Origin: an uncultured Verrucomicrobiales bacterium
GTDB lineage: Bacteria > Verrucomicrobiota > Verrucomicrobiia > Verrucomicrobiales > DEV007
Direction of reading: 5' to 3'
Length of the DNA: 46,127 nt
Assembly (NCBI GenBank): GCA_938091905.1
Contig: CALKOM010000029.1
Coordinates: 1-46,127 of the forward strand
Shown: piece by piece, positions 1-46,127 of the stretch
Layout: each line of letters begins with the position of its first letter
Position numbering within the stretch: position 1 is the first letter of the stretch
Notes under the pieces: generated by a model
Database searches by the model: none
What the model was told of the DNA's origin: nothing
What the model saw: the letters and a program-made list of their open reading frames with translations, nothing else
Made by a program: the position numbers and the translations under genes

Positions 1-382
1 AACCGAGAACTCAAGTCAGATCGACCGGCAAACTGGCTGATCGACGGTGAATATCATCGTCAAAAGCAGGGTGACTATTGTTTGAAAACTGGTAGTCACA
101 TCACAACTGGCGCTTTGGCGTGTTTCCGGAGGTGCCCTTTAGATGTAATTTCTCCATTTTTGATCATAAATGATTCAAATGCGTCCCAATGGGTCAGATC
201 CTCCCCCGAATTTCAATCGTCCACCGGCCAGCTAACCCACTTCTGCCGTTGCGGAAAGTGGACTCTGATAACGGCTCTCGTCGAACTCACCACAGGCCGA
301 ATCAGGTGCCTGAGACGGTTACACGTCTCTTCACGCATTCGGCGTGTCCACGATATTCCTGTCTATTGAAGTCAGTGAAGGG

Positions 383-1162
383 TCAAGCAAGGTCCGGCTG
401 GCTTAGATAGTCTCTGGTGCCGGGAAACTCGGAGCGCCAGTCTTTGACCCGTTGGGCGTCGATGTCGACCCGAGTGACCGACTCGGACTCGCCAGCGTGG
501 TAGACGATTTCACCAAGAGGGTCGATGACCATCGATCCGCCTGAGTAGTGGAAGTTGGGATCGTCGCCGCATCGATTCACACCGACCACGTAGGCTTGGT
601 TTTCCACCGCACGGGCCCGAAGTAGTAGTTCCCAATGATGCTGGCGCGAAGCTGGCCAACTCGCGATGACGATGAAGACTTCAGCTCCCTGGCGGAGTCC
701 GGTCCGAAAGAGTTCTGGGAAGCGGAGATCGTAGCAAATGAGCGGGCAGAAACAGACACCTGCGTGATCGAAGGTAATCACCTCGCTTCCAGCAGTGACT
801 ACTTTGTGTTCGCTTCGAAAGGGACGGATCTTGCGGTAGCTGATGTCCTTTGCCTGGTCTGGCTTGAGGTAAACGGCTTCGTTGGTGATCCTACCGTCGG
901 GCTGTCGACGGGCGATGCCGAGAATCGTGGGAACGTTCAGCTCGTTCATGAGCGATGATTCCCACGGTCCGTGCGGTGCCTCAGTGAGATTATCAAGGTC
1001 GTCTGTAAACCCAGTGCTGAGCATTTCTGGCAGGACGAGCAGCTGCTGATCATCTCCCTCGATATCAACGAGGTGGCGCTGAAGGCGGGAGAGGTTGCCG
1101 GTTGGATTTCTCCATAAAACGTCTAATTGTGCTAGCAATATTGTTATAATAGTCATACTCAT
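383..1162 (-). CDS. Nitrilase-family carbon-nitrogen hydrolase (omega-amidase/YafV-like)
   Basis: Glu-Lys-Cys triad motifs LPEM, YRKIRPF and ICYDLRFPE, plus ARAVENQAYVVGVNR and GGSMVIDPLG. Start codon uncertain by a few codons. Confidence 0.92.
   Translation of the reverse strand: MSMTIITILLAQLDVLWRNPTGNLSRLQRHLVDIEGDDQQLLVLPEMLSTGFTDDLDNLTEAPHGPWESSLMNELNVPTILGIARRQPDGRITNEAVYLKPDQAKDISYRKIRPFRSEHKVVTAGSEVITFDHAGVCFCPLICYDLRFPELFRTGLRQGAEVFIVIASWPASRQHHWELLLRARAVENQAYVVGVNRCGDDPNFHYSGGSMVIDPLGEIVYHAGESESVTRVDIDAQRVKDWRSEFPGTRDYLSQPDLA
1142..1150 (+). promoter_or_regulatory. Possible extended -10 promoter element (TGnTATAAT) for the EPS operon
   Basis: TGTTATAAT at the edge of the AT-rich divergent region 1120-1250. 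No convincing -35; it overlaps the 5' end of the amidase gene on the opposite strand. Confidence 0.3.
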
Positions 1163-1327
1163 AATGTAAATCTAAAATTAAGATGCCCGTATGAAGTGAT
1201 TATCGGAAATAGATGAGTTTATTATAAATAACATAAATATATTTGCCATATTCTCGATAGCGACGAGATTCTCAAAGAACCGCACGCGCATCTGAGAATC
1301 TTGTCCCACTCCATTTTTCCACACTCC

Positions 1328-2698
1328 ATGATCTCAATGCCCTACTCTATCCGCCGGGCTTCGCTTTGGCTAGCAGCCAGCGGTGCCCTTCTGGCCACGG
1401 CTTCTGCAGAGGATCCTGTACCTGCGCTAGCTAGTGACTTTCCTTCCGGTCTTGTCGTTGATGAGACCGAGAATCTACTCAAACCTGATGAGGATCTGTC
1501 ATCAGCCCTTTCAGGTAGTTTAGCAGGCGAGACGCGTTCCTCTTCAGGTCTGGTCGTCAGTCCAGCGCCGCTCTTTGATAATGAGCGTCTCCAGCAACCC
1601 AGGGTGGCTGGAGATCCCAGTGATCCGCTATCTGCGCGTCGAAAGACGAAGTCGAAGGTGGGTGTTAGTGTGCGTGGTGGTGTCGAATACAATGACAACA
1701 TCTTTGCAACAGCGGACGACGAGGAGAGCGATGTGGTTGCGATTCTTGCACCGACGCTGTCGGTGAATGCAGGGGACTTCCGAAAGAGAGAAGCCACTTA
1801 TCTAAGCGCAGCTTACACGGCTACGGGCTCAGCTTATCTGGAGGATACGGCGAATGATACGCTCGATCATCTGTTAGAAGTTGGTGGACAGTGGAAACGC
1901 AAACGCCTGACGATTCCGTATGATCTGCGTGTGTCACGTGAAACGGGTGCGTTTCTGGATATTGGAGGTCGCGACACGGCCGAGAGTTACGGAGGGCGAG
2001 TCGGAATTGACTATGCCGCTTCTTCCAAAGTCTCCTTTGGTCTTTCCGGTGAGTACAGCACGACGGACTACAGCCTCTTCGCTGATTTCGAAAGTGCGGT
2101 AGCGGAAGCTTATGTAGGATACAACGTCACTAGCAAGCTCACGTTAAATGCCGTCTATCGCTATAGTGATGCCAAGACGGAAGGTTCCGATGGCCAATCC
2201 TACCAAGCTGCCTTGGTTCGTGTAAACGCCCGGCCAAACTCGAAAGTCACCGCCTTTGCCGAGGCTGGTCTGGCGTTTAGTAGTTTGGGTCGGGGGGATC
2301 GCAATGACCTTATCTACCGAGCTGGTGTGGCCGTACAGCCGACGAGCAAGCAACGGATTACCTTCGAGGCGGTGCGACAGCCCAGCACGAGTTCGTTCAC
2401 GACTGGCAGTGGTTATATCAACAACGGGGTACAGCTGAGTTATGAGCAGGCACTCGGGGCGCGTAGTCGTGTTGTGGTCACAGGGGGTTACGAGATACAA
2501 GACTACTTTGCGGCTGATGAAGGGGTGACTACTGATCGCAAAGACGATTACTTTGTCTTTAGTTCATTGCTGGCCTATGATCTCAATGCTCATTGGCAGG
2601 CGCAGGTCTATTATACCTATGCTAACAATGACTCTAGTGACCCACTTGTTGAGTTCGATAACCAACGGGTAGGGATGGGCCTTACCTGGACGTATTAG
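1328..2698 (+). CDS. Outer-membrane beta-barrel associated with polysaccharide export (BBP2/EpsX/VpsM-like)
   Basis: Signal peptide, YNDNIF motif, alternating amphipathic strands, terminal strand RVGMGLTWTY with final aromatic; immediately upstream of the OPX gene. Start could be 1301, 1328 or 1337. Confidence 0.85.
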   Translation: MISMPYSIRRASLWLAASGALLATASAEDPVPALASDFPSGLVVDETENLLKPDEDLSSALSGSLAGETRSSSGLVVSPAPLFDNERLQQPRVAGDPSDPLSARRKTKSKVGVSVRGGVEYNDNIFATADDEESDVVAILAPTLSVNAGDFRKREATYLSAAYTATGSAYLEDTANDTLDHLLEVGGQWKRKRLTIPYDLRVSRETGAFLDIGGRDTAESYGGRVGIDYAASSKVSFGLSGEYSTTDYSLFADFESAVAEAYVGYNVTSKLTLNAVYRYSDAKTEGSDGQSYQAALVRVNARPNSKVTAFAEAGLAFSSLGRGDRNDLIYRAGVAVQPTSKQRITFEAVRQPSTSSFTTGSGYINNGVQLSYEQALGARSRVVVTGGYEIQDYFAADEGVTTDRKDDYFVFSSLLAYDLNAHWQAQVYYTYANNDSSDPLVEFDNQRVGMGLTWTY

Positions 2699-2711
2699 CA
2701 ACTACATTTCC

Positions 2712-3308
2712 ATGGCTTCACTACTTTTCGTTTCTCCTTTCATCGCTGCAATCATGAGCCTCGCGCTCGTATCTAGTGCCTATGGGCAGACCGGATCCAT
2801 TGTGGGCGAAGACTACACGATCTCTTCAGGAGATGTGGTGACGTTGTCTACCTTTGATGATCCTAAAGGAGCTGCGACGGAAAGGGTTTCTCCGAAGGGG
2901 ATGGTAGAGCACCCGTATCTTGGAGCCATCAGTATCGCCGGACTGACGGAAAGTGGTGCGGCTAGAAAGCTGGAAGGCCTCCTACGAGGTGACTATTTGG
3001 TGAACCCACGCGTGAGTATCACCGTGATCAGTTATACGAAGATCACATTTGTTGTGTTAGGTGCGGTGAACGCGCCAAACACGTTCACAGCTCCCGCCAA
3101 CAAGCGTATTACTCTCCTCAATGCGATCGCCCAAGCCGGCGATTTTAAGGATGTGGCCAATCGAAAGAAGGTACAGATCCTTCGTAGAGTGAATGGCGTG
3201 AACAAAGCCTACACCGTCAACATCAAAGAGATGCTTGAGAATTCTAACAGTGTTCCAGTCTATATTGAGGACGGCGACACCATCCGGGTAAAAGAAAGCT
3301 TTCTCTAA
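2712..3308 (+). CDS. wza: Short polysaccharide export protein (OPX; Poly_export plus one SLBB domain)
   Basis: YTISSGDVV, GMVEHPYLGAISIAGLT, YLVNPRVSI, VLGAVNAP, LLNAIAQAG, IEDGDTIRV. Signal peptide has no lipobox Cys. Confidence 0.92.
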   Translation: MASLLFVSPFIAAIMSLALVSSAYGQTGSIVGEDYTISSGDVVTLSTFDDPKGAATERVSPKGMVEHPYLGAISIAGLTESGAARKLEGLLRGDYLVNPRVSITVISYTKITFVVLGAVNAPNTFTAPANKRITLLNAIAQAGDFKDVANRKKVQILRRVNGVNKAYTVNIKEMLENSNSVPVYIEDGDTIRVKESFL

Positions 3309-3311
3309 AAC

Positions 3312-5537
3312 ATGGAGCGTCATTTGCCAGTTCCCGTTAAGCCCAATCAACCGAGCCAAAGCTATAATTTGGTACCCCCGAGTGGTGTCGTTCCCCTGGC
3401 GCCTGCCGCTTCAGTGGAAGGGGCGCCGGTCGAGCTTCCAACGCTAGATTTCCTGGGGCTCTTTCACACGTTGGCTCGTCGCAAATGGATCATTCTTGCA
3501 GCATTGGTCTTCTGGGTTGGGTTGGCGGTGCTCTTTCTGAAGCATAGTCCTGATGTGTTTGAATCTGTTGGCGAACTGGAAGTTGAGTCTGAGGACATGA
3601 AGATCAGTCCCTTTGATCCTATTCGGAAACAGGACTTCCGGTCGATCGACGCTCTGAAGACAGTGGAGCACAATTTGCAGAGCACAGATTTGATCATGCG
3701 CATGATCAAGAATCATGACTTGGAAAGCAATCTCCAAGGATCTCAGACGATGCAAATTGCGCAGATCCAAGGGCGATCCACAATTCAGTTAGTCCGAGGA
3801 ACCCGTAAGGTGAGCATCAGTTATCGAAGCACGGATCCCGAATTTGCCAAGCGGGTGGTTGATGCCTATATCGAGGAGTTTGACGCCGAGGAACGTGAAG
3901 CCAGACATGCGGTGCAAGACGGTGCGAAGGAGGATCTTGCTGCACGCGAGAAGGCGTTGTTGGGACAGTTGGAGACGGCAACGAATTTGCTCAAAGACTA
4001 CAAAGAGGCGAATGCAGAACTCGACCTGCGCTCTGATGGAAACGTGATTGGAACGGGACTCTCCGACTTGATGGTGCGTGCTGCCGAAGCGCGAGCGAAG
4101 CGGCTTGATCTTGAGAAGCAGCTTGGAACGGCAGCAACAGTAACAGACTCAAAGAGACTGTTGGAAATTTCTAGTATTGCGACGCTCCCGGAGATACGCG
4201 ATCTCCGAACAACAATCCGTGAGAAGGCGGTGGCCTTTGAGACTCTGAAGAAGACGTTTGGCTACAAGCATCAGACGTATATTGAAGCAGAAACTGAGAT
4301 CCAGCAGTTTGAAAGTAAGTTGGCTGAGGCTGCCAGGTCTGCATTGGCAGGTCTCAAGCGAGACCATAACAGTGCCGTGGAGAAAGAGGCAGCGTATAGC
4401 AAGGCCTCCGAGCAGTCTCGTGGTCAAGTAGCCAAACGAGAGCAGGTCCTGGTGCGGATCGGTGAACTCGATAGTGAGATTACTGGATTGCAGAGTGTTC
4501 TCGACGAGGTCACTATGAAGCTGCGCGAGACGGAAGTCAGCAGCGGATTGGAGACGACGATAATTCGGGTGAAGCAGAAGCCGATGATTGGGGAACTGCC
4601 GATTTGGCCTAACAAACCGTTTATTATGGCGGGTGGTCTGATGCTTGGCATGATCAGCGGTATTGCTCTTGCTTTTGCGGTGGAGATGTTGCGGCGCCAG
4701 ATTCGTGACGAGGGGGATGTTTCTAAGATTCTGTCAGGCGTCATATGTCTATCACAAGTTCCAGCAACGAGGATTCGCAAGCCGCAAGACAATTTGATTG
4801 TTGCCAATGACCCCCACTCCATCGGCGCGGAAAGGTTCCGAGCGCTACGTGCTTCGCTCTATTTCCGCCCGCAGGGTGAGCCCAAAGTTGTGGTGATCAC
4901 GAGTGCCAACTCTGGCGATGGAAAGTCCTTCTGCGCGATGAACTGTGCTGCTGCCTATGCAATGCAAGGGAATAAGACACTGCTAGTCGATGGGGATCTT
5001 CGCTGCCCTAGTTTGGAAGAAGTGTTTCTTCGCGGGCGCAATCGCGGCATGACGGAGTTCCTCCGTGGATGTGCCGAACCACAGGACATCTGTTATCCTA
5101 CCCAAGTCAATGGGCTCTACTTTATACCCTCGGGCGAGTTGCGCTCAAATCCTGCAGAGCTTCTGTCCGGGCCTCGACTGGGTGTGCTGATTGAGCAGGC
5201 ATCCCAGTACTTTGACAAGATTGTTATTGATGGCGCTCCTCTCATACCAGTGAGTGATGGGTTGATGTTAGCTAGTCACGCAGATGCGACCTGTCTCGTG
5301 GTCCGCTCGAATACGACAAAGAAAAACGAATTACATAGGGTAGGTCAGACCCTTTCAAAGACCGGGCATCCTCTGGCTGGATACATCCTCAACGGGGTGG
5401 CCAATGGGCAGAGCGAGTCCACGTATGTTACCTACATGTCCAAGCAACAACGCCTCAATCTCAAGAGCAAGGGCGATGAGGTGCCTGCCCTCCCTGCTCG
5501 GACGGAAGAACTCTCAAAGAAGGCGGCTATGCTATGA
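3312..5537 (+). CDS. wzc: Polysaccharide co-polymerase / BY tyrosine kinase
   Basis: Two TM helices flanking a coiled-coil periplasmic domain, PIWPNK motif, ERFRALR, Walker A SANSGDGKS, DGDLR, Walker B IVIDGAP. Confidence 0.93.
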   Translation: MERHLPVPVKPNQPSQSYNLVPPSGVVPLAPAASVEGAPVELPTLDFLGLFHTLARRKWIILAALVFWVGLAVLFLKHSPDVFESVGELEVESEDMKISPFDPIRKQDFRSIDALKTVEHNLQSTDLIMRMIKNHDLESNLQGSQTMQIAQIQGRSTIQLVRGTRKVSISYRSTDPEFAKRVVDAYIEEFDAEEREARHAVQDGAKEDLAAREKALLGQLETATNLLKDYKEANAELDLRSDGNVIGTGLSDLMVRAAEARAKRLDLEKQLGTAATVTDSKRLLEISSIATLPEIRDLRTTIREKAVAFETLKKTFGYKHQTYIEAETEIQQFESKLAEAARSALAGLKRDHNSAVEKEAAYSKASEQSRGQVAKREQVLVRIGELDSEITGLQSVLDEVTMKLRETEVSSGLETTIIRVKQKPMIGELPIWPNKPFIMAGGLMLGMISGIALAFAVEMLRRQIRDEGDVSKILSGVICLSQVPATRIRKPQDNLIVANDPHSIGAERFRALRASLYFRPQGEPKVVVITSANSGDGKSFCAMNCAAAYAMQGNKTLLVDGDLRCPSLEEVFLRGRNRGMTEFLRGCAEPQDICYPTQVNGLYFIPSGELRSNPAELLSGPRLGVLIEQASQYFDKIVIDGAPLIPVSDGLMLASHADATCLVVRSNTTKKNELHRVGQTLSKTGHPLAGYILNGVANGQSESTYVTYMSKQQRLNLKSKGDEVPALPARTEELSKKAAML

Positions 5538-6997
5538 ATGCCTCATCCTCCGCGAACAATCGGGCGAAGCGAAGGCCTGAGGTGGTCGAGAACACTACCA
5601 TCTTTGTTATCCTGGCGGACTCCTTAGTGTTGCTGGGCTCACTCGTGCTGAGTTTCTTTATCCGATTTCACTACCTGGGGCAGATCGGTGTGAACGAGCC
5701 AGGGATGACTCTGGGGCAGTATGCCATCTTTATGGGCATGGGTATTGTAGGAGCTCTCGTGATTTTTGGGCATTCCCATTTATACGAGAACCAGTATCTG
5801 CTTTCTCCTCGCAAGTCGTTTCCAAGGATCTTCCGGGCCTGCCTTCTTTGGTTTGTTTGTTATCTGGCAGCGTTGCGTCTGATAGAGCCTGGCTTGGCGC
5901 AGGCAGACCAGACTTCGCCTGCCAGTCGGCTCTATCTGTTGATGGCGCCTTGTGTGTTGTTATTCGCGATGACGCTGTGGCGATACGTGCTCTGTAAATT
6001 GATTTGGCGCTGTGCTCGCCAATCTCGGTTGATAGAGAATGTGCTCTTCCTTGGCTGGAATCAGGACTGTGTGGATGCGGGTGAGATCATGACGGCAGAT
6101 CGTGGAAGCCCTATGGTGATCGCAGGAGCGATTCGCCCGCCGAGTCAGGGTTTTGCTCAGCCGCTTTCCGAGGGAATGAAGGACTTTGGTGAATTCTCCC
6201 AGCTCTCGGATGTTCTTAGAGGAGGGCAGATCGACATGCTTATCACCACGGACACCGAGCTGGATCGTAATGATCTTGGGCATACCATCACGCTTTGTGA
6301 GAAAGAGATGGTTGGATTCCAGCTGGTGCCAACGTGCTTCCGTGTGCTTCTCAGTGGGCTGAGTTTGGATCGGATCTTTGGAATGCCATTGTTAGGAATT
6401 TCGAGGTTGCCGCTGCATTCGCGGGTGAATCTGTTTTTTAAGCGGGTGATTGACGCGACCGGTGGCTTCGTCGGCCTGGTGCTCAGCGCCCCGCTCATCG
6501 CTGTCTTCGGTGCGATCATCTATCTCCAATCACCCGGTCCCATCTTCTATCGCCAGCGCCGAGTAGGTCAGCGGGGGCGGGAGTTTGATATCATCAAGCT
6601 CCGCAGTATGAAACTTGATTCTGAAGCTGGAACTGGTGCTGTGTGGACGGTGGAGAACGATCCTCGCCGTCTTAAGATTGGCCGGTTTCTCCGGGCTTCT
6701 AATATTGATGAGGTTCCCCAGTTTTGGAACGTATTAATAGGGGAAATGAGCCTCGTGGGGCCACGCCCTGAACGTCCCGAATTGATCAGAAAGTTCAGGG
6801 ACGAGATTCCCCATTACAATGCCCGACATGCGATCAAGCCCGGGATCACTGGCTGGGCTCAGGTCAATGGCTTCCGCGGTAATACGGATCTCACTGAGCG
6901 GGTCAAGTATGATCTTCACTACATCGAACGCTGGAATCTACTTTTCGATTTCCAGATTATGTTCCTAACCTTCTTAAAACGGGACAATGCCTACTGA
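5534..6997 (+). CDS. wcaJ: Undecaprenyl-phosphate sugar (probably glucose) phosphotransferase
   Basis: KRVID, SPGPIFYRQRRVG, IKLRSM, DEVPQFWNVLIGEMSLVGPRPE, KPGITGWAQVNG. ATGA overlap with wzc. Confidence 0.93.
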   Translation: MNASSSANNRAKRRPEVVENTTIFVILADSLVLLGSLVLSFFIRFHYLGQIGVNEPGMTLGQYAIFMGMGIVGALVIFGHSHLYENQYLLSPRKSFPRIFRACLLWFVCYLAALRLIEPGLAQADQTSPASRLYLLMAPCVLLFAMTLWRYVLCKLIWRCARQSRLIENVLFLGWNQDCVDAGEIMTADRGSPMVIAGAIRPPSQGFAQPLSEGMKDFGEFSQLSDVLRGGQIDMLITTDTELDRNDLGHTITLCEKEMVGFQLVPTCFRVLLSGLSLDRIFGMPLLGISRLPLHSRVNLFFKRVIDATGGFVGLVLSAPLIAVFGAIIYLQSPGPIFYRQRRVGQRGREFDIIKLRSMKLDSEAGTGAVWTVENDPRRLKIGRFLRASNIDEVPQFWNVLIGEMSLVGPRPERPELIRKFRDEIPHYNARHAIKPGITGWAQVNGFRGNTDLTERVKYDLHYIERWNLLFDFQIMFLTFLKRDNAY

Positions 6998-7017
6998 TCA
7001 GTAAGGCGTAGGGTAGA

Positions 7018-8403
7018 GTGTTGGAAACGGACCCACATAGAAAGATGCGGGGTCGCGGGCTCAAGCTCGCGGCCTTGACGTCGTTAGCGAGTAAGGGTGG
7101 AAACGTCCTCTTGCAGCTCGTGGGCATGGGAATCGCCTTCCGTGTTCTTGGGGTAGAGGAGTTTGGTGTGGTCGCCATGATCAGTACTCTGATCTCATTC
7201 GTCATCCTTTCTGAACTCGGTGTGGGGCCAGGTCTGACCAATGTCTTGGCTAAAAGCATTGCTTCGAATGACAGGGTTCGTGCGAGCCAAGCATTCACCA
7301 CGGCATTCTTGCTGACGGTTGGGCTGGCGGCCATAGGTTGTTTGATGGTTGTCGGTTTGGTTATGAACGTGCCAGTAGCGACTCTCTTTGGAGAGCAGTT
7401 TGCACCTTATGCCGAGTCCATGCGAAACGGCATCTTGTTGGGTGTTGTAATCGTCTTCATCAAGATGGTGACGTCGTTGGGCGATCGGGCGCGTGCAGCT
7501 TACCAAGAGACTTTCATCACCAATCTCTATGGTGCCCTTGGTAATATCATTTCGGGTATTGTTTTGATCGTCGGGATTCACGCAGTACCCAAGGTGTGGT
7601 TTGTTATCCTGGTCGTGAATGGTGGGCTGGCATTGGCGCTCTTAGTGAATATGATTCATCTCTGGATTCAGAGACCTCATCTTATCCCCAAATGGTCAAA
7701 GCTAGACACCCAGCTGGTCAGGTTTCTTCTCATCGATGGCCTTGCCTTCTGCGCAACGCTTAGTCTTGCACCCATGGCAAAGGGATTTGGGCTGCGGCTT
7801 ATTCTTGGTCACGTCGGTGGGCCTGTCGCTGTTGCTCTCTTCGATATCTTAGAGCGCCTCATGGTCATGGTCTTTGGTTTTATTGTCATGTTTACGTTTC
7901 CGCTCTGGCCTGCGTTGAGCGATGCCGCTGCACGGAGTGACTTTGCTTGGATCCGTTCTGCCCGGAAGCGCCTCTATGTTCTGGCTGGTGGGTATACGCT
8001 ACTATTTACCGCAAGCTTGACGGTGTTCGGCGCCTGGGTAATTCAGCTTTGGTTAGGTGAAGAGATCTTGATTGAGCGGGTAACTCTCTTTGCGTTCAGC
8101 CTCTATGTGAGCATGCACGTCTGGCATCACGTGCATCACATCTTTCTCGCTAGTCTTGATTCCATTCGGACCGTTGCCATGGTCGTGCTCATCGAATTGC
8201 CTTTCTTCCTCCTCGCCGGCTACTTCGGCTACACGCTCTACGGTTTTCCAGGACTCTTCCTCAGTCTAGCGCTTGTCGGTTCCGTTGCTGCCTTTGTCTT
8301 TCCTTACCTCGCTCTTCAACGCATGCGAACCCTTGAACGTGACTCAGCGTCAGCTCCTCCCAGCTCCTCACTGGATGATGCGATGATCACTGTTGCCTCC
8401 TAA
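7018..8403 (+). CDS. wzx: Oligosaccharide flippase (MOP superfamily)
   Basis: About 12 hydrophobic segments, RVLGVEEFG and ELGVG motifs, position inside the EPS operon. Confidence 0.88.
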   Translation: MLETDPHRKMRGRGLKLAALTSLASKGGNVLLQLVGMGIAFRVLGVEEFGVVAMISTLISFVILSELGVGPGLTNVLAKSIASNDRVRASQAFTTAFLLTVGLAAIGCLMVVGLVMNVPVATLFGEQFAPYAESMRNGILLGVVIVFIKMVTSLGDRARAAYQETFITNLYGALGNIISGIVLIVGIHAVPKVWFVILVVNGGLALALLVNMIHLWIQRPHLIPKWSKLDTQLVRFLLIDGLAFCATLSLAPMAKGFGLRLILGHVGGPVAVALFDILERLMVMVFGFIVMFTFPLWPALSDAAARSDFAWIRSARKRLYVLAGGYTLLFTASLTVFGAWVIQLWLGEEILIERVTLFAFSLYVSMHVWHHVHHIFLASLDSIRTVAMVVLIELPFFLLAGYFGYTLYGFPGLFLSLALVGSVAAFVFPYLALQRMRTLERDSASAPPSSSLDDAMITVAS

Positions 8404-8421
8404 CTTTACTGCTATGCGTCG

Positions 8422-9771
8422 ATGTTATCGGTTCTCTACTGGATCTACTGCCTAGCGTTTGCGTTCGACTTCCGAGGGGAAGCCGGAGGCTCTGCCGTGC
8501 AGTATGTGTTCCTCCTGCTCGCTGTGGGTAGTGGCTTAGCGATCATGGCGGTTGGCTATCGAGCCCTGTTTACGCTGCCGGGCGTGTATCTAGTGCTGTT
8601 GTGGATCGGCTTTCTCGTCCTCACGCCACTCGTAGCCGTGGGACAAGGTGTTCCGATTGGGAACTACATTCGTTGCTCCCTTCCGCTTCACTTCATGGGC
8701 CTGAGCCTATTTGTCATGCAGGTCATGGCGGGCAGTGCTACTGATCCCCATAAACTTCTGTTTCCTCTCGTTGTTTCTGGGGCGATCAATATCTTCTGGC
8801 GGGCCGTTTATTCGCTCGTGATCATGAAGATCCCGATTCACGAGATCCGGTACGAACTCCTTAGTTCAGCGGCTCCTTTCTTCATTGGTTATGCGATGGT
8901 TGCTTTCTTCTTCTCACAGCGACGAGTTCCCATGGATGTTCTTATCGGCGGTGGACTTACCTTTGGATCGCTCTTTATTAGTATTACGCGCTCCTACATT
9001 GCCACGGCTGGCTTTGCGTTCTTGGCCTGCGTGGCGTTGCTCTATGTGAGCTTGCGTCGTCGTCAATGGACGGTGCCAGCTATTATCGGAAAGCTCAAAC
9101 AGGCTGCGGGCCTGGGAGTGATCGGGGTGGTGATGATCCTGGTCATCGCCATTACGAACCCACTCGTCCTTGAACGTTGGACTAAGCGTTTGTTAGAAAA
9201 TGCTGGGACTGGCGCTGAGACTTCGGCGGATGTGTCTTTGCTCACACGTCAGGCGGAATTCGACACGATGTTTGGGATGCTCTCGGAGAACCCACACACT
9301 TACTTTTTTGGGTTGGGGCTTGGTGCCTACTATCAGTGGGATGAAGCCTATCTACATGAACTCCTTCTTGTATGGGGAGATCGTGATGATCTGAATGAAG
9401 AAATTTTCTTCCCGGGACACTCGACCTGGGTATACGCGGTGTTTTCCAGTGGCTATCTCGGATTGGCCTGCTATCTGCTTGTGTTCTTGGGAGGGCTCGC
9501 CTTTGCGTGGAGAGTTATTTGGAAGCTCAGCTTTGCTGGGCACCCTCCAAACGAGTTTCTCATTCTCCCCATGGTGGTGACGCTCTGTTACCTTAGCCAG
9601 ACCTTCACCGCGAATCCATTTATTGACCGCTTCGCTGGCTTAATCATTGGTCTATTCCTTGGCTATCCTCAGGTCTTCCTGAATCGATATCGGTTTGCGC
9701 AACTGTCCCAGCCGCTAGCCTCTCAACCCACCATGCCTGTTGCCAGCATGCAACCCTCCCCAGTGCCATGA
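8422..9771 (+). CDS. wzy: Probable polysaccharide polymerase (Wzy / O-antigen ligase family)
   Basis: Multi-TM protein with SITRS, S-x3-R, FFGLGLG and GHS...SGYLGL motifs typical of the Wzy_C region; operon context. Confidence 0.75.
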   Translation: MLSVLYWIYCLAFAFDFRGEAGGSAVQYVFLLLAVGSGLAIMAVGYRALFTLPGVYLVLLWIGFLVLTPLVAVGQGVPIGNYIRCSLPLHFMGLSLFVMQVMAGSATDPHKLLFPLVVSGAINIFWRAVYSLVIMKIPIHEIRYELLSSAAPFFIGYAMVAFFFSQRRVPMDVLIGGGLTFGSLFISITRSYIATAGFAFLACVALLYVSLRRRQWTVPAIIGKLKQAAGLGVIGVVMILVIAITNPLVLERWTKRLLENAGTGAETSADVSLLTRQAEFDTMFGMLSENPHTYFFGLGLGAYYQWDEAYLHELLLVWGDRDDLNEEIFFPGHSTWVYAVFSSGYLGLACYLLVFLGGLAFAWRVIWKLSFAGHPPNEFLILPMVVTLCYLSQTFTANPFIDRFAGLIIGLFLGYPQVFLNRYRFAQLSQPLASQPTMPVASMQPSPVP

Positions 9772-11015
9772 AGCCAGTTCGATTGCTAGCGATCTTCGAT
9801 TCACACACACCTTACTTGGCTTTCCGGTTGAACGCCTTTCAAGAAGCTATTGATGCACGGGGCCTGGATGATGTTCTCAAGCTTGAAGTGGTGCTCATTG
9901 GGGCTGAAGAGGCGAGTTATGGTTGGGAAGGGGAGGGCTTGCAGAAGCTCTATCAGATGCCGATTACGATTCTCTCGAATCGCTTTCGTGGCCTAGGGAT
10001 GCGGTCCTTCTTGCATTCCTCAGTTCCAGGCTGCCTTTGGAAGCTGTTCAAGATCCTTCTCAGGCAACGCCCTAAAGTAGTATTCGTGGGTGGCTATGAT
10101 CGCCCGGAGAGCATGTTGACAACGTTGCTGGGGCGGCTATGGCGTTGCAAGACGGGTGTATGGAACGATTCGAAGTTTAGTGACGCTGAAAGCTTCGGAA
10201 AGAGCATCTGGCTTGAGCTAATCAAGAGCCTGATGGTGGCGCGTTATCACTTTTATCTCTGTCCAGGCAGGGACAGCGCGGATTATCACCGTTTCCTGGG
10301 TGGTCGGAAGAAGCTTGCTCTAACTCATGCCTGGGACGTGGTCGACAATGCGACGATCGGCAGTCAGGCTGACGACACGTCGTTCGACGAGGCGATTGCG
10401 AAAGCGCTCACGGTGGAAGGCGAGTACTTCCTCGTGCCAGTCCGATTCATTGAGAAAAAGAACAGCATGCGTGTGATCGATGCGTACGCTCGATACCACG
10501 AGCGCTCTCCAAACGAGTCGATTCCCTTGGTGATCTGTGGGAAAGGTCCGCAAGAGGAAGCGATGCGTGCTGCGATCGCCAAGCATGGGCTGACAGACTC
10601 GATCAAGATGGTGCCGTGGTTAGCCTATGAGCAAGTCCCTCGGGCGAGCCGTCGATCGCGAGCCGTTCTTCTGGCCAGCACCCATGATCAGTGGGGCATG
10701 ATTGTGAATGAGGCGCTCGCGGCGGGAGCACCTGTCTTGGTGTCGAATCGCTGTGGCGCGCACGAACTTGTGCGTAATCAGGTCAATGGCTTTACGTTCG
10801 ATCCTTACGATACCGAACATCTTGGCCGCTTGTTTGGCGTGCTCACCGAAGATACGGAACTGGTTTCACAGATGCGTGAAGCAGCATCGTCGTCGATCGA
10901 TGGCTTTTCCATCGATCAGTGGATTCAAAATCACTTTGATGTCCTCGAACACTTTGGCGTCCTGCCAGAACGCCCGGCCATGGTGGCCAACGAAGAAACT
11001 CAAGCTGTTTCATGA
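9768..11015 (+). CDS. Glycosyltransferase family 4
   Basis: RFIEKKN and DQWGMIVNEALAAGAPVLVS (GT-B EX7E-like motif), NGFTFDP. Confidence 0.92.
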   Translation: MKPVRLLAIFDSHTPYLAFRLNAFQEAIDARGLDDVLKLEVVLIGAEEASYGWEGEGLQKLYQMPITILSNRFRGLGMRSFLHSSVPGCLWKLFKILLRQRPKVVFVGGYDRPESMLTTLLGRLWRCKTGVWNDSKFSDAESFGKSIWLELIKSLMVARYHFYLCPGRDSADYHRFLGGRKKLALTHAWDVVDNATIGSQADDTSFDEAIAKALTVEGEYFLVPVRFIEKKNSMRVIDAYARYHERSPNESIPLVICGKGPQEEAMRAAIAKHGLTDSIKMVPWLAYEQVPRASRRSRAVLLASTHDQWGMIVNEALAAGAPVLVSNRCGAHELVRNQVNGFTFDPYDTEHLGRLFGVLTEDTELVSQMREAASSSIDGFSIDQWIQNHFDVLEHFGVLPERPAMVANEETQAVS

Positions 11016-12277
11016 AGATTCATCTTATCACCAATCTCTTTTACCCCGACGAGCTGGCGGGCGCTTCGCTTTACACGGATCTTGCCCGCTTTCTCAAGGA
11101 GAGAGGGCATGATGTCAGAGTGACGGGCACTTTCTCCTATTACCCTGCGTGGAAGTTGCGCCCCGAGGATGAAGGGGTGAGTATGCGAGAGGAAGAGTTT
11201 GAGGGCATTCCGTTGCGTCGGCTCAAGATGTACGTGCCAGCGAAAGCGAGTGGTCTCAAACGCCTACTCTCAGATGCTAGCTTCCTTTGGGCTCTGGCGA
11301 CAAAAGCGAAGTTTCCCAGTTGGCAGCCGGATGTTGTCATCTCGGCTTGCCCGATGTTGTCACAGTGTGTGGCTCAGCGATTCCTCTATGTTGGAAAGAA
11401 GGTGCCGCGGCTTTTGATCGTGCAAGACTTTGTTGTCGATGCTGCTCTGGAACTCGGTATGCTTAACCTGCCAGGCCTGAGTTGGGGGCTGCGCAAGATG
11501 GAGAGTTGGTCATTACGATCTGCATCGTCGCTTTCTACTATAAGTCCTGAAATGCTGACCAAGCTTGGCGAGAAGGTGTCGCCAAATGATCGTCGCCTGA
11601 CATTCATTCCGAACTGGATCCATCAGAGTCTCTCCGGTGAGATTGATCGCCAGTGGGCTCGGCGTCCAAAGCGTGAGACTTATCAGCTGCTCTACTCGGG
11701 TAATGTTGGTGTGAAACAGGGACTACCTGACTTTGTTGATTCCTTCGAGGAGATGGAATGCGGTTGGCAACTCCGCATTCAAGGTGGCGGTGCCGAGCGC
11801 GCTCGTCTAGAAGAGCGCACCAGAGATTGTCAGGACATCGTCATGGCCGATGTCTCGGGCGAAGATGCCTATGTAGCTTCGTTGCTGAAAGCGTCGGCGT
11901 GTCTGATCACGCAGAAGCCCGATGTTTCGGCGAATTTCTTGCCAAGCAAACTTCTGCCTGCGCTTGCGACGGGGACTCCCGTTCTTGCAATCTGTGAAGC
12001 AGACACACCACTTGGGCGTGAGGTTAGTGAGGGCGGCTACGGAGCAGTCATTCATCCTCGCAAGGTCGATCAGATCAAGGCGACGTTACAAGTATGGAAG
12101 AATTCGCCAGAGTCCATGGTGGCCTTGAGTCAAAAGGCGCGTGAGCGCTCGGAGTTCTTCGGCCGCGAGCGCATTCTCACTACTTATGAATCCGAACTGA
12201 GTGCGCTGTCCACTGGCCAAGCGTTGGCTTCTGAGGTATCAGACTTTTCTACTACTGTTCCATCCCAATCATCATGA
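11012..12277 (+). CDS. wcaI: WcaI-like glycosyltransferase family 4
   Basis: NLFYPDE, YYPAWK, MYVPAK...KRLLSDASF, IVQD, YSGNVGVKQGL, PSKLLPALATGTPV. Confidence 0.82.
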   Translation: MKIHLITNLFYPDELAGASLYTDLARFLKERGHDVRVTGTFSYYPAWKLRPEDEGVSMREEEFEGIPLRRLKMYVPAKASGLKRLLSDASFLWALATKAKFPSWQPDVVISACPMLSQCVAQRFLYVGKKVPRLLIVQDFVVDAALELGMLNLPGLSWGLRKMESWSLRSASSLSTISPEMLTKLGEKVSPNDRRLTFIPNWIHQSLSGEIDRQWARRPKRETYQLLYSGNVGVKQGLPDFVDSFEEMECGWQLRIQGGGAERARLEERTRDCQDIVMADVSGEDAYVASLLKASACLITQKPDVSANFLPSKLLPALATGTPVLAICEADTPLGREVSEGGYGAVIHPRKVDQIKATLQVWKNSPESMVALSQKARERSEFFGRERILTTYESELSALSTGQALASEVSDFSTTVPSQSS

Positions 12278-13512
12278 GTTCTTCTGATCAATGCACCGTT
12301 GCTCTGGTCGATCCTATTTGGGTCGGTCATCACGCCACCTACTTCCGTGCCTTTATCGAGTCGTTTCTTGAGGTAGGAGCTCGCGTCGTCGCTCTCTGCC
12401 CGAAGCCTGAGGATTTGGACGACATGGTCAAAGCGCATCCTGATCGATTGAGCGTTTCGAAGCTCGAAGAGCCCGGTGACAGCAAACTGTTCCGTGGTCG
12501 TGCACATGATCCATTCACCACGCGTCAACGTTGGCATATCGCGGGTGAGGCGATTGACGCTCAGGAGGATATGTGTGGTTGGAAAGTGGACTTCGTTTTC
12601 TTCGCCTTGCTTGACAGCTATTTGAGATTCATGCCGTCTTCAGCGACGGCAGACCGTTTGTTAGGGCGTCCATGGACTGGCCTCTACTTCCGTGCACAAC
12701 ACCTGACCGAGCCAGCCTCTGGCATTCTGGCCAAGGTAAAACAGCGATTGAAGGGGGACTTTGTGATGCGATCGGAAGATTGCCGTCTGATTTCAGGAGT
12801 GGATGAACGCACGCTCCCCTATGTGGAGTCCTATTCGAAGAAGCCAGTACTTCTCATGCCGGACATTACCAATGAGGCAAATGGAGATCCTGAAGTGCCC
12901 CTGGCCGCAGCGATTCGGGAGAAAGCAGCTGGGCGCAAGATCATTGGTATTGTCGGCTTGGAGAAACGCAAAGGTTTCCTGACATTGTTACGAGTAGCGA
13001 AGAAAGCTGCCGATCAAGGCAACCCCTGGTTCTTCGTATTCACAGGGGTGCTTTGGTGGGAAACCCTGTCGGATGAAGAGGCCGCCTGGGTAAAAGACTA
13101 TCTAGCAGACCCTCCAGACAATATCTACCTTGATCCAGAAGCCGGCATGGTGCCCGATGGAGAGGTTTACAATGGCGTGGCTTCGTTGTTTGATATCTTC
13201 TTTGCCGCCTACCTCAACTCACTCTACAACGGTAGTAGTAACGTCCTCACCAAAGGCGCGCTCCTAGAGAAACCTTGCATTGTGACCGAAGGTGCTTGCC
13301 TGGAAGATCGGGTAAAGGCTTACCGAATCGGTCTAGCGGTGCCCGAGGATGATGATAGGCGTTGCTTTGAAGCGATCAAGCGTCTCTTGGTTGGTGAGCA
13401 TTGGGATGGCAAGCCCCTGAATCCTCGTTATGGCGACTACTTTGCGTTGCACTCCCACGAAAAGCTCGTGGAGCACGTAAGAGAAATGATTTCTACAGTG
13501 ATGGCCGGGTAG
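12274..13512 (+). CDS. Putative GT-B glycosyltransferase
   Basis: GHHATY N-terminal motif, GLEKRKGF, SSNVLTKGALLEKPCIV; ATGA overlap; last gene of the EPS operon. Confidence 0.78.
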   Translation: MSSSDQCTVALVDPIWVGHHATYFRAFIESFLEVGARVVALCPKPEDLDDMVKAHPDRLSVSKLEEPGDSKLFRGRAHDPFTTRQRWHIAGEAIDAQEDMCGWKVDFVFFALLDSYLRFMPSSATADRLLGRPWTGLYFRAQHLTEPASGILAKVKQRLKGDFVMRSEDCRLISGVDERTLPYVESYSKKPVLLMPDITNEANGDPEVPLAAAIREKAAGRKIIGIVGLEKRKGFLTLLRVAKKAADQGNPWFFVFTGVLWWETLSDEEAAWVKDYLADPPDNIYLDPEAGMVPDGEVYNGVASLFDIFFAAYLNSLYNGSSNVLTKGALLEKPCIVTEGACLEDRVKAYRIGLAVPEDDDRRCFEAIKRLLVGEHWDGKPLNPRYGDYFALHSHEKLVEHVREMISTVMAG

Positions 13513-13573
13513 ACATCAGTTTCGGTTTTAGGCAAGGGGCGAAGCGGATTCATAGTGCGCAAACTGGCCGGCC

Positions 13574-15761
13574 CTATACCACTGGAGCCTCCGCGCCCGG
13601 TCGAACGTTGAGCTGTTTCCGGAGGCCTTCCCAACGATCTCTGAAATCTGGATGGAGCCGTTTCCGATCAAACGCCTTCATGGGCTTTGCTGCGTCGTTG
13701 TGGAGACCGAGCTTAAACAGAGTTTCTAGGCTACCGAGTTGAAAGGTGGCGTAGCGGAGTGAATCGTCACCTGCGAAGGGCAAGGCACTATTCCAGTGGG
13801 CAAGGGCGTTGGCATGTTTGTTGGCGGAAGCGTGTAGCTGCGCAACCTCTGCCCAGGCCCATCCGTTTCGAGGTGCGAGTTTGGCCAATGCGCCAGCGTG
13901 CTCGATGAGAGCTTCGTTCGTCAGCAGGGCTTCAGTCTCAAGGTAGCGGAACTAAGCTTGTTCTAGCTCTGGAATAGCGGTGAGCGTGCGCATGAAGTTG
14001 GGACTTTGGCTAATTTGCATAGAGACTTCCGTGCGGGCTTCCTTGTCCAGTTCTCCCTTGTCCATGGCCTGGGCCAAGTAGGTAAGAACTTCCTTGAGGA
14101 AGGTGGCCTTAGGTGAAGCGTTGGTGTCAGGAGCTAGCTTTGCTCGCCGGATCTGGGCCGGGATGACGAGGTTCAGCTCATCTTTCGCTAGTAATGGCAT
14201 GGACCAGCCTAACGTCAGCCAAGTTCCGGCGTCGAAATCGCTAGCGAGTGGAAGCAACTGAAGGTTCGCGGTGAAGACTTCAGGCATCCAGAGGTGCCAG
14301 TCGCTGAGAAAGGCGTTCTCAAGATTCTTAAGAATGAGCTCTTGTAGTTGAGGCTGAGTCGAGCTGATGCTGATGCTGATGCTGATGCCGATGCCGATGC
14401 CGATGCTGATGCTGATGCTGATGCTGATGCTGATGCTGATGCTGATGCTGATGCTGATGCTGATGCTGATGCTGATGCTGAGTAGGCTTTCTAATTGAGC
14501 GCGGAGTGTACTTGGTCCATCCGCTAGGCTTAGTCGGCCAGTAAGTTGGAAGAGGCTCTGTTGGCAACGTCGATCCCTTACATAGGTTAGGCCGTGCAGA
14601 TCCGGGAGCTTAAGACTCTTCCCGATATGCTGGTATTGGCGTTTAAGGTGCCGAGCTGCGGAAGGCTCGAGGCCGACGAGAGCTAGAGTGGCTTGTTCGA
14701 GGGCCGGGTCCTGCCACGGGAAATCGATGATTCGTTTTGCAAAGTGGATCAACCGCTTTGCTCGCGTTGATTCTGCGTCCTCTTTTGGATCGGGAAGTGC
14801 TAGAAGCAGAGCGTCTGCGAACGTGACGTGATCGGGGTGATCTTTGAGTTCGGGGATGGATGCGTCATCGCCCTGCTGGAAATAGGGCTGTTCGCCGGTT
14901 TGGGGGCTGTGAAGCCAATCGAATCGCGCCCAATCCTTCAAAAGCCATTGAGACACGAGTGCGGTATTGCCCTGTCTACGTGCTAAAGCGAGCCATCCGA
15001 AATCGACCTGCGAATCGCCAGCCTCGGCAACCGTTGCGATCGTGGACGTGTGCTGACCTTGAAGCGCTAACTCAAACAATGTTCGTCCAAGCCCGTAGTC
15101 TGTGACATTGCCTCCAAGTGTTTCTACCCATTGTTTGGCCAGACTGGCTTTGTCGCTCTTGAATAGGAAGTCGCTTTGCGTCAGGGTTAGGCTGAGGGTC
15201 TAGAGCTGTGCTTCGGTGGCCATCCCCTGATCAATCCCGCGAAGGAGAGTCTTGCCCATGGCTTGGATTACCGAAGGCGGTAGATATGAGTTAAACAGGC
15301 TGGCGCATGACTCTGATAGAGCCATGCGGCTGGGAAGGGAAAGAGTATCGCTGTTAAGGGCGGACAGCATGGTTTCCCAAGCGCCGTGATCGGCGATCGG
15401 GGATTCTGATCGTAGGTGTTGAGCTGGTAGAGCCGGAGACGAACTGCGCTGTGGGTCTTGCGTAAAGCTAGCACATGTAGGTAGGCACTGATTGCGTCCT
15501 CACGCTGATCGAGAAACTCGCAAGCGAGGCCAAACGTGGCCCATTGTTGCGAGTTCTTGTCATCGATTGGGTGAACGGAACTTAGAAAAGCCTCCTGTTC
15601 CTGAACTGGGTTTCCCAGGTCGTCAAAGCCGGATCCACTTTACTGAGGCCATTGACGCGAAGCGCATGTTTGGATAGGGACCGGAAGGCTTCCATCGGCG
15701 TCTCTTGAGAGATCGCCTGACACATCACGAAGGCGCTGAGAATCAATAGCCAGAGGCGCAT
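13574..15761 (-). pseudogene. Degraded secreted TPR-like helical protein gene
   Basis: Signal peptide MRLWLLILSAFVMCQAIS at 15761. Frameshift within ~15638-15585 into a TPR-like segment (WATFGLACEFLDQREDAISAYLHVLAL); second frameshift near 15400-15430. In-frame TAG at 15200-15202 and 13952-13954 joins ORFs 13952..15079 and 13574..13888 in one frame. Confidence 0.72.
14363..14481. repeat. Hexanucleotide microsatellite (GCTGAT)4(GCCGAT)3(GCTGAT)12 plus a partial unit
   Basis: Counted directly: 19 full units; encodes (Ile-Ser/Gly)n in the minus-strand ORF frame. Confidence 0.97.
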
Positions 15762-15951
15762 GGGAGATCCTCGCACATGAAGTCCCTAGCCTGCAAACTT
15801 CTACACGAGTTTGCGCAATTTCGAAAAGCCTTGAGCAGCAATCTAGTAGCGTAGCACGGCTGACTGACAGCAATGCTGGCGAATAGCGGACTTTAAGCCT
15901 TTGATGCGGTGCGAGTGGTGTTTAACCCCGCAGTGTCGTGCCGACCCGATT

Positions 15952-17049
15952 CTACTGCGTTACCCGCATCGGCATCAACACGTAGAGGAAGGAAGAGTCG
16001 ATCTTAAGAACGCCTGGGCTCATTTCGTCGATGAGGTTAAGGTAGACTTCGTCCGTATTTAAATTCCTGAGCGGTGCCATGAGGAACTCAGGATTGAAAG
16101 CAATGGAGAACTGGTTGCCCTTGTGTTGGACGGCAAGAGACTCACGGGCTTCTCCGATGTCTGGAGAGTTTGCCATGATGTCAATGTTATCCTCGCCAAA
16201 GACGAGCTTTAAGGAGTGCGACTTGTCGCTTGTGAGGAGAGAGACACGGTGAACCGTTTGAAGGAAGGCTTCTCGCTCTAACGTGATGCGATCGACGGTC
16301 TTTTCAGGAATGACTTGGCGGTAGTTTGGGTAGTTACCTTCGATGAGGCGGCTGACCAAGATAAGCTTGTCGAGCGTAAAAGCGATTTGATTCTCGGCGA
16401 TGGAGATGGTGACTTCGCCAGAATCTCCTAACAAGCGCTGAAGTTCGTTCACTGCCTTCGTAGGGACAATTACAGAAGTTTCGTGGCTTTTGGGAAACTC
16501 TAGCTCGTGATCCACCATGGCCAAGCGGCGGCCATCGGTCGCGACCATGATAAGCGTGTTGTTTTCAAACGAGAAGTAGACACCATTGAGAACGTAGCGT
16601 GTCTCGTCTGTGGAGATCGCATAAGAAGTCTTTTTGAGGCTGTCCTTGAGCGTAGCCTGTGGAAACTTGAATTCCTTCGATTTCTCGAAGTTCGGTAAAG
16701 CCGGGAACTCCTCATTGGTGAGGCCGAGGATCTTGAAGAAGCTGGGGCCACAGTTGATGGAAGCAACGTGATCAGCATCCACCTCGATCTCGATGTCACT
16801 TGCAGGCAACTCCTTGACGATGTTGACCAAGCGGCGGGCTGGGAGCGTCGTGGAACCTGCGACCTCAACCTCTGCTGAGACCTGGGCGCTGACTCCGACA
16901 TCTAGATCGTTCGTGGTTAGGCGGATTTGGCCGTCTTGGGCTTCCAAAAGGACATTGGAGAGGATCGGAAGGGTGGTCCGTGTGCTTACCACATGTTGGA
17001 CTTGTTGGAGTCCGCTTAGAAAGTGCTCTTTAGTGATCCTAAACTTCAT
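15952..17049 (-). CDS. dnaN: DNA polymerase III beta sliding clamp
   Basis: TLPILSNVLL, STDETRYVLNG, VATDGRRLA, LIEGNYPNYRQVIP, C-terminal YVLMPMR; directly downstream of dnaA. Confidence 0.98.
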   Translation of the reverse strand: MKFRITKEHFLSGLQQVQHVVSTRTTLPILSNVLLEAQDGQIRLTTNDLDVGVSAQVSAEVEVAGSTTLPARRLVNIVKELPASDIEIEVDADHVASINCGPSFFKILGLTNEEFPALPNFEKSKEFKFPQATLKDSLKKTSYAISTDETRYVLNGVYFSFENNTLIMVATDGRRLAMVDHELEFPKSHETSVIVPTKAVNELQRLLGDSGEVTISIAENQIAFTLDKLILVSRLIEGNYPNYRQVIPEKTVDRITLEREAFLQTVHRVSLLTSDKSHSLKLVFGEDNIDIMANSPDIGEARESLAVQHKGNQFSIAFNPEFLMAPLRNLNTDEVYLNLIDEMSPGVLKIDSSFLYVLMPMRVTQ

Positions 17050-17091
17050 GGTTTTTCAGAATGCCTGCGTTCCTTTGAGGATTGGGATAGT

Positions 17092-17120
17092 CCTATAGGG
17101 GATGCCCTTCCGTTTGGCAA
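17092..17120 (-). promoter_or_regulatory. Putative sigma70 promoter for dnaN
   Basis: Minus strand TTGCCA-N17-TATAGG, about 43 bp upstream of the dnaN ATG. Confidence 0.4.
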
Positions 17121-17154
17121 CACGCGAATTTCACGCACGATGATGGGCGCGGGC

Positions 17155-17180
17155 GCGATCTAACGGGACTGTTAGATCGC
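17155..17180 (-). terminator. Stem-loop directly after the dnaA stop (terminator or mRNA-stability element)
   Basis: Perfect 10-bp inverted repeat GCGATCTAAC-N6-GTTAGATCGC; no U-tract. Confidence 0.45.
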
Positions 17181-18581
17181 CTAACGTTCTGGGGTTTCGG
17201 TGAACTCACCGTGAAGCCTATCTACCTGGCGACGGACTTTCTCTAGGTCCCGGCATTTGGCCTCTACGCTGCGGCAGGCGTGGATGACGGTGCCATGATC
17301 TCGGCCTCCGAAGGCATCCCCGATTTCCTGATAGGAAGAGCCGGTGAGTTCTCGGGAGAAGAACATGGCGACCTGGCGAGCCAGGGCGATCTGAGCGGGA
17401 CGCTTTCGGCCAAGAATATCGCTCAATCGAATGTCGTAGAACTCAGCCACACGCTTCTGGATCTGGGAAATGGTGACGTCTTTGGAGCCCTCATCGTGGA
17501 GGAAATCCTGGAGGAGATGCTCCACGGCCTTGAGATCGAGGTGGCCATTGTTCATGGATCCAAAGGAAGCTAGGCGGATGAGAGCGCCTTCTAAGCGCCG
17601 TACATTGTTGCGGATGCGCTGAGCGATGAATTCCAAGATGTTCCCGTCGACCTCGACGCACATTTCTTGTGCCTTGCGCTTGAGAGTAGCGATTCGTGTC
17701 TCGGTATCAGGAGGAGCCATCTCGGCGGTGAGCCCCCATTCGAAGCGGGAAACGAGCCGCTTCTCCAGATTCTTGATCTTGCTGGCAGGCATGTCGGAGG
17801 TCATCACGATCTGCTTGCCGTTCTTGTCGCAAAGGGTATTGAATGTGTGGAAGAATTCTTCCTGAGATTTCTCCTTCTTGGCAAAGAACTGGATGTCATC
17901 GATGAGGAGAACATCTGCTTCGCGGTACTGTTGGCGGAATTTTACAAGGGATCCGTCGCTGATTGCTTGAATGAACTCGTTCGTGAACTGCTCACTGGCA
18001 ATGTAGACCACCTTTGCAGAAGGCCGTTCCTCGAGGATTGAGTGACCAATGGCGTGCATAAGGTGGGTCTTGCCCATTCCGGCGCCGCCGTAGATAAAGA
18101 GAGGGTTGTAGATTCGCCCCGGTTTGCTTGCGGCAGCCTGGCAGGCGGCGTGGGCGAACTCGTTGTTCGCGCCCACGACGAAGGATTCGAACAAGTAGCG
18201 GTGGTTGAGCCCTGCGGATGTTGCCTTTTGACCAGCCTTACTCTTACGGCTGCCCGGCTGTGGTATGGCAGCCTCAGTGGGAACGGGCCTTGGAGTCTTC
18301 GGTTGCTGTGGCGTCGCTGCTGCAAGGGGATCTGACTCGCGGAACTGGAAGGAGAGCCGACGTTTACCGCAGGCTTCTTCAATTGCTTCGTTGACTTCGA
18401 CGGTGTAGTTGGTCTCGATCCAGAACTGGTAGATCTGGTTCGGAACTTCCAAGACGATGTTAGTATCATCTGTCTGGGCAATGGACGTGTTGGCGAACCA
18501 ACGTGTCATCGTGTCTTGGCTGACGCGCTTAGCGATCAGGGGCTCAAGTTGAGCCCACGTCAGAGCAGAAACTTCGGACAT
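17181..18581 (-). CDS. dnaA: Chromosomal replication initiator DnaA
   Basis: FESFVVGANN, YNPLFIYGGAGMGKTHL, DVLLIDDIQF, QEEFFHTFN, RLVSRFEWGL, NVRRLEGAL, FGGRDHGTVIHA. Confidence 0.99.
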   Translation of the reverse strand: MSEVSALTWAQLEPLIAKRVSQDTMTRWFANTSIAQTDDTNIVLEVPNQIYQFWIETNYTVEVNEAIEEACGKRRLSFQFRESDPLAAATPQQPKTPRPVPTEAAIPQPGSRKSKAGQKATSAGLNHRYLFESFVVGANNEFAHAACQAAASKPGRIYNPLFIYGGAGMGKTHLMHAIGHSILEERPSAKVVYIASEQFTNEFIQAISDGSLVKFRQQYREADVLLIDDIQFFAKKEKSQEEFFHTFNTLCDKNGKQIVMTSDMPASKIKNLEKRLVSRFEWGLTAEMAPPDTETRIATLKRKAQEMCVEVDGNILEFIAQRIRNNVRRLEGALIRLASFGSMNNGHLDLKAVEHLLQDFLHDEGSKDVTISQIQKRVAEFYDIRLSDILGRKRPAQIALARQVAMFFSRELTGSSYQEIGDAFGGRDHGTVIHACRSVEAKCRDLEKVRRQVDRLHGEFTETPER

Positions 18582-19371
18582 CTAAACTTTGTCGGAGGAA
18601 GGAGAAGGTGGGCGCTTTGCCGATGTCTGACCACCAAACAGATGGCCGGTAAAACGGATGAACAAAGCGCTTTGCGTGACCGTCCTTAGAGAACCGAACT
18701 GACCGATGAAACACTTATGGTAGACATTCCTTCAAGCGTTTCGTTGTCTAGCGAGTTGACCAATGAATTGTTTTGTCGATGACTCGATGCTGAAGAAGAA
18801 ATATACAAGCGCATGTCGGTAAAGTATTGGCGGTGAACGGGTTGAAGGAGGAGTGTTTGAAGGGCTAACGGAAAGGTTGTGCGGAAAATATTGTCACTTC
18901 TCTATTCGCTACGGCGGAGAAGACTAGCGATACTGGCGTGTCGCCTAGTGAGTGAACGGCCCTCGGTCGAGGGCAACAGTCGAAACTTCTACAAGCCATA
19001 AAACAATCAAGAAAGTTCTTATGAACTGTTTCAAAAGTTTTCCAAATTGGCGGCTCATTGGTGACAGGTTTGACTGATTCTAAGAAGAATTGCAAGTGGC
19101 TTCGTTAAGATTTTTTAAGAAACCTAAAAACAAATGACGCAAGTCTTTTGTTGCGGTGGCTTTGTTAGCCTTCTGGTCCTGGACGGGGATGTCAGACACC
19201 GCTTTGTGGAACATGGTAAATCGCTGGGGAAAGGAGGCCAATCGCCTGAGTGATTGTTCCACAGTCATTCCTCACGCTGTGACCGAAGGGTGTGGCTTAT
19301 AAGTGGAGCGGAGGGCACGCTTAGAACAAAGTTCTGGCCAAGTTTCCGGCATCGTTCGATGATCGATACCC
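18582..19371. other. Probable replication origin (oriC) and divergent promoter region
   Basis: 790-bp gap upstream of dnaA with no credible gene; AT-rich tract ~18995-19140; DnaA-box-like 9-mers TGTGGAACA (19205-19213) and TGTTCCACA (19255-19263) plus weaker matches. Confidence 0.6.
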
Positions 19372-21063
19372 ATGGCTGACAAACCGATTCACCAACTCTT
19401 CACGCCGGTCGATTGGTTGGTGCTCCTAGGCTACCTTGTCTTCTGCACCTGGGTGGGTCATCGCATGCGGGGGCAGCAGGCCTCGATTCGTGACTTCTTT
19501 CTCGGCGGGAAGTCGTTGCCATGGCCCGCGGTTTCTGGCTCCATCATTGCGACGGAATTGAGCGGAGTGACGTTCATTGGGGTGCCTGCGGGCCTGTTTG
19601 CCATGCACGGAAACTTCACCTACTTGCAGTGGGCGGTCGGCTCCATCATCGCCCGGGTGATCGTCGGCGTGTGGTTCGTGAAGGTGTACTACGAACGGGA
19701 AATTTACAGCTCCTATGATTACATGGGTAACCGTTTGGGAAAAGGGGCCAAGACCTTGGCCACGATTCTCTTCTTTGTAGGAAGTATTCTGGCGCAGAGT
19801 GTACGAGTGTTGGTTGCTGCGCTGCCCTTGAAGGTGGTGACGGGAATGCCGATTGAAGTTTGCATTCTCATTATTGGCGTGTTTGCCATCGGCTGGACGC
19901 TTATGGGGGGCATGCGGACGGTGATTTGGACGGATGTGATGCAATTCTTCCTGTTCACTATTGGTGGCATCATTGCGCTCTTCACTGTGGTTAACTCTTT
20001 GCCAGGTGGCTTCGGCGAGCTCTGGGGAACGGCGACCGATTTTGGTAGAACGAAGGCCACCAGTTGGGAATTTGATTGGTTCGGAGCGGGGCGTGAACTT
20101 GAGTTCACGTTCTGGGTGGCGCTGATCGCAGTGCCCTTCCAGAACTTGACCGTGTTTGGAGTAGATCAGCTGTGTGCGCAGCGGATGTTCTGCTGTGGCA
20201 CTCCTCAGGCGGCCAGAAAGGCAATCATCTTTAGCTCGTTTGGGCAATTGGTCACGTTGCTCATGTTGCTTGTGGGGGCGGCGCTCTTTGTGCATTATGA
20301 GCAACACCCTTTCAACGCCTACGAAGCTGAAGTGGCCTTTCCAGCAAACGCAGAAATGACGTCGGCAGAACGCATGGAGGCTGCTCCATTCGCTGCGGAT
20401 CCGGTGTCTGGAAAGGTGAGCAACGTGCGCGTGCCTGCGGATGGCGATGCTGTTTTCCCCATGTGGATCGTATCGATCTTGCCCATGGGTTTGAGTGGCT
20501 TGTTGTTGGCTGGCGTCTTTGCGGCGGCGATTTCAAGTTTGGACAGTATCTTGGCGGCATTGAGTCAGACGACTCTGTCATTGATATACCACCCTGAGCG
20601 AGATGACGGGATTTCTGCAGATGATCCCTCGTTGGTTGGCAAGTCTCGTATACTCGTTGTCTTTTGGGGGATAGCCCTGACATTTTTCACCTATCTGCTT
20701 CTCTTTGTGAAAGAAGACATTCCGATTCTCCCCTTGGCATTTGGAATGACGAGCTACACGGTTGGGCCGATGCTCGCGATCTTTCTGATAGCGATGCTGG
20801 GCAAGGGTAGTGTGCGTGGCTTGGTTGTGGGGACGGTAATCTCATTCGTAATTGTTCTGTTCGTGAGGACCGACGTTTGGGTCTTGGTCGACAAGATTGC
20901 TCCGAGTTTTGTGGAGTCGCTAGGTGACTTGCCAACCTACGACTATGACGTGGAAAAGGGAAAATTGTCGCCCGTTTATTCCTTTGTCTGGGCATGGCCG
21001 CTGACAGCGATCCTGACATTTGCTTTTGGTTTGCTCGTTCCTGGAAAGAATAAATCTGCCTAG
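19372..21063 (+). CDS. Sodium:solute symporter (SSS) family transporter
   Basis: DFFLGGKSLPW, SIIATELSGVTFIGVP, GGMRTVIWTDVMQ, GVDQLCAQR, AAAISSLDS; about 13 TM segments. Confidence 0.93.
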   Translation: MADKPIHQLFTPVDWLVLLGYLVFCTWVGHRMRGQQASIRDFFLGGKSLPWPAVSGSIIATELSGVTFIGVPAGLFAMHGNFTYLQWAVGSIIARVIVGVWFVKVYYEREIYSSYDYMGNRLGKGAKTLATILFFVGSILAQSVRVLVAALPLKVVTGMPIEVCILIIGVFAIGWTLMGGMRTVIWTDVMQFFLFTIGGIIALFTVVNSLPGGFGELWGTATDFGRTKATSWEFDWFGAGRELEFTFWVALIAVPFQNLTVFGVDQLCAQRMFCCGTPQAARKAIIFSSFGQLVTLLMLLVGAALFVHYEQHPFNAYEAEVAFPANAEMTSAERMEAAPFAADPVSGKVSNVRVPADGDAVFPMWIVSILPMGLSGLLLAGVFAAAISSLDSILAALSQTTLSLIYHPERDDGISADDPSLVGKSRILVVFWGIALTFFTYLLLFVKEDIPILPLAFGMTSYTVGPMLAIFLIAMLGKGSVRGLVVGTVISFVIVLFVRTDVWVLVDKIAPSFVESLGDLPTYDYDVEKGKLSPVYSFVWAWPLTAILTFAFGLLVPGKNKSA

Positions 21064-21080
21064 GGAGCTTTGGAGGTGAC

Positions 21081-22301
21081 GTGGCTGCTCTTCCCGGGGT
21101 CCTAGCTCGCTCGCTTCGTTATCGCAGCTTGCTGCGTCGTCCTGCGGTCATCCGTGAGCTGACGCAGATTGCAGAAGATGAGCCAACGTATGGGAATGCA
21201 TCAGCGGTTTGTCACTCCGGCGATGCGCTTTATGCGCAGATGATTGAGGATATCTCACAGGCTCGGAATCGGGTCCTGTGTGAGTTTTACATGTTCTTGT
21301 CAGATGAAACGGCATGGCGTTTTGCTAAAGTGTTGGCCGAGAAGGCGACCGAGGGTGTGGAGGTGCGAGTGATCTACGACGCGATTGGCTCGCTCGACGC
21401 GGAGGAGGCGATCTTTCTTCATCTGATGGCGCAAGGAGTGGAGGTCTTGGAATATCGGCCAATTGCTCCTTGGAAAGAACGGTTTGGTGTTTTTGGTAGG
21501 GATCATCGCAAGATTCTCGTGGTCGATGATCAAGTGGGTTACCTGGGCGGCTTCAATTTGGGAGATTGTTGGTCCGAATCGGCATCTTGTGAAGAGGTTT
21601 GGCGTGATACGCACTTGCGGCTCGTTGGGCCCGCTGCTCTGGACCTGACCGTGTTGTTTGCGGAAACTTGGCATCGTGAGACCGGGAAACTGCTGCCGGT
21701 GAATGGGGCGGCTGTGCAGGCAGGACATGAACCTGTAGACGAGAGTGCGCTACCTAGTGGCGGGATTTTCATCATCGGTGGTCGTGGGCACTATCGTAGA
21801 AGGATCCGGAGGCTTTACGCGATGGAGATCGGTCGATCCAAAGAGCAATTGCTTCTAACAAACCCCTACATGATCCCAGATCGGACGATTCGCGAGGCCT
21901 TGTGCGAAGCGGCGGATCGGGGCGTGGATGTCCGCTTGCTCTTGCCGGAGCGTTCTGATGTGCCCTTGGCTGACTTGGCTGGACGGCACTACTTTACGAA
22001 ATACCTGCGCCGAGGAATCCACATCTATCTCTATCAGCGGTCTATCTTGCATGCCAAGTGCATGGTCTTAGACACTTCATGGGCCACGGTGGGCTCTGCG
22101 AATCTGGATAGTTTGTCTTTGAACCACAATTTGGAGTGTAATGCGGTGATCATGGGGGAGGGGACCGTTGAGGTGCTGGAGAAACAGTTTTGGCAAGACC
22201 TTGAGGTCTCTCGCGAGGTGAGTTTGCCAGAGTGGATGCGACGTTCGTGGAAATCCAAGCTTTACGAGTGGCTCGCCTCGTGGTTACGCCCATGGCTATG
22301 A
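21081..22301 (+). CDS. clsB: Cardiolipin synthase (ClsB-type phospholipase D)
   Basis: Two HKD motifs (HRKILVVD, HAKCMVLD), GSANLD...NLE; no N-terminal TM pair as found in ClsA. Confidence 0.85.
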   Translation: MAALPGVLARSLRYRSLLRRPAVIRELTQIAEDEPTYGNASAVCHSGDALYAQMIEDISQARNRVLCEFYMFLSDETAWRFAKVLAEKATEGVEVRVIYDAIGSLDAEEAIFLHLMAQGVEVLEYRPIAPWKERFGVFGRDHRKILVVDDQVGYLGGFNLGDCWSESASCEEVWRDTHLRLVGPAALDLTVLFAETWHRETGKLLPVNGAAVQAGHEPVDESALPSGGIFIIGGRGHYRRRIRRLYAMEIGRSKEQLLLTNPYMIPDRTIREALCEAADRGVDVRLLLPERSDVPLADLAGRHYFTKYLRRGIHIYLYQRSILHAKCMVLDTSWATVGSANLDSLSLNHNLECNAVIMGEGTVEVLEKQFWQDLEVSREVSLPEWMRRSWKSKLYEWLASWLRPWL

Positions 22302-23365
22302 ATGAACGCATCGAACGGCTGACCATGGCTGACGTGAATGAGCGAGCGTTCGATGAAATCATCGATGTGCGAGCTCCGGAGGAGTATGCAGTCGATCATG
22401 TTACAGGCGCGATTAATTTACCTGTGCTAGACAATGATGAGCGAATCCGAGTGGGCACACTCCACGCGCAGGTGAGTGCTTTCGAAGCGAAGAAGGTTGG
22501 GGCTAGTTTGGTGTCGTCGAATATTGCCTGCCACCTTAAAGATCACTTTGCGAAATATGGGAAGACCTATCGACCGTTAGTCTACTGTTGGCGAGGCGGT
22601 CAGCGGTCGCGCAGCCTTGCGACCGTGCTTTGTGAGGTCGGTTGGCGGCCAGCCATTCTGGACGGCGGCTACAAGGCGTATCGAGCCCATGTCATGGAGG
22701 GTTTGGGCGTGAGCGAAAAGATGCATTGGCGGGTGTTGAATGGGCTCACCGGTTCCGGAAAGACGCTCGTACTTCATGCTTTGGCTGAGCGTGGTGCTCA
22801 GGTTCTCGATCTGGAAGGCTTGGCCAATCACAAGGGCTCGCTGTTCGGGGGGGACCTCAAGAACCCGCAGCCCTCACAGAAATACTTTGAAACGTTGATT
22901 CATGAGCAGCTCAAAGCGTTTACTCCAGAGCGCACCCTTTTTGTGGAGGCGGAGAGCCCTAAGATAGGTCATCTCAATATTCCGGGGCCATTGTGGGTAG
23001 CGCTGCGATCTGCGCCGGTGATTGAGGTGAACTCGCCGGTCGAGGCGCGGGCTCAGTATTTATACGGCGATTATGCTAGTTGGCTTGGAGATTCTCAGCG
23101 CATTCTAGCGACGATCGAGCGATTAAGACCATTTCAGAGCAAAGCTCAGATTGAGAGATGGATTGGTCTCTGCCATGCCGAGGATTGGATTCCTTTTATC
23201 GAGACCCTTCTGACTGAGCATTATGACAAGAAGTATGGTGCGGGCGGTAGCGGGCACTATGAGGCCCCCTCACAGACCTATGAACTCGAGAATCAGGAAC
23301 CAGCCTCTATCGTGAGCTGTGCGGAATGGCTTCTGGTGCAGGCTGAGGCCTGGGATTCCAGGTGA
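22298..23365 (+). CDS. mnmH: tRNA 2-selenouridine synthase (SelU)
   Basis: Rhodanese domain (IIDVRAPEEY, YCWRGGQRS, GGYKAYR) plus P-loop GLTGSGKT, DLEGLANHKGS, QPSQKYFE, EAESPKIG. ATG 22298 overlaps the clsB stop (ATGA). Confidence 0.95.
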   Translation: MNERIERLTMADVNERAFDEIIDVRAPEEYAVDHVTGAINLPVLDNDERIRVGTLHAQVSAFEAKKVGASLVSSNIACHLKDHFAKYGKTYRPLVYCWRGGQRSRSLATVLCEVGWRPAILDGGYKAYRAHVMEGLGVSEKMHWRVLNGLTGSGKTLVLHALAERGAQVLDLEGLANHKGSLFGGDLKNPQPSQKYFETLIHEQLKAFTPERTLFVEAESPKIGHLNIPGPLWVALRSAPVIEVNSPVEARAQYLYGDYASWLGDSQRILATIERLRPFQSKAQIERWIGLCHAEDWIPFIETLLTEHYDKKYGAGGSGHYEAPSQTYELENQEPASIVSCAEWLLVQAEAWDSR

Positions 23366-23423
23366 CTGAAGCTAATTCCTTTCCCTCTCGAACAATCCGC
23401 CCTAAACTTCGTTTTAGAAACCG

Positions 23424-26400
23424 ATGAGGAAACGCGTCATTTTATTCTGTGTGTTTGTGGTAGTGGTAATGAGCGGGTTGCGTTATGTCATTGAGCGTAA
23501 TAGTGATCGGGCGAGTAGGCACAGTTATCGCACCGTGGACAGGTCGCCATCTCCTGTGCAGGACCCACAGCCGTGGGTAGAAGTGACTCCGGCTCCGATG
23601 GTTTTTGAAGAAGAGGGTATGGAGATGCCATTGGTTGGAGAGTATCCGGTCGAGAATGAACTAGTAACCACCACTCAAGACCCTTTAGAGAACTTACTGG
23701 CGGAAGAAACAGTGGAGGCACAGGAGTCTGAGGCCGATTCGCCTACGGTTGAAGCGGGGGCTTCGGATGATGCTGCGGCTACAGGTGAAGAAGTGGTCGT
23801 TGAGTCTAGTGTTGTGATCAATGAGATCATGTACCACCCAATGCATAGTCGCGAGGTCGAGCCGACAGGTGAGGAGTTCATCGAGCTGTACAATCCAACG
23901 GACAAGCCGGTGGTTCTGCGGGGCTACCGTTTCACAAGAGGAATCGATTTCACGTTTGATGACGTGACGCTGGAAGCTGGTGGTTACGTGGTGATTGCCT
24001 CTGATTTAAACATGTTTACGGATACGTACGGGGAACAGGCGCATGTGGTGGGGCCCTTCTCGGGACGGCTGAGCAATTCGTCTGAAGAAGTGCGTTTAAG
24101 GAATGCTGAAGGGAAGGTTGTTGATCGGGTTGAGTATGCGGATCAGGGAGATTGGGCAGATCGCATGCTTTCTCGACGTAGCGCCATGTCGCACCGATCA
24201 AGCTACAATGGACGCACGAGGTATTCCAGTGCTAGTGGTTGGGTTTGGGCTTGTGAGGCAGATGGTGGTGGATCGTCACTTGAGTTGGTTTCCTCACAGA
24301 TGTCGAATAACCATGGTGCGAACTGGAGGCCGAGCCGGGATCGCCATGGAACTCCGGGAGCGGTCAATAGCATGCAGGCTCGCAATATTGCGCCCCTCAT
24401 CAGCAAGGTGAGGCATCGCCCAGCCATCCCGCAGCCAAATCAGCGTGTGCTGGTCCTCGCGGAGATTGACGACGAAAATATGGCGAGTGTTCGGGCCGAA
24501 GTTTTATGGCGTGTGTCTCAGCGACGCAATCGGGAGCCCTTTAAGGCCGTGCCCATGCTTCCCATAGCTGATGGGCGCTACACAGCGGTGTTGCCAGCTT
24601 ACCCTGACAAGACAGTGATAGAATTCTATGTGCGAGCGACTGATGGTGCCAAGCAACGGCAATGGCCGTCGGGGGCCGAGGAAGAGACTCGTGCCAATGC
24701 TCTCTATCAAGTCGACTCGGAGAAGAATCGCACGGCGATGGCTTTCTACCGCCTCATCATGACTGAGGACGACAATCGAAGTTTCGGGAACAGCAATCGG
24801 CATAGCAATGCGATGTCGAACACCACGCTCATCGCTGATGACGGTAGTGGTCCCGTTATTCGGTACGGTTGTGGTACGAGGGTGCGTGGAGCTGGTAGTC
24901 GGAGCAACAACCCGCCACCGATGCGTGTGAATATTCCCCGCGATCGCCCTTGGAACGGGGCCACTCGCATGAACTTGAACAGTGTGTATCCCTGGCTGCA
25001 GCACATCGGTATGAAGATCTTTCAAGCCTCTGGATTGCCTGCGCCGAATACCACGGCGGTGCAAGCGAGACGAAACGGGCGCGACTATGCTTCCAAGAGG
25101 AGCAAAGACTATGGGGCGATCGTTCATGTCCAGCCATTGGATGGCATCTTCCTGAACGAGCACTATTCGGAAGATGATCGCGGCAATCTCTACAAGAAGG
25201 TGAGACCAGATCGAGATTGGAGCTGGCGTCGAGGAGATGTTAGTGACTATCAGAATGATGGTTGGCTGAAGCAGACGAACGCGGGGCAGTGGGATTGGTC
25301 CGATCTCGATCATTTCCTCGACGTGATGAACAACTCCCCTGATAGTTCGAACTATCTTGAGCAGGTCGAAAGCGTGATGAATCTCGACCAGTGGCTACGC
25401 TATTTTGCAGTCATGGCATTGTTAGGAAACGGTGAGGGGGGGATTGCCAATGGAATCGATGACGACTACGCAATGTACCGAGGAGTGAAGGATACTCGTT
25501 TTCAAGCACTTCCACACGATCTCGATACGATTCTGGCTGTCGGTGAGGCAACGTCGAATCCACAGCACACCCTCTTTGACTTTGCCGAGCGTGGCGATGA
25601 GATTGAGCCACTTGAGCCTCTTTTTGATCATCCTGAAATCCGCCGACGCTATTTCACGGTCATGGCAGAGTTGCTCCAGACGTCGTTCTCGAACGACGAC
25701 TTTGGGCGATTGATGGATCAACACTTGGGAGGCTGGGTGCCTGCGTCGAGCATTCGGCGAATGAAAGACTTCATGGCGTTGCGTGCTTCCTATGCTGCCC
25801 AAGAGGTTCGGCGAGGGTTGGGTAAAGTACCCACCAAGAGACGCCCGACTTCGAAAGGGGCTGTGCTGAGCGATGTGGGAGGCGAGGTGATTTTGAGTGA
25901 GATTCTCGCGGAGAATGTCAGTGTTCATGCGCATGGAGATGCCTTTCCTGACATTATCGAGCTGCACAATCCGGGATCGGCGACGGTCTCTCTAGCCGGC
26001 ATGAGCCTGACGGATGATGCTGAGGTGCCAGGTAAGTTTATTTTTCCTGCAGGAGCCGAAATTGATCCTGGAGCTTATCTCGTGATTTATGCGGACGCCC
26101 TTGTTGCTGAGGGTGAGTTCCACACGGGCTTTGCGCTCAAGCGCGAGGGAGAGACACTGACACTGTACGGCGAACCGAACAGTGGAGGCGTGCGCCCGAC
26201 GGTGGATACCGTGACCTTTGGTCCACAAATAGCGGATTGTTCCATTTCTCGAACCAGGAAGGATAAGCGTCTTTGGACGCTGACGAAGCCTTCTATTGGC
26301 AAAGCAAATCCCAACTTAGGCTTGCCCTTGGGGAGTATCCAAAGCATCCTAATCAACGAGTGGCTGGCGGCACCTCAGGCGCGCTTCTCTAACGATTATG

Positions 26401-27254
26401 TCGAGTTGATCAATCTCGATGATCGACCCGTGGCCTTAGGTGGTGTGGCGGTGACCAGCAACTACGTGCGTGTTCCGGACGAGCACCGTTATCCGATGCT
26501 GAGTTTCATGGGGCCAAAGCAATATCTTCTCATGGAGTCGCTGGGCAAGGCGCAGAAACGTCGGCATCCATGTGATCTGCCCTATCGTCTCCCCTCTCAC
26601 AGTGGTTGGGTCCGACTGGTCGGCTCCAATGGAGTGGAGATTGACAAGGTTCACTACACGGCACAACGACCTGATGTTGCTCAGGGGCGCTTGCCGAATG
26701 GTAGTGAAACGGTGGTCTACTTGACCTTGCCGACTCCAGGTGCGGCGAACGGTGCGGCTAAGAATGCGTCTTCAGCTGTTCGCGCGCTCTTGTTAGGACT
26801 GCGGGTTTCGGAAATTATGTACCATCCAGAGAATCCCGATCTCGAGTTTATAGAGCTGACGAACATTGGCAGCCTGCCCGTGAATCTAAAGGGGGTCCGT
26901 TTCACTGGTGGGATTGGCTATGTCTTCTCGGAAGGAACGCTTGAGACCGGGCAGTGCCTGATTCTGGCCGGAAACGAAGCAGCCTTTACCGCCCAAGTCC
27001 CGGAAGGCGTGCGCATTGCTGGTCAATACTCGGGCAAGCTTTCGAACGGTGGCGAGACGATCGAGCTGACCTTACCCAAACCAGCGAACCTTGCTATTCA
27101 GCGTTTCAAATACAACGACAAGTGGTATTCGGCCACCGATGGGAACGGGCGCTCCCTTTCTGTGATCGACGTAACCGCCGATGTGAAGCGCTGGGATGAT
27201 CTAACTAACTGGCGACCAAGCCCAGAGAATGGTGGCACGCCAGGAACGCTGTAG
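23424..27254 (+). CDS. CotH kinase-family protein with multiple lamin-tail domains
   Basis: N-terminal anchor; LTD motifs INEIMYHP, EFIELYN, LSEILAEN, INEWLA, VSEIMYHP, GTPG; CotH core RVRGAGSR, GNLYK, PHDLD. Confidence 0.88.
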   Translation: MRKRVILFCVFVVVVMSGLRYVIERNSDRASRHSYRTVDRSPSPVQDPQPWVEVTPAPMVFEEEGMEMPLVGEYPVENELVTTTQDPLENLLAEETVEAQESEADSPTVEAGASDDAAATGEEVVVESSVVINEIMYHPMHSREVEPTGEEFIELYNPTDKPVVLRGYRFTRGIDFTFDDVTLEAGGYVVIASDLNMFTDTYGEQAHVVGPFSGRLSNSSEEVRLRNAEGKVVDRVEYADQGDWADRMLSRRSAMSHRSSYNGRTRYSSASGWVWACEADGGGSSLELVSSQMSNNHGANWRPSRDRHGTPGAVNSMQARNIAPLISKVRHRPAIPQPNQRVLVLAEIDDENMASVRAEVLWRVSQRRNREPFKAVPMLPIADGRYTAVLPAYPDKTVIEFYVRATDGAKQRQWPSGAEEETRANALYQVDSEKNRTAMAFYRLIMTEDDNRSFGNSNRHSNAMSNTTLIADDGSGPVIRYGCGTRVRGAGSRSNNPPPMRVNIPRDRPWNGATRMNLNSVYPWLQHIGMKIFQASGLPAPNTTAVQARRNGRDYASKRSKDYGAIVHVQPLDGIFLNEHYSEDDRGNLYKKVRPDRDWSWRRGDVSDYQNDGWLKQTNAGQWDWSDLDHFLDVMNNSPDSSNYLEQVESVMNLDQWLRYFAVMALLGNGEGGIANGIDDDYAMYRGVKDTRFQALPHDLDTILAVGEATSNPQHTLFDFAERGDEIEPLEPLFDHPEIRRRYFTVMAELLQTSFSNDDFGRLMDQHLGGWVPASSIRRMKDFMALRASYAAQEVRRGLGKVPTKRRPTSKGAVLSDVGGEVILSEILAENVSVHAHGDAFPDIIELHNPGSATVSLAGMSLTDDAEVPGKFIFPAGAEIDPGAYLVIYADALVAEGEFHTGFALKREGETLTLYGEPNSGGVRPTVDTVTFGPQIADCSISRTRKDKRLWTLTKPSIGKANPNLGLPLGSIQSILINEWLAAPQARFSNDYVELINLDDRPVALGGVAVTSNYVRVPDEHRYPMLSFMGPKQYLLMESLGKAQKRRHPCDLPYRLPSHSGWVRLVGSNGVEIDKVHYTAQRPDVAQGRLPNGSETVVYLTLPTPGAANGAAKNASSAVRALLLGLRVSEIMYHPENPDLEFIELTNIGSLPVNLKGVRFTGGIGYVFSEGTLETGQCLILAGNEAAFTAQVPEGVRIAGQYSGKLSNGGETIELTLPKPANLAIQRFKYNDKWYSATDGNGRSLSVIDVTADVKRWDDLTNWRPSPENGGTPGTL

Positions 27255-27286
27255 AGGAGGTTGACAGACTTTCCCAGGGACTGTGT

Positions 27287-28735
27287 CTAGGCAATGATAT
27301 CTTTGACGACGTGGCCATGGACATCGGTTAGGCGGAAGTCGCGCCCCTGGAATCGATAGGTCAGTTTTTCGTGATCGAATCCTAGCAGGTGCAAAATTGT
27401 GGCTTGGAAATCATGGACGTGAACTTTGTCGCGGGCGACTGAGAAGCCGAGTTCATCCGAGGCGCCATAGGCATACCCGCCTTTGAGTCCGGCGCCGGCC
27501 ATGACCATGGAGTAACAATCTGGGAAGTGGTCGCGACCGAGGACATCGCCCTTGGCCGTGCGGCCTTCACGGAATGGGGTGCGGCCAAATTCGCCGCCGA
27601 GAATGATGAGGGTGTCATCTAACAAACCGCGTTCTCGCAGGTCTCGCAAGAGAGCGGCGACGGGGCGCTCCATGGTGGCGCACTTGTTGGTGAGGCCGTC
27701 GCGGATGTCTTCTTTCGGGTTGGTGCCGTGAAAGTCCCAGCCCCAGTCGAAGAGTTGCACGTAGCGCACCCCTTGCTCGACGAGTCGACGGGCTAACAAA
27801 CAGTTGTTTCCGAAACTCGAGGCGCCGGGCTCAGCACCATAGGCTTCGAGAGTCTTCTTGGACTCTTTGGAAATGTCCATGACCTCGGGGACAGACATTT
27901 GCATGCGGAAGGCCAGTTCGTATTGAGCAATGCGGCTCAGAGTCTCTGGATGACCGAAGTCTTTCACCTGCATTTCATTCAACTCACGCAGCGTGTCGAG
28001 CGTGTCCCGGCGCAGGTTGCGATCAAAGCCGGTCGGATCAGACGCATAGAGAACGGGATCGCCCTTGGAGCGGCACTGCACGCCTTGGTAAAGTGAAGGC
28101 AAGAAGCCACTGCCGAAGGAGTTCTTGCCGCCGTTGGGTTGCACGCCGCTGGAAATCAACGCGACGAAGCCGGGGAGATTGGCGTTCTCGGTGCCTAGTC
28201 CATAGGTCACCCATGATCCTAACGAAGGTCGCCCTGGGCGCGGTGATCCGGTGTAAACGAACAACTCGGCTGGAGCGTGGTTGAACTGATCGGTGTTCAT
28301 CGAGTTGATGACACAGAGTTCATCCGCCTCTTGTTGCAGGTGAGGCAAGGCGTCCGATAGCCAGAGGCCATTCTTTCCACACTGGGAAAACTCGCGACGG
28401 GTGCCGAGAAGGGTGGGGCGACCAGAGGTGAAGGCAAAGCGTTTGCCTTTGTAATACTCGTCAGGACAATCCTGGCCATCGCGCCTAACCAATTCAGGTT
28501 TGTAATCCCAGAGATCGAGATGGGGAGGGGACCCGGTGAGGTGAAGGTAGATGACCCGTTTCGCCTTGGCCTCGAAATGGCTTGCTTGGGGTGCCGTGGG
28601 ATCGGTGATGCCCAAGGTGTCTTCACGAAGCAGGGAACTGAGGGCAATGGCACCGATGCCCGCCGAGGAATCTCGGAGGAAGTGGCGGCGTGTCTTTGCC
28701 TGAAGCAGTTCGTAACGAGGATTGAGAATGCTCAT
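27287..28735 (-). CDS. DUF1501 family (sulfatase-like fold) Tat-exported protein
   Basis: TRRHFL Tat motif, AKRVIYL, PPHLDLWDYKP, CLLARRLVEQGVRYV, GWDFH, GEFGRTP, GRDH, HVHDFQATILHLLG. Confidence 0.93.
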   Translation of the reverse strand: MSILNPRYELLQAKTRRHFLRDSSAGIGAIALSSLLREDTLGITDPTAPQASHFEAKAKRVIYLHLTGSPPHLDLWDYKPELVRRDGQDCPDEYYKGKRFAFTSGRPTLLGTRREFSQCGKNGLWLSDALPHLQQEADELCVINSMNTDQFNHAPAELFVYTGSPRPGRPSLGSWVTYGLGTENANLPGFVALISSGVQPNGGKNSFGSGFLPSLYQGVQCRSKGDPVLYASDPTGFDRNLRRDTLDTLRELNEMQVKDFGHPETLSRIAQYELAFRMQMSVPEVMDISKESKKTLEAYGAEPGASSFGNNCLLARRLVEQGVRYVQLFDWGWDFHGTNPKEDIRDGLTNKCATMERPVAALLRDLRERGLLDDTLIILGGEFGRTPFREGRTAKGDVLGRDHFPDCYSMVMAGAGLKGGYAYGASDELGFSVARDKVHVHDFQATILHLLGFDHEKLTYRFQGRDFRLTDVHGHVVKDIIA

Positions 28736-28736
28736 G

Positions 28737-31700
28737 CTAGGGTTTTAGAAAGATTTCGTCCAAGTTGAGGATCACGTTGCTGACTACTGCCCAGGAAGCG
28801 AGGGCGACGAGATCACTGCCTTCCGGTGCGGGACCAATCGGGTCCGTGGCGAGTGGGAGGGCGCGATCAGGCTCTTGTTTCAGGCGTTCGTAGGTCTTGT
28901 TGTAGAGATTGGCGAGCGATTGGCGTTCCGAATCTTTCGATGGCCGTGATAGGCACTTCCAGATGGCTTGGTCGACGGTGTCCTCTGGGGAGAGGTCTTT
29001 CGCGGCGAGCTTTCGCGCGAGTGATTGCGCGGCTTCCATGAAGACCGGGTCGTTCAGCGTGACGAGTGCTTGTAGAGGGGTGTTCGTACGGTCACGACGC
29101 ACAACACACACCTCGCGATTGGGGGCGTCGAAAGTCGCCATCGAGGGATACGGGTTCGAGCGTCGCCAAGTGGTGTAGAGGCCGCGGCGATACTGGTCTT
29201 CACCTTCACTGACTTTCCAATCAATCCCACCGCCAAAGGCAGCACTTAGGCCAATTTTAGGTTGGCGCGGATTGACGGGTGGCCCGTGCATCTTCTTGCT
29301 GAGCAAACCGCTCACCTGGAGAGCTTGGTCTCGAACCATTTCCGCACTGAGTCGGAACCTTGGCCCACGGGCGAGAAGACGATTGTCAGGATCGCGTTCC
29401 AGTTGCTCAGGAGTGACCTTGCTAGACTGGCGATACGTGACCGAGGTGACCAGGTCTTTGAGAAGCGCTTTCGAATCCCAGCCGCTTTCGATGAAGCGAT
29501 TCGCTAGCCAATCTAGTAAGTGGGGATGGGAAGGGCGCTCTCCCTGAGAGCCGAACTCTTCGCTCGTGCGCACAAGGCCATAGCCAAAGATGGCTTCCCA
29601 ATAGCGGTTCACTGTGACGCGCGCGGTCAGAGGGTTCTTTGGATCGACGATCCATTCAGCCAAGGCGAGGCGATCTGGGTTCTCAACGGTCGATGGATGA
29701 AGGTCGGTGGGAAGACCAGGGGTCACCTGCTTGCCGTGGCTGCGGTAGTTGCCACGAAGGTGGATGTGCGTTTCGCGTCGCTTGTCCCCGGCCAACTCGC
29801 GCATGACGGGCACCGTTGTTGGCGGTTTCATTTCTGCAATCTTCCGGCGAAGATCTCGGATCGCTGTTTGATTCTTGACCAACTGAGGTTGGCTTAACGC
29901 GAAGGTGTCAAAGAGTTGGCGATACTCGCTCTCGTCCCGCTCTGATTTCTCTAGGATCACGCGTAAACTATGGGGCAATTCTTGCGGAGGGGGTGATTCT
30001 GTGGTGAAGGAGAGGCGGAAGTTCTCAATCCGGTGTCCCGGATAGTTCTGATGTAAGGTAACTCTGAGGGAGGGAAGAGTTACTGGTTGAGCTAGATGAA
30101 AGACAGCAGCGTGAGATCGATCCAACTGGGGCGCGATCGCCCAGCCAGATTTAATCTTTGTGTCGCCATCGATTGCTTTGGCTATGCCAAAGTCTTTCTG
30201 TGAGAATGTGGCTGAGGGTGACTTGAGCGTGATCTTCTGATGCCAATCGAGGTCAAAGTCGACTCTCTTGGGAGCTTCCTCTAATACCTGGGACCAGAGA
30301 ACTTTTTTCTCGGCGTCTAAGATCTGAACTTCTGCGCCCTTGATCCGATCTCCGGTGCCGTCTGTTCGATTCCATACCGTTAGTTTGTCTAGCGGAACGG
30401 CACTACCGAGGTTCACTTGCCACCAAGGATCGGTATCGTTGGTTCCCGTATGACTCACAGAGTGCTTGTAATAGTCGCCATCAGTATTGCCATCAATTGC
30501 TCGGCCAGCCACTGCATCTGCAAAATTGCTAGACTGGCTAGCTTTTCCGCTCAAGGCAACATTGTTTCCCAACGAAAAGGCTTCGACTTCTGCGAGTTGA
30601 AGAATCTTGTCCCTACCTTTGAGTTGGATTCTAACGAATTGTCCGTTTGGGATTTCAGGCTTAGGGCCGGTGGGATGAAGTTCGATCTCATTGAGAACAA
30701 CATTCTTGCCCTCGGGCTGGATCTCAAGCCGAAGAGCAGTGACTTTATCGGTGGTCTTAGTGTGGCACGGGACAATGATTTGCTCTGATCTTGATTGTTT
30801 GTTGGATCGGATGTTGGCGAGAGGTTGCCAAGATTTGTTTGGCATTAACTGCTGGCTTTGCCAGGCGGTGAAGGCCTCTTGTGTTTCGGAATCTACTTGG
30901 TAGAAGGCTTCTTCTTGGGTCTGTAGGTCTTGCTGCATGGACTTCTTCTTGAACTTGAAATCCTCCGTCTCCACGTTCACGAGCGGCGACTCATCGCGGC
31001 GATCAGCATCTGCGGTATTGTTGAACAGCGCGAAGACTTGGAAATACTCCTCGTGCGTGATTGGGTCGTATTTGTGAGTATGACACTGCGCGCATCCCAT
31101 CGTCGTGCCCATCCAAACAGAGAACGTTGTGCTCACGCGATCGACAACCGCGACATTGCGAAACTCTTCGTCACTGGTGCCGCCTTCGTTGTTGGTCTGT
31201 GTATTCCGATGAAAGGCGGTGGCAATGAGCTGGTCTTGTGTCGGGTTTGGCAAGAGATCGCCAGCAAGTTGTTCCCGGGTAAAGACGTCGAATGGTTTGT
31301 TTTGATTGAATGATCGGATCACATAGTCACGATAGGCCCAAATGGTCCGCGCTGGATCGTCCGCGTAGCCTGCTGAGTCGGCATAACGCGCTAGATCTAA
31401 CCAATGACGTGCCCAGTGCTCTCCATACGCTTTCTTGTCTAACAAACCGTCGACTAAAGTTTCGTAGGCCGTGGGATCGTCGCTTTGGACGAAGGCGTTC
31501 ACTTCTTCTGCGCTCGGTGGTAGACCGGTGAGATCGAGGGCAACCCGCCGCGCCAAGTGATGGCGGTCTGCTTCTTCCGAAAGAGTTAGCCCTTCTTTCT
31601 GAAGTCGGGCGCTGATGAATCGATCGATACCGTGGTCATGAGAGGCATCGTCGATCTTCGGAGGACTGATCTTTTCACGTGGCACGTAAGCCCAATGCTT

Positions 31701-32111
31701 CGCGTAAGGAGCCCCATCTTTGATCCAACGTTTTATCAGTTCAATCTCGGCTGTTTCCAAGGGCTTGCTTGCCTTAGCCGGCGGCATGACTTCGTCTAGG
31801 TCATGGGAAGAGATCCGGGCAAGGATAGTGCTTTTGTTGGGATTCCCTGGAACGATAGCGGCGTAACCACCCAGGTCCTTGGTTGCGCCGTCGCGCGTGT
31901 CGAGGCGAAGTTCGGCTTTCCGCTCAGCCTCATCTGGACCATGGCAACGATAGCAGGAGTTTGACAGAATCGGGCGGATGTCCTCATTGAATCCAACCGG
32001 AGCCGCAATAGTGGCGGATGGAATGGCGAGGGTCAGCGTCGCGATGATGGCTAGGACCATAGCCCGACATTTATAGCTCTTAGAATGGGGGGGGACACGA
32101 GAAACTGACAC
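28737..32111 (-). CDS. Planctomycete-type cytochrome c (PSCyt1/DUF1549/DUF1553) with an inserted lectin-like domain
   Basis: IRPILSNSCYRCHGPD, HWLDLARYADS, CAQCHTHKYDPI, NPLTARVTVNRYW, TNTPLQAL. True start may be ATG 32060. Confidence 0.93.
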   Translation of the reverse strand: MSVSRVPPHSKSYKCRAMVLAIIATLTLAIPSATIAAPVGFNEDIRPILSNSCYRCHGPDEAERKAELRLDTRDGATKDLGGYAAIVPGNPNKSTILARISSHDLDEVMPPAKASKPLETAEIELIKRWIKDGAPYAKHWAYVPREKISPPKIDDASHDHGIDRFISARLQKEGLTLSEEADRHHLARRVALDLTGLPPSAEEVNAFVQSDDPTAYETLVDGLLDKKAYGEHWARHWLDLARYADSAGYADDPARTIWAYRDYVIRSFNQNKPFDVFTREQLAGDLLPNPTQDQLIATAFHRNTQTNNEGGTSDEEFRNVAVVDRVSTTFSVWMGTTMGCAQCHTHKYDPITHEEYFQVFALFNNTADADRRDESPLVNVETEDFKFKKKSMQQDLQTQEEAFYQVDSETQEAFTAWQSQQLMPNKSWQPLANIRSNKQSRSEQIIVPCHTKTTDKVTALRLEIQPEGKNVVLNEIELHPTGPKPEIPNGQFVRIQLKGRDKILQLAEVEAFSLGNNVALSGKASQSSNFADAVAGRAIDGNTDGDYYKHSVSHTGTNDTDPWWQVNLGSAVPLDKLTVWNRTDGTGDRIKGAEVQILDAEKKVLWSQVLEEAPKRVDFDLDWHQKITLKSPSATFSQKDFGIAKAIDGDTKIKSGWAIAPQLDRSHAAVFHLAQPVTLPSLRVTLHQNYPGHRIENFRLSFTTESPPPQELPHSLRVILEKSERDESEYRQLFDTFALSQPQLVKNQTAIRDLRRKIAEMKPPTTVPVMRELAGDKRRETHIHLRGNYRSHGKQVTPGLPTDLHPSTVENPDRLALAEWIVDPKNPLTARVTVNRYWEAIFGYGLVRTSEEFGSQGERPSHPHLLDWLANRFIESGWDSKALLKDLVTSVTYRQSSKVTPEQLERDPDNRLLARGPRFRLSAEMVRDQALQVSGLLSKKMHGPPVNPRQPKIGLSAAFGGGIDWKVSEGEDQYRRGLYTTWRRSNPYPSMATFDAPNREVCVVRRDRTNTPLQALVTLNDPVFMEAAQSLARKLAAKDLSPEDTVDQAIWKCLSRPSKDSERQSLANLYNKTYERLKQEPDRALPLATDPIGPAPEGSDLVALASWAVVSNVILNLDEIFLKP

Positions 32112-32183
32112 GATGATTTACCAAACCCCGGTGATCGGGAATCCCCTTGCGCAGAATCGCTCAGAAGGTAACGATTTGCTCCA

Positions 32184-32864
32184 GTGAAGCTAACCCTTTC
32201 TATCTTCTCACTCTTCCTTCCCCTTGGGGCGCCGTTGGCGAGTGCTCAGGACGAGCAGACCTTGCTGCCTGAACCAAAGCAGCCTGCTCCTGTTGAAGAA
32301 GTGGTGTCTGAAGCGCCGGTGCCTGACTCGTCGGATGCGGATGTGCCGGAAACCGATGCCGATGACGTTCCAGAAACGCCGCCTTCTGGGGACGCAGAGG
32401 CTTTCTCTGTTCCTGAGCAAATGGGACTGTTCAAGGGCTATGTCGGGTCGTGGAAAGGCATGACCAAGTCAGCCATCACCGAGAAGGGAACCGAGACAGT
32501 GACGACGACGCGCGGAGAATGGACGGGCGGATTTCTTCTCGGTGGGCATGTCTTTGAGATTCGAGGTTACTCTTACGGTGAATTGGGGCGGACGCAGTAT
32601 CGATGGCAGTATACCTTTGACGCGTTGAAGGAACGCTACATGTTCGCTTACTATGATTCTCATGGGCGAACGCACTTCGCTGAGGGTAAGGTGAATCAAG
32701 AACAGACAAAGATCATCTGGCGGTTGCTTGCGCCTCCAGGAGACATGGCATGGCATTCAGAAACGGATCTTAAGGCTGAGAATGGCATCGAGATCAATGG
32801 ACGTGTCACGAGCGAAGAGTTCGACTACGACATGGTTTACACGTCGGTGTTCAAGAGATCCTAG
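32184..32864 (+). CDS. Exported DUF1579-like beta-rich protein
   Basis: Signal peptide, acidic Pro-rich linker, YVGSWKG...LGG...FD...Y...YYDSHG pattern. Confidence 0.6.
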
Positions 32865-32875
32865 CCAACATCACT

Positions 32876-33409
32876 ATGCTCAAGCTCATCCTCTTCTCAC
32901 TCGCACTCTTCATGTCTACCAGCTTTGCAGCCGAATCATTGAAAACGGGTGATGACGCCCCAGCCTTTGAGCTGAAAGGCAGTGACGGCAAAACTTACAA
33001 ACTCGCTGATTTCAAAGGCAAGCAAGCCGTGGTGGTTGCTTGGTTTCCCAAGGCCTTCACTGGAGGCTGAACGATGGAATGTGAGTCACTCCGTGAGAGT
33101 GGCGCTGAAATCAAGAAGTTCGACGTGGCCTACTTCACCGCAAGTTGTGATGAGGTGGAGAAGAACACTGAATTCGCGAAGAAGTTAAAGCTCGACTATC
33201 CGATTCTCAGTGATCCTGGGAAAGCGGTCGCCAAGGCTTATGGAGTCGTGACTTCTGGGCGGCCCTTTCCACATCGTTGGACGGTTTACATTAGCAAAGA
33301 CGGCAAGATTCTCGAAGTGGATCGTGAAGTGAAGATCCCTAGCGCTGGTGCGACTATTGCCAAGAAGCTGGGCGAGCATAAAGTCGCGGCAGCCAAAAAG
33401 AGTTCCTAA
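32876..33409 (+). CDS. Selenocysteine-containing peroxiredoxin (BCP/PrxQ-like, AhpC/TSA family), 177 aa, Sec65
   Basis: ORFs 32876..33070 and 33074..33409 are in frame. TGA 33068-33070 occupies the Cys position of PxxxTxxC ([13 protein letters not shown]); downstream YPILSD and HRWTVYI...G-I motifs intact; signal peptide present. Confidence 0.88.
33081..33105 (+). promoter_or_regulatory. Putative bacterial SECIS element
   Basis: Stem GTCACTC (33085-33091)/GAGTGGC (33097-33103), loop CGTGA starting 21 nt after the TGA, with G at loop position 2 followed by U. Confidence 0.7.
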
Positions 33410-33410
33410 C

Positions 33411-34550
33411 TTAGCTCTCAGTCGACCATGTTTCTTGCCCGTAATGGGTGAGGGCTTCTTGATCAAGTTCCACGCCGAGACCAGGCCCTTCTGGAACAGT
33501 GCCGTAGCTGTTTTCAAACTTGAGTGGGGTCTTCAAGAGATCATGTTCGCGAATCATCCTTCCGAAGATATCTGAGGGCAGGAGCGCTTCCTTGCTCGCG
33601 GCGCACTGGTGGAGATAGCTCGCTTCGAGGATGCCAAGATCGACTTCGGATCCGTGCCAGTAGGGTTTGCGGATAAGTTCTGCGATAGTTGCCATTTTGG
33701 ACACATTGTAGAGCCCTCCATTGAAATTGAAGTAATCGCAGGCGTCTAACTTCACGGCACGGAGAATGTCCGTGATGTGTTGGTAACCCATTTCATTGTA
33801 AGGGAGAGAAATGTGCAGGGCGATGGGGATCTCGATGCGTTGGCGTAGGTGGGCGAGGGATTCGATGTCCCAGCGAGCGATCGGATCTTCTAAGCAACGA
33901 ACATTGCCAACTTCGGCTAACTCTTGGGCCATCCGAAAGGCGGTTGGGACGTCTTCGAAACGTTGGTTAGGATCCAGAATGATCTGGAAATCTGGTCCGC
34001 AGGCATCTTTCACGGCCCCACACCAGGCGGTCACGGGATCATCTGCCGAGCACTTGAATTTGATGCAATCGTAGCCAGCATCTTGGCCCTCCTTGGCTTT
34101 GCGGGCTGCGTCTTTGATCGTTCGATGTCCTGTCCAGAAACTGCAATACACCTTGTCTCGGTAACGTCCGCCTAACAGATCACTGACAGAAACGTCATGA
34201 CAGCGTGCGTAGGCATCGACGATGGCACATTCAAACCCATCATAAACGCGGCCATAGGGGAGAGGAAGTGCTTGGATATTGATTTTCGAGAGATCAAGCC
34301 CCACCAGCGTGTTGGCAAAGGACTTCATTTGTTCGGCTGGCAAGCCCCGGTAGGACTCGCCTAGACCGAACACACCGTTATCTAGAGTGATTTGGATGAT
34401 CCACTTTGGGATCTCATCGAATTGCAAGCTCCACTCTGTCTTGCCACCGTAAGCGAGCATGTGGAGTGGCTTGTCGAATTCCGGAGAATTGATACTGTCC
34501 GGCTGAGCAGGGACCTTGACAGAGTCGAGTTGGATGCGGCGGATCTTCAT
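33411..34550 (-). CDS. Mandelate racemase / muconate lactonizing enzyme family (enolase superfamily)
   Basis: GVFGLGE, LLGGRYRDKV, IKFK, LDPNQ, LEDP, VPEGPGLGVELD. Start placed at MKIRRI (34550); the longer ORF start is a repeat artefact. Confidence 0.9.
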   Translation of the reverse strand: MKIRRIQLDSVKVPAQPDSINSPEFDKPLHMLAYGGKTEWSLQFDEIPKWIIQITLDNGVFGLGESYRGLPAEQMKSFANTLVGLDLSKINIQALPLPYGRVYDGFECAIVDAYARCHDVSVSDLLGGRYRDKVYCSFWTGHRTIKDAARKAKEGQDAGYDCIKFKCSADDPVTAWCGAVKDACGPDFQIILDPNQRFEDVPTAFRMAQELAEVGNVRCLEDPIARWDIESLAHLRQRIEIPIALHISLPYNEMGYQHITDILRAVKLDACDYFNFNGGLYNVSKMATIAELIRKPYWHGSEVDLGILEASYLHQCAASKEALLPSDIFGRMIREHDLLKTPLKFENSYGTVPEGPGLGVELDQEALTHYGQETWSTES

Positions 34551-34582
34551 ACGATGGGAGTGGGATACTGGAGGATGTCTCG

Positions 34583-34618
34583 CGCAGAGACGCAGAGACG
34601 CAGAGACGCAGAGACGCA
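34583..34618. repeat. Octamer tandem repeat (CGCAGAGA) x4.5
   Basis: Read directly; overlaps the left inverted repeat. Confidence 0.95.
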
Positions 34619-34622
34619 AGGA

Positions 34623-34977
34623 TTAAAGTTGATCGGCGAGGCGATGGAGATCGTCTTCGACGAGGCCCAGAGGGAGCTTGGCTAGTTTGATGTAAGTTAG
34701 CGTTTGATTGCGATCGGCTGGCTTCGCTTCTTCAATGGACTTGAGCTCAATCAGTAAAAGACCAATCACCACCCAATCTGCCTGAAAGCGATGATCGATG
34801 ACATGACCATCCCACTCGACCGCAAGGGAAGCTTCGGCTTCTATCTGCAGCCCAGCCTTCCTGAGTTCGTCAGCGGGTATTCGCTGACAGACAGACTCAA
34901 GTAGACCCAGGCCCCAGAGCCTGATGGACCTTGACTGCGCGATCTAAGACAATGTCTGAATTTTCATTAACCTCCAC
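34623..34977 (-). pseudogene. GxxExxY protein (PD-(D/E)xK nuclease-like), frameshifted
   Basis: Manual translation: VEVNENSDIVLDRAVKVHQALGPG, +1 frameshift near 34907, LLESVCQR...FQADWVV..LLLIELKS...NQTLTYIKLAKLPLGL. GTG start with AGAGGA upstream; motif Tyr changed to Cys; the usual LINF segment is missing. Confidence 0.85.
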
Positions 34978-35039
34978 GCGTCGTATCCTCTTCGTCTCTG
35001 AGTCTCGGCGCGAGACTATAATTGAGCCGTGCGAATCGT

Positions 35040-36848
35040 CTAGGAATTGGGCGCGTCCTGCTCGTCAGTTTTCTTCTCTTTAGCGACTGATCGCACGTAG
35101 AGTTCACGCAATTGCTTGAAGTCGACGCTAGACGGACTGTCGCTCATGATGTCGACGCCCTTGTTGTTCTTGGGAAAGGCGATGACTTCACGGATGCTTT
35201 CTTCACCACAGATCAGCATGACGAGGCGATCAAATCCTAACGCAACACCGCCGTGAGGAGGGGCTCCGTAACTGAAGGCGGTAAGTATATGAGAGAACAT
35301 CGCCTCCTGCTCTTCGTCACTGATACCCAGTGCGGTGAACATCTTCTGCTGAAGCTCTTGTTCGTGAATTCGGATACTCCCGCCACCGATTTCATTGCCG
35401 TTGAGAACGACATCGTAAGCTTCAGCTCGGATATTGGCGTAATCGCCCGCCTCGAGTTTGTCCATGTCTTCCAACTTGGGGCGAGTGAAGGGGTGGTGGA
35501 CAGCATTCCATTTCTCTTCTTCCGCATCGAAAGCGAGAAGTGGAAAATCTGTGACCCAAAGGAAATCAAGATCGGTGTTGCCTTCTAGCAGGTTCTTCAA
35601 CTCAGCCACTGCGAGGCGCATGCGGCCGAGAACATCGCAGGCAGCGTCCCACTTGTCGGCGGCGAAGAGAATGAGATCGCCAGGCTCGATGTTGAGCTTG
35701 GTGCGGAGAGCCTCGATTTCTTCGTCCGTCATGCGTTTGACGAAGGGGGAACGCCAGGTCTTGCGATCGACATCGCGTGCCTGGATGTAGGCGAGGCCTT
35801 TGGCCCCGGCTTCTTGGGCGAGTTGGGTGAGCTTGTCGATCTGGCCGGTGGAAATGTCGGCAAAGCCTTTGGCGTTGATCGCTTTGACCACGCCACCGTT
35901 GGCGACCGCTCCAGAAAAAACGCGGAATTCGCAGTCCTTAAGATCTTTCGTGACGTCGATGAGCTTCATGTCAAAGCGACGATCTGGCTTGTCCGAGCCG
36001 TAAGTGTCCATCGCGGTGTGGTAGGTCAGTTGCTCGAAGGAATCTGGAATATCCACACCGAGAGCGTCTTTGAAACAACGCGCCAGCAGGCCTTCTACTA
36101 ACGAAACGATGTCCGCTTGGTCGACGAATGAAGCCTCCACATCCACCTGTGTGAATTCTGGCTGACGGTCGGCCCGCAGGTCTTCATCTCGGAAACAGCG
36201 AGCGATCTGAAAATACTTGTCCACACCAGCGACTTGCAAGAGCTGCTTGTACTGCTGAGGTGCCTGCGGCAGGGCGTAGAATTTGCCCGGATTGAGCCGG
36301 GACGGGACGAGGAAATCACGAGCACCTTCGGGTGTACTCTTAGAAAGAATCGGCGTTTCGATCTCGAGGAAGCCTTTCTCGTCGAGGAAATCGCGCGTGG
36401 CCTTGGAAACGCGGTGGCGCATTTGCAGGTTGCGTGCCAAGCGAGGGCGACGCAGGTCGAGGTAGCGATGCTTGAGGCGTAGGTCTTCGTTAGAGAGTTC
36501 CTTGTCCAGCTGGAAAGGAAGTACTTCTGCACGACTGATGACTTCGACAGTCTGCACGACGACCTCCACATCGCCGGTCTCGAGTTTGTCATTGGCCGTG
36601 CCTTCAAGGCGATCAGCCACGCGGCCTTGAATCTTGAGGACATCTTCAAATCTTAACGTGTGACTTAACTTGGCCGCCTCTTCGCTCTCTTCGGGACGGA
36701 ACACGGCCTGGGTGAGCCCTTCACGATCGCGCAGGTCGATGAAGATGACGCCGCCGTGGTCGCGGGTGGAATTGACCCAACCGCTGAGGGTGACGACTTC
36801 GCCGATGTGTTCCTTGCGGATTTCGTTGCAATGATGGGTGCGATACAT
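35040..36848 (-). CDS. aspS: Aspartate--tRNA ligase, probably non-discriminating Asp/Asn type
   Basis: MYRTH, RDHGGVIFIDLRD, TPEGARDFLVPSR, FRDEDLRADRQPEFTQ, GGGSIRIH, PPHGGVALGFDR. Confidence 0.98.
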   Translation of the reverse strand: MYRTHHCNEIRKEHIGEVVTLSGWVNSTRDHGGVIFIDLRDREGLTQAVFRPEESEEAAKLSHTLRFEDVLKIQGRVADRLEGTANDKLETGDVEVVVQTVEVISRAEVLPFQLDKELSNEDLRLKHRYLDLRRPRLARNLQMRHRVSKATRDFLDEKGFLEIETPILSKSTPEGARDFLVPSRLNPGKFYALPQAPQQYKQLLQVAGVDKYFQIARCFRDEDLRADRQPEFTQVDVEASFVDQADIVSLVEGLLARCFKDALGVDIPDSFEQLTYHTAMDTYGSDKPDRRFDMKLIDVTKDLKDCEFRVFSGAVANGGVVKAINAKGFADISTGQIDKLTQLAQEAGAKGLAYIQARDVDRKTWRSPFVKRMTDEEIEALRTKLNIEPGDLILFAADKWDAACDVLGRMRLAVAELKNLLEGNTDLDFLWVTDFPLLAFDAEEEKWNAVHHPFTRPKLEDMDKLEAGDYANIRAEAYDVVLNGNEIGGGSIRIHEQELQQKMFTALGISDEEQEAMFSHILTAFSYGAPPHGGVALGFDRLVMLICGEESIREVIAFPKNNKGVDIMSDSPSSVDFKQLRELYVRSVAKEKKTDEQDAPNS

Positions 36849-36876
36849 GAATGATAGAGTAATTGAAGAAAGTGTT

Positions 36877-38178
36877 CTAAGCGAGCGGGGCGCCAGGATG
36901 AGGATTCTCTAAGAGTGCCTTCGTGGTCTCGACCATAGATTCGATCCCGTCGACGGTAGATTCTTGGCGCATTTGCAAATCCTTCACATTGATTTGCGGA
37001 TATTCGTCGCCGAAGATTACGGCGGCCCGTGCGTTTTGCTGTTCGGCAAGTTTGATCTGCTTGCCCACTCCAGCCGGGGTGTAGGAGAAATGAACTCGAA
37101 GTCCAGCATCACGCAGTTGCTGAATGCCATCGAGTGCGGCGTAGCGTTGCTGTTCTGAAGCAATGACAGCGTAGACATCGATCGCTGCCGTCTTCTCGGC
37201 GAAGAGGGTCAAGCGACGCTTGGCTTCGTCCGTCTTCTCTAGCAAATTGCCGATCACAGCGTCGCCCATCGCGAAACCTGCGGCGGGCATGTTGGCTTTG
37301 CCGTCGCTTAGTGTGTGAATCAGTTTGTCGTATCGACCGCCACCAGCGATGGCGCGGAGGCCATGTTTCTTGTCAAAGATCTCAAAGACTACGCCCGTGT
37401 AGTAAGCGAGCCCTCGCACAATTCCTAAATCGACTTTGCAAAAGCCATCCTTGCCTTGAGCTTTGAGTGTCTCAAAGAGTCGCGCCAGGCGTGGCACTTT
37501 AGCCACTCCTTCTGCCATGAATGCTTTCACGGATTCTAACGAGGTGCCCAGTTTGGAGAGTTTCTCTTCCGTCTTGGCTTCCTTCTCACGCTCCATCTTA
37601 TCGATGACCTGGAGAAACGTCTCGGTGTCCGAGACTTTGGCCTCCTCAGCAAAGTCGATCCAGGCCTGACGATCGCTCACGCGCACAACGAAGTCGTCTT
37701 GATCAAAACCTAGCGAAAGCATTAAGTCGATGGATAGTGAAAGAATCTCCGCATCCACGTTTTCAGAATCTTCGCCGATGATGTCGCAGTTAAACTGATA
37801 GAATTCCCGGAGCCGTCCTTTGGCGATTTGAGGACGCTCAAAGCGGAAGAAGGGACCGATGCTGAACCAACGCATGGGCTTCTTGAACTCACGCTGTCTC
37901 GCCGCGACCATCCGGGCCAAGGTCGGTGTCAATTCTGGGCGCATGCTGACCTCGCGGTCGCCTTTGTCGGTGAAGGCAAAGAGCTGCTCGACCACCTCGT
38001 CGCCGCTCTTCTTTCGATAAAGGTCGGTCGACTCGAGAATGGGCCCCTCATACTCATGAAAACCATAACGATGACAGAGGTCGCGCCACTGGGAGAAGAG
38101 GTAGTTCCGGGTGGCGCATTCCTGGGGATAGAAATCGCGGAACCCGGGAAGTGTTTGTATGGCTGGCCCTGAACTCAT
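36877..38178 (-). CDS. hisS: Histidine--tRNA ligase
   Basis: PGFRDFYP, RPELTP, FRFERPQ..GRLREFYQ, VRGLAYYTG, GGGRYD. Start set at ATG 38178 (ORF extends to 38226). Confidence 0.97.
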   Translation of the reverse strand: MSSGPAIQTLPGFRDFYPQECATRNYLFSQWRDLCHRYGFHEYEGPILESTDLYRKKSGDEVVEQLFAFTDKGDREVSMRPELTPTLARMVAARQREFKKPMRWFSIGPFFRFERPQIAKGRLREFYQFNCDIIGEDSENVDAEILSLSIDLMLSLGFDQDDFVVRVSDRQAWIDFAEEAKVSDTETFLQVIDKMEREKEAKTEEKLSKLGTSLESVKAFMAEGVAKVPRLARLFETLKAQGKDGFCKVDLGIVRGLAYYTGVVFEIFDKKHGLRAIAGGGRYDKLIHTLSDGKANMPAAGFAMGDAVIGNLLEKTDEAKRRLTLFAEKTAAIDVYAVIASEQQRYAALDGIQQLRDAGLRVHFSYTPAGVGKQIKLAEQQNARAAVIFGDEYPQINVKDLQMRQESTVDGIESMVETTKALLENPHPGAPLA

Positions 38179-38346
38179 TGCTCGATAGAGAGCGGCCAAG
38201 CATGCATTGAGCCCTTGGTTATTCAACTAAAACCTAGGAATCCAAGGCCGGGAGCAGCAGCGTGGGTCTGATGGGGGCTTTTGGATGCAAATGAGCAGCA
38301 CCCAGATGAATCTGGACGCTGCTCGTGCTTTGGGTCACGAGGGAGA

Positions 38347-39403
38347 TTAGGAAGGGTTCACCACGCCGGCGAAGTGTTGGACGGTTTCCGTGAGGCCACT
38401 CTTGAACAGGCGCTTGGTTTGCAGGACAAGGCAGCATTTGATGCCTGGCGCGATGTGAGGGATGTCGAGTTGGAAGAGCGGTGCACACGGTCGCCGCCTT
38501 CTTTCACTGCGTGGTCTTTTTTAAATATTCTGTTAGAAGGGCCTGTGCTTTTAGCCTTTTCGGGCACGAACTTGCCATTGACCCATTAAAAATAGATGGG
38601 TTTCCAGGTGCCTTCGCCAGGTTCGCCGTTCTCTGTGGGAAACCAGAATTTCATCATAGGCGTGACGGTGGTAGAGATGATGTCGTCTTGCTGACTGGAC
38701 GCGTGCCATACCTGGAGCTTGCCGGTGGAGCCTTCTTGCAGGACAAAAGGATACTTGCCTGACACTGTTTGGAGTTTGGCCGCTCGCTTGTTCATGCCGT
38801 AGAGGTCTTGGATGTAGTCGCGGACTACGATCTCTGCTAGTTCGTGATCAAGCGGTGACTTTTTTATGTTGTAGAGATCTTTGAACAGGCTATAAATGGC
38901 CTTTACCCGCCCTCGCCAAAGACGTCTGAGAGTATGGCTCCAATGAGAGCATTGAAGCCTTATTGCCCGAGCTTCTTGGATAGCTCTTGGACGAGCCTGC
39001 TGAACGATCTTAAAGATCCTCTCTTGAAGTTGTTTGGCGGTTGGTGCGACGTATGTGTGGGAAAGAAAGGATGGTTGCCAATGGTTTTTGAGTTCAGCCC
39101 CGCGGGTGAGAATGACGCGCCATTCGATGGTGGAGAAGGTGTTTGCCGTGGTGAAGGCAAGGAGATCATCGGGCGAGGCTTGCGCTACCCAGGGCGTGAG
39201 TCTGTTCCCTTTGGATCCGGTTAGCGAAGGTGTTGACTGGGGGGAACTGCTTGCGAGTGTCTCGCGGATTGGGCCGTGTTCGTTGTTTCTCCCGTGGTGG
39301 ATTGATTGGAAGCTCGTTGAGGAAACGCTAGGCCTTTGAGGACGCCACAGGCGCACCCTACGACAAGTAGCCAAGTCATCTGTAGGATGGGAGCGTGGCA
39401 CAT
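38347..39403 (-). pseudogene. Probable degraded gene for an unknown exported protein
   Basis: ORF 38586..39401 continues in frame past TAA 38586-38588 (KPIYF*WVNGKFVPEK, ORF 38358..38567). A signal-like start (MCHAPILQMTWLLVVGCACG, 39403) and a plausible C-terminus (to TAA 38347) lie in other frames. No family recognised. Confidence 0.42.
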
Positions 39404-39551
39404 GGTGAGGTTTCGGCTAGGGTGTATTGGTGATTTGTCGCCGTCTTGGGTTTTTGAATTCAGGGATGGGCGCTTACTGAGTCTAATGATGCCTGGGATT
39501 CCATTTGTTTGAACAAGATCTCGGCCGTAGGAGTCCATTCAACAGACGACG

Positions 39552-41462
39552 ATGGCGCAATTACGATCTTTAGCGACGGTGAGTGGGTTTACGGCAATTA
39601 GCCGGGTGCTCGGATTTCTGCGGGACATGCTGATTGCTCGCTTTGTCGGGGCGAACCTGATCACAGACGCCTTCTTTACAGCGTTTCGCTTTCCGAACAT
39701 GTTTCGGCGGATCTTTGGCGAGGGGGCGTTCAATGCAGCTTTTGTGCCGCTTTTTGCTAAGAAGTTAGAGAATGACGGGAAGAAAGAGGCTATAGCGTTT
39801 GGTTCGCACACATTCTCGATGCTTGCTCTCGTGCTTGGCGTAGGCACGGTCATTGCGATTCCCTGCATGGGGTGGATCATGTCGCTCGTCGCCCCTGGTT
39901 TTAAGGCGAAGTTTGACAGTGGGTGGGTTGATCCGAGACAAGCGGCGATCGTTGCGGAGGAGGCTATCAAAGTGGAGGGGGTAAAGGAGGTGTATCTCGT
40001 CTATGATGTCCGCGGCGAGCAGGTGCCTGAATTAGCATTTGGTCAGGCAGATCTGGTAAAGAAGTCAGGTGAGCGTGTCTCTTTGATGTCTGTTGCTGAC
40101 AAAGGAAACGCGGATTCTCAATCACTCCGGCTGACTGAGCGTGGGGAGATTCGGTTTACACTGCCAGCGCAACACGATTTCGTGACGCTTCAACTTGAGG
40201 GTATGCTTGGAGCGGTTGAAGGTGAGTCGCAGGCCAAGATACAAGTTTACCGCAATGACCCCGGGACGTTTCCGCTTACGGTGACGTTGGCGAGAATCAC
40301 CTTCATTTACCTTCTCTGCATGGCTTTGGCGGCGCATCTTAGTGGTGTCCTAAACACAGTGCGAATCTTTGGCATGCCGGCAGCTGCGCCGATCATGCTC
40401 AACGTGATCTTTATTATCGGGCTAGTCATATTTGTTCCAATGTTAGGGTATGCGGGTCATGTGCTTGCGTGGTGTGTGTTTGTGGCAGGCTTTGTTCAAT
40501 TAGCAGCGTTGTGGTGGACTTGTCGAAAGCATGGGTATGGCATTCGGCTGCTCAAGCCCAAGATTTCGCCCGAGATGAAACGGCTCTTTCTCCTGATGGG
40601 ACCTGGCATTCTCAGCGCGGGTATTCAGCAGATCAATCTACTGATTGGCGGGATCATTGCGACGCATCAGTCAAATGCGGTTTCTTATCTCTACTACTCG
40701 GAGCGCATCTATCAGTTGCCACTGGGCATGGTGGGGATCGCCTTTGGAGTAGTCCTGCTGCCGGAGATCACGCGGGCGCTTCGGGCGAACAAGCCTGACA
40801 AGGCACTGGATAGCTTGAATCGTGGGGTGGAGTATTCACTACTTATCACGCTGCCGGCGGCGATAGCCTTGATCGTGATCGCCATGCCCATCATTTCGGG
40901 TGTCTTTCAGTGGGGGAGTAACTTCACGAAGTGGGAAACGCTGGCAACAGCTCCTGCGTTGAGTGCCTTTGCGATTGGATTACCTGGCTATGTGTTGGTG
41001 AAGGTTTTGCAGCCAGGCTACTTTGCTAGGGAAGATACGAAGACGCCGATGTACATTGCAGGAGCGACGGTGTTGACGAACATCGTTTTTAGTTTAATCC
41101 TCTTCAGTCTGTTGCGATCTCGCGAGATGGGGCATGTGGGGATTGCCTTGGCCACGAGTATCGCGGCTTGGGTGAACGTGGCTTTGTTAGCAATCGGACT
41201 GCGCCGTCGTGGGTATTTGAAAATTGATCCGCGCTTGAAGGATCGCATCTGGAGGATCGTTGTTTCTAGTGTGCTGATGGGTTCCCTGCTGATGCTGCTC
41301 TATCAAGCCGTCGAGATCAATTTTCTTGCCGCCGGTGGCCTGATGCGGCTTGTCTATTTGACGGCGCTTATAGTCGTTGGGTTAGGTTCCTATGCGGCGT
41401 CAGCGGTGACTTTGGGGGCCACTTCACGAGCTGAGCTTCGACAGGGATTCCGCAGGGGATAA
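39552..41462 (+). CDS. murJ: Lipid II flippase MurJ with a large loop insertion
   Basis: SRVLGFLRD, DAFFTAFRFPNMFRRIFGEGAF, YYSERIYQLPLG, GYFAREDTKTP, GHVGIALATS. Confidence 0.96.
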   Translation: MAQLRSLATVSGFTAISRVLGFLRDMLIARFVGANLITDAFFTAFRFPNMFRRIFGEGAFNAAFVPLFAKKLENDGKKEAIAFGSHTFSMLALVLGVGTVIAIPCMGWIMSLVAPGFKAKFDSGWVDPRQAAIVAEEAIKVEGVKEVYLVYDVRGEQVPELAFGQADLVKKSGERVSLMSVADKGNADSQSLRLTERGEIRFTLPAQHDFVTLQLEGMLGAVEGESQAKIQVYRNDPGTFPLTVTLARITFIYLLCMALAAHLSGVLNTVRIFGMPAAAPIMLNVIFIIGLVIFVPMLGYAGHVLAWCVFVAGFVQLAALWWTCRKHGYGIRLLKPKISPEMKRLFLLMGPGILSAGIQQINLLIGGIIATHQSNAVSYLYYSERIYQLPLGMVGIAFGVVLLPEITRALRANKPDKALDSLNRGVEYSLLITLPAAIALIVIAMPIISGVFQWGSNFTKWETLATAPALSAFAIGLPGYVLVKVLQPGYFAREDTKTPMYIAGATVLTNIVFSLILFSLLRSREMGHVGIALATSIAAWVNVALLAIGLRRRGYLKIDPRLKDRIWRIVVSSVLMGSLLMLLYQAVEINFLAAGGLMRLVYLTALIVVGLGSYAASAVTLGATSRAELRQGFRRG

Positions 41463-41468
41463 GCAAGG

Positions 41469-43751
41469 ATGATGCAGACGAAGTACAGACTCTGTCTTTG
41501 GTTCTTGGCCTGCTTACTGGTGTCGGTTCAGGGGCAGGGGCAGGGGGACTTTCCCTCGTTGCGTCGGCAATTTCAGGATCTGCCTTGCCTGGCTCCCATC
41601 ATCGAGCGGATTGATGAGAACGCTCCGAAGACGGTCGAGGAAGCACTTTCCCTGCCACCGTACGAGTCTCCCGACCCGGGGGCTTTGTTAGATGTCGAGG
41701 GACTTCATTTTCCCGTCACCCACCAGGCGACAGAGACTGATAAAGTCAGGCAGTGGTTTGATCAGGGGCTAGGGTTGTTTCACTTGGGCTCGATGCTTGA
41801 GGCGGAGCGCTGTTTCCGGGAGGTTGTTCGGTTAGACCCGAAGTGCCCCATGGCTTTCCTGGGATTGGCGCTTGTAAATGAGAGAGTGCCACGACGAGCG
41901 GAATTGTACGTGGAGCGGGCGTTGCACCTCGCTGAGGAAACGAGACTGACAAAGCGCGAGAAGGCATGGCTACGTGTCTACCGAGACTACTACGACCCGC
42001 TTGGCAATCCCATTTCAAGCGAGGGGCCGAAATTGCAGCGGGAACGGGAGAAGTACTTGTCAGCCGATTTGGAGAATTTGGTTCGTGACTATCCAGATGA
42101 CGTTGAGGCCAAGGGAATGCTCCTGCGGACGCTAGCTGGGTGCTGGCTCGCCTCCAACGATCGACCAGACTTTGCGTTGGGTTTGGATTTGTTAGGCGAA
42201 GTGATCGCGAAGGCTTCGTCCTTTCATCCCTCGCAGGTTCACTTCATCAAGTTGCACCAGAGATTTGCGCCGGATCAGTCGAGCGCTACGGCGCTGGAGT
42301 TTCTCAAGCAAGGGTACTCGGAACCGCAGGTGTATGCCCAAGCGAGTGCCGCGCTCTTTGCTTCCCGGCAACACGCCTCTAGCATCGCGGCGAGCGAGAT
42401 GGGGTTGCGCGTGCTGCATCGGCAAGCCGCGTCCCGAAAGTCGCTTCCAGCGTATCAAGAGGCCTACGAGCCTCTTGTATTGCAGCATTTGTCAAATTTG
42501 GTCTTGGTGGGGCGGATACGAGAAGCCTTGCATTGGTTGGAGGTTCTGGAACGCGTTCCGCGTCTACCTGGGGCGGAGCGTTCGCCTTTGTTCCCTCAGC
42601 CACAGGAACGGTTCACGGCGACGAATCTCGCCAAGATGCGCTTTCGAATTCTGATCCGAGGGGAACGTTGGGCTGCTCTGGAGACGATGGGAGAGCAGTG
42701 GAGTGAGAACTCTCAGGAGCCAATACTTCAAATGCTAGGCTGCCTGGCAAAGCACGCGGTGGCGAGGGCATTGAGTAAGACGCGCGACGATCTAACACGG
42801 CCTGAAACCCTCTTTCGTGAACTCTTGGCATCGGGCAAGGTGAAAAAAGAGTCTGAGCTAAAGCGTCTCGCAGGTCACGGGCGCGAGATGGTTCGTGTCT
42901 ATGATGGGAAGGCGTCCAAGGGTGTTGATCGGACGAGCCTATCGGACGTGTATCCTCTCGAGTACTACCTTTCAAATCTGGCTCGGGGTGGTCTGGCGAA
43001 CGAAGCGGCCGCCGACATGCTTCAGTTTCTCAGTGCGAATGGCCACGCTCCCTTAATCGCTGCCCATGCCATTTCGCTGTTGCTTGAAGTGGACATGGAG
43101 GATGAAGCGAGGCTCGTGTTCAGCACGGCGTTTCGAAAGTCTGCGGCATTGGGCGATTCTGATTTGCCGATCTGGGGGCATGTGCGGCCGATTGCGAATA
43201 AGGTGGGCTTGCTAGAGCGTTGGACGTTGCCTGGTCAGACAATCACTTTGCCAGGGGGTGAACCGGAGAGTGTCGAGGCCATGGGGCCAAAGTGGTGGCG
43301 TAATCGAAAGCCTGAGCAAGCGCGATTTCTCGACCAAGATGGAAATGTCGTGCCTCTAGCAGACAAGCGTGGAAAGGCATTGTTAGTGCAATTCTTTATT
43401 GGCGTGCATTGTGGTTTCTGTCTGGAGCAACTTGAGGGGCTCGCCAAGAAAGCGGAGGCTTTCGAGAAGGTCGACGTGGAGATCCTGGCCGTGAGCCCAG
43501 ACCGGCCGGATGCGGTGAAGGCGTTTCTTGATGCTGCAGAGGAGACTAGGTGGCCGTTTGAGTTTCTTTCAGACTCCAAAATGGAGGTGCTCAGGCACTT
43601 TCGCTATTGGGATGGGTTCGAGGGCGAGGCGATGCATGGGACCCTGCTTCTGGGGGCTGACGGGAAGATTCTTTGGACCTTTTCAGGTCATGAGCCGTTT
43701 AAGGAGTGGGACTTACTCCTTTCGGAGGTAGGTCGCCCCGGCTTTTTGTAA
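41469..43751 (+). CDS. Exported TPR protein with a C-terminal AhpC/TSA redoxin domain
   Basis: WFDQGLGLFH...EAERCFREVVRLDPKCPMAFLGLAL (TPR); C-terminal FFIGVHCGFCLEQL, ILAVSPD, FEFLSD, HGTLLLG. Confidence 0.85.
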   Translation: MMQTKYRLCLWFLACLLVSVQGQGQGDFPSLRRQFQDLPCLAPIIERIDENAPKTVEEALSLPPYESPDPGALLDVEGLHFPVTHQATETDKVRQWFDQGLGLFHLGSMLEAERCFREVVRLDPKCPMAFLGLALVNERVPRRAELYVERALHLAEETRLTKREKAWLRVYRDYYDPLGNPISSEGPKLQREREKYLSADLENLVRDYPDDVEAKGMLLRTLAGCWLASNDRPDFALGLDLLGEVIAKASSFHPSQVHFIKLHQRFAPDQSSATALEFLKQGYSEPQVYAQASAALFASRQHASSIAASEMGLRVLHRQAASRKSLPAYQEAYEPLVLQHLSNLVLVGRIREALHWLEVLERVPRLPGAERSPLFPQPQERFTATNLAKMRFRILIRGERWAALETMGEQWSENSQEPILQMLGCLAKHAVARALSKTRDDLTRPETLFRELLASGKVKKESELKRLAGHGREMVRVYDGKASKGVDRTSLSDVYPLEYYLSNLARGGLANEAAADMLQFLSANGHAPLIAAHAISLLLEVDMEDEARLVFSTAFRKSAALGDSDLPIWGHVRPIANKVGLLERWTLPGQTITLPGGEPESVEAMGPKWWRNRKPEQARFLDQDGNVVPLADKRGKALLVQFFIGVHCGFCLEQLEGLAKKAEAFEKVDVEILAVSPDRPDAVKAFLDAAEETRWPFEFLSDSKMEVLRHFRYWDGFEGEAMHGTLLLGADGKILWTFSGHEPFKEWDLLLSEVGRPGFL

Positions 43752-43774
43752 GCTTTACCGAAAGCGTTTGTCTT

Positions 43775-43780
43775 TATAAT
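43775..43780 (+). promoter_or_regulatory. Possible -10 box (TATAAT) for the downstream gene
   Basis: Perfect TATAAT 24 bp upstream of ATG 43805; -35 unclear. Confidence 0.35.
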
Positions 43781-43804
43781 TACCATAGTTCACTCTTCCC
43801 CATC

Positions 43805-46127
43805 ATGGCAGACCGCAAGACCTCCATCACGCGGCTCAACCGACTCATCTTCATGGCGATGAGCTTTGGTTTGGCGACTCTAGCGCAAGCGATCATTGAT
43901 GTGGATGGAGATGGATTAGACGACGTTTGGCAGGAACGGTTTGGTGCGGGTGACCTGACGCCAGAGGGGGATGCCGATGGCGACGGTCAAACAAACTTGA
44001 TGGAGTGTGTTGCAGGGACGGACCCTTACGATGGTACTAAGGTGCACCAGTTTTCCGAGCAGATGCTCGATGAAACGGGGACGATGTGGGTGACCTGGGA
44101 CACGCAGGTGGGTAAACTCTATCAGATGGAGATTGCTGACACGCCTTTAAACCTGGCGTTTGTCGATTTCGGACCAAGCCTACACGGTACGGGAGACTCT
44201 CTGACCGTGCGTTTTGAGGAAGGAGAGAATCCTGAAATTGTTGGAGCGGTTTTTCATGAGCTTTGGATCGGTATCCGCGGAATCAACGCTCTCAACGCGA
44301 AGTTGACGGATGGGACGCCGCCGGACGCGACCCAGGCGCTAACGCAAACCGAGATTCCGGCGGGAGTGGCTGATTACTATGGCGGTCGAATGCGTGGCTA
44401 CATCGTGCCGCCCGCATCGGGAGACTATCGTTTCTATCTCGAAAGTGGTGGTGATAGTGAGCTGTGGTTGTCGACGACCGATGACATCGATGTGATCAAG
44501 CAGGAGAAGCCGACGGATCTGACGGAACCGGGTTGGTCACAGGTCTTTGATCGTGTTTCGCTTGTAGAAGGCGTTCCACGTTATTTTGAAGTGCGTCATG
44601 TCCAGGGGGTGGGACTAGATCATGCCAAGTTGGGATGGAAGGGAACCGATGCGGACGAGATTGCCGTTGTTCCATCCAAAATTCTAAAACCGTACGTGGA
44701 AGGTATTGTGGCAGGGTTAGGTATAGATGGCATGCGAAAGTTCTTCCGAGTCCGTGTGGCTGACCAGGATCAGGATGGCGATGGCATCACAGACTGGGCT
44801 GAGGCGCAGCTTCTCGGAGATGGCGTCTTCTTCTTTGCCGATGCGGAATCCACGAATGGGAGGAATGATGGGGCGCTGTTGAGCGCTGCGCTAGTCGGCA
44901 TCGATGATCCAGATGTGGTCAGTCTCTCGGTTGCTGATGATGCGGCCTATGAAGACAATGCTCCTCTAGGTGGGGATGACCACGGAAGCATGGTGCTCCA
45001 ACGAAGCGGGGGCTTGCAGCCGCTTTCCGTGAGCATAGCCTCTGAAATTGTCGCCGCACCTGAGGAAGCGGCCGAGCCGAGCGACTACTCATTGGAGCGA
45101 CCCGATGGCACAGTGGTCAAAACTGTCGTCACGCTCCCTTTTGGAGTGCTTTCCTACCCGCTTACCGTGAAGGCGAATCCGGACAGCGATCACGAATTTC
45201 GTGAGACTGTTCGTCGGCGTTTGCAGGCTTCGCCGACAGGTGAGTATGAGCTCGATCTCCAAGACGTGGCCGATGTCCTGCTCTACGATTTTCCCGATCA
45301 TCCTGACAATACGACGCTGTTTGTCGGTAGTTTCTCGAAAGATGGCAAGTGTGCTGGGGAGACGAATGGAAATGGCTTTGCTAGTGCCGTTCTCAATGGC
45401 CCCAAGACGGAGCTGCTACTGGCGAACCAATTCAATAATCTCACCTCTCCGCAGCAGGACTCCCATGTGCACAAATCGAATCCTGGCAACACGCCTGGCA
45501 ACATCATTTACGCGGTGACGAATGAGCCTGGCGGCGAGAGCGGCCCAGAGCCGGGGGCGCTTCCCTACATCGGCGAGATTCAAGCTTACCCGTGGGATCT
45601 GACGGGCTCGACCGGATCACTGGGCAAGCAGGCTGTGATTGAATCCCTGTTCCAAGTGAATGGCGAGACGCCTCTCTACCTCAACATCCATACGGTGAAT
45701 GAGCCTTCGGGTGAGATTTGGGCGTTCCTCACCGAAACTTCGGGAACTTCAAGCGATCCAGGTGACGCAGATCCTTACGATCCGTATTCGCAATTGAGTG
45801 GTGTCGCGTTAGAGCAGGAAGTGCGCCGATTTCTGAACCAAGCGACGTTCGGAGCCACGGATGGCGATGTGGCGGATCTCGTGGGAGCCATTCTAACGGA
45901 GCGCTTGACGAATGCCGGCTATCATCGAGAAACAGCCTTTGAGGCGTGGATCGATGCTCAGATGGCCGTTCCTCAGACTTTCCTGAAGGATCAGGTATTG
46001 GCTGCGGACCAACAAGAATGGAAGCTCCGTGGTTACTTTGACAGTAGCCGCAATCCATCGGCCACCTACCAGGGAAATATGATCAACACGCCTGCGCTTC
46101 CTTCGACATGGGCGACGTTGGATCGGA
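43805..46127 (+). CDS. Large secreted DUF1800-family protein (partial, runs off the window) with DxDxDG repeats, PA14 and CHRD domains
   Basis: Absent from the ORF track because there is no stop. Manual translation: signal peptide, DVDGDGLDDVW, DADGDGQTN, YGGRMRGYIVPPASGDYRFYL (PA14), SHVH...LYLNIHTVNEPSGEI (CHRD), VRRFLNQATFG (DUF1800). Confidence 0.88.
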   Translation, partial: MADRKTSITRLNRLIFMAMSFGLATLAQAIIDVDGDGLDDVWQERFGAGDLTPEGDADGDGQTNLMECVAGTDPYDGTKVHQFSEQMLDETGTMWVTWDTQVGKLYQMEIADTPLNLAFVDFGPSLHGTGDSLTVRFEEGENPEIVGAVFHELWIGIRGINALNAKLTDGTPPDATQALTQTEIPAGVADYYGGRMRGYIVPPASGDYRFYLESGGDSELWLSTTDDIDVIKQEKPTDLTEPGWSQVFDRVSLVEGVPRYFEVRHVQGVGLDHAKLGWKGTDADEIAVVPSKILKPYVEGIVAGLGIDGMRKFFRVRVADQDQDGDGITDWAEAQLLGDGVFFFADAESTNGRNDGALLSAALVGIDDPDVVSLSVADDAAYEDNAPLGGDDHGSMVLQRSGGLQPLSVSIASEIVAAPEEAAEPSDYSLERPDGTVVKTVVTLPFGVLSYPLTVKANPDSDHEFRETVRRRLQASPTGEYELDLQDVADVLLYDFPDHPDNTTLFVGSFSKDGKCAGETNGNGFASAVLNGPKTELLLANQFNNLTSPQQDSHVHKSNPGNTPGNIIYAVTNEPGGESGPEPGALPYIGEIQAYPWDLTGSTGSLGKQAVIESLFQVNGETPLYLNIHTVNEPSGEIWAFLTETSGTSSDPGDADPYDPYSQLSGVALEQEVRRFLNQATFGATDGDVADLVGAILTERLTNAGYHRETAFEAWIDAQMAVPQTFLKDQVLAADQQEWKLRGYFDSSRNPSATYQGNMINTPALPSTWATLDR

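Follow-up and report, generated by a model that had tools for sequence, protein, structure and literature searches.

The unit at positions 34577-35016 of the window (the whole 46,127-nucleotide stretch of DNA from an uncultured Verrucomicrobiales bacterium that was analysed here) is a decayed member of a widespread class of cassettes, in which a small GxxExxY gene is bracketed by periodic inverted arms and placed in the same orientation between the genes of an operon. The window copy is a dead relic: its reading frame is broken, its fold is incomplete and its 5' arm is eroding. The interest lies in the cassette class that it reveals rather than in this dead copy.

The unit consists of the remnant of a GxxExxY/PDDEXK_3 gene on the minus strand, enclosed by periodic inverted arms. 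Its parts and the two host genes are listed below in the order in which the minus strand is read.

35040..36848, minus strand: aspS, the upstream co-oriented host gene (tRNA-synt_2, E 9.4e-122; GAD; anticodon OB)
34988..35016, minus strand: 5' arm in the gene sense, GTCTCG then about 3 degenerate CGCAGAGA units, with an SD-like AGAGGA at its inner end
34965..34982, minus strand: start region, with GTG at 34977-34975, GGAGG at 34975-34971 and ATG at 34967-34965
34623..34977, minus strand: GxxExxY/PDDEXK_3 gene remnant with TIGR04256 and PF13366 matches, stop TAA at 34623-34625
34577..34622, minus strand: 3' arm, CGCAGAGA x4.5 then CGAGAC, with the minus-strand reading ..LCVSASLR..
34551..34576, minus strand: spacer of 26 nt between the 3' arm and the enolase-superfamily ATG (34550-34548)
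33411..34550, minus strand: enolase-superfamily (MR_MLE) gene, the downstream co-oriented host gene (MR_MLE_C, E 8.3e-35)

The paired arms (34577-34605 and 34988-35016) are 29 nt each, 90% complementary (26/29) and separated by a spacer of 382 nt. The left arm is composed of GTCTCG and 4.5 copies of CGCAGAGA, with a TRF tract at 34583-34618 (100% matches), and the right arm is a degenerate version of it. In addition, the residues after a frameshift in the gene matched both TIGR04256 (E 1.8e-16; 60.6 bits, cut-off 35) and PF13366 (E 1.1e-15; 58.5 bits, cut-off 22). The claim of the preliminary description that a GxxExxY gene lies within octamer-built inverted repeats is thus borne out by the arms and the profile matches, as well as by the five pairs in 6.19 Mb described below; as had also been noted there, neither a transposase nor a target-site duplication was seen at the window unit.

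The frameshift (+1) arises where the CCC run at 34906-34908 holds one C too many, which parts ..VHQALGPG from LLESV.. (inside GPG|LLES). In a related strain (public run), the extra C is absent, which restores the frame of the window gene, and the 3' arm is one unit shorter (8-nt deletion). Furthermore, the Y of the GxxExxY motif is replaced by C (LLESVC), and towards the C terminus approximately 10 residues have been lost, among them the N/F of the invariant LINFG block and residues around it; the window gene has neither an intact motif nor a complete fold. The PD-(D/E)xK core (D...E-x-K) is kept as ADWVV...IELKS. The frame of the ATG at 34967 (behind GGAGG at 34971-34975) meets a stop after 7 codons, and the GTG at 34977, which lies 8 nt behind the AGAGGA at the inner end of the arm and is in frame with the N-terminal homology, is a candidate alternative start. 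Judged by its sequence, the window gene is a pseudogene in this assembly. The copy had been called decaying, which the frameshift, the Y-to-C change and the missing residues confirm, and the gene had been taken for generally scrambled, in place of which we found one frameshift.

At the window-equivalent site, the congener G003 lacks the 26-nt spacer, the GxxExxY gene and the 3' arm. It retains a single arm, orthologous to the window 5' arm, which provides the SD region for the enolase-superfamily gene. Comparison of the aspS|enolase junction for an empty site, which had been suggested earlier, was successful only in part: G003 is half-empty, without the gene and with one arm, and no clean empty allele of this junction was found.

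A genome-wide inverted-repeat scan (6.19 Mb; periodic arms of at least 20 nt, spacer 20-700 nt) yielded only five periodic pairs, all of the window kind. As to the enclosed genes, whose listing had been proposed as a check, three of the five pairs surround GxxExxY genes (window, C27 and C207) and two are gene-less (C27 and C161); gene-less copies number 2-3 in this genome. A 16-mer of the arm with at most one mismatch was found at 13 overlapping positions in four elements; the reversed-pattern control of this search is uninformative, since reversing the octamer gives the octamer again in rotated form. With at most two mismatches, there were 43 matches versus 28 for the reversed pattern, most single matches being noise. 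The intact sister cassette (C27:56437-56901) bears the same ends as the window unit and shares 54% protein identity with it. Its AF2 model (pLDDT 94) matches Cas4 and Hjc folds, and a search of PDB sequences gave a best match of only E 0.96. The sister copy is chained to its neighbors by GTGA and then ATGA overlaps, and the signal peptide of the sulfatase is read through the arm. The interior of the gene-less C27 mini resembles the 5' part of the gene, a likeness that is at most suggestive.

We gathered 80 loci using the single C27 protein as the query, 75 of which were evaluable; because one protein served as the query, these loci represent one subfamily and are not independent. The canonical architecture was present in 54 of the 75 evaluable loci, labelled as many phyla, compared to 1 of 370 shifted controls. 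A repeat array lay within 150 nt of the gene in 70 of 75 loci, with an array density of 2.95/kb near the gene versus 0.16/kb away from it. Among more diverse members of the GxxExxY family in 41 relatives, 21 of 34 genes were bracketed compared to 2 of 130 controls. The previously suggested linkage of GxxExxY genes to TQRRRD/LCVSASLR-type repeats is therefore upheld in both sets. Genes for the four-helix-bundle protein (23S_rRNA_IVP/TIGR02436) in the same genomes were bracketed likewise, with other repeat units, in 18 of 29 cases versus 0 of 108 controls; S23p-type cassettes of this sort, with similar arms, lie elsewhere in the genome of the window as well as in its relatives.

The canonical order is 5' arm, SD, start codon, ORF and reverse-complement 3' arm, with a total of ~420-470 nt and an ORF encoding a PD-(D/E)xK (GxxExxY) protein of 115-125 residues. 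The 5' arm consists of TCACG or TCGCG and then 2-4 CGCRGAGN units. In the commonest form (CGCGGAGN arms, e.g. L071/L072), the last arm unit is itself the SD and is followed by the start codon. Arms of the CACAGAT... type surround the GxxExxY gene at L156, and tandem cassettes occur at three loci (L088, L118 and L078). Arm identity was 0.86-0.87 over 19 nt versus 0.67 for gene-body DNA (1596 pairs). The arms within one element agreed better than arms across elements (17.2 versus 16.45 of 19; 0 of 5000 permutations), a match that could stem from gene conversion instead of selection for pairing.

The cassettes are co-oriented between operon genes, including fabD|fabG, purC|purL (L064), hsdS|hsdR and PSD1|sulfatase. 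When 139 ORFs were scanned, the Pfam-supported neighbors upstream were on the same strand in 24 cases and on the opposite strand in 2, and those downstream in 38 and 10 cases, respectively. R-M genes adjoin 21 of the 80 loci, a PSD1->DUF1501/sulfatase context was found at six loci, and ABC_tran->FtsX (L120) is a further context. The ORF extends across the 3' arm in 42 of 57 loci, and an ATGA overlap with the next gene is present in 25 of 57. In most copies the cassette ORF has no stop codon of its own and terminates at the start of the next gene or shortly beyond it. The arms are open in the frames used by neighboring ORFs and are translated as part of those ORFs.

The PSD1|sulfatase junction is filled in genomes G000 and G003, and the GxxExxY cassette is absent from it in G001 and G007; the G007 junction holds a gene-less pair with different arms. 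In Sphingomonas, S. parapaucimobilis has a cassette at its fabD|fabG junction, and the same junction of S. paeninsulae is empty. In addition, gene-less minis keep both ends, and solo arms also occur. The cassette class is gained and lost at junctions, and the earlier view of the unit as an insertion holds for the C27 sister and for the Sphingomonas pair. No direct repeat was found at the ends of the window unit, the C27 unit, the Sphingomonas filled/empty pair or 57 anchored loci, and the insertion sites compared had no shared target sequence. TIGR04256 copies number 0-9 per genome and many are broken; in G000, at least 6 of 9 matches are broken or partial.

The cassette is shared at 85-95% DNA identity by seven loci that bear the labels of different phyla. 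The shared block begins exactly at the 5' arm and its 3' boundary is ragged, with hsdR sequence included; two of the seven loci carry 35-60 nt of the hsdR 5' end into non-hsdR contexts. MAG taxon labels may be wrong; over the stretch compared, L043, which bears the label Verrucomicrobiales, does not differ from the corresponding locus in the congener G003. Plasmids almost never carry the family (8 of 72,556 records), and no match to it was found in phage records. A scan of 10 loci detected rRNA in none of them, and Rfam (E at most 1, 10 loci) returned just a chance match of a miRNA model on a hairpin.

To account for these features, we lean towards the view that the decayed copy in the window belongs to a kind of gene cassette that has no promoter, resides within transcription units and has arms that pair in the operon transcript. 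Pairing would create a 25-30-bp stem, with the ORF looped out and its SD hidden, and we propose that insertion would therefore be nearly neutral. Translation of the upstream gene would open the stem, and coupling would be preserved along the chain from the upstream gene through the cassette ORF to the downstream gene. By analogy with ORF-bearing 23S rRNA intervening sequences, the stem would be a likely RNase III substrate, and the nuclease may be selfish or mobility cargo. In the predicted folds, the arms close both the MFE and the centroid structures (z -3.7 for the window and -7.4 for C27). If the sense RNA were the selected form, G.U mismatches in the arms should outnumber A.C mismatches; two counts trended oppositely (39 versus 22 in one and 19 versus 25 in the other). 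The conserved arm sequence and the cargo-specific arm styles point to a sequence-specific arm binder, which fits a DNA-level role too.

Such a role is central to a rather unlikely alternative, a DNA-level mobile element of the REP/RAYT or MITE kind, in which the encoded PD-(D/E)xK nuclease would recognise the arms as TIRs or as ssDNA-hairpin sites and RNA pairing would be incidental. The nuclease would cut the unit and move it through transposition, one-ended copying or homing into gene-less arm pairs. The conservation of the arms across loci labelled as different phyla, far beyond that of the gene body, would fit such an element, as would an arm style that follows the cargo (TTCAC/AACCAC plus CRCRRAK units with GxxExxY, AGT... 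units with the four-helix bundle), the retention of both ends by gene-less minis and a shared block that starts sharply at the 5' arm but has a ragged 3' edge carrying hsdR sequence. The fold is also closest to those of Cas4 and Hjc-type resolvases, which act on DNA, and one of the two mismatch counts lacks a G.U bias. However, a DNA transposon does not need the strong co-orientation with host operons; there is neither a target-site duplication nor a common insertion target, gene-less copies are so rare that no REPIN-like burst is evident, the copies within the genome are old (54% protein identity between window and C27), and plasmids and phages are nearly or wholly free of the family in the records searched. 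Moreover, because the unrelated, non-nuclease four-helix-bundle cargo has the same architecture, the arms need not serve the nuclease.

Purifying selection acts on the protein, as seen from the catalytic D..ExK and many further columns, which do not vary among 41 sequences. This, together with the SD embedded in the arm, the R-M genes beside 21 of 80 loci and the co-travel of cassette and hsdR at 79-92% DNA identity, is what would be expected of a domesticated, host-beneficial nuclease (e.g. an R-M accessory) whose expression is set by a long-range SD-masking stem and whose presence or absence would follow from the usual gain and loss of operon genes and from HGT of entire loci. We consider this improbable since the fab, pur, ABC-transporter, PSD1/sulfatase and polysaccharide operons that host cassettes share no function, the 0-9 copies per genome are often broken, no PADLOC model matches the GxxExxY protein, and minis and solo arms are the expected remains of decaying insertions. 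A chance or slippage artefact, namely a microsatellite near a weak reverse-complement match with no functional unit, would explain why the number of array units varies between strains (the 8-nt deletion) and why the right arm is degenerate, but it is contradicted by the controls (1/370, 2/130 and 0/108) and by the finding of only five such pairs in 6.19 Mb, all of one class, and its probability is close to nil.

Beyond a promoter-less cassette whose arms pair in the operon transcript, a broader and more doubtful reading is that GxxExxY and four-helix-bundle genes with periodic arms constitute unrecognised cross-phylum cassettes that invade operons. Their arms would be read as stem, SD/anti-SD and codons, keeping host operons working, and would also be specific recognition sites for the cassette's own protein, which would drive the spread of copies to further intercistronic junctions; the subset that landed in rRNA would be the 23S rRNA intervening sequences. 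Within the literature library searched, which includes a passage on RT classification that mentions GxxExxY and a paper on CPR rRNA insertions, we found no description of such cassettes, and arm 15-mers led to one unrelated paper. A row of a published table gives the function of PDDEXK_3/PF13366 as 'Unknown'. If the intervening sequences are one landing site of a larger operon-cassette class, two large families of unknown function (PF13366/TIGR04256 and PF05635/TIGR02436) gain a context, and one source of spurious repeat peptides (TQRRRD, LCVSASLR, SASPRLRVN...) and mis-called gene starts in annotations is explained. It would also show insertion inside essential operons (fabD-fabG) without polar damage, and synthetic operons might make use of the arms as portable modules for insulation or coupling. 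In that case, too, the question of the origin and mobility of the intervening sequences becomes testable in harmless, culturable bacteria with clear filled and empty sites.

Several known systems share part of this architecture. In MITEs and Rickettsia palindromic elements, as here, internally deleted derivatives keep their ends and arms are translated within neighboring ORFs; unlike them, the cassettes have no transposase-bearing parent, no target-site duplication and a low copy number. Identity as a TIR transposon or MITE was considered and rejected, inverted arms being present but a target-site duplication absent. Integron cassettes are likewise promoter-less, co-oriented small ORFs with an imperfect inverted repeat, and the tandem cassettes add to the likeness. 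However, attC follows the ORF and has RYYYAAC/GTTRRRY cores, whereas periodic arrays bracket the ORF here, and our cassettes are scattered in ordinary operons and not at an attI site. Free-standing homing endonuclease genes of the phage T4 seg/mob type, which belong to GIY-YIG/HNH families, sit between conserved genes. They resemble the cassettes as small nuclease ORFs between co-transcribed conserved genes, with presence/absence polymorphism, frequent decay and flanking sequence carried along; they differ in having no bracketing inverted arrays, and no conserved target was seen for the cassettes.

The preliminary description had offered two comparisons, with REP/RAYT and with intervening sequences, and these fared differently. 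REP/REPIN-RAYT systems also have a single-copy-type gene between inverted short repeats that are also found gene-less. However, RAYTs are HUH/Y1 (IS200/IS605-like) transposases, whereas Pfam and NCBIfam give only PDDEXK_3, a PD-(D/E)xK protein, here; REPs are individually palindromic and number in the hundreds, whereas the present arms are non-palindromic tandem arrays with 2-3 gene-less pairs per genome. The REP/RAYT comparison is accordingly not supported.

The comparison with intervening sequences holds for size, stem, short tandem units, the placement of the SD in the stem and sense orientation, and the closest known system is the ORF-bearing rRNA intervening sequence. In Coxiella, this element is 428-444 nt long and is cleaved by RNase III; its 28-bp terminal stem has a bulge and a single mismatch and contains an SD, and tandem GACAGAT heptamers precede the ORF (PMC4990558). 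The same paper describes the origin and mobility of rRNA intervening sequences as open for more than 30 years (PMC4990558). The 23S rRNA intervening sequences of Coxiella, Leptospira and others, with S23p/23S_rRNA_IVP/TIGR02436 cargo, are like the cassettes in length (~430-460 nt), in the ~28-bp stem with mismatch and bulge, in the short tandem units (GACAGAT heptamers there, octamers here and CACAGAT in L156), in the SD inside the stem and in a single small ORF with the same sense as the host transcript. Both also have versions that lack the ORF, a sporadic distribution and decaying ORFs, and TIGR02436 genes outside rRNA in these genomes have the same architecture. In contrast, the cassettes reside at protein-gene junctions and not in helix 25 or 45 of 23S rRNA, their cargo is a PD-(D/E)xK nuclease (PDDEXK_3) and not the four-helix-bundle S23p, and the cassette ORF continues across the 3' arm, in a translational chain with the next gene; cleavage by RNase III is known for the intervening sequences, and for the cassettes the corresponding stem is a predicted one.

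The copy in the window consists of two inverted arms, each a tandem array of short units, that bracket a broken GxxExxY gene between aspS and an enolase-superfamily gene. Its features, and those that carry the octamer array in contigs C27 and C21 of the same genome, are as follows.

33411-34550, minus strand: enolase-superfamily gene, one flank of the arm pair
34577-34605: left arm, 29 nt, GTCTCG plus 4.5 exact copies of the CGCAGAGA octamer
between the arms, minus strand: GxxExxY / PDDEXK_3 gene, broken (TIGR04256, E = 1.8e-16; PF13366, E = 1.1e-15)
34988-35016: right arm, 29 nt, a degenerate version of the left arm
35040-36848, minus strand: aspS, the other flank
C27:56437-56901: full cassette with an intact GxxExxY gene, perfect arms of 29 nt
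C27:54721-54863: gene-less unit (C27 mini), interior of 89 nt
C21:1192-1316: gene-less unit, octamer array

The window arms are 90% complementary with 382 nt separating them, in agreement with the preliminary description of inverted, octamer-built repeats around this gene. The N-terminal homology of the remnant, VEVNENSDIVLDRAVKVHQALGP, begins at an in-frame GTG (34977); the frame is shifted by one extra base in a CCC run (34906-34908), and past the frameshift the remnant (LLESVCQRIP...IELKS...) stays open until a TAA at 34623. One C is missing at 34906 in a related strain (public run), and the reading frame is thereby restored; a different strain, also from a public run, has one octamer unit fewer at 34583. 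Apart from the frameshift, C replaces the motif tyrosine, and the copy is some 10 residues short in the region of the invariant LINFG block. The gene is broken as first described, if less chaotically than it had looked, and the copy is decaying. The ORF is a TIGR04256 member in the form of a pseudogene; this copy is a relic, and the interest rests in the class. The window also contains a hexamer tandem repeat detected by TRF (GCTGAT x19.8, 98% matches, 14363-14481).

The genome (6.19 Mb, 212 contigs) contains nine TIGR04256 matches, most of them damaged. A genome-wide search for the repeat, as had been proposed, located the octamer array at four places, two with a GxxExxY gene (the window and the full C27 cassette) and two gene-less (the C27 mini and C21). 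Furthermore, an unbiased whole-genome scan for inverted repeats with periodic arms returned only five pairs: the window, the full C27 cassette, a full cassette in C207 whose arm units are CACGAATGGA, the C27 mini and a mini in C161. Further GxxExxY copies (C48, C20, C60) have degenerate arms of different unit types. A sulfatase gene at C27:54870-56480 (L001, L192) has cassettes with CGCAGAGA arms at both ends, the full one 5' and the mini 3'.

Using the intact C27 protein core, 80 loci were fetched from contigs that represent one genome per species and bear the labels of many phyla; 75 were evaluable, with 200 nt on each side, and 370 shifted pseudo-genes from the same loci served as controls. 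A forward array upstream and a reverse array downstream, each no more than 150 nt away, were found together at 54 of the 75 loci, compared with 1 of 370 controls, and 70/75 have an array on one side or both. Array density was 2.95 per kb up to 250 nt from the gene, compared with 0.16 per kb elsewhere. In a more diverse family sample (41 genomes of the window's order, bracketing inverted repeats being counted at scores of at least 14), such repeats were present at 21/34 loci versus 2/130 controls. The association of GxxExxY genes with TQRRRD/LCVSASLR-type repeats, suggested earlier, is borne out by both samples. In the commonest form, the 5' side reads ..(G/A)AC, then TCACGCGGAGGCGCGGAGA(A)CGCGGAGG-AAGAAGCC-ATG and the ORF, with the SD as the final unit of the 5' arm; the 3' side after the ORF reads CCTCCGCGTCTCCGCGCCTCCGCGTGA, then ACCAAT... 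The variant CGCAGAGA fills all units of both arms in the window's lineage. Arms in the diverse sample are arrays of other units of 7-11 nt (e.g. CACGAATGGA, CACAGATGGA, CGCAGATTT, CACGGAGGG, ACAGGATT) that have in common the outer end TTCAC/AACCAC and the unit pattern CRCRRAK. Over 1596 pairs, identity was 0.86-0.87 in the arms (19 nt) and 0.67 in gene-body DNA, and arms matched at 17.2/19 within one element versus 16.45/19 between elements, a slight excess that 0 of 5000 permutations attained. Alternating forward and reverse arrays beside GxxExxY genes in L060 (2000-3400), L065 (2540-2950) and L104 (1130-1670), which recur regularly in tandem about every 163, 136 and 238 nt, resemble chains of gene-less minis. 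Upstream of the matched gene in L088 (2000-3450), arrays about 416 nt apart suggest up to three tandem cassettes.

Neighbour orientation was scored for ORFs of at least 150 aa with a Pfam match (139 ORFs scanned). Downstream neighbours shared the cassette strand in 38 cases and were opposite in 10, and upstream neighbours in 24 and 2, respectively; minis likewise lie at co-directional junctions. No function is common to the host contexts. Type I and other R-M genes adjoin 21/80 loci, typically as HsdS or RhuM, cassette, HsdR, and six loci have PSD1 (DUF1553), cassette, then DUF1501 or sulfatase. Other contexts are purC, cassette, purL and ABC ATPase, cassette, permease, and annotated records show fabD, GxxExxY, fabG, acpP, fabF on a Sphingomonas chromid and radA, GxxExxY in Bacteroides. 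The ORF meets no stop ahead of or inside the 3' arm at 42 of 57 anchored loci; these read-through ORFs have a tail ..SASPRLRVN.. and stop 11-83 nt past the arm. At 25/57 anchored loci the stop is the TGA of the ATGA that opens the next gene. In C27, the PSD1 gene ends in a TGA that overlaps the GTG of the next reading frame, the GxxExxY ORF. Here this ORF runs through the 5' arm (..AHAETQRRRD..), and its own TGA overlaps the ATG of the sulfatase gene, whose signal peptide MNHSLSKSSASLRLCVSLLFICCGAHA is encoded across the 3' arm. In the frames seen, no stop interrupts the octamer arrays, and the C27 mini forms an ORF of 57 codons through both arms, its start overlapping the sulfatase stop as ATGA.

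The C27 cassette junction is filled in this genome (G000) and in the congener G003 and empty in the congener G001, where the PSD1 and sulfatase genes overlap in a single ATGA, stop of the former and start of the latter. In G007, of another genus, this junction is without a GxxExxY cassette and holds a gene-less TTAGC-type inverted pair (L126, G007:C4, about 1140-1420). This suggests that the junction was invaded independently, by GxxExxY in G000/G003 and by the TTAGC-type pair in G007. The TTAGC-type arm style was otherwise seen around four-helix-bundle genes. The fabD/fabG spacer of S. paeninsulae is empty (32 nt), and that of S. parapaucimobilis contains a cassette directly upstream of the conserved fabG SD. 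The empty site sought at the aspS/enolase junction was found in part: in G003 (about 84% DNA identity) the two genes are adjacent and the ORF, the second arm and a 26-nt spacer are absent, but the aspS-side arm is kept, ending ..CAGAGGATACGGTG immediately before the GTG of the enolase-superfamily gene. In more distant congeners, the aspS and enolase-superfamily genes have other neighbours and no array. Across 41 relatives the family has 0-9 copies per genome and is carried by 32. Cassette DNA is 85-95% identical in seven loci whose MAGs carry the labels of four or five phyla. MAG taxon labels cannot be fully trusted (L043, labelled Verrucomicrobiales, is identical to the G003 locus over the compared stretch). 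The sequences upstream of these seven cassettes are unrelated, and similarity starts exactly at the 5' arm. Behind the cassette, five of the seven continue into a common hsdR 5' end; in L078 and L074, 35-60 nt of the hsdR start accompany the cassette in different contexts, and next comes either a further arm or a truncated second GxxExxY gene. In L074 (550-1005), the second gene lies directly behind the first cassette, with about 20 hsdR-start codons in place of its N-terminal part and the fusion at the GPGLLES motif. The family was found in 8 of 72,556 plasmid records, all large and non-mobilizable, and was absent among the 50,697 phage records searched.

In predictions for the cassette RNA, the arms close both the minimum-energy and the centroid folds (z = -3.7 for the window and -7.4 for C27). 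We lean towards an RNA-level reading, that of a cassette of the type of the intervening sequences (IVSs) of 23S rRNA genes. The stem would loop out the ORF and hide its SD until opened by ribosomes translating the upstream gene, and translation could then chain into the cassette ORF and through it into the downstream gene; insertion would be nearly neutral and imprecise deletion costly. A DNA-level element driven by its nuclease is a weaker, though real, possibility. Such a role would suit the conservation of arm sequence beyond mere complementarity, the tracking of cargo family by arm style, and G.U-type mismatches without consistent excess (39 vs 22 in one count, 19 vs 25 in another). The GxxExxY model (pLDDT 94) has a minimal PD-(D/E)xK fold; Cas4 and Hjc resolvases come closest to it, a likeness that is not discriminating. 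Domestication of the gene seems unlikely, and chance can be practically discounted. The element failed the defining tests of a REP/RAYT unit, to which it had been likened, and likewise those of a TIR transposon with TSD and of an integron cassette.

Inverted arrays also bracket four-helix-bundle (23S_rRNA_IVP) genes, at 18/29 loci versus 0/108 controls, with other units (TTAGCNG, AGTTCAAAG, GGGTTCAG) and usually an AGT start. In the relative G029 (L196, G029:C1:2566000-2585900), four 23S_rRNA_IVP cassettes lie among co-directional genes of an exosortase/polysaccharide cluster (epimerase, UDP-sugar dehydrogenase, heparinase-like, glycosyltransferase). A tight separate hairpin, CAGATTGTGTGTCATGTCAC...GTGACACACAATCTG, adjoins the arm of a four-helix-bundle cassette in L132 (1400-1460; G000:C148).

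No description of GxxExxY cassettes or their arms was found in the open literature searched. The portion of a survey of CPR rRNA insertions drawn on here reports 23S_rRNA_IVP ORFs and no PDDEXK ones (PMC11270868). The Coxiella IVS, as far as the sections used here describe it, is 428-444 nt long, with a 28-bp terminal stem (one mismatch and one bulge) that includes the SD, a variable number of tandem GACAGAT heptamers ahead of the ORF, and a decaying ORF oriented like the host transcript; it is excised by RNase III, and its origin is called unclear, a mobile-element origin having been proposed long ago (PMC4990558). On these points its anatomy agrees one by one with that of the cassettes, RNase III excision being a feature of the IVS for which the cassette stem would be a plausible site. 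The earlier likening to an IVS stands for anatomy but not for location: lying outside rRNA, the window element is not strictly an IVS. We regard its class as a new one of IVS-type stem-loop cassettes that sit elsewhere than in rRNA, carry a nuclease and probably chain their translation to that of the neighbouring genes.
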